Shown here one piece after another: positions 1-54,242 of a stretch of DNA of 54,242 bases. This stretch comes from Bacteroidales bacterium UBA5537 (GTDB taxonomy: Bacteria > Bacteroidota > Bacteroidia > Bacteroidales > Lentimicrobiaceae): assembly GCA_002426025.1 (NCBI GenBank), contig DINP01000102.1, positions 58,189-112,430 of the forward strand, read 5' to 3'. Below the pieces are notes generated by a model. It was not told where the DNA came from. It made no database searches and saw only the letters and a list, made by a program, of their open reading frames with translations. Positions within the stretch are counted from its first letter, which is position 1; each line of letters starts with the position of its first letter. The translations under genes were made by a program, and so were the position numbers.

Positions 1-227
1 GTGTATTTCCCTTTTGGTTTTATTGAGGCAAGCCTGATAGCTGCCCAGGCAAAAATCAAACTCAGTACGTCGCTTGCATTATGCCCTGCATCAGCTAATA
101 ATGCTGATGAGTTGGCTATTAAACCATAAAAAATCTCAACTGCAACAAAGATGATATTTAAACCTATTCCGATGGCAAATGCCTTGCCGTGACCTTTCTG
201 GGTAGTATGCTCGTGCGAATGTGCCAT
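1..227 (-). CDS. Cation diffusion facilitator (CDF, CzcD-like) transporter, 5' part only; runs off the window edge
   Basis: Not in the ORF track. Manual translation from ATG at 227: MAHSHEHTTQKGHGKAFAIGIGLNIIFVAVEIFYGLIANSSALLADAGHNASDVLSL..., with a His-rich N-terminus and the CDF TM2 motif LLADAGHNASD. Confidence 0.9.
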   Translation of the reverse strand, partial: MAHSHEHTTQKGHGKAFAIGIGLNIIFVAVEIFYGLIANSSALLADAGHNASDVLSLIFAWAAIRLASIKPKGKY

Positions 228-234
228 GCGCTGT

Positions 235-1050
235 TTATTTTCCGAGTTTTAAAATCCTGAAAGCACCCCTAACCACGATTAAAAAAACGATTGTACCAAT
301 GATTAAATCAGGATACTTTGATTGGGTCAACAAAACCAGTACACCGGCTGCGATAACACCAGTGTTGATAATAATATCGTTTGATGTGAATATCATCGTG
401 GCTTTCATGTGTGCTTCTTCGCTTTTAGATTTTTGCAACAGATAAAGGCAAACTGAATTGGCAATCAATGCCAGTATCGATACAATTATCATGGTTTTGA
501 AATCCGGAACGGCTTCAAAACTGATAAACCGGCGTATTACTTCCGAAAGTCCGAGCAGTGCTAATGCCAGTTGAAAATAGCCACTCAGTCTTGCCACTTT
601 TTTCTTGCGTAGGACGTTTGAACCGACTGCCCAAAGGCTAAGACCATAGACCAGCGCATCTGCCAGCATATCCAACGAATCGGCAACCAATCCTATAGAT
701 TTAGAAATAAACCCTGTGGTGATTTCAATAATAAATAAAGCAAAATTGATAATCAGTACAGTCCAAAGGAGTTTCGATTGTACCGATACATTATCTTTGA
801 TTTCATCTGGTTGGGCAACAACTGTTTCCCGGCGTTCAGCGCCTAAATTAAGGTCTTTTAATAGTTTCTCTATTTCCGGGTTTTCTTCTGTATGAAAGAC
901 AGTGAGTTTTCGGTTCTCAATATCGAACACCAAACTTTTAATCATGGCAAGCCCTTCTAGTTTCAACCTGATAAGGGTTTCCTCGGTAGGGCAATCCATT
1001 TTGGATACGCTATATTCGGTTTTGAACATCTCTATTAAAGCTAAAAACAA
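235..1050 (-). CDS. CDF-family cation transporter with N-terminal HMA-like domain
   Basis: N-terminal MDCPTEE (HMA variant), then the CDF core (LVADSLDMLAD; SNDIIIN); no long C-terminal domain. The start may be a few codons in (MFKTEY). Confidence 0.85.
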   Translation of the reverse strand: MFLALIEMFKTEYSVSKMDCPTEETLIRLKLEGLAMIKSLVFDIENRKLTVFHTEENPEIEKLLKDLNLGAERRETVVAQPDEIKDNVSVQSKLLWTVLIINFALFIIEITTGFISKSIGLVADSLDMLADALVYGLSLWAVGSNVLRKKKVARLSGYFQLALALLGLSEVIRRFISFEAVPDFKTMIIVSILALIANSVCLYLLQKSKSEEAHMKATMIFTSNDIIINTGVIAAGVLVLLTQSKYPDLIIGTIVFLIVVRGAFRILKLGK

Positions 1051-1102
1051 TTGAACTTAAAGATCCTCTTTAGTGGATCCCTTAGATTTTGTAATTATAA
1101 TT

Positions 1103-1134
1103 ATATGGAAAAGGCTTTATAGCCTTTTCCATAT
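1103..1134 (-). terminator. Perfect 14-bp inverted repeat, probable intrinsic terminator
   Basis: ATATGGAAAAGGCT-ttat-AGCCTTTTCCATAT, 15 nt downstream of the lipoprotein stop. Confidence 0.75.
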
Positions 1135-1148
1135 TTCTCCAAAACAGA

Positions 1149-1727
1149 TTATTTAATTGCACCGCTAAATGTTTCACTATAGGTTGAGTTACCTGATTTA
1201 ACCTTAAATGAATATTTGCAGGTGTGACTATTTTGGTTGAAACCACCATAATGTTGGTCTCCCTGTTTGTGCTGGGTATTCATGTGATTGTTCCATGCGT
1301 TCCACATATTGTTTTGGTCACCCCACCATTGCTCATGTTCGCCTTCCCAACCACTATGCCAACCTTCGGGTTCACTATTGCAAAAATTATGGTTGTCGAG
1401 ATTATGGCCGTACTCATTAAAAAAATCCTGCCCCGTGTAGCACATCATTATACTATCATAGTTTTCATACAACATCATATGCAAAGTCGTATCAAAATTA
1501 CTGGCAATACAATGCATACTAATCATCGAATCGTTTAATACTGCAATATCGAGGGTTGCAGGAACGCTTAGATTTGTTTGAGAGTTTTTTAATTCTCCGG
1601 AGTAGGTACCTTTTACCAAATTAGATAAACCTGTGGAAACTGGATTTGTGTCAGTTTTTTTACAAGAAACTGCTAAAACTGTTGCCACGATAAGTGACAC
1701 GAGAAAAACATTTTTGATTGCTTTCAT
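1149..1727 (-). CDS. Hypothetical lipoprotein with a His/Trp/Met/Asn-rich insert
   Basis: Signal peptide with lipobox-like LAVS-C; segment GHNLDNHNFC...GWHSGWEGEHEQWWGDQNNMWNAWNNHMNTQH; co-oriented within the metal efflux cluster. Confidence 0.75.
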   Translation of the reverse strand: MKAIKNVFLVSLIVATVLAVSCKKTDTNPVSTGLSNLVKGTYSGELKNSQTNLSVPATLDIAVLNDSMISMHCIASNFDTTLHMMLYENYDSIMMCYTGQDFFNEYGHNLDNHNFCNSEPEGWHSGWEGEHEQWWGDQNNMWNAWNNHMNTQHKQGDQHYGGFNQNSHTCKYSFKVKSGNSTYSETFSGAIK

Positions 1728-1891
1728 GATAAATTGTATTTAATTGATTAAAAATTACTACGAACACTCTTTATTTTTTTTCTTTTTGTTTACCAAAATT
1801 TACCACTTTAGGGTGGTATAAATTTTAAATTGCAGATATGTGATTTAGAACCGCCGATTAAGTATGTCATCACTTTTGTATTGAATATGAA

Positions 1892-2224
1892 TTATTTTTC
1901 GCCGTTTTCCAAACCCGTTTTTACACGGTACACTTTTTCAACATTGGATATGTAAATAAGACCATCGCCCGGATTTCCGGTACGTCCATGTTCCGATATG
2001 ATGGCAACAATTTTATCCACATTCTCTTTGTTGCATACTATTTCAATTTTGGCCACCTGGCTATCGGTTATTGAAAAAAGCGTTGATACAGAAGTATCAG
2101 AGTTTTCAAGGTTTCCGGTTCCTTCTGCCATTGATACCGTAAGGTTTGGGCAACCAGCTTCTAGTAAGTGATGAAATATGTCATTTACTTTAAATGGCTT
2201 TACAAATGCTTTTATTGCTTTCAT
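1892..2224 (-). CDS. PII-family (GlnB-like fold) protein associated with metal efflux
   Basis: MKAIKAFVKPFKV N-terminus, KIEIV, and B-loop GRTGNPGDGLIYIS; T-loop lacks the canonical RGxEY tyrosine. Confidence 0.9.
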   Translation of the reverse strand: MKAIKAFVKPFKVNDIFHHLLEAGCPNLTVSMAEGTGNLENSDTSVSTLFSITDSQVAKIEIVCNKENVDKIVAIISEHGRTGNPGDGLIYISNVEKVYRVKTGLENGEK

Positions 2225-2286
2225 GTTACTTTGTTTTTTTGTTATTCATACTAGCTCTGAATTGATTGGAATTAATTTTATTCAGC

Positions 2287-3489
2287 TTATTCTTCACCTG
2301 TTTCACTTTTTTTCATTTCCGATAGCAGGTAATAAGCATTGTTCATGGCTACCAACGTACCTTTTTTCAATGGTGACAGCAGTTTTGTTTCAACAATACC
2401 GTTTTCCTTTTGTCCAGTGATAACTTCTAAGGGGCTAAACTTCCAACTATCCTTGTCCTGTTCTGAAATAAAAATAACTTGTTTCCCGTTCTCGCTAACA
2501 ATGGCCCCTTCAGGAAGCGCATAGGAATAATTTTCACCCGTAGAAATTCTTCCGGTGATATACATGCCCGATATCAACAAGCCTTTTTTGTTTTCAATTT
2601 CGGCATGTACATGCACTGCCTTGGGATTTTGTTCAAAAGATTTGCCTACGGCAAAAATTTTAGCTGACAAGGTTTCACCGGGAACCGATTCAATTGAGAA
2701 AGTTACGTTTTGACCTTCTTTCACCTTGTGAACGTCTTTTTCGAAAACCATTAAATCGGCATGGATATGGTCGTTGTTAATTATTTCAAACATTTGCATC
2801 TGGGGGTCGACATATTGCCCGGTCTTTACGTTCACTTTTTCGATGAAGCCATTGATTGGACTAATTACCGGAACTTGTTCAACAATATTTCCCTGTTTAA
2901 TTTTCTCCGGGTCGAGTTTAAGTAATTTCAACTGGGCTTCGAGGTTTTTCACTTCACCGGTAAGTGAGAGGAAATCAGATTGTATTTTTTGAAAATCCTT
3001 GCCTGAACCAACCTGTTCCTCGTACAGCCTTTTTTGCCTTTGGTATTCTTTGTCTGCATATTGCAACTGGTTCCACGCATTTAAATACCTGGTTTGTAAA
3101 TTCAGTAAATCGGGATGACTCAGATAGGCCAGTACCTGCCCTTTGTTAACCTTTTTGCCTTCGTAAACTTCAATTGAAGTAATATTTGCACCAATGATTG
3201 CTGTTACCGAAGCCTCATTCTGGGGCAATACCTCAAGCTGCCCATTGGCCACAACCACACTTGAAAAATTACGTTTCGCTAAGGTATCCACTTTCATTTT
3301 TAATGCGTTAAATTGTTGTGCTGTTAACACAACAGTTGTTAAACCGCCTTCGGCATTTTCTTCCTGACTTCCGCTCTCCTCAGCGGTTTCAGGTTTTTGG
3401 TTGCAGGCCGAAAGGGCAAGGATGAGCATTCCTGCCATGATTACTGTTTTCATAGTAATGCGTGTTCTTTTTATGATTTCTATTTTCAT
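2287..3489 (-). CDS. czcB: RND efflux periplasmic adaptor subunit (CzcB/CusB family)
   Basis: Lipoprotein signal (ALSA-C), helical hairpin, SPINGFIEKVNVKTGQYV lipoyl-like motif; directly downstream of czcA. Confidence 0.9.
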   Translation of the reverse strand: MKIEIIKRTRITMKTVIMAGMLILALSACNQKPETAEESGSQEENAEGGLTTVVLTAQQFNALKMKVDTLAKRNFSSVVVANGQLEVLPQNEASVTAIIGANITSIEVYEGKKVNKGQVLAYLSHPDLLNLQTRYLNAWNQLQYADKEYQRQKRLYEEQVGSGKDFQKIQSDFLSLTGEVKNLEAQLKLLKLDPEKIKQGNIVEQVPVISPINGFIEKVNVKTGQYVDPQMQMFEIINNDHIHADLMVFEKDVHKVKEGQNVTFSIESVPGETLSAKIFAVGKSFEQNPKAVHVHAEIENKKGLLISGMYITGRISTGENYSYALPEGAIVSENGKQVIFISEQDKDSWKFSPLEVITGQKENGIVETKLLSPLKKGTLVAMNNAYYLLSEMKKSETGEE

Positions 3490-3495
3490 TTTTTT

Positions 3496-6400
3496 TTATT
3501 TTGAAGTGTTTAAAAAATATTCAATTTTGAACTGTGAATCGAGATAGCTGGCATTTGCATCCAAATAATCAAATTCAATTTGCATAGCATCCTTCATATT
3601 CTGGAGGAAAGTGACATAATCAATTGCACCCTCCCGATAGGCTGTGATTGCCCCCTGCTTTTGTTCTTTGGCAACGGGCAGTGCCACATTGCGGTAGTAT
3701 TCCGTTGTGGTCAGCCATTTTTGATATTCTTCAAACAGGCTTTTATATGCAGCATTGATTTCCAATTCCTTTTGATGGAAATTTTCCCTGGCAATACTGC
3801 TTTCTATTTTTGCCGATTGTGTTTTGCCAGATTGTGAAACAAAAACAAGCGGGATGCTTAATCCGAACTGGTATTTATAAAACCCGGTTTGACTGCCTAT
3901 TTTCTGGCTCCCATATTCGGCGCTAAATTTGGGCAGGTATTCGGCCTTTGCCAGCTTAATCCTTGCATCGGCCAATTGCACCCTTTGTTCATAAAGTTGC
4001 AATTGAGGGTGTTGATAAATCGAATCCAAAGGTAAATATCCCGGAACGCCTGCATCTTTAATAGAATTATCGTCGACCGTAAAGACGGTATCACTAACAA
4101 GCCAAAGATTTAATTTTTGCAGGGCAATTTGGTAGTCCATTCTTGATTTTTCCTTTTGGACGGTGATTTGTCTGGCCTGGTTTGATGCTGACAAGTATTC
4201 AAGCTTTGACGTGGCCTGGGTCTCGTAGCGCAGCTTTGCAGCCCGTTCAAAATTCCTGAAAACAGAATCGAGCTGTAAATAAAGCCTGTACCGGTTTTTA
4301 GCACTGTACACTTCTCCCCAGGCAATACTGACTTCGCGCACAAGCTCCAGTTCTGCCAGGTTAAGGGCAGTTTGGGAAATAGCTACCTGCTTGTCCTGCA
4401 TCTTTGATTTAGCCCCGATACTTAAAACATCAAATTCCTGCCTTGCCAAAATGGTATTATAGATGCCATTTTCAGTATGGTTACCAAGTTCTTCAGCACC
4501 GGTTGAAAATTCGGTATTCCCTATATCCCAAGCAGTTTTTTTCAAGGCTTCCTGGTTCTTGATTTCAAGTTGGGCTGCTTTTATCAACGGGTAATTAGTT
4601 TTTGTCCGGTTTACCGCCTCATTAATTGTAATCTGAGGCAGGGAATCCGTTTCCTGTGCCTGTGTTTTTGCAGGAATGAGCGATATGCCAAGGCTCAAAA
4701 ACAACAGGATAATTAGCGGAGCATTAGGCGCAGAAAAGCGTCTTAGTTTCCTTCTTTGTGTGAATGCTTCAACCAAAGCATACAAAACAGGAATTACAAC
4801 CAACGTAAGGAGAGTAGCACTAAATAAACCACCGATTACCACAGTTGCAAGAGGACGTTGTACTTCTGCACCTGCTGAACCTGAAATTGCCATAGGCAGA
4901 AACCCTAACATTGCAGCGGTAGCCGTAAGTAATATTGGTCGTAACCTTTCTTGTGTCCCAATGGAAATCCGTTCTATGATATCGGTGACGCCCTCAATTT
5001 TAAGCGAATTAAACCGACTGATGAGGACTAAGCCATTTAAAACAGCAACACCGAAAAGCACAATAAAACCTACGCCCGCAGATATGCTAAAGGGCATTCC
5101 TCTAATCCACAGGGAAAATATGCCTCCAATGGCAGCCAAAGGCACAGCCATGTATATCATCACTGTTTGGGGCAACGAATGTAAGGCAAAGTACAAAAGG
5201 ATAAAAATAAGGGCCAACGCAATAGGCAATACGATTGACAGTCTGTCTTTAGCACGTTGCAGGTTTTCAAATTCACCGCCGTAAGTGATATAATAACCGG
5301 CAGGTAATTCGAGTTGTTTATCCAGTTTTTGTTGGATTTCATTTACTACCGATTCAACATCCCTTCCTCTGACATTTACTCCAACATAAATCCTCCGAAA
5401 AGAGCCTTCCCTTGAAATTTGCATTGCCCCGGGCTGGAAATTTATCTCGGCTACTTCCTTAATAGGGACTTGTTTCCCGTTAGGCAGGTCAACATATAAA
5501 TTTCTTAAATCTTCAATGCTTTTCCGGTGTTCTTTATCAAGCCGGATAACCATGTCGAAACGCCTTTCGCCTTCAAAGATTACGCCTGCGCTACTTCCGG
5601 CAAAAGCCGCGCTGACATACCTGTTGAGTTTGGCAATATCCAAACCGTACTGGGCTATTTTTCTCCGGTCATATTGTACGGTCATTTGCGGTAGCCCGGC
5701 GGTCCTTTCAAGGGTTACATCTTCCGCACCAGGTACTGTTTTTATTATCTCCTCTATTTTCTCCCCCTTTTCAGAGAGCACATCCAAATCTTCGCCAAAT
5801 AACTTAACCGCGACATCTTCCCTTACTCCTGTTAAAAGTTCATTAAAGCGTAACTCAACAGGTTGGCTAAATGTAAAATTAAGGCCAGGCAGATGAGCCA
5901 GTTTTTCCCTGATTTTTTCTATTAGTTCCTCTTTTGTTGATGCAGAAACCCATTTGCTTTTATCCTTTTCAAGAATAATAAAGCTATCGGTAAAGTCAAA
6001 GCCCATTGGGTCGGTTGGGATATCGGCAACACCAATTCGGGCACAAACTGTTTTTACTTCCGGAAAGTTTGCCATAATAATATTCTCAATTTCCTTTTCC
6101 CTATCAATTGTTTCCGACAAAGAACTTCCCGGACGAAGAAAAGCTTGCATGGCTATGTCCCCTTCATCGAGGCTTGGGATAAATTCGCCCCCCATACGGG
6201 TAAAAACAAAAACTGCGCTTACTAATATCGATATAGCAATAACGAGGGTGACAGCTTTACGTTTTAAGGCCAAAAGAAGAATAGGATTATATGCAGCATG
6301 AATCCCGTTTAATAGCTTACTGCTGAATCTTTCTAGTAAATTCTCGAAACGGGCGAACCAGTTGTTTTGATTTTTCGTTGGTTTCATTATGATAGACGAA

Positions 6401-7899
6401 ATCATAGGAACATAGGTAAGGCAGAGCAGTATTGCTCCAAGTACGGCAAACCCGAATGTGAAAGCCATTGGTTGGAACATTTTGCCTTCAACCCCGGTAA
6501 GAAAAAGTATCGGTGCAAAAACGATAAGGATAATTAGTTGCCCGAAAAATGCGGAGTTCATCATAGTACTTGAGGCATGGTATGTAAGTTCATCCATTTG
6601 CGCCTGACCAAATTTTCCTTTTCCTTCCTTCACCCTTTTCTCAATTTCATGTACCGTGCCTTCGACTATAATTACCGCACCATCTACAATGATACCAAAG
6701 TCAATCGCCCCAAGGCTCATCAGGTTTGCCCATACACCAAAAACTTTCATTAAGATAAAAGCGAACAACAGGGACAGAGGAATAACCGAAGCTGTAACCA
6801 GTCCCCCACGAAGACTTCCTAACAAAATGACAAGTACGAAAATGACAATAAGGGCACCTTCCATCAGGTTTCTGCTGACTGTACTTGTTGTCCGCTGTAT
6901 TAATTCGGAACGGTCGAGAAAAGGAGCAATTTCCAGACCTTTGGGTAATGTCTTTTGTACTTCGGCAATACGAGCTTTTACGCTTTGTATCACTTCGTTG
7001 GAGTTTTCGCCTTTCAGCATCAAAATCATACCCCCAACGGCTTCGTGTCCTTCCTGCGTGAAGGCGCCATATCGAACCTGACTGCCAAAATGAACCTGTT
7101 CAGCCACATCGCCAATTAATATCGGTATCCCATTTTCGTTTTTTACCACGATATTTTTTATATCGTCCAATGACCTGGCCAAGCCTTCGCCCCGTATAAA
7201 ATTTGCCATGTGGTCTTTTTCGATATAAGCTCCACCGGTATTGACATTGTTGTTTTCCAATGCTTCAAAAACCTCTGTAATTGAAACACCCATGGCGTTT
7301 AATTTATCGGGGTTCAGGGCAATTTCATATTGTTTAATATTCCCTCCAAATGAATTTACTTCAACGACACCGGGGATTAAAGCCATTTGACGTTTTACAA
7401 TCCAATCCTGAATGGTACGTAATTCGGTTGGGGTATATGTAGTGTCATAAACGGCTTTAGGTTTTATGGTGTATTGAAAAATCTCCCCTAAACCTGTTGT
7501 AATAGGACCCATAAACGGTTCGCCAAACTGAGTAGGTATTTGGTCTTTTACAGCGTTAAGTTTTTCCTGTACGACCTGCCTGGGCAAATAGGTGCCCATG
7601 TTGTCTTTGAACACAATGGTTACTACCGACAAGCCAAACCGCGACACTGAACGTAATTCAATAACCCCCGGCAAATTTGCCATGGCCAGCTCCACGGGAT
7701 AGGTGACAAATTGTTCGATGTCAACCGTAGATAAATTCTGTGAAACTGTAATTACCTGCACCTGATTGTTGGTAATATCCGGGGTCGAATCAAGGTTGAC
7801 TGTTTTTAAAGAATAAATACCTGCTCCAATTAGGGCAAAAAGCATCAGGCTGATTATGAATTTATTCTTTATTGAATAAGATATTATTTTGTTTATCAT
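3496..7899 (-). CDS. czcA: CzcA/CusA heavy-metal RND permease fused to a C-terminal TolC-like outer-membrane factor
   Basis: DSTPDITNNQVQV, SLGAIDFGIIVDGAVIIVE, ERLRPILLTA, QRPLATVVIGG; ~1050-aa RND part followed by ~400-aa OEP-like region (YLPKFSAEYG). Confidence 0.95.
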   Translation of the reverse strand: MINKIISYSIKNKFIISLMLFALIGAGIYSLKTVNLDSTPDITNNQVQVITVSQNLSTVDIEQFVTYPVELAMANLPGVIELRSVSRFGLSVVTIVFKDNMGTYLPRQVVQEKLNAVKDQIPTQFGEPFMGPITTGLGEIFQYTIKPKAVYDTTYTPTELRTIQDWIVKRQMALIPGVVEVNSFGGNIKQYEIALNPDKLNAMGVSITEVFEALENNNVNTGGAYIEKDHMANFIRGEGLARSLDDIKNIVVKNENGIPILIGDVAEQVHFGSQVRYGAFTQEGHEAVGGMILMLKGENSNEVIQSVKARIAEVQKTLPKGLEIAPFLDRSELIQRTTSTVSRNLMEGALIVIFVLVILLGSLRGGLVTASVIPLSLLFAFILMKVFGVWANLMSLGAIDFGIIVDGAVIIVEGTVHEIEKRVKEGKGKFGQAQMDELTYHASSTMMNSAFFGQLIILIVFAPILFLTGVEGKMFQPMAFTFGFAVLGAILLCLTYVPMISSIIMKPTKNQNNWFARFENLLERFSSKLLNGIHAAYNPILLLALKRKAVTLVIAISILVSAVFVFTRMGGEFIPSLDEGDIAMQAFLRPGSSLSETIDREKEIENIIMANFPEVKTVCARIGVADIPTDPMGFDFTDSFIILEKDKSKWVSASTKEELIEKIREKLAHLPGLNFTFSQPVELRFNELLTGVREDVAVKLFGEDLDVLSEKGEKIEEIIKTVPGAEDVTLERTAGLPQMTVQYDRRKIAQYGLDIAKLNRYVSAAFAGSSAGVIFEGERRFDMVIRLDKEHRKSIEDLRNLYVDLPNGKQVPIKEVAEINFQPGAMQISREGSFRRIYVGVNVRGRDVESVVNEIQQKLDKQLELPAGYYITYGGEFENLQRAKDRLSIVLPIALALIFILLYFALHSLPQTVMIYMAVPLAAIGGIFSLWIRGMPFSISAGVGFIVLFGVAVLNGLVLISRFNSLKIEGVTDIIERISIGTQERLRPILLTATAAMLGFLPMAISGSAGAEVQRPLATVVIGGLFSATLLTLVVIPVLYALVEAFTQRRKLRRFSAPNAPLIILLFLSLGISLIPAKTQAQETDSLPQITINEAVNRTKTNYPLIKAAQLEIKNQEALKKTAWDIGNTEFSTGAEELGNHTENGIYNTILARQEFDVLSIGAKSKMQDKQVAISQTALNLAELELVREVSIAWGEVYSAKNRYRLYLQLDSVFRNFERAAKLRYETQATSKLEYLSASNQARQITVQKEKSRMDYQIALQKLNLWLVSDTVFTVDDNSIKDAGVPGYLPLDSIYQHPQLQLYEQRVQLADARIKLAKAEYLPKFSAEYGSQKIGSQTGFYKYQFGLSIPLVFVSQSGKTQSAKIESSIARENFHQKELEINAAYKSLFEEYQKWLTTTEYYRNVALPVAKEQKQGAITAYREGAIDYVTFLQNMKDAMQIEFDYLDANASYLDSQFKIEYFLNTSK

Positions 7900-7911
7900 T
7901 TCATCTTTATT

Positions 7912-8406
7912 TTATTTGTTAGAAACTTGCTTTTGTTTTTCTGCTTTTGTTTCATAGTAATTTTTAAAATTTCGTTCGTTTTTAAAATATACCAACTCCG
8001 GCTTTCCTCTTTCCTTAAGTCCAATAATTGCAACCGATTTATTAATTGAATCACCTGAATATGCATCAGGAGTTATTGCAACCTCTCTGAAATGCTTTAC
8101 GAGATGGTTGAAACATTCCTGACTACAGAAATAATAAATTTTGTCCTCGAAAACCGCTTTGGTGCTTTCATGAATCTGCAGGATATCCCCATCCATACAT
8201 ATCCAATTCTTAGGTACTACTTTGCCATACCAATCCATTTTACGCCAGGTTAACCTAGTGTCACACCGATAGGTATAAAAAATAAGAATTGATAATAAAC
8301 ATAGAAAAAGGATGCTGAAACTTATCAGCATAGTTCTGTTAAATTTTTTGTCGTCAAGCTTTTGCTTATCAATAAGCTGTTGCTTGCTTAATCTCTTCTT
8401 TTTCAT
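7912..8406 (-). CDS. Membrane-anchored TRASH/YHS-type metal-binding protein
   Basis: One TM helix, then C-x(21)-YYFCSQEC, a TRASH/YHS-like Cys motif. Confidence 0.7.
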   Translation of the reverse strand: MKKKRLSKQQLIDKQKLDDKKFNRTMLISFSILFLCLLSILIFYTYRCDTRLTWRKMDWYGKVVPKNWICMDGDILQIHESTKAVFEDKIYYFCSQECFNHLVKHFREVAITPDAYSGDSINKSVAIIGLKERGKPELVYFKNERNFKNYYETKAEKQKQVSNK

Positions 8407-8476
8407 ACTTAAAAGATTAAGTGATACTATTTCCGATAAAATACTCTATCGGATTAATAAGAAAATCAAAAAGAAA

Positions 8477-8875
8477 TTAAACAGTGGCGGGAGGTGCCCT
8501 TGATGAATGGTTGGTAAGGAATATTAGCTTATGCGGAGAGAATATGAAACAATGGGTAAAGTTTACCTCATTGAGTTTTGACACAAAATCAAAATCTGTG
8601 CTGATGCCAAAAAGGTCGAGATTGAAATTTGATAAAGGAGCTGAATGAATACCTAAATCGCTTCCCTTTTCCGAAATAATAAGATTAAATGCATGACAAT
8701 GCGAATCCGGTTTTTCATTGGGACTATCGGTATTGGAAGTTTTACATTCTATGTTCTCTGGATGATCTTCGACAGTATCGAAATGATGATGATGGGGAAT
8801 AACAGCATGGGAAAGAATCATTATCCCCGCAATGAGGATAAGAAATTTGCTTGTATGTTTCTCCATTAATATCAT
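8477..8875 (-). CDS. Small His-rich exported/membrane protein (DUF6769-like), typical upstream of Bacteroidota czc operons
   Basis: Hydrophobic N-terminus followed by HAVIPHHHH, DSHCH, and C-terminal RAPP. Confidence 0.7.
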   Translation of the reverse strand: MILMEKHTSKFLILIAGIMILSHAVIPHHHHFDTVEDHPENIECKTSNTDSPNEKPDSHCHAFNLIISEKGSDLGIHSAPLSNFNLDLFGISTDFDFVSKLNEVNFTHCFIFSPHKLIFLTNHSSRAPPATV

Positions 8876-8907
8876 GTTATCAAGACTTTATTCTAGCAAT
8901 ACAACGT

Positions 8908-8915
8908 CAAAAATA
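8908..8915 (-). promoter_or_regulatory. Bacteroidota -7 promoter element for the czc operon
   Basis: Minus strand TATTTTTG matches TAnnTTTG, ~33 nt upstream of the 8875 start. Confidence 0.55.
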
Positions 8916-8927
8916 CTAAATTGTTGA

Positions 8928-8942
8928 TGCAACCGGGTTGCA
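8928..8942. promoter_or_regulatory. Candidate operator palindrome TGCAAC-N3-GTTGCA
   Basis: Perfect 6-3-6 inverted repeat between the Fur-like stop and the czc promoter, overlapping the expected -33 region. Confidence 0.65.
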
Positions 8943-8945
8943 AAG

Positions 8946-9359
8946 TTACTTTTTGCAATTGGAGCAGACTCCTTTTACTACCATATTTACGCTTTCAAGG
9001 GAAAAATTATTGGGTAGGCTAATTGAAGGAATTGGAAAATCATTTAAACAAAGGGTCTGATTGCATTTTGTGCAAAGAAAATGAACATGCAGTTCTTCGG
9101 GCATACATTCGCAAGTGTCCTGGCAAAGTGCATATTTTACCGTTCCACTCCCGTCGTCGATACTATGAATAAGTTTGTTCTTTTCAAAAGTTTTGAGTGT
9201 CCTGTATAATGTGGCTTTATCTACTTTCTCAAATTTATGTTCTAATTGAGGCAAACTAATAGCAGTTTTTTGCTCGATTAAAACTTGCAATACCAACTCT
9301 CGCATAGCGGTTGGTTTGATGTTTTTCGAGTTGAGTTTGTTGTCTATTTCTTTCTTCAT
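8946..9359 (-). CDS. Fur-family transcriptional regulator
   Basis: KPTAMRELVL, DKATLYRTLKTF HTH, HVHFLCTKC and GVCSNC CxxC motifs. Confidence 0.92.
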   Translation of the reverse strand: MKKEIDNKLNSKNIKPTAMRELVLQVLIEQKTAISLPQLEHKFEKVDKATLYRTLKTFEKNKLIHSIDDGSGTVKYALCQDTCECMPEELHVHFLCTKCNQTLCLNDFPIPSISLPNNFSLESVNMVVKGVCSNCKK

Positions 9360-9387
9360 TTTTAATTTCCTCAGTTTGTTTAAAGCT

Positions 9388-9395
9388 CAAAAGTA
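9388..9395 (-). promoter_or_regulatory. -7 promoter element for the Fur-like gene
   Basis: Minus strand TACTTTTG (TAnnTTTG), 29 nt upstream of the ATG. Confidence 0.6.
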
Positions 9396-9636
9396 ACAAT
9401 TATGTACCGGTGTGCAGTAAGAATTTATGAGATCTTATAAGCTTTTGGGTTGCGCGTTGGCTTAAGGGGGCTTGGCAAAGTGCTGCAATTTGGGTTTGCC
9501 TTTATTGCAAAAAAAAATCATCAAGGTTTGCACTGGACTGTAATAAATGCATGCCTTTTTTCTCCTCGTTCAGACGCTAAGGATTTGGCTGCCGTTCAAA
9601 CAAACCCTGTTCCCCCCTCCGCCATTTAGCACTCTG

Positions 9637-9673
9637 CTCCCCTCTCCGCCCAGAAGAGGGGTCGGGGGTGAGG
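9637..9673. repeat. REP-like GC-rich palindromic element (CCCCTCTCC..AGAGGGG.CGGGGGTGAGG type)
   Basis: ctcccctctccgcccagaagaggggtcgggggtgagg; CCCCTCT/AGAGGGG stem plus GGGGGTGAGG tail, resembling a dispersed repeat I recall near DUF559 nucleases; only one copy in this window. Confidence 0.55.
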
Positions 9674-9677
9674 CAAG

Positions 9678-9704
9678 AAAAACAGCCCGGCATCACCGGG
9701 CTGT
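9678..9704 (-). terminator. Intrinsic terminator of the 9727-10659 gene
   Basis: ACAGCCCGG-tgatg-CCGGGCTGT followed by TTTTT on the minus strand. Confidence 0.85.
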
Positions 9705-9726
9705 CAATCTACAATAATTATCCAAC

Positions 9727-10659
9727 TCACGCTTTCCCCATCACTCCGTCGGCTTCGGTTTCCTCTCCTGTCACAACCGAAATATCTTCCAGTTCAAGGC
9801 TTTGGTAAGAATCCAGGATGCAGGTAATAGTATGCATACCCGGTGCAACCTCATCAAAGAAATAATCACCGTTCTCATCGGTAGTGGTAGCCTCTTCAAC
9901 CCCTTCCATTTCCACAATCACATTCTGTAAACCCTCTCCTGTTTCCGAATCGGTAATATTGCCAAAAATCATCCCGGTAGTAGCATTGGGTTCAACACCT
10001 TTCTCATTCCGCTTTCCTCGTCTGTCAACAATTACGCGGGCAGTAACATAGGCATTAAAATACTCTTTGTCGGTGTTCTTTATCAGGTTCATTGCAACAT
10101 CCATTTTTTCATTAAGCAATTCGCGTACATTTGCCACATTCTCTTTCAGTTCCTTATTAATTGCAGAACGACTGGCAATATCCATTCGTGGAGCCGAAAG
10201 CAGCGTCGTATAATCAATAATCCTGTCCTTAAGCCCGTCAGGAGTAATTGCCTGCCCACGATAAGGGGTAAGAGCTTCCGCAAGTCCATAAGCAAGGTCT
10301 CTCACCCGGGTCGAAATATCAATAAGCTTATCTCCGCCTGCTCTGCGCAAATCTGAATAACACAAATCAACCTGCGCCTTCAATTCAGGTCTGTTTTCCA
10401 TACCCGCGTAAAGCAACAACTGGCTTATCATCTCATCAGCACCAGCCTCAAGCAAAAGGCGTTTAGCCTGTTTTTGCGCTGCATAACGGTTTTCAAGAAC
10501 CAGTAGTTGGTTCTTTTGATGATGCAACGCGATAAGGTCCTTCAGTTCCGCATTCAGTTCAATGCCCTTTGGCACCAATGCCAGATTCTCAGCATACCTG
10601 TCCTGTACATCAGCGACTGCTTTTGCCATAACAATAACATTCATTTCTTTTGTCTTCAT
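9727..10659 (-). CDS. Hypothetical protein: ~215-aa alpha-helical N-domain plus C-terminal carboxypeptidase-regulatory-like (Ig/CnaB-type) domain, no signal peptide
   Basis: YxxARxIVD motif ends the helical part; GMIFGNITDSETGEGLQNVIV...TTTDENGDYFFDEVAPG is a CarboxypepD_reg-like signature; has its own promoter and terminator. Confidence 0.8.
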   Translation of the reverse strand: MKTKEMNVIVMAKAVADVQDRYAENLALVPKGIELNAELKDLIALHHQKNQLLVLENRYAAQKQAKRLLLEAGADEMISQLLLYAGMENRPELKAQVDLCYSDLRRAGGDKLIDISTRVRDLAYGLAEALTPYRGQAITPDGLKDRIIDYTTLLSAPRMDIASRSAINKELKENVANVRELLNEKMDVAMNLIKNTDKEYFNAYVTARVIVDRRGKRNEKGVEPNATTGMIFGNITDSETGEGLQNVIVEMEGVEEATTTDENGDYFFDEVAPGMHTITCILDSYQSLELEDISVVTGEETEADGVMGKA

Positions 10660-11067
10660 AAACTCATTTTTTTGTTAAACATTAAATTAGTTAGAAACTA
10701 TAATCTCATCAACGATGATTCAACCCAGCCGGTATCCGCAACTCTCAGTCATCTAACCAACAGGCCGCAAAAACCCGGCATAAAACAACTCATGCATCAT
10801 GCCGTCTCACAACAGCAAGCAATACAAAAAGAAACTGTACGGTTTATTGCAGGCCTTATCTCTCTAAAATACAATCATCTAATAGCACAGCCCAATATGT
10901 CAAACCGGATACATAGAATTCAAACAATAAATGTGTGCGTGTAGCAATCAATTTAATATCCCGTACCATCGTATAAATCGCAGCATCAAACCTGCAAAAA
11001 GGTGGGAAACGATGGCATTAAATTGTATAATACACCTATCACAAAAATAAAGAACATAGATTTACAG

Positions 11068-11075
11068 CAAATGTA
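11068..11075 (-). promoter_or_regulatory. -7 promoter element for the 9727-10659 gene, implying a ~400-nt 5' leader
   Basis: Minus strand TACATTTG with TTG 18 nt upstream (11094-11096). Confidence 0.55.
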
Positions 11076-11268
11076 GGAAATAATCCTCCATACCAATAAC
11101 TCGATTCTGAAAAATAAATTGTGTTCCAACAAAAATTTTAATTGTAACAGTCCCACCAAGTAAAAGCCAATCTTTTCGCCCGTCCCCTGAAACAGTTTGC
11201 GCTCGTCCCCTGACGCGTGCTACCACTTAAAAACAAAGATTTAAGGAGGACAAAAAATGTCTACTCAC

Positions 11269-11520
11269 TGTCCGCACCCTTCTACTGAAAGTCCGCACCC
11301 TTCTATGCAAGGTCCGCACTCATTTCCATGAGAGCCGCATCTATTTCCGCATTGTCCGCACCCTTCTACGCGAGGTTCGCACCCTTCTACGTATGGTCAG
11401 CACCCTTCTACGTATGGTCCGCATTCTTCTACGCTAGATCCTTACCCTCTTACTAATGGTCCGCACCATTCTAATCACGGTCCGCGCGCTTCTAAGTCTG
11501 GTCTGCAACTTAGGTTAGTC
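11269..11520 (+). repeat. Tandem array of 12 degenerate 21-bp units, consensus GGTCCGCACCCTTCTACG-NNN
   Basis: Units start at 11269, 11290, 11311, 11332, 11353, 11374, 11395, 11416, 11437, 11458, 11479 and 11500; matches to the 18-nt core are 16,16,13,11,17,17,17,16,12,15,15,9; no indels. Confidence 0.95.
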
Positions 11521-11650
11521 TAAGGCTGAGCCTCAGAATTTAATATCAATTCAGGCACAGCCTGGTTCGGCCTCTGATAGAAGCCCGGTTTTCTTTCGCA
11601 TTCCTTATGAAAATTAATGCGTTCCAGGTCTGTTAATTTAAAAAAATACT

Positions 11651-11658
11651 TACCTTTG
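11651..11658 (+). promoter_or_regulatory. -7 promoter element of rpsA
   Basis: TACCTTTG (TAnnTTTG), ~120 nt upstream of the ATG. Confidence 0.75.
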
Positions 11659-11776
11659 CACCCCGGTTTGGCCGGCGCCTTTGCTTTTGATTTTCAGAGG
11701 TGTTCCTGACTGTTCAAACCTGTAATTAACCTTAGTATTAACCGGGTTCCTTCGCGGAGCCACAAAGAAGAATTAA

Positions 11777-13918
11777 ATGACAAACGACGAATTAAACGTC
11801 AACGAAGAATCAACCAATGCCGAAGGCCTTGCTAACGAGAACGTTAATGAGCAACCTGAAGTTGTTGAATCTGAAGTTAAAAATGAAACTGAAGCTGTTG
11901 TTGAAGAGACAGTTGCTGATGTAGAAGAAACTGTTGAAGCAGTTGATGCACCTGTTGCTGAAGAAGCTAAAATTGAAACACCTGAAGTTATTGAAACACC
12001 TGAAGTTGTTGAAGCACCTGTTGCTGTGACAGCTAAAGTTGAAACTACAGTTGAAGATGAAGATGATGATGATGAGCCAACTGTTGAAAAGTTGAAATCA
12101 AAGCTGGTTGCACAGGTTTCATTAGAGAATTTCGATTGGGATGCTATCGGTAAGAAGCATGAAAACTACACTGCTGACGAGCGCACCAAGCTTGAAGGTC
12201 TTTATGATAAAACCCTAAGCTCAATAGTTGAGCACGAAGTTATTGATGGTACTGTAGTTGCCATGAATTCGCGCGAAGTTGTTGTTAATATTGGTTTTAA
12301 ATCAGATGGAGTTATTCCACAGTCGGAACTCAGATATAATCCCAAACTGAAAGTTGGTGACCAGATTGAAGTATATGTTGAAAGCCAGGAAGATATGGGC
12401 GGACAGCTTATTCTCTCACACAAAAAGGCTCGCATTCTCCGTTCATGGGAGCGCGTTAACCAGGCTTTCGAAAAAGAAGAAATTATTAATGGTTATGTTA
12501 AATGCCGCACCAAAGGTGGTCTAATCGTTGATGTATTCGGTATTGAAGCATTCCTCCCGGGTTCACAGATTGATGTGAAACCAATCCGCGATTACGATAT
12601 CTACGTTGATAAGGTAATGGAATTCAAAGTTGTGAAAATTAACCAGGAATACAAAAACGTGGTTGTTTCGCACAAAGCGCTTATTGAAGACGAACTAGAG
12701 CAGCAGAAAGCCGATATCATCAGCAAACTTGAAAAAGGTCAGATTCTTGAAGGTACCGTTAAGAATATCACTTCTTATGGTGTATTTATTGACCTTGGTG
12801 GTGTTGATGGTCTGGTCCATATTACCGACCTTTCATGGGGACGTATCAATCATCCGGAAGAAATCGTTCAATTGGATGAGAAAATCAAGGTTGTTATCCT
12901 TGACTTTGATGAAAACAAAAAACGGATTGCCCTTGGTCTCAAACAACTTACTCCTCATCCATGGGATTCGCTCAGCGAAACTGTTAAAGTGGGTGATGAA
13001 GTTAAAGGCCGCGTAGTGGTAATTGCCGATTATGGTGCATTTATCGAAATAGCTCCTGGTGTTGAAGGTCTGATCCACGTTTCCGAAATGTCATGGTCGC
13101 AGCATCTGCGCACCGCACAGGATTTCCTTAAAGTCGGTGATGAAGTTGATGCAGTTATCCTTACACTCGATCGCGAAGAGCGCAAGATGTCGCTGGGTAT
13201 CAAGCAACTCATTCCTGATCCATGGACAAACATCAAAGAAAAATATCCGCTCAACTCCAAACACGAAGCTACAGTCCGCAACTTTACCAACTTCGGTATT
13301 TTTGTTGAACTCGAAGAAGGTGTTGATGGTCTCATACACATCTCTGACCTTTCTTGGTCGAAAAAAATCAAGCATCCTGCTGAATTCACCAAGATTGGTG
13401 AGAAAATTGAAGTTGTGGTACTTGATGTGGATGTTGAAAACCGCAGGTTGAGCCTTGGTCACAAACAGTTAGAAGAGAATCCTTGGGAAGTTTTTGAAAC
13501 TGTATTCTCAGTTGGTTCGGTTCACAAAGGAACCATTACCAGCGCAAGCGATAAAGGAATGGTAGTTTCCCTTCCATACGGGGTAGAAGGTTTTGCACCG
13601 CTGCGTCATGTGGTTAAAGAGGATAACACCCAGGCTAAAGTTGAAGAATCACTCGACTTCAAGGTTATTGAATTCTCGAAAGATAACAAGAAGATCATTC
13701 TTTCACACTCACGTATATTCCAGGAAGTAGCTTCAAATGAGCGCGCCAAGGAATCTGCATCGAAAGAAAGTGCAGAAAATTCAACCAAACGTGCTGTTAA
13801 AAAACTCAAGGACAACCTCGAGAAAACTACACTCGGCGACCTCGAAGCACTTGCCAATCTGAAATCAGATATGGAAGAGTCAGAAAAAGCGGCCGCTAAG
13901 AACAAAAAATCAGAATAA
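11777..13918 (+). CDS. rpsA: 30S ribosomal protein S1 with ~115-aa acidic N-terminal extension
   Basis: Repeated S1 domains (FLPGSQID, YGVFIDLGGVDGLVHITDLSW, YGAFIEIAPGVEGLIHVSEMSW, FGIFVELEEGVDGLIHISDLSW) and C-terminal TLGDL. Confidence 0.98.
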   Translation: MTNDELNVNEESTNAEGLANENVNEQPEVVESEVKNETEAVVEETVADVEETVEAVDAPVAEEAKIETPEVIETPEVVEAPVAVTAKVETTVEDEDDDDEPTVEKLKSKLVAQVSLENFDWDAIGKKHENYTADERTKLEGLYDKTLSSIVEHEVIDGTVVAMNSREVVVNIGFKSDGVIPQSELRYNPKLKVGDQIEVYVESQEDMGGQLILSHKKARILRSWERVNQAFEKEEIINGYVKCRTKGGLIVDVFGIEAFLPGSQIDVKPIRDYDIYVDKVMEFKVVKINQEYKNVVVSHKALIEDELEQQKADIISKLEKGQILEGTVKNITSYGVFIDLGGVDGLVHITDLSWGRINHPEEIVQLDEKIKVVILDFDENKKRIALGLKQLTPHPWDSLSETVKVGDEVKGRVVVIADYGAFIEIAPGVEGLIHVSEMSWSQHLRTAQDFLKVGDEVDAVILTLDREERKMSLGIKQLIPDPWTNIKEKYPLNSKHEATVRNFTNFGIFVELEEGVDGLIHISDLSWSKKIKHPAEFTKIGEKIEVVVLDVDVENRRLSLGHKQLEENPWEVFETVFSVGSVHKGTITSASDKGMVVSLPYGVEGFAPLRHVVKEDNTQAKVEESLDFKVIEFSKDNKKIILSHSRIFQEVASNERAKESASKESAENSTKRAVKKLKDNLEKTTLGDLEALANLKSDMEESEKAAAKNKKSE

Positions 13919-13939
13919 TCTTTTCTGAAATATCTTTGA

Positions 13940-13965
13940 AAAAATCCCCTTATTGGGGATTTTTT
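13940..13965 (+). terminator. rpsA terminator
   Basis: AAAAATCCCC-ttatt-GGGGATTTTT followed by further T. Confidence 0.85.
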
Positions 13966-14056
13966 CGTTTATAGCCATTTCTGTATTGATTTTTTCATGA
14001 TTTTTACGCACCAACTACTAAAGCTATCAACAAGCAGATCCCGGATATACATCAGG

Positions 14057-14971
14057 ATGAAGAATTTTACAGTAACTATACTAGGCAGCAGTGCTGCAGT
14101 TCCCTATAGAAACCGAAATTTGTCGGCCCAATTGGTAAATCATGCCGGGCGCAGTTTTCTGATTGACTGTGGTGAAGGCACCCAGATGCAGTTAACTCGG
14201 CTAAAGATTAAAAGTATGCGTATCAACCATATTTTTATCAGTCATTTGCATGGCGATCACTTTTATGGTTTAATCGGATTGATATCTACGATGCACCTGC
14301 TTGGCCGGAAAACAGATTTGCATATATATGGTCCTCCCATGCTTGAAAATATAATCAAACTGCAACTTGAGGTTTCACTTACCGATCTTGTTTACAGGCT
14401 TTATTTTCATCCAACCCAGGATCATACTTCTGAGATTATCTACGAAGACGAAAGGCTTACGATTAGCTCTTTACCAATGGTACATCGTATTCCCACCACC
14501 GGATTCTTGTTTACTGAAAAGCCATTTCCACGGCACATTAATATGGATGCCGCCGAAACGTATAATGTTCCCTTTGCATTTTTCAATGAAATTAAAACCG
14601 GCAGGGACTTCAGGACGGAGGATGGACAGTTGATTCCAAATAATTTACTTACTATTGAAGCTAGCCCTCCTCGAACTTATGCCTGTTGCTCCGATACGCT
14701 GTATAATGAACCTTTAGTTGAGTTGATAAAGGGTTGCAATCTTGTTTACCACGAAGCAACTTTTATGAGTGAAATGGCAATTGTAGCAAAGGAAAAGCTT
14801 CATTCAACCTCTGCTCAGGCTGCTATGATTGCTAAGCTGGCCGGAGCGCGAAAATTGTTATTGGGCCATTTTTCAGCGCGCTACGACAACCTTTTGCCAT
14901 TACTCGAAGAAGCACGAGCCGTTTTTGCTGAGTCCTATCTTGCAGAGGAAGGCGTAAGTTATGAGGTATAA
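14057..14971 (+). CDS. rnz: Ribonuclease Z (metallo-beta-lactamase fold)
   Basis: VTILGSSAAVP, LIDCGEGTQ, SHLHGDH, SDT, HEATF, GHFSARY; start reassigned to MKNFTV at 14057. Confidence 0.95.
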   Translation: MKNFTVTILGSSAAVPYRNRNLSAQLVNHAGRSFLIDCGEGTQMQLTRLKIKSMRINHIFISHLHGDHFYGLIGLISTMHLLGRKTDLHIYGPPMLENIIKLQLEVSLTDLVYRLYFHPTQDHTSEIIYEDERLTISSLPMVHRIPTTGFLFTEKPFPRHINMDAAETYNVPFAFFNEIKTGRDFRTEDGQLIPNNLLTIEASPPRTYACCSDTLYNEPLVELIKGCNLVYHEATFMSEMAIVAKEKLHSTSAQAAMIAKLAGARKLLLGHFSARYDNLLPLLEEARAVFAESYLAEEGVSYEV

Positions 14972-17797
14972 TTATCCGTAAAGAATACCCGAGAAGAGCC
15001 TGAGAAGTGTCTTTTTATCGTAAGGCTTGGCCAGGTAATGCGAGCATCCGTTAGATAAAAGCTTTTCGCGATCGCCCTGCATAGTATAGCCTGTTACTGC
15101 TATTATCGGGGTGTCTTTGTAATTATCGAGGGAGCGTACCTCGTTTGCAATAGACATGCCATTCGGCCCGGCGCCCAGGTTGATATCCATCAGAATGGCG
15201 TCATATTTTTTGCGTTTGATTTTCTCAAGCGCAACATAACCGTTTTCAGCCATTTCTGTGTTACAGAGTTCACGCAGATAAAGCGCTGCCAGGCGACGGT
15301 TTATCTCATTATCCTCAACAATCAGTACTTCAGGAACCGGTCCCCGGCTGAGTCGTTGGGTATTGATAATTTGTACCGGCTCAGGTTCAACGGCAACTTC
15401 AAAGGTATCTGGCAATACATAAGGCAGACCAATATAAAAATCGGAACCCTTGTCGGGAACACTGTCAACCCATAACCTTGCATTGATAAGTCTTGCTATC
15501 TTAACGCATAAGGCAAGCCCCAGACCGCTTCCTTCAAATATCCGCGACAGCCCTTCGCTAACCTGTCTGAACTCCTCAAAAATAAGCTTATGATGTTCAG
15601 GAGCGATGCCAATACCGGTGTCGCTCACCCTGATAATCGCTTCCGATTTATTCTGTGCATTTACGTAAGCACTGACCGATACCCCGCCATCAATAGTGAA
15701 TTTTATGGCATTATCGAGCAGATGATGGAGCAATTGTCCCAGCAGTTTTTCGTCTGCCACAACAGTAATGGTTGGTGGTAAGGCAGTACGCAGGTAAATT
15801 CCCTTGTCGCTTGCGATTGAATGAAGGTTGCGAAGCAATGGAAGGAAAGTTGATTTTACATTGACCGGTTTTATGTTCAGGCTATCAATGTTTGATTCGA
15901 TAGCTGAAAGATCCATAATGGAGTTCAATGTTGACATTAGCCGGTTGGCCGATTTGAAAATGGTTGATGCCATTACTTTAAGGCGCTCATCTTCAAGCTC
16001 CTCGTGCAGTATTTCAGAAAAGCCGAGAATTCCTGTCATAGGAGTTCGTAATTCATGGCTCATGTTAGCCAATAGCGATGATTTGAGCCTGCTCGATTCT
16101 TCAGCTTCGTTTTTAGCGTTCAGTAAGGCTTCATCGCTACCAATGCGTAAGATTGAGAGTGCAATTTGCTCTGAAACGAAGTTCAGTATATTTTTCTCAT
16201 CTTCACCATAAGTGATATCAGGCGTATATGACTGCAATACCAGCACTCCAAGCACGCGATCGTGAGTTTTTAAAGGTATTCCTAGCCAGGATTCAGGTAT
16301 AAGTGCAGGCTTCTGAATGATATGTTCAGAAATCATCAGATCGATGGCCGAGGCTGAAACCAGCAATGGTTCGCCATTGCCTAATACATAACCAATCAGT
16401 CCTTTTCTGGCAGATTCCTGATCGGGTGTTCCTTTCGGATCTATACAGAAAGGAAAGTCAATTTCTTTCGAATTATCATCGCTTAAAGCAACCAGTAAGT
16501 TTGGCGCCGGCATCAGGGAGGCAATTATCTGGTGAATGGCCTCCATAAGGTGCGTAAGGTTGTGTTGCGAATGGATTAACTGTGATATTTGAAATGCTGA
16601 AGCCTTAAGGATTTCTGCTTTTTTCTGGGTTGAAACGTCCTGTATGGTCCCTACCCAGCGACGAAGATTCCCCAGGCTGTCAAATTCGAGTTTGGCTTCG
16701 GTGTACAGATGACGGAGGTTGTTTTTAGTGTCAATTATCCTATAGTCAGCCTGATAGGAATCTGATTTTTCGGTGATGCTATCCTCAATGGTTTTTTTAT
16801 ACCATTTCAGATCATCGGGGTGAACCAATCCGAAATGATATAGTTGGTCAGCCTTTAATTCGGTTTCCGGATTTTCAAGGCCAAGAATCTCGAAAAAATT
16901 CCAGGTGAGGATGGTAGTCTTCTCGCCAAAAGTAGCATCCCAGCTTCCGATGCCCGAAATCTGCTGCATATGCCTGAGGCGCTCCTGATTTAGGTAAAGG
17001 GCTTTTTCAGCTTTTCGCAGGTCGGTAATATCACGGACAATTGCCAGTATCTGGTTTCTCTCAACCGAAACAAGACGGTATTCAAGAAATCTTGTTTCAC
17101 CACCAAATTCAATATTATCGTAAAAGGTACTTGGGTTGCCTGACTTATTTATATCACTGAATTTCTCATATATCTTTGATGATTTTTCAGGAAGAATCTG
17201 GTGTAGGTTTTTATTCTTTAACATCCATCCCAGATGGGAGACAGGGAAATTGGGGTTCTGATGCACTTCAATAACATTCGCTTCGCTATCAAACAGTATC
17301 AATAGATCGGGTATGGTTTCAAGTATGGCTTTGTTACGTTGGGCTATATCGGTGAGCTTGTTGTGTATTTTGGTATCAGAAGTATGTCCGTTTGACTTTA
17401 AATTACTCAGTTCCTGGTTTGTAAACGGGTAAAATTGAATCAGATCCAGTTGGATTCCGGCTGATGGTGAAACGGTACTTTTACTTACATGGCAATAAAC
17501 TTCAGATCCGTCACTAAGCCTGATTATCGTGGTAAATTTCTGAGAATCGTTTATTGATTTGTATTCAAAAGATTGATCAGATGATAAAGATATCAATTCT
17601 GATAAGGGGACATTGGTTAATTCTTCGCTACTATAGCCGGTAAGGCTGGTGAATGTACCATTAACGAGCTGAATTGCCCCCGTCTTATCGGTCAATAAGG
17701 CTGCAGCCTGGTAAAAATTTATCCAGTCTGATGTGGTAATAGATTGAACTTCCTGATCGCCCCGGTCTTTGCGCTCTAACATGCTGGATGTCATCAA
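14972..17797 (-). CDS. Cytoplasmic hybrid sensor histidine kinase/response regulator (PAS-PAS-PAS-GAF-HisKA-HATPase-REC)
   Basis: ANMSHELRTPM H-box, NAIKFT, DTGIGI, GSGLGL, REC ILMDINL; PAS VHPDD; no TM segments. Confidence 0.93.
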   Translation of the reverse strand: MMTSSMLERKDRGDQEVQSITTSDWINFYQAAALLTDKTGAIQLVNGTFTSLTGYSSEELTNVPLSELISLSSDQSFEYKSINDSQKFTTIIRLSDGSEVYCHVSKSTVSPSAGIQLDLIQFYPFTNQELSNLKSNGHTSDTKIHNKLTDIAQRNKAILETIPDLLILFDSEANVIEVHQNPNFPVSHLGWMLKNKNLHQILPEKSSKIYEKFSDINKSGNPSTFYDNIEFGGETRFLEYRLVSVERNQILAIVRDITDLRKAEKALYLNQERLRHMQQISGIGSWDATFGEKTTILTWNFFEILGLENPETELKADQLYHFGLVHPDDLKWYKKTIEDSITEKSDSYQADYRIIDTKNNLRHLYTEAKLEFDSLGNLRRWVGTIQDVSTQKKAEILKASAFQISQLIHSQHNLTHLMEAIHQIIASLMPAPNLLVALSDDNSKEIDFPFCIDPKGTPDQESARKGLIGYVLGNGEPLLVSASAIDLMISEHIIQKPALIPESWLGIPLKTHDRVLGVLVLQSYTPDITYGEDEKNILNFVSEQIALSILRIGSDEALLNAKNEAEESSRLKSSLLANMSHELRTPMTGILGFSEILHEELEDERLKVMASTIFKSANRLMSTLNSIMDLSAIESNIDSLNIKPVNVKSTFLPLLRNLHSIASDKGIYLRTALPPTITVVADEKLLGQLLHHLLDNAIKFTIDGGVSVSAYVNAQNKSEAIIRVSDTGIGIAPEHHKLIFEEFRQVSEGLSRIFEGSGLGLALCVKIARLINARLWVDSVPDKGSDFYIGLPYVLPDTFEVAVEPEPVQIINTQRLSRGPVPEVLIVEDNEINRRLAALYLRELCNTEMAENGYVALEKIKRKKYDAILMDINLGAGPNGMSIANEVRSLDNYKDTPIIAVTGYTMQGDREKLLSNGCSHYLAKPYDKKTLLRLFSGILYG

Positions 17798-17999
17798 TTA
17801 ACTATGAAATAAATTCGGTTATTGTTTCCCAACTCCCATGTAAAAATAAAAAAAAATAACTACTTAAACTAAATTCGTTCTTTTTTTGACCAATTCTAAA
17901 TTAGAAAATGATGAAATAGAGTTATCAGATGTTGGACGACAAGGAATTATAGTGAAGAGATATGCTGTTGTGATATTAAATTGATTAGTTGCTCTTTTT

Positions 18000-18719
18000 T
18001 TATCCGACAATATCGTTAATAACTCCTGCTGCACAGAAACAGCCAAATATGGCAGGCATATAGGAGATTGTTCCAACTGTCGATTTTTTATTCAGTTCAC
18101 CTTCTGATAATTGCACAGCCTCGCGTGAAACATCCTCGGGCGAATAAACGGCTTTAAATCCTTTCCAGATGCCGAGTTTGTGAAGGCGTTTGCGCATATA
18201 ATAAGCAAGTTTGCAGTTATTGGTTTTTGAGATATCGGCAATTTTTACCTGCATGGGATCAAACTTTCCACCGGCCCCCATCGAACTGATAAGTGGCATC
18301 CCTAGCCGGATTGTATGGTAAATCAGGTAAACTTTTGGTGAAAGTGTGTCTATTGCGTCCACCACATAATCGTAGCCTTCTTCAAGAATTTCGATCATCC
18401 TCTCGTCCTTAATGTATTCTGCAATTGCATTAATTTTAAGTTCGGGATTGATATCGAGTAATCGTTCAGTTATTATTTCGGTTTTTGGTTTTCCGGTTGT
18501 GCTGATTAATGCTGGCAATTGCCTGTTGCGGTTGGTGGCATGCACCGTGTCGCCATCAACGATGGTAATTCGGCCGATGCCTGCTCTTACAAGCTGCTCG
18601 GCAGCATAGGCGCCTACTCCACCCAGTCCTGCAACCAATATATGGGCATTTTGCAGGCGCTCCATTTTTTGATCGCCTAGTAATAATCGGGTGCGTGCCT
18701 GCCAGTTCTCCTGTCCCAT
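18000..18719 (-). CDS. tcdA: tRNA threonylcarbamoyladenosine dehydratase (ThiF family)
   Basis: VAGLGGVG, DGDTVHATNRNRQ, DAIDT, SSMGAGGK, GTISYMPAIFG; start reassigned to MGQENW because a TACCTTTG promoter box lies at 18742-18749. Confidence 0.9.
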   Translation of the reverse strand: MGQENWQARTRLLLGDQKMERLQNAHILVAGLGGVGAYAAEQLVRAGIGRITIVDGDTVHATNRNRQLPALISTTGKPKTEIITERLLDINPELKINAIAEYIKDERMIEILEEGYDYVVDAIDTLSPKVYLIYHTIRLGMPLISSMGAGGKFDPMQVKIADISKTNNCKLAYYMRKRLHKLGIWKGFKAVYSPEDVSREAVQLSEGELNKKSTVGTISYMPAIFGCFCAAGVINDIVG

Positions 18720-19012
18720 GCTGAGTTTTAATTTGATCGGGCAAAGGTAAAATATAAGAGCTGAAATGTTAGCTCCATTATTGAAAATGGACTGAATAGT
18801 TTGCTGGTTGGGCATTTATACTTATTTTTGAATTTCAATAAACACTACAGTTCCGGCATGGACCGAATTCTTGTCCTTGTTTTCATCGGGTAGCACCCTC
18901 CATTACTTTTTGTCGAAAAAGTATAAATAATATGCCGGCCAGTTAATGTTATTTCTATGTGTTTAGAGGGCAGATTATTAGCCTGATTAATTATTCATCT
19001 AAATAAATCATA

Positions 19013-19825
19013 ATGAATACTGAAAATTTAATTACAGAAATTACCCGTCTTACAGCCGAGTACGGACCCAGACTGATAGGAGCAATTGCCGTTTTTATTA
19101 TTGGTAGCTGGATAATAAAGATATTGACCCGTGGCTTTGGAAAAATTCTCGATAAACGGTCAATTGATTCATCTTTAAAGCCTTTCCTGAAAAGTATTAT
19201 TAGTATTTTATTGAAAATAATGCTGGTAATCAGTGTGTTGGGAATGGTTGGTGTTGAAATGACTTCATTTATTGCGATTCTGGGAGCTGCCGGATTGGCT
19301 GTGGGCCTGGCCCTTTCAGGCACGCTTCAGAATTTTGCCGGTGGGGTTATGATTCTGATTTTTAAACCCTTCAAAGTGGGTGATTTACTTGAAGCGGAAG
19401 GGTACCTTGGAACCGTTAAGGAGATACAGATTTTTAATACAATTCTGGTTACGCCTGATAATAAGACTATTATAATTCCCAATGGCGGCCTTGCCAACTC
19501 ATCTATGACAAACTATTCCACTCAGGAACTCAGAAGGGTTGACTGGACTTTTGGCATTGCATACGGCGATGACGCTGACAAAGCAAAGATGGTTATTAAA
19601 AGATTGTGCGATGAGGATTCAAGGATTCTGAAAGATCCGGAACCGTTTATTGCCTTATCGGCACTGGCTGACAGTTCAGTAAATTTTGCCGTTCGGGCCT
19701 GGGTTAATTCTGGTGATTACTGGGGCGTTTTCTTCGATATGAACGAAAAAATCTACAAAACTTTTGCTAAGGAAGGTTTAAATATACCATTCCCTCAGAT
19801 GGATGTTCATATGATAAAGAGCTAA
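19013..19825 (+). CDS. mscS: Small-conductance mechanosensitive channel
   Basis: LGAAGLAVGLALSGTLQNFAGG, KPFKVGD, IIIPNG, IPFPQMDVH. Confidence 0.95.
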   Translation: MNTENLITEITRLTAEYGPRLIGAIAVFIIGSWIIKILTRGFGKILDKRSIDSSLKPFLKSIISILLKIMLVISVLGMVGVEMTSFIAILGAAGLAVGLALSGTLQNFAGGVMILIFKPFKVGDLLEAEGYLGTVKEIQIFNTILVTPDNKTIIIPNGGLANSSMTNYSTQELRRVDWTFGIAYGDDADKAKMVIKRLCDEDSRILKDPEPFIALSALADSSVNFAVRAWVNSGDYWGVFFDMNEKIYKTFAKEGLNIPFPQMDVHMIKS

Positions 19826-20031
19826 AACCGGCTAATCCTGGTTTTTAACATCTTTGGGTTTTATCAATATAGTTGCTATTTGTGTATTACGATGATAGGC
19901 TTCTATCATAAAGAAGTAGCTGATTCGACTCTGCTACTTTCTTTGCACTTCCGCTAGAGGCAAAAATGATGCAATTTGACTTGTCGGAATACCTTTAATA
20001 TTTCCTATTTTTGCTATAAAGGATTATAGAT

Positions 20032-20847
20032 ATGAGTTTAGACTTTTTGCTTGAATACAATCCTGTATTCTTGGCTCTGGCAGCTACATTATTTACCTGG
20101 GCTCTCACTGCTTTGGGCTCAGCAATGGTATTTTTCTTTAAAACCATCAATAAAAAAGTTCTCAATTCAATGCTCGGTTTTGCTGCCGGGGTTATGATTG
20201 CGGCGAGTTTCTGGTCGCTGTTGAAACCTGCGATTGAGATGTCGGAAGAAAATGGTTCACTTCCCTGGGTCCCGGCCCTGATAGGTTTCCTTTCCGGAGG
20301 TGCTTTCCTTTTCCTGGTTGATAAAATTCTTCCTCACCTTCACCTTGGTCTTTCAATTGATAAGGCTGAAGGAATCAAGACCTCCTGGCAGAGGAGTGTG
20401 CTGCTGATCCTGGCCATAACACTTCATAATATTCCCGAAGGCCTGGCTGTAGGCGTTGCCTTTGGAGCTCTCGCCAACAACCCTGATACCGGTTTGCTTG
20501 CAGGAGCCATTGCTTTAGCAATAGGAATCGGCCTGCAGAATTTCCCCGAAGGTGCTGCGGTTTCTATCCCGCTAAGGCGTGAAGGCTTTTCGAGGCTCAA
20601 AGCCTTTAATTACGGTCAGTTATCGGGCGTTGTTGAACCAATTGCAGGCGTTCTTGGAGCTTATCTGGTTCTGACCATGACCCCTTTGCTGCCGTATGCC
20701 CTCTCTTTTGCTGCAGGTGCGATGATCTTTGTGGTAGTCGAGGAGTTAATCCCTGAATCGCAAACCGGTAACGAAACCGACTTGTCAACGGTAGGAGCCA
20801 TGCTTGGATTTGCTACAATGATGGTTCTTGATGTGGCTTTGGGTTAA
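20032..20847 (+). CDS. zupT: ZIP-family divalent metal transporter
   Basis: AITLHNIPEGLAVG, IGLQNFPEG, FAAGAMIFVVVEELIPE. Confidence 0.92.
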   Translation: MSLDFLLEYNPVFLALAATLFTWALTALGSAMVFFFKTINKKVLNSMLGFAAGVMIAASFWSLLKPAIEMSEENGSLPWVPALIGFLSGGAFLFLVDKILPHLHLGLSIDKAEGIKTSWQRSVLLILAITLHNIPEGLAVGVAFGALANNPDTGLLAGAIALAIGIGLQNFPEGAAVSIPLRREGFSRLKAFNYGQLSGVVEPIAGVLGAYLVLTMTPLLPYALSFAAGAMIFVVVEELIPESQTGNETDLSTVGAMLGFATMMVLDVALG

Positions 20848-20889
20848 ATAACCGGAAATCTTATTTAACAAGTTAGCAATATCTATCTA

Positions 20890-22155
20890 TCAGTTGCCGG
20901 TCTGACTTTTCCATCTCAGTTTCTCCAGGATTTTAACATCTTCCCATGATACAAGACTGATAAAAGCCAGCATAACCCCGCTGATTGATATCGCGAGAAT
21001 CCTGTATGTGTACCAGAAATGACCTGATGAATGGTTGGCTGTGGCAAAATACCAGATGAACGGTAAGAAAGCTACCGACAGGTATAATAAGGCATGCTTT
21101 GTACCTTTGCGATTGAAGTGAAAAATTGCCGGAACTAATAAAGCCAAAAGGATCAGGTTGATAAAGACTAAAGGTAATTGATTGAAATTCAGATTTATTG
21201 CAGACAAACGGCTGTCGTTTACAGATTGAGAGCGTAGGCTTATCTGTTGCTGAACATCAGTAAACAGGTTAAAATCAACCAAAGGAGCCGAAATCCCCCA
21301 TTTTATTGCCCACAAAGAGATGTATCCAATCGCCCACAAAGCTCCCATTGTTACAAGCTGTCTGAATGAAACCCAAAATGGTTTTTCGGTGTTTTTTGCA
21401 TCCAGACTTATCCAGATCAGAGCCGGAATGCCGCAGGTAAGTAGCGGTGCAGTGAGCAGGTCAAAATAGGATGTAACACCACCAATAATAAAAAAGAGCA
21501 GGAATACTGAGTCCGGATTTTTATTAAACCTGCCAATCAGAAATATACCAGAAACCAAACTGATTATTAAAACCGGCGAAAGTTGCATTGAGAACTGCAT
21601 GATGTAAATATTGACAAAGAAAAGTCCGGATAATATGGCCAATGTTTTAAGGACGCCTGTTCTTCTGTAGAGCACAATTGTAAAAACTGAAATCAGTAAT
21701 GATGTCAGGAGATAGATTATCCATTTAAGTTCATTATAATTCGTAAACAGGAAGAAGTAGCGGTAGAAAAAAGTATTTCCGTGCCAGTATCGGGCATAAT
21801 TAATATTTGGTTTGAGGGTGTTGTTATGAATATTGTATTTTAAATTATGCCATTGCGAAATGTATTTACCATTCTGCATTCTGCTTCTGCCCATCAAAGC
21901 AGACTTTAGTGGCTCCTGATTGTCAATGGTGTAAATCATATTCGTAATCAGCCCATCCATAGCATAATCGAGGCTGTGTTTCTGGCCATCAATCATAGGT
22001 TCTGGGTAATCAATAAGACAGTCTACATAACGTATACTTTGCTCGATATTTTTTCTGATTGGTGCATCTGGCAACAAGCTTGAGATAAATGAGAAGGTAA
22101 AAAAAAGTAAAATCAGGATTATAAATGTTTTCAGGTACTTTAAAACTTCTTTCAT
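20890..22155 (-). CDS. Uncharacterised polytopic membrane protein (YARYWHG motif)
   Basis: N-terminal TM, periplasmic loop with NYARYWHG, ~9-10 further TM helices, YFDLLT and NHSxxHFWYTYR motifs; start reassigned to MKEVLK. Confidence 0.75.
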   Translation of the reverse strand: MKEVLKYLKTFIILILLFFTFSFISSLLPDAPIRKNIEQSIRYVDCLIDYPEPMIDGQKHSLDYAMDGLITNMIYTIDNQEPLKSALMGRSRMQNGKYISQWHNLKYNIHNNTLKPNINYARYWHGNTFFYRYFFLFTNYNELKWIIYLLTSLLISVFTIVLYRRTGVLKTLAILSGLFFVNIYIMQFSMQLSPVLIISLVSGIFLIGRFNKNPDSVFLLFFIIGGVTSYFDLLTAPLLTCGIPALIWISLDAKNTEKPFWVSFRQLVTMGALWAIGYISLWAIKWGISAPLVDFNLFTDVQQQISLRSQSVNDSRLSAINLNFNQLPLVFINLILLALLVPAIFHFNRKGTKHALLYLSVAFLPFIWYFATANHSSGHFWYTYRILAISISGVMLAFISLVSWEDVKILEKLRWKSQTGN

Positions 22156-22263
22156 CTCAGATATTTTGTTCTTCTTGTTTAATATTTTTTGCTGCGATAA
22201 AGGTACATTATTAAAAGATTCTGATAAATGAACTGTGATTACCTTAAGTTTCTGCAAACTTTT

Positions 22264-22390
22264 GGGAAAATGGGAAAATGGTAAAATGGGAAGATGGGTA
22301 TGTTTCAGATAATCCGAAATCCTCCCCCGATAGCTCTGGTGCTGCAATTCAATATCATAATTAAAATATTTAATCGTAAATCATAAATCC
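22264..22390. repeat. Octamer (GGGAAAAT x4) and heptamer (AATCGTA/AATCATA-like) microrepeats
   Basis: gggaaaat gggaaaat ggtaaaat gggaagat at 22264-22295; degenerate heptamers at ~22353-22390. Confidence 0.6.
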
Positions 22391-22401
22391 GAAGTCTGCA
22401 A

Positions 22402-25320
22402 TTATTTCAGGCTTTCCAAGAATACTTCTACCGGATGAAATGCCTTCCGGCCCGTGCCATCCATAATCTGATGACGACAACTGGTTCCGGGTGCAGCTAT
22501 GGTAGTGCTTTCTTCTGTTTTTCGTACCTCTGGAAACAAGACTAGTTCGCCCACTTTCATCGAGACATCGTAATGCTCAGCCTCATAACCAAACGAACCA
22601 GCCATGCCACAGCATCCTGATTTGATTTCATCAACTTTATAATTGGCTGGAAGCGTGAGCATTCGCTTTGTTGATGCTGTTGAGGCCAGCGATTTCTGAT
22701 GACAGTGACCATGCAGCCTGATATTTAGTCCGGTATCTTTAAATCGAGTTGTTTTGATATTCCCGGCTTCAACTTCCCGCATAATAAAATCGTCGAATAG
22801 CAGACAATTCTTTGAAAGTTTACGTGCTTTTTCTTTTAACGGCCCTCTTGTCAGATCGAGGTACTCATCACGGAAAGTGAGAATGGCTGAAGGTTCGATG
22901 CCAATCAGCGGATTTTCATCTGACACTAAAGGCTCAAGCAACTGTATATTTTTTTCGGCAATTTTTCCGGCTTTTCTCAATAATCCTTTACTGAGAAAGG
23001 TTCGTCCACTTTCTTCATGATCGGGAATTTCGACACGATAACCCAGTTTGTTCAGCGCTTTTATTGCTGCTATACCAACTTCTACATCATTATAATTGGT
23101 AAACTCATCGGCAAAAAGGTAAACCAGCTTCCCGGTTGCCGGGTTCCCTTTGTTTTTACGCTGCCATTTCCGAAGCGTAGTTTTGTAAAGAATAGGAATA
23201 GAGCGCTTTGCTGCAAAGCCGAGCATCTTTTTCATTATTCCCGAAAGGAATCTGTTTTTCAAGACGAAATTGTAGAACGCCGGGAATATGCTTCCCAGTT
23301 TATTGAAACTGGTAATATAAGCGATCATTTTTGTGCGGAGCGGAACGCCATTGGCATCATAATAATGCTGCAGAAATTCGGCTTTGTATTTGGCAATATC
23401 AACATTCGACGGGCATTCTGATTTGCAGCCTTTGCACGAAAGACAGAGGTCCATTATTTCGTAAATCTCCTGATGATCGAACGGATTTGTTTTTTCTGAC
23501 CTTGTGAGGAATTCACGCAGAATATTGGCCCTTGCCCGGGTTGTTGTATTTTCATCACGGGTAGCCTGATAACTTGGGCACATGGTGCCGGCGAACTGCT
23601 CCGATTTGCGGCAGTCGCCTGAGCCATTACACTGTTCAGCAGCCCTGACGATTCCAAGACTTTCAGAAAAATCGAATACTGTTTCAATTTCTTTGGTTTT
23701 CTGTCCCGCTTCATAGCGAAGGCTGGTATTCATCTTCGGGGTTTTGGTGATCTTCCCCGGATTGAAAATGCCATTGGGGTCCCAGGTGGCTTTGATTACT
23801 TTTAACAGTTCATAATTATGCTTGCCAAGCATAAGAGGTATAAATTCACCACGCAATCTGCCATCGCCATGTTCGCCACTAAGCGATCCTCTGTATTTCT
23901 TCACCAGCTTAGCCGTTTCCAGCGCAACTGTATGGAAAAGGTCAACATCTTTCGGGTCTTTCAGATCGAGCACCGGGCGCAGGTGTAACTCACCGGTGGC
24001 AATATGGGCATAATAAACGCATTCAAGTCCAAGGCGAACAAGCATTTCCCTGAAGTCAGCCATGTATTCCGGCAATACAGCCGGATTTACAGCGGTATCT
24101 TCAATTACTGCCACTGGTTTTTTATCACCAGGAATATTGGAAAGCAAACCCAGACCAGCTTTTCGAAGAGCCCAAACTTTCTTAATGTCAGGTCCGTAAA
24201 TGATAGGGAAGTGATATCCGTAGCCGGCATCCCGCATATCGGCTTCCAGTTTGGCCGCCAGAATATCAATTTCTTCTCTGGTTTCAAGTGCCAGTTCAAC
24301 CACAAGAATTGCTGCCGGGTCACCCTGAATAAAGAAGCGGTTTTTGCGCTGTTCAATATTGTCTTTTGTGCGTTCCAGAATAAAATGATCCATTAACTCA
24401 ACTGCCACCGGTTTGTGTCGCAAAGCGATAAGGTTGGCTTTGAAGGCTTCTTCCAGCGTTTTGCAATGGATGCAGATCAGTGCGTTTTCTTTGGGTGGTA
24501 AAGGAACAAGGTTGAGCTTTATTTCGGTGCTGAAAGCGAGTGTCCCTTCAGAGCCAGCCAGAAGTTTGCAAAAGTTAAAGTCGGGCTTTCCATCGGTGAA
24601 CGGGGCAGTCTCAAGCAAAAGATCAAGGGCATAGCCCGTATTTCGTCTTTCAAGTTCAGGGTCAGGATATTGCGCCCTTATTTCAGCCTGATTTTCTGTA
24701 CTCTGCAGTATCTCCCTGATTGATCTGTAAAGGCTTCCCTCCAGGTTCTGAAGTTCACATTTCTGATCAAATCCAGGCTTATCAAGCGAACCGAAAACGG
24801 CTTCGGACCCATCACTCAGCAGCGCTTTGATTTCGAGGGTGTGGTCGCGGGTGCTGCCATAAACCAATGAATGTGAGCCACATGAATTATTGCCAACCAT
24901 TCCGCCAACCATACAGCGGTTTGAGGTTGATGTTTCGGGCCCGAAAAACAAACCATGTGGTTCAAGCAAATTGTTCAACTCATCAAGCACTACGCCTGGC
25001 TGCACTCTAACCCAGTGTTCCTCAATATTGAGTTCAATTACTTTGGTCATGTATTTTGAAACATCGGCAATTAATCCATTGCCAACCACCTGTCCGGCAA
25101 GGGAGGTGCCAGCGGTGCGCGGAATCAGAGGAACATTCATTTTTGTGGCAAAAGCGATCAGTGCCTTAAGGTCTTCTTCGTCCTTTGGACGGCAGACAGC
25201 AGCCGGCATTTCGCGGTAAGCAGAAGCATCAGTAGCATAAAGAATACGCATACTATCACCGGTGTACAGGTCGCCTTTAAGCTTTGAACGGAGTTCGTTC
25301 CATTTATTGATGGGGATCAT
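22402..25320 (-). CDS. FAD-binding and 4Fe-4S oxidoreductase (YdiJ / D-2-hydroxyacid dehydrogenase family)
   Basis: YATDAS, PRTAGTSLAGQ, GGMVGNNSCG, GEHGDG, CNGSGDC, CLSCKGC, HGHCHQ, CCGMAGSFG. Confidence 0.9.
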   Translation of the reverse strand: MIPINKWNELRSKLKGDLYTGDSMRILYATDASAYREMPAAVCRPKDEEDLKALIAFATKMNVPLIPRTAGTSLAGQVVGNGLIADVSKYMTKVIELNIEEHWVRVQPGVVLDELNNLLEPHGLFFGPETSTSNRCMVGGMVGNNSCGSHSLVYGSTRDHTLEIKALLSDGSEAVFGSLDKPGFDQKCELQNLEGSLYRSIREILQSTENQAEIRAQYPDPELERRNTGYALDLLLETAPFTDGKPDFNFCKLLAGSEGTLAFSTEIKLNLVPLPPKENALICIHCKTLEEAFKANLIALRHKPVAVELMDHFILERTKDNIEQRKNRFFIQGDPAAILVVELALETREEIDILAAKLEADMRDAGYGYHFPIIYGPDIKKVWALRKAGLGLLSNIPGDKKPVAVIEDTAVNPAVLPEYMADFREMLVRLGLECVYYAHIATGELHLRPVLDLKDPKDVDLFHTVALETAKLVKKYRGSLSGEHGDGRLRGEFIPLMLGKHNYELLKVIKATWDPNGIFNPGKITKTPKMNTSLRYEAGQKTKEIETVFDFSESLGIVRAAEQCNGSGDCRKSEQFAGTMCPSYQATRDENTTTRARANILREFLTRSEKTNPFDHQEIYEIMDLCLSCKGCKSECPSNVDIAKYKAEFLQHYYDANGVPLRTKMIAYITSFNKLGSIFPAFYNFVLKNRFLSGIMKKMLGFAAKRSIPILYKTTLRKWQRKNKGNPATGKLVYLFADEFTNYNDVEVGIAAIKALNKLGYRVEIPDHEESGRTFLSKGLLRKAGKIAEKNIQLLEPLVSDENPLIGIEPSAILTFRDEYLDLTRGPLKEKARKLSKNCLLFDDFIMREVEAGNIKTTRFKDTGLNIRLHGHCHQKSLASTASTKRMLTLPANYKVDEIKSGCCGMAGSFGYEAEHYDVSMKVGELVLFPEVRKTEESTTIAAPGTSCRHQIMDGTGRKAFHPVEVFLESLK

Positions 25321-25498
25321 GAATAAACCTTCAGATAGGGATTGGTGACTAAATTTCTGATTTTACCAGTATTCGCCCCCAAATGTATATAATTTATAAA
25401 GATTGAGAGAAAACAGATTATTTTTAATTCATTCAAACCACTTTCAGACAACATTACAAACTGATGCCGATGAATTTGAAAACGGATGAGGATGGTTA

Positions 25499-25530
25499 AA
25501 AAAAATCCCGGCAGAGCTTACTACCGGGAC
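25499..25530 (-). terminator. Intrinsic terminator after the DUF1338 gene
   Basis: Minus strand TCCCGGTAG-taagct-CTGCCGGGA followed by a T-run. Confidence 0.7.
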
Positions 25531-25555
25531 TAAAAGTTTCAACCTTAAGGGAAAC

Positions 25556-26362
25556 TCACTTCTTATAAAAATCAGTACTCTCAAAAATTTTATCGGCCGA
25601 TTTGGCTATAAATCCCGAATAGAGTTTTCCGTCCTTATCGGGATAACGCATGGCAAATTCGTAGTAGCAGGATGGAATCTCGAAAGTTCCTTCCTTAAAT
25701 TTCACCGGAAGAATCCCGGCCATTATGCTCGATTGTTCGAGCAATTCTTCAGGTGTGCCTTTCACTTCACCACCGGAGCTATTGATAATAAAGCCGTTGT
25801 CTTTCAAAAATTGATTGACTTTGTGGATATTGTTATACTTTTTCAGTCCATTGATACTAACTGTAAAATGGTTGGCTCTGAATCCGTAAACATAAACCCA
25901 GGCAGCATATTCCGACTCTTTGCGCAGGGTTTCATAAACTTCATAAGATGGAGTGCCCCAGAGATTTCCAGCATAAACCAGATCGCCTTTACCGGCCATA
26001 CCCGAAGGAACGGCATCAATAAGTCCTTTCACAGTTTCCTGAAGGAAAGGGGAGAACTCTTCAACCAGCAATTCACTGATGAAGACCCGAGGCGCATCTT
26101 TAAAGGTTTTGTGTTCGAAGTGCTTGGCATTCAGTTTTTTCTGCTCAAAATGGTATGATCCCTTGTATTCATAACCCACTTTAAGAAATTCCTGTGAAAG
26201 TACCTCAACATTGATACGTGGATCGTTGAAGGTGCGGAAAGCAATGTGATCGTTGTAAACGGTTTCGCCTTCTGAGGCAAAAAGATCGTAAACGCGTTTT
26301 GCCGCAGGATTCTGCGAAATGTAATCGGCCCAGAGCCTGTCAAATACCTGTTGAGCTTCCAT
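25556..26362 (-). CDS. DUF1338 family protein (2-oxoadipate dioxygenase/decarboxylase HglS-like, VOC fold)
   Basis: NDHIAFRT, NHFTVS and YYEFA give the His/His/Glu metal triad; ends with FIAKSADKIFEST. Confidence 0.85.
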   Translation of the reverse strand: MEAQQVFDRLWADYISQNPAAKRVYDLFASEGETVYNDHIAFRTFNDPRINVEVLSQEFLKVGYEYKGSYHFEQKKLNAKHFEHKTFKDAPRVFISELLVEEFSPFLQETVKGLIDAVPSGMAGKGDLVYAGNLWGTPSYEVYETLRKESEYAAWVYVYGFRANHFTVSINGLKKYNNIHKVNQFLKDNGFIINSSGGEVKGTPEELLEQSSIMAGILPVKFKEGTFEIPSCYYEFAMRYPDKDGKLYSGFIAKSADKIFESTDFYKK

Positions 26363-26437
26363 GAAAATGAAATGATTTTAAAGTTAAGAATGTGAAACAA
26401 TTCAAAAAGCTTAATGTTCATGCTATTTCCAGACGGA

Positions 26438-27439
26438 TCAGAACAAAGCCTTTATCAACTCATCTTTTGTTACATTAAGGAAATAGTCGGGGATTTCAAA
26501 CCCGCTCAAGCTATTTACAATACTACTTTCTTTATGTTCTACACCAGAAAGGGCGTTTTCAATCTCTTCCGGGTCGAGTTTGTTGAAATAATCGCCATAA
26601 AATTTCGCTTTTTCAATGATACCATTGACTACTTCGAGCGATACCTCAAGTTTGCCACCATTGGTTTTTACTGCTTTCTGGAAATTATATCTGGGCGAGT
26701 AACCAAAATTCCATTCCCAGGTGACATATTTCTCATCCCTTAGTTTTGAAATTGCTTTAATGTCCTGATCTGCAAAGGTATAGATTTCTGCGTCGGGAGT
26801 TGATTCCAGAATATGTTGCATAATCAGATCGCGGAATTCGAGCACAGTGAGCGGTGCTTTTAAGTGTTCACTGATGTTGGTAACCCTGCTTCTGACCGAT
26901 TTTACCGCCTTATCCTGAAACTTGGATGGGTCAACTTTCAATGCGTTCGACAAGTCGGTAATCTGCGATGAAAACAGCAGCGTTCCGTGGTGTAAAACCC
27001 TGCTTTTGTAAACATGCTCAGCATTGCCCGAAAACTTACGCCCTTCAATGGTAAGATCGTTGCGGCCTTCAAATCTTGCTTCAATGCCAAGTTTTTGAAG
27101 TACATCAATTATGGGGCGTGTAAATTTCCTGAAATCAACCAATTGGTGATGTTCACCTGAAGCAATAAATGTAAAATTCAAATTGCCCAGATCGTGAAAA
27201 ACGGCTCCACCACCTGAAAGGCGGCGGACAACTTTGATCTCATTTTCCCTGACATAGTCAGCATTGATTTCGGCCAGGGTATTCTGATGTTTGCCAACGA
27301 TAATCGAAGGCTCGTTCCGCCATAGCATAAAGCAATCTCTTTCGAGGTTCTTCAGCACATATTCTTCAGCAGCAAGGTTAAAATAGGGATCAGTTTCCCG
27401 ACGGGTTATACACAGCATTTCAGACATTTTAGATTGCAA
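26438..27439 (-). CDS. lplA: Lipoate-protein ligase A
   Basis: DPYFNLAAEE, VVRRLSGGGAVFHDLGN, GRKFSGNA, HHGTLL, WEWNFG. Confidence 0.95.
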   Translation of the reverse strand: MQSKMSEMLCITRRETDPYFNLAAEEYVLKNLERDCFMLWRNEPSIIVGKHQNTLAEINADYVRENEIKVVRRLSGGGAVFHDLGNLNFTFIASGEHHQLVDFRKFTRPIIDVLQKLGIEARFEGRNDLTIEGRKFSGNAEHVYKSRVLHHGTLLFSSQITDLSNALKVDPSKFQDKAVKSVRSRVTNISEHLKAPLTVLEFRDLIMQHILESTPDAEIYTFADQDIKAISKLRDEKYVTWEWNFGYSPRYNFQKAVKTNGGKLEVSLEVVNGIIEKAKFYGDYFNKLDPEEIENALSGVEHKESSIVNSLSGFEIPDYFLNVTKDELIKALF

Positions 27440-27499
27440 AAATAATGATTTGCATCTCTAAACACTCGGTGGATTTAAAGGTTTGAATTGGTGTAAAAA

Positions 27500-27536
27500 A
27501 AACAAAGGCTGTCAACGCTCTTGACAGCCTTTGTTT
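27500..27536 (-). terminator. Terminator of nrfHA
   Basis: 16-bp perfect stem AAACAAAGGCTGTCAA-cgctc-TTGACAGCCTTTGTTT with flanking T-runs. Confidence 0.85.
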
Positions 27537-27552
27537 TGTTAAAAGTGAAGAA

Positions 27553-29025
27553 TTAATTTTTCAGTTTGGCTTCGCGGACAGCGGCTTGTTTTGTCCATTC
27601 GGGAATAACCGTTTGTATAAATTCGCTCTTCTTTTTATTGATTTCAGGCATATCGAGGCCGATATATTCCTGAGCCTTGGCTTTGGTCGAAATATCAGGC
27701 ATTGTAATTGGGGTTTTAACGCCTCTTTTTACAAATATTTCGGTAAGGAGAATTCGGGCTTCCTGTGCTTTTTCGATAGAAGTTCCCAACACCCTTAATG
27801 CTTCAACCGGTGAGTGGAATCCCAGGCCGTTTGCGGCTGCAACCCAATCCCAGCGCCATTGTGCATGACGGATGAGGGTAAGAACCGGCTTCATTTCTTC
27901 TTCTGTTGCTCCATTGTCCCAGGCTGTTTTTGCTTCAATATGTACCCTGGCCAGGTTCTTTTCAGCTATCCGTCTCAATTCCTCAACTTTGCCCTGGCGC
28001 TCAACTACGTTACCCATGAGCTTGCTTTCGCTTTCGCGATGACAAACCTGACACGAGCCTGAAATGTTAGCCAATGGGCTTTGTATTTTGTGATCGGTAA
28101 ATTTCATTCCACCTTCACGTTTGTAAGGCATATGGCAATCGGCACATGCAACACCACGATCAGCATGGACTCCCGTCATATATAGTTCAAAATCAGGGTG
28201 CTGTGCTTTCAGGATCGGGGTTCTGCTGAGCTTATGAACGAAGTCAACATGCTCAACTTCATCGTAGTAGGTCTCCATATTGTCGGCACTGAATCCTTTA
28301 TCCCAGGGGAAGGTGAGATACTTACCTTCTCCTTTGAAGTAATACTCAACGTGGCATTGCGCACAAACCAATGAGCGCATTTCCTGATGGGTAGCTTTGG
28401 TAATGTCTTTGCCCATTCTCTGGAACGCTTCAACCAGGGCTGGCCTTGTAACTCTAAGGTTCATGGTTTTTGGGTCGTGACAATCCTGACAACCAATGTT
28501 ATTTACAACTTCATGTCCAAGATCTTTCCATTTCCCTTTATAAAATTCAGCTACGCCCATTTCTTCCATCAATCTGGGAACATCGGGACTTTTGCACGTC
28601 CAGCAGGTAGCCGGCTGCGGAACATCGGTTCTGAGCGTTTCACGGATGTCCTTAACAGCATAGTAGTGGCCTCGCCCCTGATTGTACTCGCGCGAAAAGG
28701 CATATCCTGCCCACAATACAACCAGTTCCGGATATTTTTCCAGATAATCAATAGTTGCCGAACCGCCATGGGCACTGCTGAAACTGGTGTCGAGTGTACT
28801 TGCGTATGTTTCATATTCCCTCGGGAAATTCTCACCCCAAACTTCGTTACGTGGTTCCCAGTCGGGAATTTCTTTCACTGTTTGAAAGTATAATTTCGAT
28901 TCAGTTCTTCGTTCCAGAATAGAAGAAGCGAACAGGCCCAGTCCGAATACAATGACTACTGTTGCCAGAAAGATTAGCCAGTTGATCCAGGGTTTACGGC
29001 CGGTTTTATTTGTATTATTTTCCAT
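27553..29025 (-). CDS. nrfA: Pentaheme cytochrome c nitrite reductase, catalytic subunit
   Basis: Lys-ligated CWTCK plus four CxxCH motifs (CQDCH, CAQCH, CADCH, CQVCH); KAQHPDFE. Confidence 0.97.
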   Translation of the reverse strand: MENNTNKTGRKPWINWLIFLATVVIVFGLGLFASSILERRTESKLYFQTVKEIPDWEPRNEVWGENFPREYETYASTLDTSFSSAHGGSATIDYLEKYPELVVLWAGYAFSREYNQGRGHYYAVKDIRETLRTDVPQPATCWTCKSPDVPRLMEEMGVAEFYKGKWKDLGHEVVNNIGCQDCHDPKTMNLRVTRPALVEAFQRMGKDITKATHQEMRSLVCAQCHVEYYFKGEGKYLTFPWDKGFSADNMETYYDEVEHVDFVHKLSRTPILKAQHPDFELYMTGVHADRGVACADCHMPYKREGGMKFTDHKIQSPLANISGSCQVCHRESESKLMGNVVERQGKVEELRRIAEKNLARVHIEAKTAWDNGATEEEMKPVLTLIRHAQWRWDWVAAANGLGFHSPVEALRVLGTSIEKAQEARILLTEIFVKRGVKTPITMPDISTKAKAQEYIGLDMPEINKKKSEFIQTVIPEWTKQAAVREAKLKN

Positions 29026-29040
29026 GATGATATGTTTATA

Positions 29041-29643
29041 TTATTCGTTGGTTTTGTTTTCATTCAATGCCTTCTCCATCCATTTTGGAATCACCGATTC
29101 CATGCGGGGAATCAGCGTAAATGGTGCAGCGGAGAGGCTGTTAACTGTTCCATGCGGTGTTTCGCGATGGCAATCCCAGCATCTTGCACCTTCGCCCTCC
29201 TTGTGGTTGTCGGCAGTTACCTGAACCGCCCTAACCATGCTGATAAGTTCGTAATGGCATCGTATGCAGTTTTCCTGTACCACGTTGGCACCGGCTTGCT
29301 TTATCTGAATTACCTGAGGTTCGGCCCTTGCTGTGAAAATCGTAGCGTGGCGAAGGCCATCACTAGCTTTGAAGAAATACTTTCTGAAAACATTATCGTG
29401 TGGCACATGACAATCGTTGCAGCTTGCCACTTCGCGGTGGCTGCTGTGTGTCCATGATGCATACTGAGTGTACATTACATGGCAGTTTATACAGGTTTTC
29501 GGATCGTCAGAGAGGTAGGAGTGGGCATTAGAAGCCCTGAATATCAGCACTCCGATCCCGACTAAAATCCCAAGCATTATTATTACGGGAACCTGCCATC
29601 GGCCGGGTGGTTTAAGTAATTTTAAGAGTTGTATCATATACAT
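29041..29643 (-). CDS. nrfH: Tetraheme cytochrome c nitrite reductase small subunit (NapC/NirT family)
   Basis: N-terminal TM; CINCH, CNDCH, CIRCH, CWDCH. Confidence 0.95.
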   Translation of the reverse strand: MYMIQLLKLLKPPGRWQVPVIIMLGILVGIGVLIFRASNAHSYLSDDPKTCINCHVMYTQYASWTHSSHREVASCNDCHVPHDNVFRKYFFKASDGLRHATIFTARAEPQVIQIKQAGANVVQENCIRCHYELISMVRAVQVTADNHKEGEGARCWDCHRETPHGTVNSLSAAPFTLIPRMESVIPKWMEKALNENKTNE

Positions 29644-29708
29644 TAGTTTAAAGCTGTCTGCTTCAGTTTAGAAATAGGTATTAAAGTACTTGATTGGTAT
29701 ATCATGAG

Positions 29709-29716
29709 CAAATTTA
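29709..29716 (-). promoter_or_regulatory. -7 element for nrfHA
   Basis: Minus strand TAAATTTG (TAnnTTTG). Confidence 0.5.
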
Positions 29717-29847
29717 TTAAATATTCCTTTATAACTGGGCATGTAATCCTAATAGAAAGGTATTTATAGTGATTCCAAATAGTAACCTGAATAACAAGCA
29801 GCTATCAGATTATATAACCTTGAAAATAACGAAGATACAACGCATAT

Positions 29848-32800
29848 TTACCTGGAAATGACCACTTTTTGTTCACCAATTATTCGCGGTCCGTCTTTCA
29901 GTACAAAAAGATAGGTGCCTGAAGTCAACTGGCTGACATCAATAATCTGTTGCCCGTAAGAGTTGGCAAGTTTAAATTCACCGGAAAGTTGTCCCGAGAT
30001 AGAGTGTATTTTCAGCATACCATCGGTTAGGTCGGATTCGGAATAATAGTCAATAACTACAAAATCTCTTGCCGGGACAGGATAAACTGTAAATCCGTCA
30101 CCTGAAAATACAACTGGCGGGATTGAAGGTGGTTGTGCCGCCTGATAACTCCCCGGGAAAAGATAGGGATGGTTGTAGGTAAGTGAACTGTAGAATTCAA
30201 GTGCATTTATAGCAAATACTTCTGTCTCGGGAAACTGCATCAGATAATAAAGTGATTCGGTCTGCTCAGAGTTAAGGGTGTCAGGCAATAATCCATTACT
30301 GCTAATCTGCTTTGTAAATTCAAACAGGGATTCGAGGTGCGCATGTTTATCCATATCCAGATTATCAAAAACAACTTGCATATGGGATAAAATATCATCG
30401 GCAATACTTGATTGTCCTGCATCAAGGGCTTTAAAAGCTGCGAGGTAATGGCTTTCGGGCCTGTCGTCGCTTCGCAGATGCTCAATAAGCAGAGTTTGCT
30501 GATTGTCAGCTAATTCAGGAATTGAAAATTCAAAAGCCAGTTTCCCGAATAGAAAATCCCTTCTTGCGCGGATATCAGCCATAAGTGACTCCTGCAATTC
30601 AAGTCCGGAATAGTGATTATATAAATTAGCCAGTTCAGCAATCATATAATTTGTGAGTGGCGGGCTCATGCCTTCTATGGCCTCCATCAGCGGCTTATTC
30701 CTGATAAAGTGAGGATTTTGCAGCAGCACTTTATGAATTAACACATTGGGTATGTTACCTTGTTGCGAAACCAGAGCGGAAAGAATTTGAGGCGAAAGGA
30801 ACGGGGAAATATTTAGTAATCTGGCAATAAGCTCTTGAGCCCTGACCGGGGTGCAGCTTTCAATTTCAGCCATTAGCAGCGCTTTATTTCCATTGTCGAG
30901 CTTCGAATGGAAGTTTGCATCCGTTTGCCCCGAAAGTTCATTGTAGTAGGCAAATTGCCCGGCCAGTAGGTCTCCGCTCATGGTCAAATATTCGGGCCTG
31001 AAAGCACTGTCAGCCGGGAACGGCATAATTCCCTCAACAGGATAAACCTGGAAATAGCGTATTGGATCCTTGTTAAGAGAGTCAGCATTATTGGAAAAAT
31101 GGTAGAAGATATTTTTTCCGGCGTTGTGGATATCGCTGTCGCGATGCAGTTTGCTACGGCTGAAACGGTTGCCTGCAGGAGCAGCCGTGCCTGATCCGGT
31201 TGACCCCTGATGTAGTGCTATTCCGTTGTTTGTTAGTATACTGTCGTTGGTAATACAGATGTCATACTCATTTCCGTTAAACCAATTGAACAAAATCCGG
31301 AGGCCGGAAAATCCGTCAATACTTCGGTTTTCGTTTTGGGCAATCAGGGCAAAGTTTGTATTGGAAATACTGTTGCCAAAGATGGTTTGGTTTGTTTCAC
31401 CGCTTTGATTTACAATAATTCCGGATGATTTCGATTTTGGGACTATAATTCCCAAAGGCCCTTTAATGGCATTTCCCGATAGTTCGGAAAAGGCACAATG
31501 ATCCATGTAAATGGCAGCTGAAGAAGGCGTAAGGCTGTCGTTAATGCTGGGAGAATTCAGGTTGAAATAGCTGTCCTTCACACTGCTGAGGTTCATTCCG
31601 GCAAGGTAAACACCAGTGAGGTTGCGCTCGAACCTGGCATTGGAAATATGAGCCTGATCGGCCGGAGTAGAGGTGGTAGCATGTATGCCTGTTGCCAACT
31701 GCCGGAATAAGGCATTCGTATTTATTCCAAAGGGGATGGAATCATTTGTCGGGAGTTTGTCGACAATAAATGAGGCATTATAACTATTTATCCCGGTTGC
31801 CCTATCCCGGTAAGGGATTGGAGAAAGAGGCAACAGATTCTCAAACTGGCAACTTGTAAATTTAATACCATCCGAACCTTTAATAGTAACCAGATCGCCT
31901 GGAACTGTTCCGTCGGGAAGTGTTTTGTTGATTAAAAACTGGCAAAGTGTAAATTCCGAAGGGTTTTTGCCGGAAGTAGAGTTAATCTCAACAGCCCTGA
32001 TGTTGTTGATAAATTTGGCATTATGGGCATAAATAATTCCACCACCTGCTCCGGAAATTATATTTCCCTCTTCATCGAGGCCTATCGTTTTTATAGCCGT
32101 ATCAGCATATTGAATCGAACCACCATGGAGTAAGCTTATTTTGCCCTGCGGAAGTGCCTGATTACTATAATCGGCAGATCCATAAAGTCTTATGCCGTTC
32201 CACAAGCCTGCGCAATCGTTGCTGATACATGCCTGATCTATGATTAGCTCACCGCCGGGTTTCACATGAATGGTCCTGTCAATGCCCATTTCAATGTCTG
32301 CTTTTACAGTTAGCCTGCCACCTTTGTTTATAACCACATCCTGAAGGACTTTGCGCTTACCTGACCACTCAACTGTATCGTTGATAACAAGATTGCCTTC
32401 GGTAAGCGGGAGGCAAAGGTCTGTTTCCCAAAGTCCACGGCCGAATGTGCCTGCAATTATTTTCTTGCGGCTGTAACTGACTTCAATATCTGCAACAATG
32501 GTTAACGGGAACCCGGTTCCGTAACGTTCCCATTGGTTCATGTTTTCGTCTCGATAGAATATACCGGCATCGGTTGCGGCAAGCAGTACATCATATCCAG
32601 CGCCTTCGATGTAGGTAATTGTATTAACCGGTAGAGCAGGAAGTCCTTCAGAGTAGTTCTGCCAGGTAGATCCTCCATCAGAAGTCATATAAACACGGCG
32701 ATTTTCCCACTCTCCGTCGAGCGATAGCCATAATTTATTTGGTTGTTCAGGATGAAATGTGATGTCAGAAATGCCTGCATATTCAACACTCAATGATCCG

Positions 32801-34716
32801 ATAGGGGTTATGTTGAACCAATGGTTGCCTCCATCAGGGGTAATCCAGAGTTTGGAAGGATTAGGTAAACTCCAGTTAGGATTTTCAAATGCTGCCGCAA
32901 TTACTTTATTGTTTGAAGGTGCGATTCTGATGGCAATTAGTTTTGGATCGCCCTCTGCGGGGAAATTGCTGATTTTTTGCCATGTTTCAGCCCCGTCGAT
33001 GGTTTTCCATACATTTCGCACGCCCACATACAAAGTATTGTGGTCCTCGGGGTCCATCGCGATTGGTTTGTCGTTCCGTCCGATCTCTGTTGAATCAGGA
33101 ATACCATAATAATTGAAAAAATTGCCTCCATCAACCGACTTAAGCAGGAAAATATGAGGTCTTGAGAAGTTAGGTGGAACACTGACCAGGTAAACTATTT
33201 TTGGGTCGGTATAGTCAATTAAGCCATCATAGGCATCTGACACCTTGGCGTTTTTAGTCCAGGTTCCTGTCTGAAAATTATAAAATGACAGGTTTGCATC
33301 CTGAGGCCCTGCATACATCATATTGCTGTTTTCGCCGATTGTAATATTATGGAACTGAGTTATATTCAGCCCATTACGTGTAATATCATACCAGGATTCA
33401 GCCCCGGTTTCCGATTTGCTTACGCCTCCATCATTGGCCATAAACATCAGGTCTTTATCCTTACCGGGGAAGACATGCAAATCGCGTATGTCATGGTGGT
33501 ACCTGTGATTGCTGCAAAAGATGTATTTTGCCGAGTCTTCTTCAATCCTGTATTTGTAGAGCCATATTCCGCCCAGATAAAACTCGTTCTCATCGGCAGG
33601 CGAAATCTTAAATTCCATCTTCCAGTAACCTGAAAAGGGATTGTATTTTAAATGTATGTCGCTGTATGTTAATCCATTGTCGGTTGATTTGAAGATTCGG
33701 TGTTGCGCAGACTGATTCACACCGGTTGTGTCAAAACTCTCCGACATAACCAGCAGAAGATCGGGATTGGATACAGTTTTAGCAACTTCAACGCGGCTGA
33801 TTACATAATTGGTATCAAGAGTAATTGTACCTGACTGGTCGTTCCAGGTGATTCCAGCATCTGTGCTCTTTAGGAAGCGGTTGCCGGTAGCGTAAATCGT
33901 TTCATGGTCTGCAGGGTCCTGAATAAGTGAGAACAATTCAGCGCCGTTATCAGAATAAACAGCTTCCCATGTTGCGGCAGCATCCGTGGTGCGATAAATT
34001 AACCCCTTTTGCCTGTACTCTGTGTTAACCAATGCCAGCATTGTGTCAGACTGATGAGGAAAAATAAACAGTTCCCGAACCGTGAAATTGGCAGCCATAA
34101 TTTCACTGTTGAGTCCTGTGTCTTCCCAGCTGACTCCGCCATCAAGGCTTTTCATAACGCCATTGCCATAAGCCCTGCCGAAACTTAAATTGCCGGTGCC
34201 AATGTAGATTTTGTTTTTATCTAATGGGTCAACCTGAATACTTAAAACGCCGGTTGTCAGGTAGTTATCTGTAAGGGATATCCAGTTCTGGCCGCCATCT
34301 GAAGTTCTGAAAATTCCTCCGGTATTGCTGCCTGCATAAATAGTCTGGAAATCAGTAGTGTCAATCCAGATAGAGGCTACCAGGCCAAGCTGCGAAAGCA
34401 CTTCATCTGTAGGCTTAAAAGGGCCAAGAGGATACCATTGGGCTGATTGATAATTATCAGGGATTTCACGTTCTGAAGTTGAAATTTGAAATGATTTTAA
34501 AGCCTGGTAATAGTTGCCCATGCTACCATTAATGTCAGCCCTGGCCGATGCAAACCATTCCTGGCGCATGAACTGTTTGCCCTTTAGAGCAGGGTGGTTT
34601 TTATTGTAATTCTGAGCTGATATCTTATTTTCAAGGCCGGAAATCAAATACAAAGAAATAAGGATTGCCAGGGAAAGTAACGAACGCTTTGAATATGTGG
34701 AGATATTTGTTTTCAT
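29848..34716 (-). CDS. T9SS type A cargo: BNR/VPS10-like beta-propeller(s), parallel beta-helix region, helical region, CTD
   Basis: Signal ending ISA-Q; Asp-box repeats (RTSDGGQNW, KSLDGGVSW, KSTDAGITW, KSVDGG, TSDGGSTW); CTD VYPVPARD...LTSGTYLFVL. Confidence 0.88.
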   Translation of the reverse strand: MKTNISTYSKRSLLSLAILISLYLISGLENKISAQNYNKNHPALKGKQFMRQEWFASARADINGSMGNYYQALKSFQISTSEREIPDNYQSAQWYPLGPFKPTDEVLSQLGLVASIWIDTTDFQTIYAGSNTGGIFRTSDGGQNWISLTDNYLTTGVLSIQVDPLDKNKIYIGTGNLSFGRAYGNGVMKSLDGGVSWEDTGLNSEIMAANFTVRELFIFPHQSDTMLALVNTEYRQKGLIYRTTDAAATWEAVYSDNGAELFSLIQDPADHETIYATGNRFLKSTDAGITWNDQSGTITLDTNYVISRVEVAKTVSNPDLLLVMSESFDTTGVNQSAQHRIFKSTDNGLTYSDIHLKYNPFSGYWKMEFKISPADENEFYLGGIWLYKYRIEEDSAKYIFCSNHRYHHDIRDLHVFPGKDKDLMFMANDGGVSKSETGAESWYDITRNGLNITQFHNITIGENSNMMYAGPQDANLSFYNFQTGTWTKNAKVSDAYDGLIDYTDPKIVYLVSVPPNFSRPHIFLLKSVDGGNFFNYYGIPDSTEIGRNDKPIAMDPEDHNTLYVGVRNVWKTIDGAETWQKISNFPAEGDPKLIAIRIAPSNNKVIAAAFENPNWSLPNPSKLWITPDGGNHWFNITPIGSLSVEYAGISDITFHPEQPNKLWLSLDGEWENRRVYMTSDGGSTWQNYSEGLPALPVNTITYIEGAGYDVLLAATDAGIFYRDENMNQWERYGTGFPLTIVADIEVSYSRKKIIAGTFGRGLWETDLCLPLTEGNLVINDTVEWSGKRKVLQDVVINKGGRLTVKADIEMGIDRTIHVKPGGELIIDQACISNDCAGLWNGIRLYGSADYSNQALPQGKISLLHGGSIQYADTAIKTIGLDEEGNIISGAGGGIIYAHNAKFINNIRAVEINSTSGKNPSEFTLCQFLINKTLPDGTVPGDLVTIKGSDGIKFTSCQFENLLPLSPIPYRDRATGINSYNASFIVDKLPTNDSIPFGINTNALFRQLATGIHATTSTPADQAHISNARFERNLTGVYLAGMNLSSVKDSYFNLNSPSINDSLTPSSAAIYMDHCAFSELSGNAIKGPLGIIVPKSKSSGIIVNQSGETNQTIFGNSISNTNFALIAQNENRSIDGFSGLRILFNWFNGNEYDICITNDSILTNNGIALHQGSTGSGTAAPAGNRFSRSKLHRDSDIHNAGKNIFYHFSNNADSLNKDPIRYFQVYPVEGIMPFPADSAFRPEYLTMSGDLLAGQFAYYNELSGQTDANFHSKLDNGNKALLMAEIESCTPVRAQELIARLLNISPFLSPQILSALVSQQGNIPNVLIHKVLLQNPHFIRNKPLMEAIEGMSPPLTNYMIAELANLYNHYSGLELQESLMADIRARRDFLFGKLAFEFSIPELADNQQTLLIEHLRSDDRPESHYLAAFKALDAGQSSIADDILSHMQVVFDNLDMDKHAHLESLFEFTKQISSNGLLPDTLNSEQTESLYYLMQFPETEVFAINALEFYSSLTYNHPYLFPGSYQAAQPPSIPPVVFSGDGFTVYPVPARDFVVIDYYSESDLTDGMLKIHSISGQLSGEFKLANSYGQQIIDVSQLTSGTYLFVLKDGPRIIGEQKVVISR

Positions 34717-34980
34717 GGTTTTAGCCCGTTCTGAATATGTAGTATGTCAAGTAATGTCAAGGCCAAAAAGAGCCTATTGATTACATTCTGAAATAATTAC
34801 GGTTTCCCGGAAGTGCAAAATGCTGAATCAATATTCCAAAGATAGGCAAATACAAAATAAGTTAAGAGAAGGTCAATGAATATTACTTCTTTCTTGAAAT
34901 GGGAGAGTGTAATACAGATTCGAGTGAATGTATATGCTGACTGGCTTCGCAATATTTCATTCAGGAAACAGGAAAGGAAA

Positions 34981-35295
34981 CTATTGGGTTTTAAGTAACT
35001 TGATAACCAGCACTTTAAAACTACTGACAGAAATATTCTCAAGGCCACGGTTTACACCGGCACCTATAATGATACTCTGGTCTTTCTGCACTAGAAACTT
35101 TTCCGAATCGGACTCAAGCATGGCTTTTCCTTCAAGTACATAAAAAATTACATCGAAGGGATTGGCATGTTTTTCGATCTTTTCGCCTGGTTTTAACTGA
35201 AGGTGGACAACATCAGCAGCATCGTGATGAGCAACAATATGCCCGTCGAGGGCAAACTGAACCTTAGGCGCTTCTTGCAGTCTGGTAATTTTCAT
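34981..35295 (-). CDS. Cupin-domain protein
   Basis: LKPGEKIEKHANP..FYVLEGK cupin motif; overlaps the upstream gene by 32 nt. Confidence 0.85.
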   Translation of the reverse strand: MKITRLQEAPKVQFALDGHIVAHHDAADVVHLQLKPGEKIEKHANPFDVIFYVLEGKAMLESDSEKFLVQKDQSIIIGAGVNRGLENISVSSFKVLVIKLLKTQ

Positions 35296-36829
35296 TACAG
35301 TTTTCCTTTATGATTGATTTCTTCTTTTTTCGTTTACGCGCTCTGTACCACATAATTGTACCGGTGATGATAATGAGCAATGTAGTAAGCCCCATCAATG
35401 GAACATACAGAATGTAAAAATCACCTAAAATTACTGAAAAAATACGGCCGGTATGGACTTCGAGTGCAACATTCCATAAAGAAACCGGTATACCTGAAAT
35501 TTCTGCAGGCATTTTAGGGGCAAATTGTTCATGACCAAGTGGTATCCATCCTGCATCGTAATCAACAATCGCAACAGGAATGGAATTTTTACTGATTACT
35601 CCCGTTACTGCTGTCGCCCCAAAAGGGTTTCCTTGCTTTGTTTCGTTGATGATTTTACCTGTTATCATGTCAATAACCACATTCCGTTCAGGATACCACC
35701 GGAAAAGCCCGCTAAATGACCCAACCATTAATGCCCCATCATCCAGATATTCAAAAGCGGTTATTCCCATTACACTTACCGGGGGTTGAGTACGGAAAGG
35801 CCTGCAAAAGTTTTCTGCTCCCAGATTAGTTTCAAAAAAGCCTTCACTTGTCGAGAAGATCAGGCGTTGATTGGCCGAATCAATAACAAAATCGCGCAAT
35901 TTATCGTGCCAGTGGTTGCGGTTGTTGAGAACAGAACCGGGAATGGGATTGACCCGTGAATTTGCAATGGGTATCAGCAGCGGTGGTCTCAGAAACATGC
36001 CACTGATAACAGTAATAAGCAGGATTATCAAAGCATAAATCCCGATTTTTGTGTGCCATTTTATTGATGACCGGTTAAATTTCTGAAGTCTGAGCCTTAT
36101 TGAAGAACGTATTCTTTTAGCGAATTTAGGCAACAGGGTGTAATAAAATCCACTCAACGTAATGAATACCAAGATTAAACCAACCAGATCAACCAATAGT
36201 TTCCCCGGAATACCAAGCAATTCACCGCTGTGAATTACCCACAGGGAGGTAAAGAGTCCCACTTTCCCATCAGCGCCATCAGGAATGCCGGGTGTGATTT
36301 TTTTGAATTCAGCCTTATCTTTCCGGGTGTCCATATTGTAAAGCTGGTCACGGGTCATTACCCAAAGCTGACTTTGGTATTCTACCAATTTTACTACGCG
36401 TGGGTTATTTTCGGGCAAAGCGATCTTTTGCCAACGTTTAGCAGACGTGTTGTAGTGGAAAAGTCCGAAGAGGCTGCCGGCATACAATTGCTGATCGCTT
36501 GTGCGCAGCATGGTAAATATTTTCCTGTGGTCAATTCCCGTAATGAATCCGCTGTTAAAGTCAGAAAATTGATTAAAAGCGGAATCTGTTTCCCAGATTC
36601 CGATATTTCCATAAACCAATTGTCGGTTGTTTTCTATTGGTAATGAACCTTTTATTGCTGCCAGGTTCCAGTTTTTGTAGCTATAAACAGATGGCATCAG
36701 CTTGCGCGAAACATTCACCCCCGAAAATAATTGCCGGTGATTCATAACTATTCCCGAAAGGGAAAACAAAATCAAAAACAGGCCGATGATCAAGGAAGGC
36801 CATTTATGATATTTGCGGAGAGTCTTCAT
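35264..36829 (-). CDS. PepSY-associated TM helix protein
   Basis: RKYHKWPSL, LWVIHSGELLG, KWHTKIG, ALEVHTGR: conserved His-containing helices of the PepSY_TM family. Confidence 0.85.
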   Translation of the reverse strand: MKTLRKYHKWPSLIIGLFLILFSLSGIVMNHRQLFSGVNVSRKLMPSVYSYKNWNLAAIKGSLPIENNRQLVYGNIGIWETDSAFNQFSDFNSGFITGIDHRKIFTMLRTSDQQLYAGSLFGLFHYNTSAKRWQKIALPENNPRVVKLVEYQSQLWVMTRDQLYNMDTRKDKAEFKKITPGIPDGADGKVGLFTSLWVIHSGELLGIPGKLLVDLVGLILVFITLSGFYYTLLPKFAKRIRSSIRLRLQKFNRSSIKWHTKIGIYALIILLITVISGMFLRPPLLIPIANSRVNPIPGSVLNNRNHWHDKLRDFVIDSANQRLIFSTSEGFFETNLGAENFCRPFRTQPPVSVMGITAFEYLDDGALMVGSFSGLFRWYPERNVVIDMITGKIINETKQGNPFGATAVTGVISKNSIPVAIVDYDAGWIPLGHEQFAPKMPAEISGIPVSLWNVALEVHTGRIFSVILGDFYILYVPLMGLTTLLIIITGTIMWYRARKRKKKKSIIKENCNENYQTARSA

Positions 36830-36851
36830 TTAGGTTGATGGAATGTTGGCC

Positions 36852-36884
36852 CTTCGAAAAGATCTCAGGGTGAAAATGATGGAA
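36852..36884. repeat. 33-bp dispersed element, copy 1 (REP-like CTTCGA..CTCAGGGTGA)
   Basis: cttcgaaaagatctcagggtgaaaatgatggaa; 31/33 identical to 41022-41054. Confidence 0.85.
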
Positions 36885-37055
36885 GAAAGGAAGAATGGAA
36901 GAATGCAAGGATGCAAGGATGGGAAAAGTTTACAACGAATAACTAAAAATTAATAATTACCCGGTTCAGCCTCAGGCATCAATCGTAAATTTAAAATCGT
37001 AAATCGTAAATTCCATTGCCCCATGCCCTGCGCCCTGTGCGCTGTGCCCTGTGCC
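36881..37055. repeat. Cluster of octamer and heptamer tandem microrepeats
   Basis: ggaagaat ggaagaat gcaaggat gcaaggat; AATCGTA x3-4 at 36981-37008; GCCCTGT-like x5 at 37018-37052. Confidence 0.85.
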
Positions 37056-37056
37056 A

Positions 37057-37386
37057 TTAAGCCTTAATCATCGTCAGCACCATTTTAAATTTGGTGATTG
37101 AATTTACAGCATGTGGAATATTGGCCGGCATAATAATTACATCTCCTTCTTTCATTTTGTTGGGCTCACCACCTATCATGATTTCAGCTTCGCCTTCTAC
37201 AATCTGAATCATTGCATCAAAAGGTGCAGTGTGCTCGCTGAGTTTTTGTCCTTTATCAAATGCGAACAGGCTGACGTTTCCGGTACTTTTTTCAAGCACA
37301 CGCATACTTACAATACCGCCATCAGAATATTCAATTTCATTGTTGAAAATAAATGCCTTTCTGTTGTTGAATTTATTTGATTCCAT
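37057..37386 (-). CDS. Cupin-domain protein
   Basis: FDKGQKLSEHTAPFDA..VEGEA..MPANIPHAV; start reassigned to MESNK. Confidence 0.88.
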   Translation of the reverse strand: MESNKFNNRKAFIFNNEIEYSDGGIVSMRVLEKSTGNVSLFAFDKGQKLSEHTAPFDAMIQIVEGEAEIMIGGEPNKMKEGDVIIMPANIPHAVNSITKFKMVLTMIKA

Positions 37387-37411
37387 GTTTTTGATTATTA
37401 GTGGTTTGATA

Positions 37412-37933
37412 TTATTTTTTTGCTGAAAAATAGATGGTATAAATATCGTCATTGCCTTTGCTTACCCAATGGTCGAAATTGAGGCTAGAAGCCTTGTCAA
37501 TCAGCGGAGCAGGTAAGAAAGGTGCAACCAGTTTAAAGATTTTGCCGGTTTCAAGATTTTTCAAATCGGCAACAACCTGGTTTACAGGATGCTCGCCAGC
37601 AGCAAGCATGGGGCGGGCATCAAGTTCGGTGGCGATATTGGTTTCGTTGAACCATTCTGGTTTTTCTGTATTATACATTGCGTTTTCTTTTTGGTTAAAT
37701 AAATCCTGTCCGATTTCGGCTCTTAACTTATTGATAAGGTCTTCAATTTTAACATTGCCAATGGCAGCAGCCTGCTGAATTGTAGCAATTTTTGCCACTG
37801 TTTTCCGCAAAACCGGATTCTGAAGTTTTTTAAAAGCCGGTACATAACCTATAAGTACAGCCTCCAGTTGCGGATAGGCTTCTATAAGTTGCAGGACTTT
37901 GGTTTTTGGGGTTATTATGAGTTCGTTTTCCAT
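37412..37933 (-). CDS. DUF1858-domain protein with C-terminal DUF2249-like domain
   Basis: ITPKTKVLQLIEAYPQLE..LQNPVLRKTVAK; LDARPML..GEHPV..FLPAPLID. Confidence 0.75.
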   Translation of the reverse strand: MENELIITPKTKVLQLIEAYPQLEAVLIGYVPAFKKLQNPVLRKTVAKIATIQQAAAIGNVKIEDLINKLRAEIGQDLFNQKENAMYNTEKPEWFNETNIATELDARPMLAAGEHPVNQVVADLKNLETGKIFKLVAPFLPAPLIDKASSLNFDHWVSKGNDDIYTIYFSAKK

Positions 37934-37945
37934 TGGAAATTAATT

Positions 37946-39175
37946 TTAGGTGTATGACAAAATGCGTTGCTCACCTTCCAGCTCGCGGTAGCGGTTTACA
38001 TTATGTGAAACTTCAAGAGTACCAAGATATTCACCTTTTTCATCGCGCATAGCGAAGTATTCGATGTGGATCATTTTACCACCCATATTAATCCAGAACG
38101 GAGCACGGCTTTGACGACCGGTTTTAAAATCGTCAATAATTTTATCTACAATATGTGCACTTGCCGGTGGATGGCAATGCCGCACATCGCGGTTGAGAAT
38201 GGCACGGTTGCGCTGAAAAATGCGTTCTGCACCCTGTGAAAAGTATTTAACCTTGTCGTCTTTATCAACAAAGGTCATGTCAATCGGCAGTGTGTTTAAA
38301 ATGGCCAGCAGTTCGCCGGCTGTAAAACCGCCGGATGGCAATTGGATGTAATTTCCGGTTTTTTGCACATCGTCAACACTGGTTTCTTCTGCCCACGTTG
38401 GTTTCCAGGTAATCTGTGGGTCGTAGAGGCAAAAACCGATTTCGAGTGATTGCTTGCTTATTTCGTACCATTCAGCTTCTGTTAGCTTATCAAGAGCCAT
38501 CGGGAAAAGTATTTGCTCCTCTTTTACCGTCATGTCATCAATGCCAAAAAGCGCCTGGCTTAATACAATTTCAGCGGAAGCGAGTAAATCTTCACGTGTA
38601 ATATTGTCAACCTGAAGGATTTCGATACTTCCTTTAATCAGTTCCCTTATTTCGTCGTGCTTTCCCCACATTACTTTCGGCGGTCCGGTTACCCCTTTGC
38701 TTTCCAGATATGGGAAAAGCAGGTATTCCTTGCGCTGGTAATGCTTGTCGGCATCAAATAAATTATTGAACAAACCGCGTAATTTCAGAACTTTATCCTG
38801 AATGTCAGCATTACCGCTTTGCTTTATCTCCTCGAGAATAGCGTTTGCCTGCGCGGTGGTTAGCAACAGGGCTTCATTCTCTTTGGTAAACAGATCAACC
38901 GGATGCCCGGCTGGGATTGACTGCGAGCCGCTCAGGTCAATATTTCCCTGAAGCACTGCAGAATGCGCATCGCAGAGTTTTAAAACCTCTTCTTCGGGAA
39001 GACCTTCGCTGATCAGTTCCTGTTCCACCTCAACAACTTCGCCATAAGGAATTTGCTTGAGACTTTGCATTAGTTCCTGCCTTACTGATTCCTGTGAATT
39101 GCCCTCGTGAAGTTTCAGAATAAGCTCTTTAAGTTGAGCTTTGCGTTTATCGGAGTTATTTATAAGTTCACTCAT
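37946..39175 (-). CDS. DUF438 / hemerythrin-like / PAS protein
   Basis: LCDAHSAVL, GHPV, HYQRKEYLLFPYLE, VMWGKHDEIR, KEEQILFP, C-terminal PAS (LPIDMTFVDKDD, CHPPAS). Confidence 0.88.
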   Translation of the reverse strand: MSELINNSDKRKAQLKELILKLHEGNSQESVRQELMQSLKQIPYGEVVEVEQELISEGLPEEEVLKLCDAHSAVLQGNIDLSGSQSIPAGHPVDLFTKENEALLLTTAQANAILEEIKQSGNADIQDKVLKLRGLFNNLFDADKHYQRKEYLLFPYLESKGVTGPPKVMWGKHDEIRELIKGSIEILQVDNITREDLLASAEIVLSQALFGIDDMTVKEEQILFPMALDKLTEAEWYEISKQSLEIGFCLYDPQITWKPTWAEETSVDDVQKTGNYIQLPSGGFTAGELLAILNTLPIDMTFVDKDDKVKYFSQGAERIFQRNRAILNRDVRHCHPPASAHIVDKIIDDFKTGRQSRAPFWINMGGKMIHIEYFAMRDEKGEYLGTLEVSHNVNRYRELEGEQRILSYT

Positions 39176-39246
39176 GACGTTAAGGATTTATGGTTTGAAA
39201 TTACAAAGCAAATTCACTTTGTTTCTTTGCTTCATGTATCAACCAT

Positions 39247-39276
39247 ACCTGCCGGCATTTTGTTTTACCGGCAGGT
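39247..39276. terminator. Stem-loop downstream of hcp
   Basis: ACCTGCCGG-N12-CCGGCAGGT; weak U-tract, so it could instead be an mRNA-stabilising hairpin. Confidence 0.5.
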
Positions 39277-39291
39277 GGTTTATTGTATTAT

Positions 39292-40953
39292 TTAGTTCTG
39301 GAAAAGTTTCATGTCCTCGTCAACTGATCCGATAGGGGCAATGCCAAAAGTATTTACAAGTACATTGGCAACATTGGGCGACAAGAATGCCGGAAGGGTA
39401 GGGCCGAGGTGAATATTCTTCACTCCAAGTGATAGCAGTGCAAGCAAAACGATCACGGCTTTCTGTTCGTACCAGGCGATGTTGTAAGCAATTGGTAATT
39501 CATTGATGTCGTTAAGTTCGAAAACCTCTTTCAGTTTCATTGCGATAACTGCCAGTGAATAAGAGTCGTTGCATTGTCCGGCATCGAGTACGCGTGGAAT
39601 TCCACCGATATCGCCCAAAGGCAGTTTGTTGTACCTGTATTTGGCACATCCTGCAGTTAGGATTACAGTATCTTTGGGAAGCTTTTCAGCAAATTCGGTG
39701 TAGTAGTTGCGGTCTTTCATTCTGCCATCGCAGCCTGCCATTACAAAGAATTTGCGAATGGCACCTGATTTGACAGCATCAACAACTTTATCGGCCAGGG
39801 CAAAAACCTGGGCATGGGCAAATCCGCCGATAATCTCACCAGTTTCAATCTCAACCGGGGGTTGGCAGGTTTTTGCAAGCGAAATTATTTCAGAGAAATC
39901 TTTCATACCACCATTTTCGCGGTCAGCAATGTGCTTGAACCCAGCAAAACCCGAAGCTCCCGTGGTGAAAACCTTATCGCTGTAAGCCGCATTTGATGGT
40001 GGAGGAACGATACAATTGGTGGTGAATAAAATTGGACCATTGAAAGATTCAAACTCTTCTTTCTGCTTCCACCAGGCACTTCCATAGTTGCCAACAAATT
40101 GACTGTATTTTTTAAAAGCAGGATAATAATTGGCTGGCAGCATTTCGCTGTGGGTATATACGTCAACTCCGGTTCCTTCTGTCTGCTTCAGCAGTTCTTC
40201 CATATCTTTCAGGTCGTGTCCGCTGATGAGAATTCCCGGTTTGTCGCTAACGCCGATATTCACTTTGGTAATTTCAGGATTGCCGTAGGCTGTTGTATTG
40301 GCTTTGTCGAGTAAGGCCATTACATCTACGCCAAATTTGCCGGTTTCCATTACCAGTGCGATGTTTTCATCCAGTGTCATGGTATCGTCAAGCATCAAAG
40401 CAAGGACTTTTTGAACATGAGCATCAACCCCTGCATCTTCAAATCCGAGGTTGAGTGCGTGTTCAGCGTAGGCTGACATCCCCTTTATGCCGTAAAGTGC
40501 AAGAGCCCTGAGTGAGCGGATATCATCATCTGGTGCATCAATCCGGCCTTCAGTAGCAAAAGCTTTTGATAAAATTGCTTCATTGTTTTCGGGAACCCAG
40601 TTGCAGAAATCGCAGTCGGCCAGGTTGTCGAATTTTACTCCGGCATCAATTGTCTTTTGTTTCATCCGGTCACGAAGTTCGACCGTTTTGTAGATTTGAC
40701 CAATAAATTTTAAACGGTCGAAGTTGGCATTCGTAATTGTTGAGAAAAGAGCGTGATGAACGAAGCGGTTAACTTCGGTATCTTCAACACCTGCACTTCT
40801 GGCTTTGGTTGAAAAGTAGCTCAAACCTTTAAGGACACTTACATTTAAATCCTGAAGGTTAATAACTTCAGCATCAATCCCGCAGACTCCTTTGGGACCT
40901 GTGCAGCCGATTCCTTTGGCCGCTTCCTGGCATTGGTAACAAAACATGCTCAT
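39292..40953 (-). CDS. hcp: Hybrid cluster protein (hydroxylamine/NO reductase)
   Basis: [57 protein letters not shown]. Confidence 0.97.
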
Positions 40954-41021
40954 TGATTTTTTATTTTTTAGAGTTAGTATTAGTTGGTATTTAGTTATTT
41001 CTTGTTTTGGGTAGATGGGCT

Positions 41022-41054
41022 CTTCGAAAAGATATCAGGGTGAAAAGGATGGAA
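41022..41054. repeat. 33-bp dispersed element, copy 2
   Basis: cttcgaaaagatatcagggtgaaaaggatggaa, followed by octamer-like ggaatggt/ggaatatc/ggaatgat repeats. Confidence 0.85.
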
Positions 41055-41105
41055 TGGTGGAATATCGGAATGATGGAAAATTGGTACTCTGATTTGTCAT
41101 CATTC

Positions 41106-41207
41106 GTGGCTTCGATACGTTGCGAATTTACATTCATCCTGCATATTTGCATTTATAAATGCAACTACTAAGCCACCGTCATTCGTCATTCGTCATTCGT
41201 CATTCGA
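41106..41207. repeat. Structured REP-like element with an internal 18-bp perfect palindrome, followed by CATTCGT heptamers
   Basis: GTGGCTT(41106)...AAGCCAC(41176) outer stem; TTGCATTTATAAATGCAA at 41147-41164; (CATTCGT)n at ~41180-41206. Confidence 0.75.
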
Positions 41208-41219
41208 AATTCCTTTCCC

Positions 41220-42521
41220 TTACTTACCGATTCTCAAAAACTCGGGCTTAAAGCTAATTGATACCCATGCCCAGTTACTTGTTTCGTCATTGCTTCCACC
41301 TTTCAGCAAAATGGTTGATTCTGTGGTAAAGAATTGTGAATAACCCATGTTAAGGGATACTTCAGGCGTGAGTTTGTAGCCAAGGTAAATATCAAGTTCC
41401 TGTCCAAGGTTTTTGTCGGGTAAATTGGCTGGGTCATCCGGGTCAACCATATCAGCAGCAGCACTAAACAGATGGATATCTGCACCAGCACTGAAATTGT
41501 CTTTTTTGTAAAGTGCCTTTAAAAAAATGTCCTGTAGTCCCACACTATTCAGGTGGTTGCCAACAAAAAAGTAATCCATGTGACCGTTAAATTTATGACC
41601 AGTGGCATAAAGTGGATTAAAGCTTTTAGTTTCTGCAGGACTTACATCTTGCTGGTTGGTTCCCGAAAGGTATTCTATTCCCGGAATAACGCTGAAATTC
41701 TTTGTCAGGGATATATTGGCATTTGCTCCAAACATAAATGCATCAATGTTGTCGCCTGACTGACTTTTACCGCCCTGTTTGTAAGCGTTTGCTGAAAAAG
41801 TAACCGGTTTGGTTTTATAAACTAGGTTTCCGCCAATTGTTTGACTGTATTTGGTGTCATAGGTAGTAACTTCGGCCTCTTCAATAAATTGCATTCCGTT
41901 ATTCAGGAAAAGAAGGCTTACATCAAGTTTATCAAATTTTCTGTTGAGCCAGAAAAATTGCAACGCTTTATAATTGCCACTAACAGTGTAAACCCTTCCG
42001 CTTAGCTGCTCTTTATCCTGGTTGTATGCCAGTCCTGCTTGAGCTTTCCATCCTGATTTTTCAAATTTTAGCAAGCCAACATCATGGCTACGGCCCTGTT
42101 GCGCCCAGTCAACATTACCAAGAATCCGGCTATCGTCATAAACCAATTCCATTCGACCGACTTTAACCGATAGGGATGGACAAAAGAGATACTCACCCCA
42201 AACTTCATGCACCGAAAAGCTGTTGTCAGTTGCGTTCAATTGCGGCACATCGCCCCAAACCCTTACATCCTGAAGGCTGATTCCGAATTTCATCTTTTCG
42301 TTGGTGAAATTCATATTAAGTCGGGCACGCTGGGAAACAAACATGGCTGCATCCATTTTTTCGGTTGCAGGTGACTTAAAGCCGTGCCTGTATTCGGCAC
42401 GTGGGCGCAATTCGCCGCTGATAACAAACTGAGCACTGGTTATTTCTGGAACAGAAATCAAGGCGATGAGGGTGATAGTAAATAATGTTAAACGTCTTCT
42501 CATAAACTTCATAATTTGCAA
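41220..42521 (-). CDS. Outer-membrane beta-barrel, alginate-export family-like porin
   Basis: Signal ending TSA-Q; GELRPRAEYRHG, QRARLN, GRMELVYDDSRILGNVDWAQQGRSHD, YATGHKFNGHMDYF. Confidence 0.8.
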   Translation of the reverse strand: MQIMKFMRRRLTLFTITLIALISVPEITSAQFVISGELRPRAEYRHGFKSPATEKMDAAMFVSQRARLNMNFTNEKMKFGISLQDVRVWGDVPQLNATDNSFSVHEVWGEYLFCPSLSVKVGRMELVYDDSRILGNVDWAQQGRSHDVGLLKFEKSGWKAQAGLAYNQDKEQLSGRVYTVSGNYKALQFFWLNRKFDKLDVSLLFLNNGMQFIEEAEVTTYDTKYSQTIGGNLVYKTKPVTFSANAYKQGGKSQSGDNIDAFMFGANANISLTKNFSVIPGIEYLSGTNQQDVSPAETKSFNPLYATGHKFNGHMDYFFVGNHLNSVGLQDIFLKALYKKDNFSAGADIHLFSAAADMVDPDDPANLPDKNLGQELDIYLGYKLTPEVSLNMGYSQFFTTESTILLKGGSNDETSNWAWVSISFKPEFLRIGK

Positions 42522-42576
42522 AGAATTAAAAAATGGACTTAAAGCACTGATTTATTAGAAATTAGAAATTTCTTCC

Positions 42577-43548
42577 CTAAACCCACTCTTCGTTCAGCAC
42601 ATTTCCCTGAACCCCGATAATGGATTTTTTAATAGGAACATTCCTTCCGGCCTGTTGCCTTGCCATGGTCGCCATCTGCAACAATCCAGAACAACAGGGA
42701 ACTTCCATCATAATTACACTCAAGGTATTGATGTTGCTTTGGCTGATCATAGTGGTCAGTTTTTCGAAATATGATTCTTTGTTAGAATCAAGCTTCGGGC
42801 AGGCGATCGCAAGTGTTTTGCCTTTCAAATAGTGGCTGTGGAAATTGCCCATCGAAAAGGCTACACAATCAGCGGCAAGCACTACATCGGCATTTTTAAA
42901 ATAACCCGCCTGCGGATTGAGCAAGTGTAACTGAACCGGCCACTGGCGTAATTCGGAAGGTGCATTTGTTTCTGGCGCACGAGTTGCAGGCTCTATACTG
43001 GCGACTGCAGCAGCTTCATTAACCTTATCAAGATCAATCCTGAAATTAATTGGTTGAGAGCCCGGGCATCCGCCGCCACAACCATTCGACGATGGGGCAG
43101 GGGAGGCGGCAGTTCTGGCCTGGTTCAGGTTATCGAAGGCAGTTGTGTGATCGTGCTTGTGCTCATGTTTCGGTTTGGCTATATTATCGTCGTTTTTCGG
43201 GCTCATGTCAATCTCATTCTCTTTAATAAAATTAATGGCTTGTTTCAACAGGTCAGTTTCATTGTGGTCGCGCAGGTGTTCGAGATGGGCCAGAATGGTA
43301 TTCCGTCCTTTCGGAACCATCAGTGCCATAACCTTAATTTCATCATAAGGCTCGGCTTCCCGCTCTTCCATGGTAATGGCACCTTCGGGGCAATGACCGA
43401 TGCAGGCGCCTAGTCCGTCGCAAAACAGGTCGCTAATGAGGCGGGCTTTGCCGTCAATAATCTGTAGAGCTCCTTCGTGGCAATTAGGTACACAATTGCC
43501 ACAACCATTGCATAACTCTTCGTCTATTTTTATGATTGTCCGTTTCAT
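42577..43548 (-). CDS. 4Fe-4S dicluster protein with Cys-rich C-terminal domain
   Basis: CNGCGNCVPNCHEG, CDGLGACIGHCPEG, GCPGS, LRQWPVQLHL, ACPKLD, MEVPCC. Confidence 0.88.
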   Translation of the reverse strand: MKRTIIKIDEELCNGCGNCVPNCHEGALQIIDGKARLISDLFCDGLGACIGHCPEGAITMEEREAEPYDEIKVMALMVPKGRNTILAHLEHLRDHNETDLLKQAINFIKENEIDMSPKNDDNIAKPKHEHKHDHTTAFDNLNQARTAASPAPSSNGCGGGCPGSQPINFRIDLDKVNEAAAVASIEPATRAPETNAPSELRQWPVQLHLLNPQAGYFKNADVVLAADCVAFSMGNFHSHYLKGKTLAIACPKLDSNKESYFEKLTTMISQSNINTLSVIMMEVPCCSGLLQMATMARQQAGRNVPIKKSIIGVQGNVLNEEWV

Positions 43549-43552
43549 TTAA

Positions 43553-43960
43553 TTATTGTTTTGAAATGAGATCAAATAAAGTTTTATTCCGCAAATACTC
43601 AATAAAATCAGCCGAAAACTTATCAGCAAGGCCGCCAAATACACAAATATCAAAAGGGCATTTCTGTGTTTCAATTCCACAGTGGTGCTCTTCTATATTT
43701 CCTTCAATTAATTCATAAATTTCGAGAAGGTTTATCTGTCTCGGGTCACCTTTCAGGGTAAAACCGCCTTTTGGGCCTCTTACTGAATCGAGGTAGCCAT
43801 TTTTTACCAGAATCTGCATTACCTTCGCCAGGTGGTTACGGGAGGAATGGGTGATGTCTGCTATCTGGTTCACATTCAGTATTTCAGAACTGCCTGCAAT
43901 AAGCACCATGCCATGAACTGCCAGGGATGCTGCCTCAGAAATGTGAACCACTTTTGCCAT
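43553..43960 (-). CDS. Rrf2-family regulator (copy 1)
   Basis: LDSVRGPKGGF wing motif; C-x6-CP-x3-C putative Fe-S ligands. Confidence 0.92.
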   Translation of the reverse strand: MAKVVHISEAASLAVHGMVLIAGSSEILNVNQIADITHSSRNHLAKVMQILVKNGYLDSVRGPKGGFTLKGDPRQINLLEIYELIEGNIEEHHCGIETQKCPFDICVFGGLADKFSADFIEYLRNKTLFDLISKQ

Positions 43961-43979
43961 GAGTTTTCCTTATAGATGT

Positions 43980-44003
43980 AATTCGGTATTTGAATACGCA
44001 AAT
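43980..44003. promoter_or_regulatory. Candidate Rrf2 operator, site 1 (GTATT-N2-AATAC), abutting a -7 box at 43999-44006
   Basis: aattcggtatttgaatacgcaaat, 20/24 identical to 44504-44527. Confidence 0.55.
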
Positions 44004-44095
44004 ATACGTACATTTATAAATGCCGTCCAAGAAAAAAATTAAAAAAATTGTATTATTTTATAATGAATTGTATATCAATATATTATAACATATGG

Positions 44096-44497
44096 TTACT
44101 CGATAAAGTCTTTAAGTGTTTGGCTGCTCATATACGTTTTAAATTCCAGTGTCATTTTTTTAACAATATTTCCCATCAGACATTTTTGAAACGGACAAAC
44201 CGGATTTTCGACCGGACAGTTTACTTCATCAAGTTTGCCCTCAATAGCCTCATATATTTGTAATAAGGTAATACTTTCAGCAGGAGCTTTCAAAAGGAAG
44301 CCACCCGATGGCCCCCTGTTAGATGTTAGAAATCCTTCTTTTACAAGTCGTTGCAGAATCTTAGCGACATGGTGCTTCGAGGCACCTGTACGTTCCGAAA
44401 TTTTGATAACATTCAGGTTTTCTTTTGCCGAAGCTATTAAGACCATTCCATGGATAGCAATGGATGCAGCTTCGGATAGGGAGATAATCTTAGACAT
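44096..44497 (-). CDS. Rrf2-family regulator (copy 2)
   Basis: LTSNRGPSGGF; C-x6-CP-x3-C; N-terminus paralogous to copy 1 (SEAAS.A.HGMVLIA). Confidence 0.92.
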   Translation of the reverse strand: MSKIISLSEAASIAIHGMVLIASAKENLNVIKISERTGASKHHVAKILQRLVKEGFLTSNRGPSGGFLLKAPAESITLLQIYEAIEGKLDEVNCPVENPVCPFQKCLMGNIVKKMTLEFKTYMSSQTLKDFIE

Positions 44498-44503
44498 TGG
44501 TAC

Positions 44504-44527
44504 AATTGAGTATTTGAGTAGGCAAAT
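44504..44527. promoter_or_regulatory. Candidate Rrf2 operator, site 2
   Basis: aattgagtatttgagtaggcaaat immediately upstream of Rrf2 copy 2. Confidence 0.5.
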
Positions 44528-44690
44528 TTCGGAATAATTATATTCAATTCTTTGTATGTATCAGATTCACAAAGTACCCAAAACCTTATGATTAGCTTAA
44601 TGATCAATGATATAGGCACTTTCACAGCAAGCTGGTTAATAAATATTAATGAAGTTTATATTCATTTTAAATAAGTGAAGGATTTATACC

Positions 44691-44698
44691 TACTTTTG
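44691..44698 (+). promoter_or_regulatory. -7 promoter element of typA
   Basis: TACTTTTG, 36 nt before the ATG. Confidence 0.7.
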
Positions 44699-44733
44699 CA
44701 TTTCTTTTCAGATTCATAAAAATACAAGTCAAA

Positions 44734-46536
44734 ATGCAGAATATCAGGAATATAGCAATTATTGCCCATGTTGATCATGGTAAAACTACTCTGGTTGACA
44801 GAATTCTTCACCAGGTTAAACTTTTCAGGGATAACCAGGATATGGGTGAACTTATTCTTGACAGCAACGACCTTGAGCGGGAACGTGGAATTACCATTCT
44901 TTCAAAAAATGTTTCAGTACGATACAAAGGCTTCAAAATTAATATTATAGATACACCTGGGCACAGCGATTTTGGCGGTGAGGTAGAGCGTGTACTCAAT
45001 ATGGCCGATGGCGTTTTGCTGCTGGTTGATGCATTTGAAGGGCCAATGCCGCAAACCCGTTTTGTTTTGCAGAAAGCCATTACACTGAATCTGAAACCGA
45101 TTGTTGTAATTAATAAAGTAGATAAACCAAACTGTGACCCGGAAGGTGTGCAGGAAGCTGTTTTCGATCTGATGTTTAACCTCGATGCCTCTGAGGATCA
45201 GCTTAACTTTCCAACCGTTTTCGGATCGTCAAAAGAGGGTTGGATGTCGGGTGACTGGAAAACTCCTGCTGAGGATGTTACCTATTTATTAGATTCAATT
45301 ATTGAGCACATTCCGGCAGCAAAATTTGAAGAAGGAACCACCCAGATGCAGATTACCTCACTCGATTACTCTTCCTATGTAGGCCGTATTGCTGTGGGGA
45401 GATTATCGCGCGGTGTGTTGCGCTGGGGGATGAATGTTTCTCTAATCAAACAGGATGGCCGTATTTTTAAATCGAAAATTAAGGAGTTGTACACTTTTGA
45501 AGGGCTTGGGAAAGAAAAAACCAAAGCCGATGTGCTTCCCGGTGAGATTTGCGCGGTACTTGGACTCGATGATTTTGAAATCGGTGATACCATTGCCGAT
45601 TTCGAAACCCCGGAAGCCCTGAAACCAATGCAGATTGATGAGCCAACCATGAGTATGCTCTTTACCATCAACAACTCTCCTTTCTATGGTCGTGAAGGAA
45701 AATTTGTTACTTCCCGACATTTGCGTGAGCGCTTGTTTAAGGAAATTGAGAAAAATCTGGCTATGCGCCTGGTTGAGACAGATTCTCCGGAAGCTCTTAT
45801 GGTTTATGGAAGGGGAATTCTCCATCTGTCAATCCTGGTTGAGACCATGCGGCGCGAAGGTTATGAGCTGCAGTTGGGACAGCCTCAGGTTATTATCAAG
45901 CAAATTGATGGTGTTGATCATGAGCCTGTTGAAATGCTTACCGTTCACGTGCCTGAAGCCTTTTCGGGAAAAGTGATAGAACTGGTTACCCAGCGCCGTG
46001 GCGAAATTGCAACCATCGAAACAAAAGGCGACCGAATTCACCTTGAGTTTAAGATTCCTTCGCGAGGTATTATAGGGCTGCGTAATAATGTACTTACTGC
46101 AACCGAAGGTGAAGCAATCATGGCTCACCGTTTTCTTGATTTCGAACCCTGGAAGGGTGAAATCGCCGGAAGACGCAATGGTGCTCTTATCGCAATGGAA
46201 ACAGGAATAGCCATCGCTTACTCTATTGATAAGCTGCAGGACCGTGGCTCCTTCTTTGTGCATCCCAACGAGGAAATTTATGCCGGACAGGTGATTGGCG
46301 AACAGATCAGGCCCGACGATATGCTGGTGAATATTACCAAAACGAAAAAACTTACCAATGTCCGCGCATCAGGAACCGATGATAAAATATTTATTGTTCC
46401 GGCTATTAAATTCTCACTCGAAGAGGCAATGGAATATATTGGCAAGGATGAATATCTGGAAGTTACGCCCCGTTCACTCAGACTGCGCAAGATTATCCTG
46501 GATGAGCATGACCGCAAACGTGCTTCAAAAAGCTAA
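44734..46536 (+). CDS. typA: Translational GTPase TypA/BipA
   Basis: AHVDHGKTT, ERERGITILSK, DTPGHSDFGGEVER, NKVD, RGILHLSIL, EVTP. Confidence 0.98.
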   Translation: MQNIRNIAIIAHVDHGKTTLVDRILHQVKLFRDNQDMGELILDSNDLERERGITILSKNVSVRYKGFKINIIDTPGHSDFGGEVERVLNMADGVLLLVDAFEGPMPQTRFVLQKAITLNLKPIVVINKVDKPNCDPEGVQEAVFDLMFNLDASEDQLNFPTVFGSSKEGWMSGDWKTPAEDVTYLLDSIIEHIPAAKFEEGTTQMQITSLDYSSYVGRIAVGRLSRGVLRWGMNVSLIKQDGRIFKSKIKELYTFEGLGKEKTKADVLPGEICAVLGLDDFEIGDTIADFETPEALKPMQIDEPTMSMLFTINNSPFYGREGKFVTSRHLRERLFKEIEKNLAMRLVETDSPEALMVYGRGILHLSILVETMRREGYELQLGQPQVIIKQIDGVDHEPVEMLTVHVPEAFSGKVIELVTQRRGEIATIETKGDRIHLEFKIPSRGIIGLRNNVLTATEGEAIMAHRFLDFEPWKGEIAGRRNGALIAMETGIAIAYSIDKLQDRGSFFVHPNEEIYAGQVIGEQIRPDDMLVNITKTKKLTNVRASGTDDKIFIVPAIKFSLEEAMEYIGKDEYLEVTPRSLRLRKIILDEHDRKRASKS

Positions 46537-46564
46537 AGGCCAGTCATAGCTGGTATTTAATATT

Positions 46565-46591
46565 CAGGGATGCGAGATTTTCGTATCCCTG
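46565..46591 (+). terminator. Terminator after typA
   Basis: CAGGGATGCGA-gattt-TCGTATCCCTG then TTGCTTT. Confidence 0.7.
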
Positions 46592-46707
46592 TTGCTTTCA
46601 CTGACAAATCAGGAATTTCGCGGCATACAACATTTCCGGCAGCATATTTGTTATTAAATCCGCATTGATTTATTAAATTCGTTTCTATCTTTCACAAAAA
46701 TCCAATC

Positions 46708-47307
46708 ATGAAAAAACTTGTTTTTATTGCTTCATTCATTCTGTCCTTAACCATCATTTCAGGATGTGATATTCTTGATCAGGCCAGGCAGGTTGCCATG
46801 TTATCGAAGTGCGAATTCAAACTCAGTTCGGTTGATCAGTTGCAGCTTGCCGGGGTTAATATTCAGCATATCAACAAGCTGACTGACCTTAACATTATGG
46901 ATGCAGCGAAAATAACCACAGCTGCAATGGGTAGCAGCCTGCCGCTGAATTTTACCCTGAACGTTGAAGCAAAAAATCCCAATTCGGCTACTGCCGGAAT
47001 GACAAAACTTGACTGGATTCTATTGATTGATGATATTGAAATGGTTAGTGGTGTTAATAATCAGCGTGTTCAGATTCCGGCCAACGGTGGAACAGCCATT
47101 CTTCCGCTTACTATTGGCATTGACCTGAAACAAGCGCTTAAAGGCCGCAGTGCCGATGCCATTGCCAACTTCGGACTGAATCTGGCAGGAGCCGGAAACA
47201 AACCCACCCGCATTACACTCAAAGCCAAGCCAACTATTATGGTTGGTTCACAGTCAATTGCCTATCCGGGTTATCTGACGGTGCAGAATGAGTTTACTTC
47301 CAGGTAG
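46708..47307 (+). CDS. LEA type 2 (WHy) domain lipoprotein
   Basis: Lipobox ISG-C; VEAKNPN..A.MTKLDWILLIDD pattern. Confidence 0.75.
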   Translation: MKKLVFIASFILSLTIISGCDILDQARQVAMLSKCEFKLSSVDQLQLAGVNIQHINKLTDLNIMDAAKITTAAMGSSLPLNFTLNVEAKNPNSATAGMTKLDWILLIDDIEMVSGVNNQRVQIPANGGTAILPLTIGIDLKQALKGRSADAIANFGLNLAGAGNKPTRITLKAKPTIMVGSQSIAYPGYLTVQNEFTSR

Positions 47308-47341
47308 TTATTTCAGATTTCAGATTTCCGATTGCTGGTGT

Positions 47342-49474
47342 CTATTTCTGAATCACTATTTTACCCTGAAGTATCTGGTTTCCTGAACTGATTTTTAAAA
47401 GATACATTCCATTTTTCAGATTGCTCAGGTTCATTTGGATTGACTGCATACCATGCATTTCAGATGTATGATTTTTTGTTAGCATTAGTCGCCCAGCAAT
47501 GTCGTATACATCGATTGAAGTACAGCCTCCGTTTGGGCTTTCAAATTCAATGATTGCATTGTCATTGGCTGGATTTGGAAAAATAACAAGGCCTGGAGCC
47601 AGAGCAGGTTTTACAGGGTTTCCAATTCCAACGGGCAATTGAGGCGTAGTTGATAATAAAGTACCATTCTGACCGCCGATCAATCCGGGACTATTGGAGT
47701 AAAAATTAACTTTAAACAAATCATTCCAGGTGTTGCTTTGTTCAACTGACCAAGCCAGTCCGTTATATTGCAGCAGGATTCCATTTCGGCCAACAGCCCA
47801 ACCTCTGTCGTAACTGCTGAAATAAACTGAAAGAAGGTCTTCATTTGTAACAGGAGTTGCCTCAGACCAACTTTGTCCGTCGAAATGGGCGATGAGCCCG
47901 TTATCGCCAACAGCATAAATATTATAGTAATCAGCCACACAAAGATCGTTGAATGCTCCTGTGGATGTTCTGTAGGTAATGCTCCAGTTATTTTCTAAGA
48001 AGTTGTTATAGTATATTGCCCCGAGCGTATCACTATCAGATTTTTTAACACTCATCCAGGCCGCTTCCCATTCCTGCATTTTCCCGTTTTCGGGTGCATC
48101 AATAGGAAAGGGATCCATGTAAACCAGTTGTGTAATACTGTCGGTTAAAGGCAATTGAAATATCTCCCAGTTTTCCTCAATCAGGGAATACAGCGTATTG
48201 TGAAATGTAAAACCAACATCTGATGAAGTTATAGCTATTGATGAAACGGGTGACCAGATATCACCGAATTCAGATATAGCAGCTTCAGTCCATTCCCCAT
48301 TGCTAAATCTGAAAAGTTTTGATTCATAATTGAAAGGTGGCATCAATTCGAATTCTTTGTATGCCGCAGCCCATCCATTCTCTGCATCTGTAAACTCAAC
48401 TTCATTAAACCGGAACCCCGGCAATTTAAGTTCATTGGTCCAGTTACCTGCATTATAATGCCAGATACCATCCGTACCACAGGCAAAATAGCCATTGTTG
48501 GCCTGTGTAAAATCTATATCGAGTAAGCTGTCGGCAGTAAAACCATTGGAAACGCCCCAGTTTCCCTCATTTCCATAATAAACAAAGCCAATGCTATCGC
48601 TTGCATAAGCTTCATTTTCATTGATGGTTTCAACAGAAGTAAGCATATTTTTCATTCGGGCGGTGTATTCAGTTAACCAGGACCCATCGGTAAATTTATA
48701 AATTGCCGGATAGGTGTCAAATACAAACGGGCCTGAATTCTTAATACCAAAACCATGCTGATGATCGGGAAATGAGATACCTGCATTCGCGGTTCCCGAT
48801 GCCTGCAACTGCCATCCTGTGCCTGTGTTTTCGTAAAAAACACCTGATCCGTTCATATCATTTCCAACCATTCTTACTGTGGAAGGGCCAGTCATCACAA
48901 TCTGGTTAAAAGAGAGTAAGTTGCCATTGATAAAGGTATTGTCCTGTACCCATTCTCCATTGATAAAATGGAACAGATTGGTGGAAGAGCTACCAGCCCA
49001 GCCTTCATTAGGCGTATAAAAGCTTACTGTCTTAAGGCCTCCGGTTTCCGCCTGAACCTGCCATGTATTGCCATTATAAAACAGTATTGAGCTGCCAACA
49101 GCCCATCCATGATTTTCATCAACAAAACATACATCCAGAAGCTGCCCAGACACAGGGCTTGTTTGCTGTTGCCATTCGGACCCGTTATATTTGACTATCG
49201 TTCCGTTATTACCCACAGCCCAGGCCAGGGTGGGAGAGAGGTAGTAAACGGCATTCAGGTCAACTGAAACCGGACTTTCGGCCTGCCACCAAACACTATC
49301 ATTGTAATGAAGTATGACCCCGTTAGCAGCCACGGCAATGCCCTTTCCGGCTGCAGCAAAGCTGATATCGTTCAGATGGTGGTGAGCGGTGGTTGGGTTT
49401 ATCCAGTGCCAGGTCTGGGCTGTAAGTTGCCCGAATAAATATAACATCAATAATGTGAAAAATGACTTTTTCAT
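47342..49474 (-). CDS. T9SS type A cargo with YCF48-like beta-propeller repeats
   Basis: Signal LTA-Q; repeats AWAVGNNGTIVKYNG, GWAVGRNGILLQYNG; CTD IFPNPAND...LKNGMYLLKI. Confidence 0.88.
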   Translation of the reverse strand: MKKSFFTLLMLYLFGQLTAQTWHWINPTTAHHHLNDISFAAAGKGIAVAANGVILHYNDSVWWQAESPVSVDLNAVYYLSPTLAWAVGNNGTIVKYNGSEWQQQTSPVSGQLLDVCFVDENHGWAVGSSILFYNGNTWQVQAETGGLKTVSFYTPNEGWAGSSSTNLFHFINGEWVQDNTFINGNLLSFNQIVMTGPSTVRMVGNDMNGSGVFYENTGTGWQLQASGTANAGISFPDHQHGFGIKNSGPFVFDTYPAIYKFTDGSWLTEYTARMKNMLTSVETINENEAYASDSIGFVYYGNEGNWGVSNGFTADSLLDIDFTQANNGYFACGTDGIWHYNAGNWTNELKLPGFRFNEVEFTDAENGWAAAYKEFELMPPFNYESKLFRFSNGEWTEAAISEFGDIWSPVSSIAITSSDVGFTFHNTLYSLIEENWEIFQLPLTDSITQLVYMDPFPIDAPENGKMQEWEAAWMSVKKSDSDTLGAIYYNNFLENNWSITYRTSTGAFNDLCVADYYNIYAVGDNGLIAHFDGQSWSEATPVTNEDLLSVYFSSYDRGWAVGRNGILLQYNGLAWSVEQSNTWNDLFKVNFYSNSPGLIGGQNGTLLSTTPQLPVGIGNPVKPALAPGLVIFPNPANDNAIIEFESPNGGCTSIDVYDIAGRLMLTKNHTSEMHGMQSIQMNLSNLKNGMYLLKISSGNQILQGKIVIQK

Positions 49475-49615
49475 AATGCAAAATGTTTAACTATTGTTAA
49501 AAATAAGTTTAGACAGAATAGATTATTAGATTGATATATTCAAAGATATGGAATTTTAATTTTATTTATTTCTAAAAAAGATTAGTTACTGAAATTATTT
49601 TCTGATAAAGATTAG

Positions 49616-49657
49616 TGCTTATTTCCCAACAAAACATGCTTATTTCCCAACAAAACA
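49616..49657. repeat. Perfect 21-bp tandem duplication
   Basis: TGCTTATTTCCCAACAAAACA x2, upstream of the PfpI gene. Confidence 0.95.
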
Positions 49658-49692
49658 GGAGGGTTGTTGTTGATATGATAAATTTGAAACAC

Positions 49693-50211
49693 ATGACAAC
49701 AGTAGGAAAAAAGATTCTCACACTGGTACACAACGATTTTGAAGATCTGGAATTATGGTATCCGGTGCTCAGGCTTAGGGGTGAGGGCATGGTAGTGCAC
49801 CTGGCCGGCGATCTGGCCAATCATGTTTATGTCGGGAAATATGGAGTACCGGTTAAGAGCGATATTTCCTTTGATGAAATGTCGGCCGATGATTATGATG
49901 GTTTGCTGATTCCCGGCGGATGGGCCCCTGATAAACTACGACGCTTTCCAGAAGTGCTTAAGTTTACCCGCGATATGATGAATGCCAAAAAACCGGTTGG
50001 GCAGATTTGCCATGCTGGATGGGTGCTGGTTTCAGCCAATGTATTAAAAGGCAGAAAAGTAACCAGTACACCAGGCATTAAGGATGATCTGATCAATGCC
50101 GGCGCTGAATGGATTGATGCTCCGGTTGTAGTAGATGGGAACCTTGTTTCGTCGCAAAAACCAGCTGATCTGCCGTTTTATATGAATACTTACCTGGAAC
50201 TGTTTCGTTAG
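49693..50211 (+). CDS. PfpI/DJ-1 family protein (type 1 glutamine amidotransferase-like)
   Basis: FEDLELWYP, LLIPGGWAPD, QICHAG nucleophile elbow; start could be 49675 or 49693. Confidence 0.92.
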   Translation: MTTVGKKILTLVHNDFEDLELWYPVLRLRGEGMVVHLAGDLANHVYVGKYGVPVKSDISFDEMSADDYDGLLIPGGWAPDKLRRFPEVLKFTRDMMNAKKPVGQICHAGWVLVSANVLKGRKVTSTPGIKDDLINAGAEWIDAPVVVDGNLVSSQKPADLPFYMNTYLELFR

Positions 50212-50239
50212 TTCGCTGATTAGCAGATTTGTTGATTAG

Positions 50240-50632
50240 CTAATTAATTAAATCAAGTTTCTTTTTCAGTTTTTCGATCAGAGCCGATTCGGTTTCATTA
50301 ACACCCTCATAGGCTGAAGCTACCCTAAAAGCAATCCTGAGTGAAAGGTTTTTTAGGCGGCTATCTATTTCTGAGGCGTTGGTATCAATAAAATCGGTGA
50401 AATCGGTAAAAGCTTCCCTTGCAGATGCGTTACTGTTCCTCAATCTGTTGAATTCTGCCCCGGATTTAAAAATTGCTTCGCGCAAACTTTTATTGTCTGA
50501 GCCGGCATTTTCGATTTCCTGGCCGATAAAATCACAAATTCGGTCAACCTCTTCACTGTGGATAATACCGTCAGCCCTGGCAACCGCGTAAGCAAGCCGC
50601 CCCAATTCGGTGTAAAACAATGAATAATCCAT
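50240..50632 (-). CDS. TerB-like (tellurite resistance/co-chaperone-like) protein
   Basis: AYAVARADGIIHSEE and VASAYEGVNETE patterns. Confidence 0.65.
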   Translation of the reverse strand: MDYSLFYTELGRLAYAVARADGIIHSEEVDRICDFIGQEIENAGSDNKSLREAIFKSGAEFNRLRNSNASAREAFTDFTDFIDTNASEIDSRLKNLSLRIAFRVASAYEGVNETESALIEKLKKKLDLIN

Positions 50633-50769
50633 AATACAAGTTTAAGCTTTCCTTTATACAATTTGGTTATCTGCCGCAAAATTCCTGCCATTAGCTTGCA
50701 AATGCCCCGATAAAAATAACAATTCACAAATTTTCAACTCTATCATTGCTTTATCTGGTTTTATTAGGC

Positions 50770-50802
50770 AAAAAAAAGGCTGCCCTGAAAAGAACAGCCT
50801 TT
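50770..50802 (-). terminator. Terminator after the T9SS cargo gene
   Basis: AAAGGCTG...CAGCCTTT stem followed by a long T-run on the minus strand. Confidence 0.8.
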
Positions 50803-50820
50803 AAATAATAAGGGAATGAA

Positions 50821-53559
50821 TTACCTGATACTAACCTTGCGGGTTACAACACCCTCGTTGGTAGTAATATTCAGCAGGTAAAGTCCTGATGGTAATTCTG
50901 AAGTGCTGATGCGCAGTTCGTTTGAATTTCCGGCTGACTCATAAACAAGCTGGCCTGAAATGTTAAACAACCTTGCATTGGTAATTTCGCTGCTGTAAGT
51001 AACATTCAGTACATTGCTTACCGGGTTTGGATAAACTTTCAGGTTCTGAGCAACAGGCTGGTCGCCGGTTGAAGTAAAGAAACTAATGGCGATATCGTCA
51101 ACCAGGAAGATGAAAGCATCGTTAGAAACACACTGGATAGCAACATAAACTGCCTGTCCCTGGTATGCACCAAGATCATATTCTTTGTAAGTCCAGGCTG
51201 TTGCAGGGGCTTCAATTGGTCCGGCAAGTAATTCAAAACTTGCAGGGTTATTGTCAGTAGTTGAAACAAGAATATTGTATTTCTCAAGACCATACTGAGC
51301 GGTATAGGATTTCACCCACATAGTAAGTGCTGGATTATCGCCAAGGGTAACCTGTGGTGAAATCAGCCAATCGTTGTTTGGAGGAGTAACTGAAGCAAAA
51401 CAGGCACCAAGGCGGGCCCCGCCGTGCGTTGTCATACCGGTAACAGCCGGAGTGGTTGTCAGCGGGTTGAAAGCGATATAAGCCATTGGCTCACCTGAGT
51501 GAGGGAATGTTACATCAGTAATGGCATAAGTTTCGCTGCCATCAATATCAACAGCTTCCCATGGTTCGAATGTAAGAGCAAAGTCTTCCTGTGCTTCAAA
51601 ATCGAGAATGATACTGGTTAGGGTGCCGCCACCGGTAATTTCAATTTCTACTGGTCCGGCAGGAACTGATTCACCGTTGTCGTAAACAGCAGTTACCAGA
51701 TAGCTGTATCCGCCATTGGCAAGATCCATATCATCATAAAACGTATCGGGTATCTGATTGGCAATCATAGCACCATTGCGCCATACATTGTAACCAAGTA
51801 CTTCGCGGTTTGAATGATTCCTTGCAGGAATAGGAGCAACTGTATTTGTAATGGTTTTGTGCTGTCTGGCGACCATATTGGTTATAGGGTTAGTCATTTT
51901 TTCGCGTGCTGGTGCTGCGGAAATTTCACGAATGCTACCATCAGGGTACATAACAACTGCACGAATAAGATAAGCCTCAGTCCAAGCTTCCCAGCCACCG
52001 GCGTGATCATAATCCCATGACCGTCCATTATTCAAAGCTCCGTCATAACCAACAAATGTTGTTGCATTAATTGAACCGAAACCAACAACAAAATCGCCGT
52101 CAACCATTAAGTCTTCAGTAGAAACATCAATTTCGAGCCAATCATTGTCAATTGCAGTGGCTCCTATTTCATAAAGGAGATCAGTGCCAGGTGTGCCAGC
52201 TACGTCGTCCCATCCGTAAAGTTCAGCATTAAAACTGTTGTCGCCTGCCTGAATTGAAGTGTAATACTTCAGTGTGAGAATCTGGCAAGGGCCCTGAGGA
52301 GACATATGTGTTGACATAGCATAACCTTCGTAAGAATAGCCATCATCAGCAGTCCCATTGTCATAAATCAATTCTTCAGTTGAACCTGATCCTCCACCAG
52401 GAGCATCCCAGGTAAGGTGTACATCGTTACCACCGGTAACAGTTCCCTGAAGGTTGGTTGGAGGCAATGGCTCTTCTAGTATGCCATTAAATTTATACAT
52501 TCCGCCAACGGTGTTGCTTTCGTTGAAAGCACCGCACCAGCCAGTCATATTGTCAACCCAGTCGGTTGCCAGGAATTGGGTAGCTTCGGTATCGGGGAAG
52601 AAAGCCCAGGTATGTCCACCATCATAGCTATAAGAAATACCGGTATTGCCAGTTGCAGCACCTGTACTGACCCATGTGTTCGGGGTTCCTGGTACATAGG
52701 CGTAGTCATTGGTGAGTACTGGTCCGGTCACTGAAATAGTTGCCCAGGTAACACCACCATCGAAGGTTTCTGACATGGCACCAACTGATGATGCGCCTTT
52801 GTCCATGGCAATACCGTGCATTGCATCGGCAAATTCAACATCAACATAGGTATTGGCGAGGGTTGTAGCTGATACATCCCAGGTTAAACCTTTGTCAGAA
52901 GAACGATAAACGCGTCCTTTGTTGGTTCCGAACCAGATATTGTCGCCAACGGCTGAATAATATCCAACAACTCCCCATTCTCCTGAAAGAGGATTAGGAA
53001 TATTGTCACCCGGAACTAAAGTCCAGGTAGTTCCTCCATTGGTAGTAGTGTATAATTCAAAATCTCCGTTAATAGGGTCGCCCTGGCAAAAGCCATTATT
53101 AGCATCGAAGAAATGCACTACATTCGGGAATGAAGCTGCATTGCTGAAAGCAGCAGTTGTTTGCCGCGCCCAGGTAGCTCCACCATCTTGGGTAACGTAA
53201 ATACCCTGAGGTAATGATCCCGAAGACCTGTATAAAGGCACATAAGCGGTATTTTCATCAATTGCAAAAATCATCCCTGGCTCAAGGCCGGTTGCGTTAT
53301 TGATTACTCCCGGTGTCCATAAATCACCTCCGTTGGTAGTTTTGGTGAATTCTGCAATAACAGCAGCGGAACCGCTTCCGTCATAGGCAGTAGCCCAAAC
53401 AACCTGGTCTGATACGGCGTGCATATACTTGATACCGCGTGATGCTTCAGTAAAGCCAGAGGCCTGGGGAAGCCACTGAGCCATGCTGCTGAATGAAATA
53501 GCCACAAGGGCCAGAAGAGTAAAAACTTTTTTCATCATACTTATTTTTTGGTTTAACAA
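50821..53559 (-). CDS. T9SS type A cargo: BNR propeller, FN3-like segments, cleaved-adhesin (choice-of-anchor J)-like domain, CTD
   Basis: Signal SMA-Q; Asp-boxes (TTNGGDLW, TQDGGATW, SSDKGLTW, SYDGGHTW); PPTNLQG..VHLTWDAP; NNDWLISPQV; CTD VYPNPVSN. Confidence 0.9.
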   Translation of the reverse strand: MLNQKISMMKKVFTLLALVAISFSSMAQWLPQASGFTEASRGIKYMHAVSDQVVWATAYDGSGSAAVIAEFTKTTNGGDLWTPGVINNATGLEPGMIFAIDENTAYVPLYRSSGSLPQGIYVTQDGGATWARQTTAAFSNAASFPNVVHFFDANNGFCQGDPINGDFELYTTTNGGTTWTLVPGDNIPNPLSGEWGVVGYYSAVGDNIWFGTNKGRVYRSSDKGLTWDVSATTLANTYVDVEFADAMHGIAMDKGASSVGAMSETFDGGVTWATISVTGPVLTNDYAYVPGTPNTWVSTGAATGNTGISYSYDGGHTWAFFPDTEATQFLATDWVDNMTGWCGAFNESNTVGGMYKFNGILEEPLPPTNLQGTVTGGNDVHLTWDAPGGGSGSTEELIYDNGTADDGYSYEGYAMSTHMSPQGPCQILTLKYYTSIQAGDNSFNAELYGWDDVAGTPGTDLLYEIGATAIDNDWLEIDVSTEDLMVDGDFVVGFGSINATTFVGYDGALNNGRSWDYDHAGGWEAWTEAYLIRAVVMYPDGSIREISAAPAREKMTNPITNMVARQHKTITNTVAPIPARNHSNREVLGYNVWRNGAMIANQIPDTFYDDMDLANGGYSYLVTAVYDNGESVPAGPVEIEITGGGTLTSIILDFEAQEDFALTFEPWEAVDIDGSETYAITDVTFPHSGEPMAYIAFNPLTTTPAVTGMTTHGGARLGACFASVTPPNNDWLISPQVTLGDNPALTMWVKSYTAQYGLEKYNILVSTTDNNPASFELLAGPIEAPATAWTYKEYDLGAYQGQAVYVAIQCVSNDAFIFLVDDIAISFFTSTGDQPVAQNLKVYPNPVSNVLNVTYSSEITNARLFNISGQLVYESAGNSNELRISTSELPSGLYLLNITTNEGVVTRKVSIR

Positions 53560-53865
53560 TAGATTCAGTTACCTGCAAATATAGCCATTGCAAAATAAAT
53601 ACGGCTCTTTTTTTAATAAATCTTGATAAATATTTGCCTTTTCGGGAAAATGGTAATTTTTCATTTTAAAAAATTGAAGTGAACAAAGGCGCAGATTTCT
53701 TTATTTGGTTAAACAAATGAAACGTTATGAATAGCGGGCAAATTATCTTATCCCTAAATTGAAAGGAACGATGTAATTTCAGAATTGACTTTTTATAAGG
53801 ATATAAATCAAGGTTAGTAAATGCTTTTACTGAAAGCATCTATTTGAGCAAGTTCTATAAATGCT

Positions 53866-53873
53866 TACTTTTG
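53866..53873 (+). promoter_or_regulatory. -7 promoter element of ffh
   Basis: TACTTTTG, 35 nt before the ATG. Confidence 0.7.
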
Positions 53874-53907
53874 CAACGCGAAAAAAAATATCAGGAGAAC
53901 CTGCACT

Positions 53908-54242
53908 ATGTTTGAAAATTTAAGCGATAAACTAGAAAAAGCATTTAAAACCCTGAAAGGCCAGGGTCATATTACCGAGATTAATGTTGCCGAAACATTG
54001 AAAGATGTTAGGAAGGCTTTGCTCGACGCCGACGTAAGTTATAAAGTAGCTAAAACCTTTACCGATCAGGTTAAGGAGAAAGCTCTGGGTCAGAATGTGC
54101 TGACCTCTGTATCTCCCGGCCAGCTGATGGTAAAGATCGTTCATGATGAACTTGCTGACCTGATGGGTGGCAGCCAGGCTGATATCGTACTGAAAGGCTC
54201 CCCTGCAGTTATCCTTATCGCGGGGCTTCAGGGTTCGGGTAA
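53908..54242 (+). CDS. ffh: Signal recognition particle protein Ffh, 5' part (runs off the window)
   Basis: Not in the ORF track. Manual translation: MFENLSDKLEKAFKTLKGQGHITEINVAETLKDVRKALLDADV...VSPGQLMVKIVHDEL...AGLQGSG. Confidence 0.97.
   Translation, partial: MFENLSDKLEKAFKTLKGQGHITEINVAETLKDVRKALLDADVSYKVAKTFTDQVKEKALGQNVLTSVSPGQLMVKIVHDELADLMGGSQADIVLKGSPAVILIAGLQGSG

Follow-up and report, generated by a model that had tools for sequence, protein, structure and literature searches.

Gene organization and the pump part

The window, that is, the whole stretch of 54,242 nucleotides that was analyzed, carries on its minus strand between positions 3496 and 7899 a single open reading frame that translates without a stop into 1467 residues. 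The predicted product is a 163.3 kDa precursor in which a CzcA-type RND pump, an internal signal peptide and an OMF follow one another; that CzcA and a TolC-like part share one reading frame had been claimed in an earlier note and was confirmed by the translation and by Pfam and NCBIfam matches. The gene for the third pump component, a czcB-type periplasmic adaptor (MFP) of 400 residues with the lipobox LSAC, follows the fusion gene after 7 nt (2287–3489, minus strand). Genes for an unknown 164-residue protein, a DUF6769 protein and a Fur-family regulator lie upstream in the same orientation (7912–9359, minus strand), and the region also contains a P-II-like gene (1892–2224) and a gene for a CDF transporter (235–1050). 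The genes for the 164-residue, DUF6769, Fur-family, P-II-like and CDF proteins around the fusion gene form a metal-resistance island, and no separate OMF gene was found in this island or operon.

The RND part comprises residues 1–1043 (4771–7899, minus strand). It matched PF00873 (ACR_tran) over its full length, with 923.7 bits and profile positions 1–1020 of 1021, and TIGR00914 (CusA/CzcA) matched residues 1–1045 with 1157.7 bits, the cut-off being 701.45. Judged by these profiles, the RND part belongs to the HME-RND CusA/CzcA family; metal efflux itself is predicted, and the Fur-like regulator and the CDF gene nearby provide a metal context. The last RND helix, TM12, is predicted at about residues 1016–1042 (PLATVVIGGLFSATLLTLVVIPVLYAL; 4774–4854, minus strand). 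In RND pumps, the C-terminal end of the last helix is on the cytoplasmic side. The CzcA proteins of loci in which pump and OMF are split terminate after TM12, and the extra hydrophobic segment of the fusion protein is therefore foreign to the pump.

The OMF part

The C-terminal part of the fusion protein contains two stretches that match PF02321 (OEP), as does C76. A sequence comparison of this part with the PDB gave a marginal match to OprJ alone (E about 1e-3); the fold assignment rests on AlphaFold (AF2) and Foldseek, which replaced the PDB sequence search. The model of the OMF part has a pLDDT of 82.6 and the order H1-H2-b1-b2-H3-H4-H5-H6-b3-b4-H7-H8, in which each OEP repeat consists of two barrel strands and long helices. 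Foldseek matched the model to solved OMFs with a probability of 1.00 and TM values of 0.71–0.76, namely to TolC (7ng9, 1ek9), CusC (3pik), SilC (9rmm) and TOprJ1 (9j3d). According to the model, the C-terminal part is a complete TolC-like OMF protomer with four barrel strands, and it is predicted to form a trimeric outer-membrane channel. The predicted mature OMF extends over residues 1082–1467 (3499–4656, minus strand) and has 386 residues, a mass of 44.2 kDa and two OEP repeats.

Signal peptide features of the junction

Residues 1048–1085 of the fusion protein read QRRKLRRFSAPNAPLIILLFLSLGISLIPAKTQA↓QETD, where the arrow marks the predicted cut, and the stretch from R1049 to Q1082 corresponds to 4654–4755 of the window. 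These letters, including the T-x-A↓Q site, agree exactly with those given in the earlier note. The putative cytoplasmic n-region (residues 1043–1061, VEAFTQRRKLRRFSAPNAP; 4717–4773, minus strand) contains five Arg/Lys and one Glu and includes the positively charged RRKLRR. It is followed by an h-region of 14 residues (1062–1075, LIILLFLSLGISLI; 4675–4716, minus strand) with Pro1061 and Pro1076 at its flanks, and by the c-region PAKTQA (residues 1076–1081; 4657–4674, minus strand) with Thr at −3 and Ala at −1. A cut by signal peptidase I is predicted after Ala1081, between nucleotides 4657 and 4656, which would make Gln1082 (CAG; 4654–4656, minus strand) the new N-terminus of the OMF and a candidate for pyroglutamate formation. 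A peptide that bridges the predicted cut would read ...IPAK-TQAQETDSLPQITINEAVNR. The cut would yield pyroGlu-ETDSLPQITINEAVNR as the N-terminal peptide of the OMF and FSAPNAPLIILLFLSLGISLIPAK then TQA as the new C-terminus of CzcA.

The linker thus has the n-region charge, the h-region length, the small residues at −3 and −1 and the helix breaker at −6 that characterize substrates of the Sec pathway and signal peptidase I. However, the segment begins at about residue 1045 of 1467 and not at the N-terminus of the protein; because of this internal position it is not a classical member of the signal peptides, although it would work like one.

In Bacteroidota, signal peptidase I substrates follow a Q-rule, by which Gln at +1 is cyclized by glutaminyl cyclase (PMC5837995, PMC10653852). 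Gln1082 stands directly after the type I site, in a host with the corresponding bias: Gln follows a crude −3/−1 site in 27% of the candidate signal peptides of this genome and the same motif elsewhere in its proteins in 3%, which is an enrichment of about 9-fold at +1. The same genome encodes a signal peptidase I. Both the operation of the Q-rule in the host and the presence of Gln at +1 in four other proteins of the window had been asserted previously, and both were upheld, the N-terminal signals of the four proteins ending in ITSA↓Q, LTA↓Q, ISA↓Q and SMA↓Q.

Conservation of the fusion and its junction

The junction is deeply conserved. An alignment of 110 fused homologs gave 80 distinct linkers, whose alignment columns contain Ala at −1 in 78/80 and Gln at +1 in 78/80; position −3 is mostly Ala, Thr or Val. 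Among 301 evenly sampled Bacteroidota genomes, 83 had fusions, at 97 loci, so that the fusion is indeed common in this phylum, as had been maintained. The surveyed fused loci, with the two genes of the present genome added, provided 98 junctions, and in 97 of these the hydrophobic core is followed, at the expected distance, by a small residue and Gln (the residue at −1 being Ala in 87, Ser in 6, Gly in 3 and Thr in 1). The 1595 hydrophobic cores within the RND parts, which served as a control, showed AQ in 1.4% and [AGS]Q in 6.7% of cases; the small-Gln pattern of the junctions therefore exceeds chance. Site counts used a motif search (small residue plus Gln), and Gln at +1 in the profile anchored on the cut is true by construction; the independent statistics for the site are the alignment columns (78/80) and the comparison of junctions with the control (97/98).

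In the cut-anchored profile, positions −26 to −20 contain 28–46% Lys/Arg and nearly no Asp/Glu, positions −16 to −7 are 66–87% hydrophobic with no charge between −15 and −7, position −6 is Ser, Pro or Gly, and position −2 is variable. Position −3 is Ala, Val, Gly, Ser, Leu, Thr or Ile in 93/97 junctions and Phe, Tyr or Pro in the others. The median net charge over the 98 junctions is +4, the hydrophobic core has 10–14 residues, and the h-region drifts in sequence while its hydrophobic character is kept. By residue composition, positions −26 to +1 are a textbook signal-peptide profile. An A/G↓Q site also occurs in 6/7 distant fused cluster representatives (25–43% identity). Overall, fused homologs with OMF identity down to 21–27% conserve the n/h/c pattern, the −3/−1 rule and the Gln at +1, and this check, which the earlier note had put forward, is thus in favor of its reading. 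Gln at +1 is missing from a few fused homologs (Phocaeicola plebeius, ASA↓V; G209, VYA↓E), which nevertheless retain the −3/−1 pattern. Loci flagged “1 TAA” were considered as cases of an in-frame stop at the junction and dismissed; their junction translations contain no stop, and the flagged stops are therefore located elsewhere.

These comparisons bear on whether the fusion has a function at all. Annotation pipelines label the protein “CzcA” only, as might be expected of a decaying or accidental read-through, a pseudogene or an assembly artefact. However, the identical 1467-residue protein is present on five contigs from independent assemblies, and the fusion is therefore not an assembly error. 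The databases contain more than 600 fused homologs, a fusion is present in 83/301 genomes, and the same genome carries a second fused paralog with 47% identity. In addition, each of the two domains is intact, and no further OMF gene is present in the operon. The homolog, genome and paralog comparisons already refute the pseudogene or artefact reading, and we assign a fusion without function a negligible probability.

The conserved positions also bear on the nature of the protease. A cut by another protease or at another site, for example by a rhomboid or site-2 type enzyme within the helix or by signal peptidase II, could be considered because an internal position is atypical among signal peptidase I substrates. 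However, the positions that are conserved are exactly −3, −1 and +1 of a type I site, and Gln at +1 fits the Q-rule, which in this phylum has been described for type I substrates only (PMC5837995, PMC10653852). Furthermore, no Cys follows the h-region either here or in the sampled junctions, and there is consequently no lipobox; processing as a lipoprotein by signal peptidase II was rejected on this ground. A protease other than signal peptidase I is thus a very unlikely agent.

Another route to a free OMF would be translation mainly from an internal start codon, with the full-length fusion as a minor or useless by-product. M[KRNS] just ahead of the h-region in 22/98 fused junctions is consistent with such starts, and the in-frame TTG codons within TM12 of the present gene, at residues 1033, 1039 and 1042, offer a remote chance of one. 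However, neither ATG nor GTG occurs in frame between residues 1021 and 1081, and a signal-bearing OMF would therefore not easily be made separately; as the main route in this gene, an internal start was rejected for this reason. Among the fused junctions, 59/98 have no Met in the n-region, and the frame is kept open in 97/114 related matches, at divergence down to 21% identity. Ribosomes that complete CzcA would, moreover, still yield the fusion, and processing would be needed anyway. We consider it very unlikely that the OMF arises mainly from an internal start.

Stand-alone relatives and spacer geometry

Split loci account for 16 of the 114 related matches (about 14%), and function therefore does not require the fusion. 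The linker is homologous to the signal peptides of the stand-alone OMF relatives, in which the N-terminal signal peptide ends with A↓Q at the corresponding position. Seven of the 16 stand-alone OMF genes abut or overlap the czcA stop, with an overlap or a gap of 6–17 nt, and one stand-alone OMF that directly follows czcA shares its frame. Within the present genome, xxA↓Q was found in 6/7 stand-alone OMFs that were read, and the junction of the second fused paralog is KLKR-VTIALILLIPGLG-AFA↓Q.

The secondary structure of the AF2 model places H1 of the OMF 7–10 residues after the predicted cut site. H1 lies within the equatorial belt, halfway along the 100 Å periplasmic barrel, and the periplasmic part of the RND protein contributes a further 70 Å (PMC8277102). 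Taking the positions in the model and these published dimensions together, an uncleaved chain would need to span more than 100 Å, and with a spacer of 7–10 residues the outer membrane is therefore out of its reach.

This geometry can be set against the idea that the segment is a permanent thirteenth transmembrane helix. The 163-kDa chain would then stay uncut, and the OMF-like domain, attached to the inner membrane by this tether, would work in the periplasm or be arranged in a non-canonical way. The reading frame is continuous, and the uncharged span F1055–A1077 is, with 23 residues, long enough to cross a membrane, which would agree with an anchor of this kind. However, a mere anchor does not explain the near-invariant Ala at −1 and Gln at +1 or the −3 rule, the hydrophobic core has just 10–14 residues with Pro, Gly or Ser at −6, and the OMF protomer behind it is complete, with four barrel strands, and could not reach the outer membrane on so short a spacer (PMC8277102). 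In addition, split relatives export the same domain by means of a cleavable N-terminal signal. We regard a permanent anchor as highly improbable.

Proposed processing

A conserved export signal with a cut site suggests that the cell most likely makes one precursor and then cuts it. Cleavage by signal peptidase I, although inferred, is strongly supported by the conservation of the junction, the signal-peptide profile, the A↓Q sites of the stand-alone relatives and the short spacer. Overall, we consider it probable that one 163-kDa precursor is cut into pump and channel, so that the gene product would be the precursor of two proteins destined for two membranes. The cut would be made by the signal peptidase I of the host rather than by the protein itself, and “self-splitting”, the term used for it in the earlier note, is therefore a misnomer.

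We propose that the RND part enters the inner membrane while it is being translated, spans it with 12 helices and ends on the cytoplasmic side, and that its Arg/Lys-rich tail fixes the following segment in an N-in/C-out orientation. The hydrophobic segment of 14 residues would be the signal peptide of the OMF itself, retained when czcA lost its stop codon. This internal signal peptide would reopen the Sec translocon, and the 386-residue OMF chain would be threaded into the periplasm in a manner that resembles the earlier passage of the two periplasmic loops of the RND part, each of about 300 residues. Signal peptidase I would then cut after PAKTQA (Ala1081) and free an OMF that starts with Gln1082, which is probably cyclized to pyroglutamate. 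The freed OMF would reach the outer membrane by way of chaperones and BAM, as is usual, and trimerize there, and the signal peptide would stay on CzcA as a thirteenth, C-terminal helix. CzcB would be made apart, as a lipoprotein. As an outcome, pump and channel protomers would be released one-to-one and in the same place, and a benefit of the fusion through this 1:1 stoichiometry is a plausible consequence.

Comparison with known systems

The HME RND systems of Proteobacteria, CzcCBA, CusCBA and ZneCAB, likewise consist of a CusA/CzcA pump, an adaptor of the CzcB type and an OMF that has the TolC fold and two OEP repeats, and the operon context of the present gene, with its Fur-family regulator and CDF transporter, is also one of metal resistance. 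In those systems, however, the OMF is encoded by a separate gene and has its own N-terminal signal, often of the lipoprotein type as in CusC, whereas here it forms the C-terminal third of the pump polypeptide and follows an internal type I signal with no lipobox, and the pump would retain a thirteenth helix.

The clearest precedent for splitting at an internal signal is the FbcH cytochrome b/c1 precursor of Bradyrhizobium japonicum, for which processing was reportedly demonstrated experimentally by Thony-Meyer, Hennecke and colleagues in 1989–1991. FbcH is said to combine a polytopic inner-membrane protein, an internal signal and an exported protein in one reading frame and to be split after membrane insertion. 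The fusion protein appears to have the same layout, with an N-in/C-in polytopic protein, an internal signal peptide and an exported protein in succession. The two cases involve unrelated protein families, and the cut in FbcH is reported from experiments whereas that proposed here is inferred; moreover, both products of FbcH are said to remain in one inner-membrane complex, whereas here the second product must reach the outer membrane as a β-barrel.

The junction shares with Q-rule substrates the A-x-A↓Q type of site, with Gln at +1 in 97/98 junctions, and a Gln bias that is also seen in the N-terminal signal peptides of the host genome. It differs from all described substrates, whose signals are N-terminal, in lying about 1045 residues into the chain. 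In the glycoprotein precursors of flaviviruses and bunyaviruses, internal signals that follow transmembrane segments direct the translocation of the domain behind them, and host signal peptidase cleaves them (PMC7926653); that enzyme is the eukaryotic signal peptidase of the ER, and these polyproteins have no relation in sequence or function to the fusion. In full-text literature searches and in papers on efflux, OMP families and the Q-rule, we found no published description of the fusion or its processing. Evidence for a cut in any member was likewise not found in the literature, including the supplements of the Q-rule paper PMC5837995, which have no entry for RND or CzcA.

Implications

The three parts of tripartite efflux pumps, which are textbook machines, are assumed to be synthesized separately, and there is continuing debate about how pump and channel meet across the periplasm and about their ratio. 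The data incline us, by a modest measure, to the view that about one quarter of Bacteroidota obligatorily make the channel of an HME RND pump as the C-terminal part of the pump, export it co-translationally and release it by signal peptidase I at an internal Q-rule site. If this is true, the fusion would be a natural two-membrane polyprotein, in which an outer-membrane β-barrel that has no free N-terminal signal reaches the periplasm, exported by a ribosome that is already docked on the Sec translocon. The fusion would then enforce equal numbers and local co-release, which could seed the assembly of the trans-envelope complex. A conserved precursor of this kind would add a bacterial two-membrane polyprotein that is resolved by signal peptidase I, and it would demonstrate the export of a TolC-type barrel downstream of 12 transmembrane helices. 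The role of co-synthesis in pump assembly would become accessible to simple genetics, with versions that are fused, split or resistant to cleavage. Finally, more than 600 database entries named only “CzcA” conceal an outer-membrane protein, and genome-based counts therefore underestimate the OMFs, the secreted proteins and the Q-rule substrates of Bacteroidota, including Phocaeicola of the human gut.

The fusion gene and its surroundings

Translation of the minus strand at 3496-7899 gives a single open reading frame of 1467 uninterrupted codons. Residues 1-1045 of the product are a full-length match to the CusA/CzcA heavy-metal RND (HME) family (TIGR00914, score 1157.7 bits, cut-off 701), the RND part covers positions 1-1020 of the 1021 in PF00873, and two TolC-family OEP repeats lie in the C-terminal third. 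The junction between the RND and outer-membrane factor (OMF) parts reads ...LYALVEAFTQRRKLRRFSAPNAPLIILLFLSLGISLIPAKTQA↓QETDSLPQITINEAV..., and the linker quoted in an earlier note on this DNA is indeed found there, positions 4654-4755 of the window running from Arg1049 to Gln1082.

A CzcB-type adaptor gene with the lipobox LSAC (2287-3489) lies 7 bases downstream of the fusion gene and is directly followed by a co-oriented P-II-like gene (1892-2224, minus strand). Directly before the fusion gene, also on the minus strand, are genes for a DUF6769 protein and for a 164-aa protein without a Pfam match (7912-8875). These two proteins and the P-II-like protein may be uncharacterised accessories of a metal-efflux operon. 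A Fur-family regulator gene is located upstream and a CDF transporter gene further downstream, on the same side as the P-II-like gene. The island around the fusion gene lacks a separate OMF gene. We regard the fused CzcA-OMF as a variant form of a known machine, the tripartite HME-RND pump.

Outside the window, contig C108 of the same genome encodes a second fused CzcA-OMF paralog of 1466 aa (14367-18686, minus strand), which is 47% identical to the first overall and 27% identical in the OMF part, and which likewise contains an internal signal peptide, KLKR-GVTIALILLIPGLG-AFA↓QNK. Of the RND pump genes in this genome, the two of HME type are fused; OMFs are encoded separately for the three non-HME pumps (contigs C10, C7 and C44).

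The C-terminal part is predicted to be a complete OMF

The AlphaFold2 model of residues 1049-1467, calculated with 35 aligned sequences, had a mean pLDDT of 82.6 and the topology H1-H2-b1-b2-H3-H4 / H5-H6-b3-b4-H7-H8, as in OMFs; low confidence was seen in the first 37 residues, which form the linker. The top Foldseek matches in the PDB were exclusively OMFs (TolC, CusC, SilC, TOprJ1, OprJ, OprN and OprM), with TM values of 0.65-0.76 and a probability of 1.00. The model thus predicts that the C-terminal part of the fusion protein is a complete OMF.

The linker resembles a signal peptide under selection

The alignment comprised 110 fused homologs, among which 80 linkers are distinct. At the predicted signal peptidase I site, Ala1081↓Gln1082, position -1 is Ala and position +1 is Gln in 78 of the 80 each; -3 is Ala, Thr or Val in 74, -2 is variable, and -6 is Pro in 52. 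A second set joined 113 loci (L001-L113) from the other genomes of a phylum sample to the two fused genes described here, and 98 fused junctions (87 distinct) could be scored. In 97 of the 98, a small residue (Ala 87, Ser 6, Gly 3, Thr 1) followed by Gln occurs 7-25 residues after the point where the most hydrophobic 10-residue stretch begins, whereas AQ follows only 1.4% and [AGS]Q 6.7% of 1595 control hydrophobic cores within the RND parts of 152 homologs. The proposal that the site is kept across fused homologs is therefore upheld. Gln at +1 is missing, with the -3/-1 pattern kept, in the human-gut Phocaeicola plebeius cluster P0249 (ASA↓V) and at locus L079 of genome G209 (VYA↓E).

Anchored on the site, the junctions show Lys/Arg at 28-46% and almost no Asp/Glu from -26 to -20, 66-87% hydrophobic residues from -16 to -7 with no charges from -15 to -7, Ser/Pro/Gly at -6, a small or aliphatic residue at -3, Asn/Gln/Phe/Tyr/Lys at -2 and Ala at -1; Gln at +1 is built into the site finder of this profile, and the independent counts are the 78/80 and 97/98. 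Such a profile is that of a canonical signal peptide. The h-region sequence itself is not conserved among fused junctions; signal peptides evolve without keeping it. At 10-14 residues, the hydrophobic core is short if taken as a stable membrane anchor. Judged from these sequence patterns, selection acts on the linker as it would on a signal peptide.

Necessity and probable agent of the proposed cleavage

The C-terminus of RND pumps is cytoplasmic. The Arg/Lys-rich tail and the h-region would impose an N-in/C-out orientation and so expose the c-region on the periplasmic side of the membrane, the side on which signal peptidase I acts. In the model, 7-10 residues separate the predicted cut from the point where OMF structure begins (Gln1082 is model residue 34, a beta bridge spans 41-42, and H1 spans 44-54). 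The periplasmic barrel of OMFs measures 100 Å, with H1 in the equatorial belt at its middle, and the periplasmic part of RND proteins is 70 Å tall (PMC8277102). An uncleaved linker would need to bridge well over 100 Å, which about 15 residues cannot do, so the chain would have to be cut. That the chain instead stays whole, with the segment as a permanent 13th helix, is very improbable, as this would leave both the geometry and the -3/-1/+1 conservation unexplained.

The host genome encodes signal peptidase I and follows the Q-rule: when sites were picked crudely and without regard to +1, Gln came after the -3/-1 site in 27% of the candidate signal peptides (711 in all) versus 3% for the same motif elsewhere. 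In four other proteins of the window the N-terminal signal peptide ends in ITSA↓Q, LTA↓Q, ISA↓Q or SMA↓Q, just as the earlier note cited. Published work presents the Q-rule as a feature of type I substrates only, within Bacteroidota; it covers 77% of these in P. gingivalis (PMC5837995, PMC10653852). Processing by signal peptidase II is excluded because Cys is absent.

Comparative sequence evidence supports well the proposed cutting of the precursor by signal peptidase I into CzcA and OMF; of the earlier interpretation, only the term "self-splitting" finds no support. The 163.3 kDa precursor would be expected to yield products of 119.2 kDa (CzcA with the 13th helix) and 44.2 kDa (OMF from Gln1082). 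Literature searches and targeted reading turned up no account of RND-OMF fusions or of how they are processed. Bradyrhizobium japonicum supplies, to our knowledge, the nearest bacterial precedent, the FbcH precursor of cytochrome b/c1.

Distribution and origin of the fusion

Five contigs encode the identical fusion protein, and its architecture is shared by more than 600 homologs, each about 1470 aa long. Those with names are nearly all from Bacteroidota (Prolixibacteraceae, Echinicola, Algoriphagus, Cyclobacterium, Marivirga, Pontibacter, Sinomicrobium), and a single MAG entry is labelled Smithella. Remote fused cluster representatives, 25-43% identical in the OMF part, include those from Brumimicrobium, Arenibacter and P. 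plebeius, the last cluster (P0249) having 1147 members. A search of 301 evenly drawn genomes of the phylum with the OMF part (E ≤ 1e-15) gave 114 matches: 97 within open frames 1400 aa or longer, 16 stand-alone, and one truncated where its contig ends. The fused frames come from 83 of the 301 genomes (28%), which bears out the view that the fusion is common in Bacteroidota. The comparative data exclude an artefactual fusion. Five fused-length frames (genomes G291, G275, G287, G219 and G204) read through one TAA; because this stop lies elsewhere than at the junction, they may be pseudogenes or upstream frame extensions.

The N-terminal signal peptides of stand-alone relatives end A↓Q just ahead of the same first-helix motif (ISLxEA...), as do the signals of six of the seven readable stand-alone OMFs of the window's own genome; an eighth OMF frame (contig C28) is incomplete. 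Seven of the 16 stand-alone loci directly follow a czcA-type gene, the OMF start overlapping the czcA stop or trailing it by 6-17 nt. At L059 (G127:C1:650046-650646), from the same order as the window genome, the czcA stop, two codons and the OMF ATG share one frame (...TFTKK-stop-AE-MKTKIIL...), and changing one base would fuse the two. At five further split loci the overlap with the czcA stop reaches up to about 60 nt, in a different frame, and a last one starts after a gap of 17 nt. In split loci CzcA stops right after TM12, the last RND helix; therefore the extra hydrophobic segment is no part of the pump but belongs to the signal that exports the OMF.

Independent translation of the OMF is unlikely in the window gene because no in-frame ATG or GTG lies between residues 1021 and 1081, where only TTG occurs, inside TM12. 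The motif M[KRNS] just before the h-region, absent from this gene, is kept in 22 of the 98 fused junctions, as remnants of OMF start codons or as internal starts that can be used, so independent translation may contribute in some species.

Three stand-alone OMF relatives (P0325, P0329 and P0341) have odd N-terminal extensions, with repeated peptides resembling GIWNLEFG or WNLKFG before the signal peptide, as if a DNA repeat had been inserted, and translated, at the point where czcA would otherwise be joined to the OMF part.

Follow-up and report, generated by a model that had tools for sequence, protein, structure and literature searches.

A helical protein gene paired with an upstream array of 21-bp repeats: evidence for a probable new two-part module

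In the window (the whole stretch of 54,242 nucleotides analysed here, from Bacteroidales bacterium UBA5537), a gene for a helical protein is paired with an upstream array of phased 21-bp repeats, and the recurrence of this pairing in relatives suggests a genetic module of two parts that has not been described before. The initial annotation had taken gene and array for one functional unit and for an undescribed system, and both views are sustained: the association recurs across four phyla among otherwise unrelated neighbours, and full-text literature searches gave no prior account of the module and nothing closer than other repeat families. The protein family is without annotation in any library searched.

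The family proposed here is defined by an N-terminal helical domain matching the A2/A3 profile, accompanied by a 21-bp-period array within ~1.2 kb 5' of it. Both are present at the window locus, whose ORF matches the A3 profile of the helical domain at 1.5e-70. The helical-domain family comprises ~3,300 clusters at 50% identity, with members in Bacteroidota, Verrucomicrobiota, Acidobacteriota and Ignavibacteriota and often with several paralogs per genome; cultivable hosts with several modules include Carboxylicivirga, Maribellus luteus and Limibacterium fermenti. The strongest upstream self-repeat has a period of 21, 42 or 63 in 53 of 60 loci from these four phyla. In the first set, the top self-match within ~1.2 kb upstream lay at lag 21 or 42 in 29 of 35 loci, compared with a background of 15/86 window segments, and gene-plus-downstream controls were free of such a bias. 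The second set, covering the four phyla, gave 24 of 25 loci at 21, 42 or 63, L068 being without a signal at any of these lags. Among close homologs, all five other lineages with upstream DNA carry an array, bearing out, together with the 53 of 60 distant loci, the expectation that homologs are associated with 21-bp arrays. The array persists beside the gene down to ~25% protein identity. Five loci of the first set (L028, L038, L040, L041 and L042) are without a detectable array at the extent threshold, the upstream DNA of L028 being limited to 278 bp, and L032, where an 84-bp stretch alone appears at that threshold, has the weakest lag-21 score (0.44) among first-set positives. The distance from array to start codon ranges from 21 to 1,106 bp, and several arrays stop 21-90 bp before the start codon.

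Besides the helical gene, all-against-all ORF clustering of 36 loci revealed no conserved partner gene, and a conserved operon partner was rejected on this ground. The modules are chromosomal. A tblastn search with the distant member P0019 found no homolog in the plasmid and phage collections, which led to the rejection of a phage or plasmid origin.

In the window, the protein gene occupies positions 9727-10659 of the minus strand (ORF call). Its product has 310 residues and, as initially annotated, no signal peptide, the N-terminus being a predicted helix. Residues 1-210 form an elongated all-helical domain, 211-224 a disordered linker and 229-307 an acidic transthyretin-like/CarboxypepD_reg domain, the last being detected by Pfam scan as a C-terminal CarboxypepD_reg domain at residues 231-304 (E 3.7e-11). 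Y..AR.IVD..GKR is the C-terminal motif of the helical domain. With a pI of 4.7, the window protein as a whole is acidic, and the helical domain is near neutral (median pI 6.4). Structure prediction gave an elongated all-helical model for this domain, with a 56-residue central helix from which a bundle ~80 Å long is predicted; the fold search that had been suggested for it returned nothing significant from PDB or BFVD. With Foldseek, the best E was 0.1 in PDB and 0.3 in BFVD, and none of the 413 PDB matches of the helical domain reached E 0.001 or better. The full-length model matches known structures solely via its transthyretin-like C-terminal domain. Likewise, Pfam, NCBIfam, PHROG, PADLOC and PDB by sequence gave no significant match to the helical domain, and no DNA-binding fold or motif is detectable in it. 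The idea that the protein might be a signal-independent exported cargo received no support.

The transcript of the gene can be delimited on the minus strand, where the terminator, promoter and leader named in the initial annotation were all recovered. An intrinsic-terminator-like hairpin with a T-run directly follows the stop codon at 9681-9705 and closes the transcript; its stem has 11 pairs, 7 of them GC, followed by TTTCTTGCCT. Reading of the sequence located a Bacteroidetes-type promoter at 11042-11071, with a -33 box TTTG (11068-11071), an 18-nt spacer and a -7 box TATTTTTG (11042-11049), all of which is conserved in the relative L009. In two metatranscriptome runs of a close relative (X25 and X26), RNA contigs have their ends at 11035 and 11036, which is 6-7 nt downstream of the promoter. 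These RNA contig ends place the transcription start of the window lineage at ~11035, ~230 bp downstream of the array, and set the 5' leader, earlier estimated at ~400 nt, at ~376 nt (10660-11035, minus strand). All RNA evidence comes from contigs assembled for related organisms, and stranded reads of this organism are not part of it. Metatranscriptomes of a relative cover the coding sequence to a depth of 3-10. The 5' half of the leader lies within a conserved block, which aligns to L009 at 89% identity, and a search of Rfam 15 over window positions 9300-12000 at E up to 1 gave no match over array or leader. In other Bacteroidota loci, a strict -7 box, where found, stands between array and start codon, 13 times on the gene strand and 4 times on the opposite strand.

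Upstream of the promoter, the array extends over 11262-11512 on the minus strand, which places it about 230-480 bp before the point where transcription starts. Aligned in register, it comprises ~12 phased units, in keeping with the twelve 21-bp repeats counted before. Tandem Repeats Finder reported an indel-free repeat (0%) of period 21, with 10.7 copies at 11270-11494 and a further 2.5 copies reaching 11507. Eight occurrences of the core GGTCCGCACCCTTCTAC were counted at three mismatches or fewer, against 0.04 expected, and the unit consensus on the gene strand is GCGTAGAAGGGTGCGGACCnT. L009 holds a homologous array of the same period, and the two arrays are 70% identical as compared with 90% for the coding sequence.

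Since 21 nt equal seven codons, the array could be, or could recently have been, a coding repeat for heptapeptides, e.g., a plus-strand ORF divergent from the gene and reading MSTHCPHPSTESPHPS..., a Pro/His-rich seven-residue repeat. A short ORF of 24 codons (11258-11332, plus strand) does open on the opposite strand of the array with AAGGAGG-N7-ATG at the array start, one frame stays open to the array end except for a single TGA, and some other arrays give Pro-rich heptads in one frame. Nevertheless, this ORF was judged fortuitous. L009 is missing its ATG start codon, and additional stops interrupt the frame there; the best reading falls on different strands and in different frames from locus to locus; and a stop-free repeat unit leaves several frames open by construction. 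A period-3 variability signal was seen in just 1 of 46 arrays, and in many of them none of the six frames is free of stops. We therefore consider this explanation hardly credible, and a coding repeat was rejected on the basis of six-frame translation, stop counts and the period-3 entropy test.

The elements on either side of gene and array help to set the limits of the module. Downstream of the gene and beyond the terminator, reading of the sequence identified a GC-rich palindromic element without strand (9637-9676; CCCCTCT-N9-AGAGGGG, then GGGGTGAGG), which is probably outside the module. The palindrome reported initially thus exists, but it occurs in a single copy in the window, which leaves its label as a REP-like element unsupported. 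Between promoter and array lies a poorly conserved spacer (11072-11261, no strand), the non-conserved part of which is 27% identical to L009. It holds both copies of the 10-bp direct repeat CGTCCCCTGA, at 11181 and 11204. Both copies are indeed present as annotated, but 21 of 100 shuffles do equally well at 1 mismatch and the repeat is not conserved in L009, a 94%-identical relative. Neither this repeat nor the REP label describes a meaningful part of the unit. The right-hand limit falls at 11608-11650 (no strand), at the rpsA promoter region, where homology with module-free relatives starts, as mapped by blastn of window positions 7000-13000 against 80 rpsA loci. The comparison with related genomes that had been suggested showed that the module is missing upstream of rpsA in all ten of the nearest Lentimicrobium-type genomes. 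L009 and L007 have two Por_Secre_tail genes after the gene, which the window does not. In agreement with the initial annotation, no recombinase was found in the unit by the ORF list and Pfam scan. The patchy genomic distribution fits the suggestion of a non-autonomous cassette, although ends and mobility genes of such a cassette were not found.

Across loci, the array keeps its period exactly, the indel rate being 0% for almost every array, and units match one another at 67-90% in the window and its close homologs (Tandem Repeats Finder). Within the 21 columns, a median of 6 are nearly invariant and 4 nearly random. Such a combination of invariant and random columns indicates position-specific selection, as homogenisation of whole units cannot yield it. 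Variable blocks are diverged copies of one another and not unrelated spacers. A super-period of 42 nt with alternating A/B units is frequent, and arrays of close homologs contain higher-order repeats of 42/63/84 bp. A functionless, hitch-hiking minisatellite, with its 21-bp period kept by unequal crossing-over of whole units, would account for these higher-order repeats, which are typical of satellite dynamics, and for the fast turnover seen between the window and L009. It would also fit the five loci without a detectable array, the weak L032 and the absence of signal in L068. However, a neutral array should decay or vanish, whereas this one persists across four phyla and down to ~25% protein identity. 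The period is identical everywhere, and the contrast of conserved and free columns indicates selection. A minisatellite is consequently regarded as very improbable.

Twenty-one base pairs correspond to two turns of B-DNA. Column conservation has a harmonic of ~10.5 bp, with an autocorrelation minimum at lag 5-6 and a return to 0 at lag 10, which is what recognition of one face of B-DNA would give. Unit sequences and their cores differ between paralogous modules, even within one genome. Similarity between arrays is clear only at >60% protein identity, and in 93% of such pairs it is on the same strand. A universal core motif or a fixed polarity for all arrays was rejected, PWM alignment having shown similarity among close relatives only. 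Cores that are specific to each paralog and track protein divergence argue for a recognition factor specific to each module, but co-divergence of array and protein is also expected from plain co-inheritance. The array might instead be a cis-acting DNA element read by another factor, such as a host nucleoid or transcription factor, or might serve as an upstream promoter element by virtue of the intrinsic shape or curvature of its DNA. The position of the array upstream of the promoter, its two-helical-turn phasing with the 10.5-bp harmonic and the lack of a DNA-binding signature in the protein are consistent with such a role. Neither a shared factor nor DNA shape would require cores to vary between paralogs of one genome, though, and the association spans four phyla with different transcription machinery and a highly variable spacing between array and promoter. 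Reading by another factor or through DNA shape is therefore rather unlikely.

It was also considered that the module works at the RNA level. In this case, transcription of the array would start at a promoter of its own or, in some lineages, take in the array within a long 5' region, and the helical protein would bind the unstructured 21-nt units, either directly or after processing. The layout, with one helical protein next to a tandem array, recalls ToxIN and TIGR-Tas (PMC12045711), and the frequent 42-nt super-period of alternating A/B units also speaks for this view. In the loci where the array ends 21-90 bp from the start codon, at least part of it could sit in the mRNA, and local patches can let acidic or neutral proteins bind RNA. 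A single RNA contig of low depth (2.3x) spans part of the L082 array and not the coding sequence; arrays may therefore be transcribed in some lineages. On the other hand, the transcription start of the window lineage is downstream of the array, which bears no RNA contig in the relative's metatranscriptome. Minimum free energy was not below that of column-permuted arrays on either strand (median z ~0), and Rfam gave no match at E up to 1 on arrays of 20 + 12 loci; a structured RNA, having neither Rfam match nor folding excess, was rejected. Terminators beyond the array were not above background on either strand. Between array and gene, a terminator-like hairpin was found in 1 of 52 loci under strict and 5 of 50 under lenient settings, with none in the window. 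The divergence of variable blocks from common copies also speaks against an RNA-level module, since unrelated spacers are not seen, and no Nop or ToxN-like fold was found by Pfam scan or fold search. Nor do the units match the coding sequence of their own module in sense or antisense: an antisense or mimic of the module's mRNA was rejected by PWM scans of units against their own and other modules' coding sequences. With the coding sequence alone p was 0.5, an apparent signal having come from extra array units in the gap between array and gene. Taken together, an RNA-level module appears unlikely.

We propose instead, giving it not quite an even chance, that the array is a series of double-stranded DNA sites with two-helical-turn phasing which are bound cooperatively by the module's own protein, gene and array forming a widespread two-part module. 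We infer that the array acts as DNA and that the adjacent protein is its binder, as well as what the binding would bring about. One part of the module would be the elongated helical protein, fused in this subfamily to an acidic transthyretin-like domain. The other would be a cis-linked set of 10-20 short recognition sequences, one per 21 bp. Each unit may present one module-specific core on one face of the helix, and the protein could coat these candidate sites cooperatively, the predicted bundle of ~80 Å being similar in length to a 21-bp unit (71 Å). As the array precedes the promoter of the gene, such binding would most simply lead to autoregulation or localised nucleoprotein assembly. Several observations count against the proposal. 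The distance between array and start codon is variable (21 to 1,106 bp), unlike that of a classical operator. The window protein is acidic, its helical domain is near neutral and no DNA-binding fold is detectable in it. The RNA contig on part of the L082 array and the co-divergence that plain co-inheritance would also give weigh against it as well.

More broadly, this may be the first example of a novel class of systems associated with repeats, in which each member of a large protein family, present in four or more phyla, specifically reads its own fast-evolving array of 21-bp units. It could do so as a sequence-programmed nucleoprotein filament on DNA with a new DNA-binding fold or as a new protein-repeat-RNA particle, with a regulatory, structural or defensive function unrelated to CRISPR, TIGR-Tas, type III toxin-antitoxin (TA) systems or plasmid iterons; this is advanced tentatively, at a probability somewhat under even. 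CRISPR-Cas, type III TA and TIGR-Tas were all first noticed as a repeat array linked to a protein family, and repeat arrays tied to a protein family have repeatedly led to new biology. If the protein reads its own array, it would represent a new nucleic-acid-recognition fold, and the family would provide a natural library of cognate protein-site pairs for specificity studies and orthogonal parts. If it does not, the pairing would still be a widespread, unexplained regulatory architecture.

Compared with known systems, the module lacks features that define type III TA, TIGR-Tas, CRISPR and iteron replicons. Type III TA systems (ToxIN, CptIN, TenpIN) consist of 2-6 near-identical pseudoknot units of 34-45 nt, a terminator and then a ToxN/AbiQ endoribonuclease toxin. 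The module resembles them in having short direct repeats directly upstream of one protein gene in a self-contained two-part arrangement. However, its units are of 21 bp, degenerate and 10-20 in number, there is neither a terminator before the gene nor a folding signal, and transcription in the window lineage starts downstream of the array. In addition, the protein has an unrelated fold, with no Pfam, NCBIfam or PADLOC match for ToxN/AbiQ, CptN or TenpN.

TIGR-Tas systems combine a Nop-domain Tas protein with a 36-nt tigRNA unit, in which alternating repeats with box C/D are accompanied by two unrelated spacers, the array being transcribed and cut into RNAs of unit length that the protein binds (PMC12045711). 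Alternating conserved (8-12 nt) and variable (~9 nt) blocks in short units, poorly conserved arrays beside a compact, largely helical protein and a 42-nt super-period near the 36-nt tigRNA unit are the likenesses. In contrast, the period here is 21/42 and not 36, the window unit is without box C/D (RUGAUGA, CUGA), variable blocks are diverged copies and not independent spacers, and none of the assembled metatranscriptome contigs lies on the window array. Scanning against Pfam with E values up to 1 reported no Nop family, and neither Nop5 nor TasR was among the best 50 of 413 Foldseek PDB matches. With CRISPR, the module shares a regular array linked to a protein gene in many phyla, the array evolving faster than the protein. 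The difference is that the 21-mers are contiguous, with no repeat-spacer structure, no palindromic repeat or folding signal in the arrays, no cas or defence families (Pfam, PADLOC) and no conserved neighbour.

Iterons and centromeres, such as Rep-iteron, ParR-parC of R1/pSK41 and TubR-tubC, are tandem direct repeats with a spacing of roughly one or two turns of the helix, ~22 bp in the case of iterons. Such repeats are element-specific and lie immediately upstream of the gene for their binder, and cooperative coating of one face autoregulates that gene. The module differs from these systems in that no Rep winged-helix, ribbon-helix-helix or TubR-like fold is seen in its protein. Partition systems differ further by their ParM/TubZ/ParA NTPase, neither this nor another conserved partner being found in the 36 loci. 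The module is chromosomal, with several paralogs per genome, and tblastn with P0019 did not find it on plasmids or phages; with 10-20 units its arrays exceed those of the known systems in length, and they are also more degenerate. What it has in common with iterons and centromeres is an element-specific set of repeats, phased at about two helical turns and placed upstream of a gene whose protein is here the candidate binder.

The gene for the helical protein travels with a 21-bp repeat array on its 5' side. Close homologs are scarce (10 proteins in a search of 5.8 billion), and a 21-bp-period array lies 5' of the gene in all five other close-homolog lineages with fetched upstream DNA. The array of L009, a relative 94% identical to the window lineage, is homologous to the window array; the units are AAGGTGCTCATCACCAAGAGT at loci L003/L004 and ACCGGGAGCATAAGGCGGAAG at L006, L011 likewise carries its array on the gene's 5' side, and that of L007 is degenerate and AT-rich, plain in register though missed by Tandem Repeats Finder. 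These loci have dissimilar neighbours (rpsA, UvrD, ftsZ/YqeY and others). Association was measured as the strongest self-match lag within 1.2 kb upstream of the gene. In a first set of loci, to which the close homologs and the window's own locus were added (n = 35), the top lag was 21 or 42 in 29 of 35, against 15 of 86 window segments serving as background in the same test; the lag-21 score exceeded the maximum background value in 28 of 35, and neither gene body nor downstream DNA was biased toward lag 21/42. A second set, taking in Verrucomicrobiota, Acidobacteriota (Pyrinomonadaceae), Ignavibacteriota, Chitinophagaceae, Prolixibacteraceae and Lentimicrobiaceae, gave lag 21, 42 or 63 in 24 of 25 new loci. 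The pairing of gene and array proposed in the initial annotation was recovered in these samples.

Across modules, the median array is 256 bp long (range 126-482), and arrays stop a median of 228 bp (range 21-1,106) short of the ATG. Several paralogous modules are found per genome, and no conserved gene other than the helical-protein gene was found around them. Of 29 distinct loci scanned against Rfam, one has an Acido-Lenti-1 RNA on the gene strand (L030:1673-1719; 43.8 bits against a gathering score of 37), some 250 nt to the distal side of its array, and a Salinivirgaceae module is followed at a distance of about 2 kb by a group II intron D1-D4 domain (L045:5192-5318; 78.5 bits).

In the window, the 310-aa ORF (9727-10659, minus strand) is followed directly after its stop codon by a terminator-like hairpin (9681-9705), as initially annotated. 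A CarboxypepD_reg match is restricted to the last 80 residues (E 3.7e-11), and the first ~225 residues are without a match in Pfam, PHROGs, NCBIfam, PADLOC and PDB sequences. The helical character suggested earlier is also predicted by AlphaFold2 (mean pLDDT 84; 88.6 for the N-domain alone), which models an elongated all-helical bundle centred on a 56-residue helix, then a disordered linker and a β-sandwich resembling the transthyretin-like domain of carboxypeptidase D (Foldseek, E 6e-8). The helical domain itself found no significant Foldseek partner in PDB or BFVD. Against 1.84 billion representative proteins, its profile gave 3,303 matches at E ≤ 1e-3 and 1,019 at E ≤ 1e-10, mostly stand-alone proteins of 215-240 aa; a minority of ~300 aa share the window protein's C-terminal domain, and the window holds one member. 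Pfam matched the helical domain in none of ten members, and ten looked up by cluster were hypothetical, unnamed, named for the C-terminal domain or, once, strayly annotated. Scanned against PHROGs and PADLOC, the window protein showed no phage or defence link, and tblastn with P0019, a distant member, found no homologs on phages or plasmids.

The window array (11262-11512), upstream of the gene, consists of about 12 contiguous units in register, as previously claimed, with period 21 and 0% indels (Tandem Repeats Finder) and a core found 8 times where chance predicts 0.04. The 10-bp direct repeat reported beside it is present, with neither significance nor conservation. A Bacteroidetes-type promoter (TTTG, 18 nt, TATTTTTG) occupies 11042-11071 of the minus strand. 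Two metatranscriptomes from a close relative contain leader RNA contigs whose ends, at 11035 and 11036, fall 6-7 nt downstream of the -7 box. Together these place the start from which the gene is expressed ~376 nt before the ATG, in keeping with the ~400-nt leader first proposed. Depth in these metatranscriptomes was 3-10 over the coding sequence and 46-336 over rpsA. Nucleotide identity between window and L009 is 89% in promoter and early leader, 90% in the coding sequence, 70% in the array and 27% in the non-conserved part of the array-promoter spacer. The shared leader block (10760-11035, minus strand) contains, by eye, long near-identical stretches exceeding the overall conservation of the coding sequence, and a CCATCGT...ACGATGG inverted repeat; it has no Rfam match and is possibly a regulatory leader RNA.

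On the other side of the gene, the element called REP-like is a GC-rich palindrome, CCCCTCT-N9-AGAGGGG followed by GGGGTGAGG (9637-9676, between terminator and fur), but it occurs only once in the window. The window comes from a Lentimicrobium-type member of the Bacteroidales, and its ten nearest genomes lack the module upstream of rpsA: window homology begins only at ~11608-11650, and other co-directional genes lie there. Where fur and metal-resistance genes flank the window module, two Por_Secre_tail (type IX secretion) genes, 24-30% identical between loci, follow the modules of L009 (2926-5400) and L007 (1712-3824). Nearby, a 1,467-aa ORF (3496-7899, minus strand) is an apparent fusion of an RND (CzcA-type) efflux pump with a C-terminal half resembling an outer-membrane factor. 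The acidic N-terminal extension of rpsA contains 18-, 19- and 21-bp coding repeats (11762-12075, plus strand; Tandem Repeats Finder), where a related metatranscriptome contig has in-frame indels (9 + 3 nt missing, 30 nt inserted).

The 21-bp units have a median of 6 nearly invariant and 4 nearly random columns; unequal crossing-over would copy whole units, and this column-specific pattern therefore indicates selection on the core. A coding repeat was rejected, since period-3 variability appears in only 1 of 46 arrays and many have stops in six of six frames; neutral or coding explanations, taken together, are considered quite improbable. On the plus strand of the window (11258-11520), AAGGAGG-N7-ATG starts a 24-codon ORF over the first array units; past one TGA the frame continues as far as a TAA where the array ends, and it spells a Pro/His-rich heptad (GPHPSTx). 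TGA is likewise the in-frame stop wherever one was checked in L009 and L082. As a gene this ORF was rejected, being unconserved in L009.

Column conservation shows a ~10.5-bp harmonic (autocorrelation minimum at lag 5-6, zero again at lag 10), which, with the exact two-turn period, would be expected from one-face recognition of B-DNA. The array may comprise phased DNA sites recognised by a module-specific factor, for which the adjacent protein is the obvious candidate because its gene is the only module-specific one; the predicted bundle, ~80 Å long, is comparable with the 71 Å of one unit. Binding could result in autoregulation or, upstream of the promoter, in a localised nucleoprotein assembly. 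This reading, the most likely of those considered, is plausible, if short of probable. Against it, no nucleic-acid-binding fold can be recognised in the protein, which ranges from neutral to acidic (the helical domain has a family-wide median pI of 6.4, the entire window protein a pI of 4.7), and the array-gene distance is highly variable. It is rather unlikely that the array is a DNA element whose reader is some other factor. Core sequence varies from one paralogous module to another, and array likeness is detectable only above ~60% protein identity, and 93% of such pairs agree in strand.

Also against the DNA-site reading, the array of L082 (Limibacterium) lies partly under one low-depth RNA contig. 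This food-fermentation metatranscriptome contig (L082:1546-1781, depth 2.3) may be of either strand and covers the array's proximal part up to -20; it is the sole one mapping to the locus, and the coding sequence is uncovered. An RNA-level version of the module is likewise rather unlikely. In the window lineage, the array lies ~230-480 bp upstream of the transcription start, with no RNA contig on it in the two metatranscriptomes of the close relative. Arrays show no excess predicted structure on either strand relative to column-permuted arrays (median folding-energy z ~0) and no Rfam family match, and units are neither complementary nor identical to their own module's coding sequence.

Full-text literature searches aimed at earlier accounts of the gene-array association found none, further ones yielding only other repeat families and TIGR-Tas papers for comparison, and Pfam, NCBIfam, PHROGs, PADLOC and Rfam represent neither part, in agreement with the earlier suggestion of an undescribed system. 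The nearest known kinds are iteron/centromere arrays with their binding proteins, type III toxin-antitoxin systems and TIGR-Tas. The latter two have tested defining features that the module fails: unlike the type III layout, it has no terminator between array and gene, and it lacks the Nop domain of TIGR-Tas, the window unit being also without box C/D motifs (PMC12045711; bioRxiv 10.64898/2026.09.09.750476). There is no cas gene, and the variable columns are diverged copies, not unrelated spacers; identity with TIGR or CRISPR was rejected. Iteron/centromere arrays were compared by geometry alone. The gene-repeat module is considered real, widespread and apparently undescribed, with a mechanism open to direct testing.
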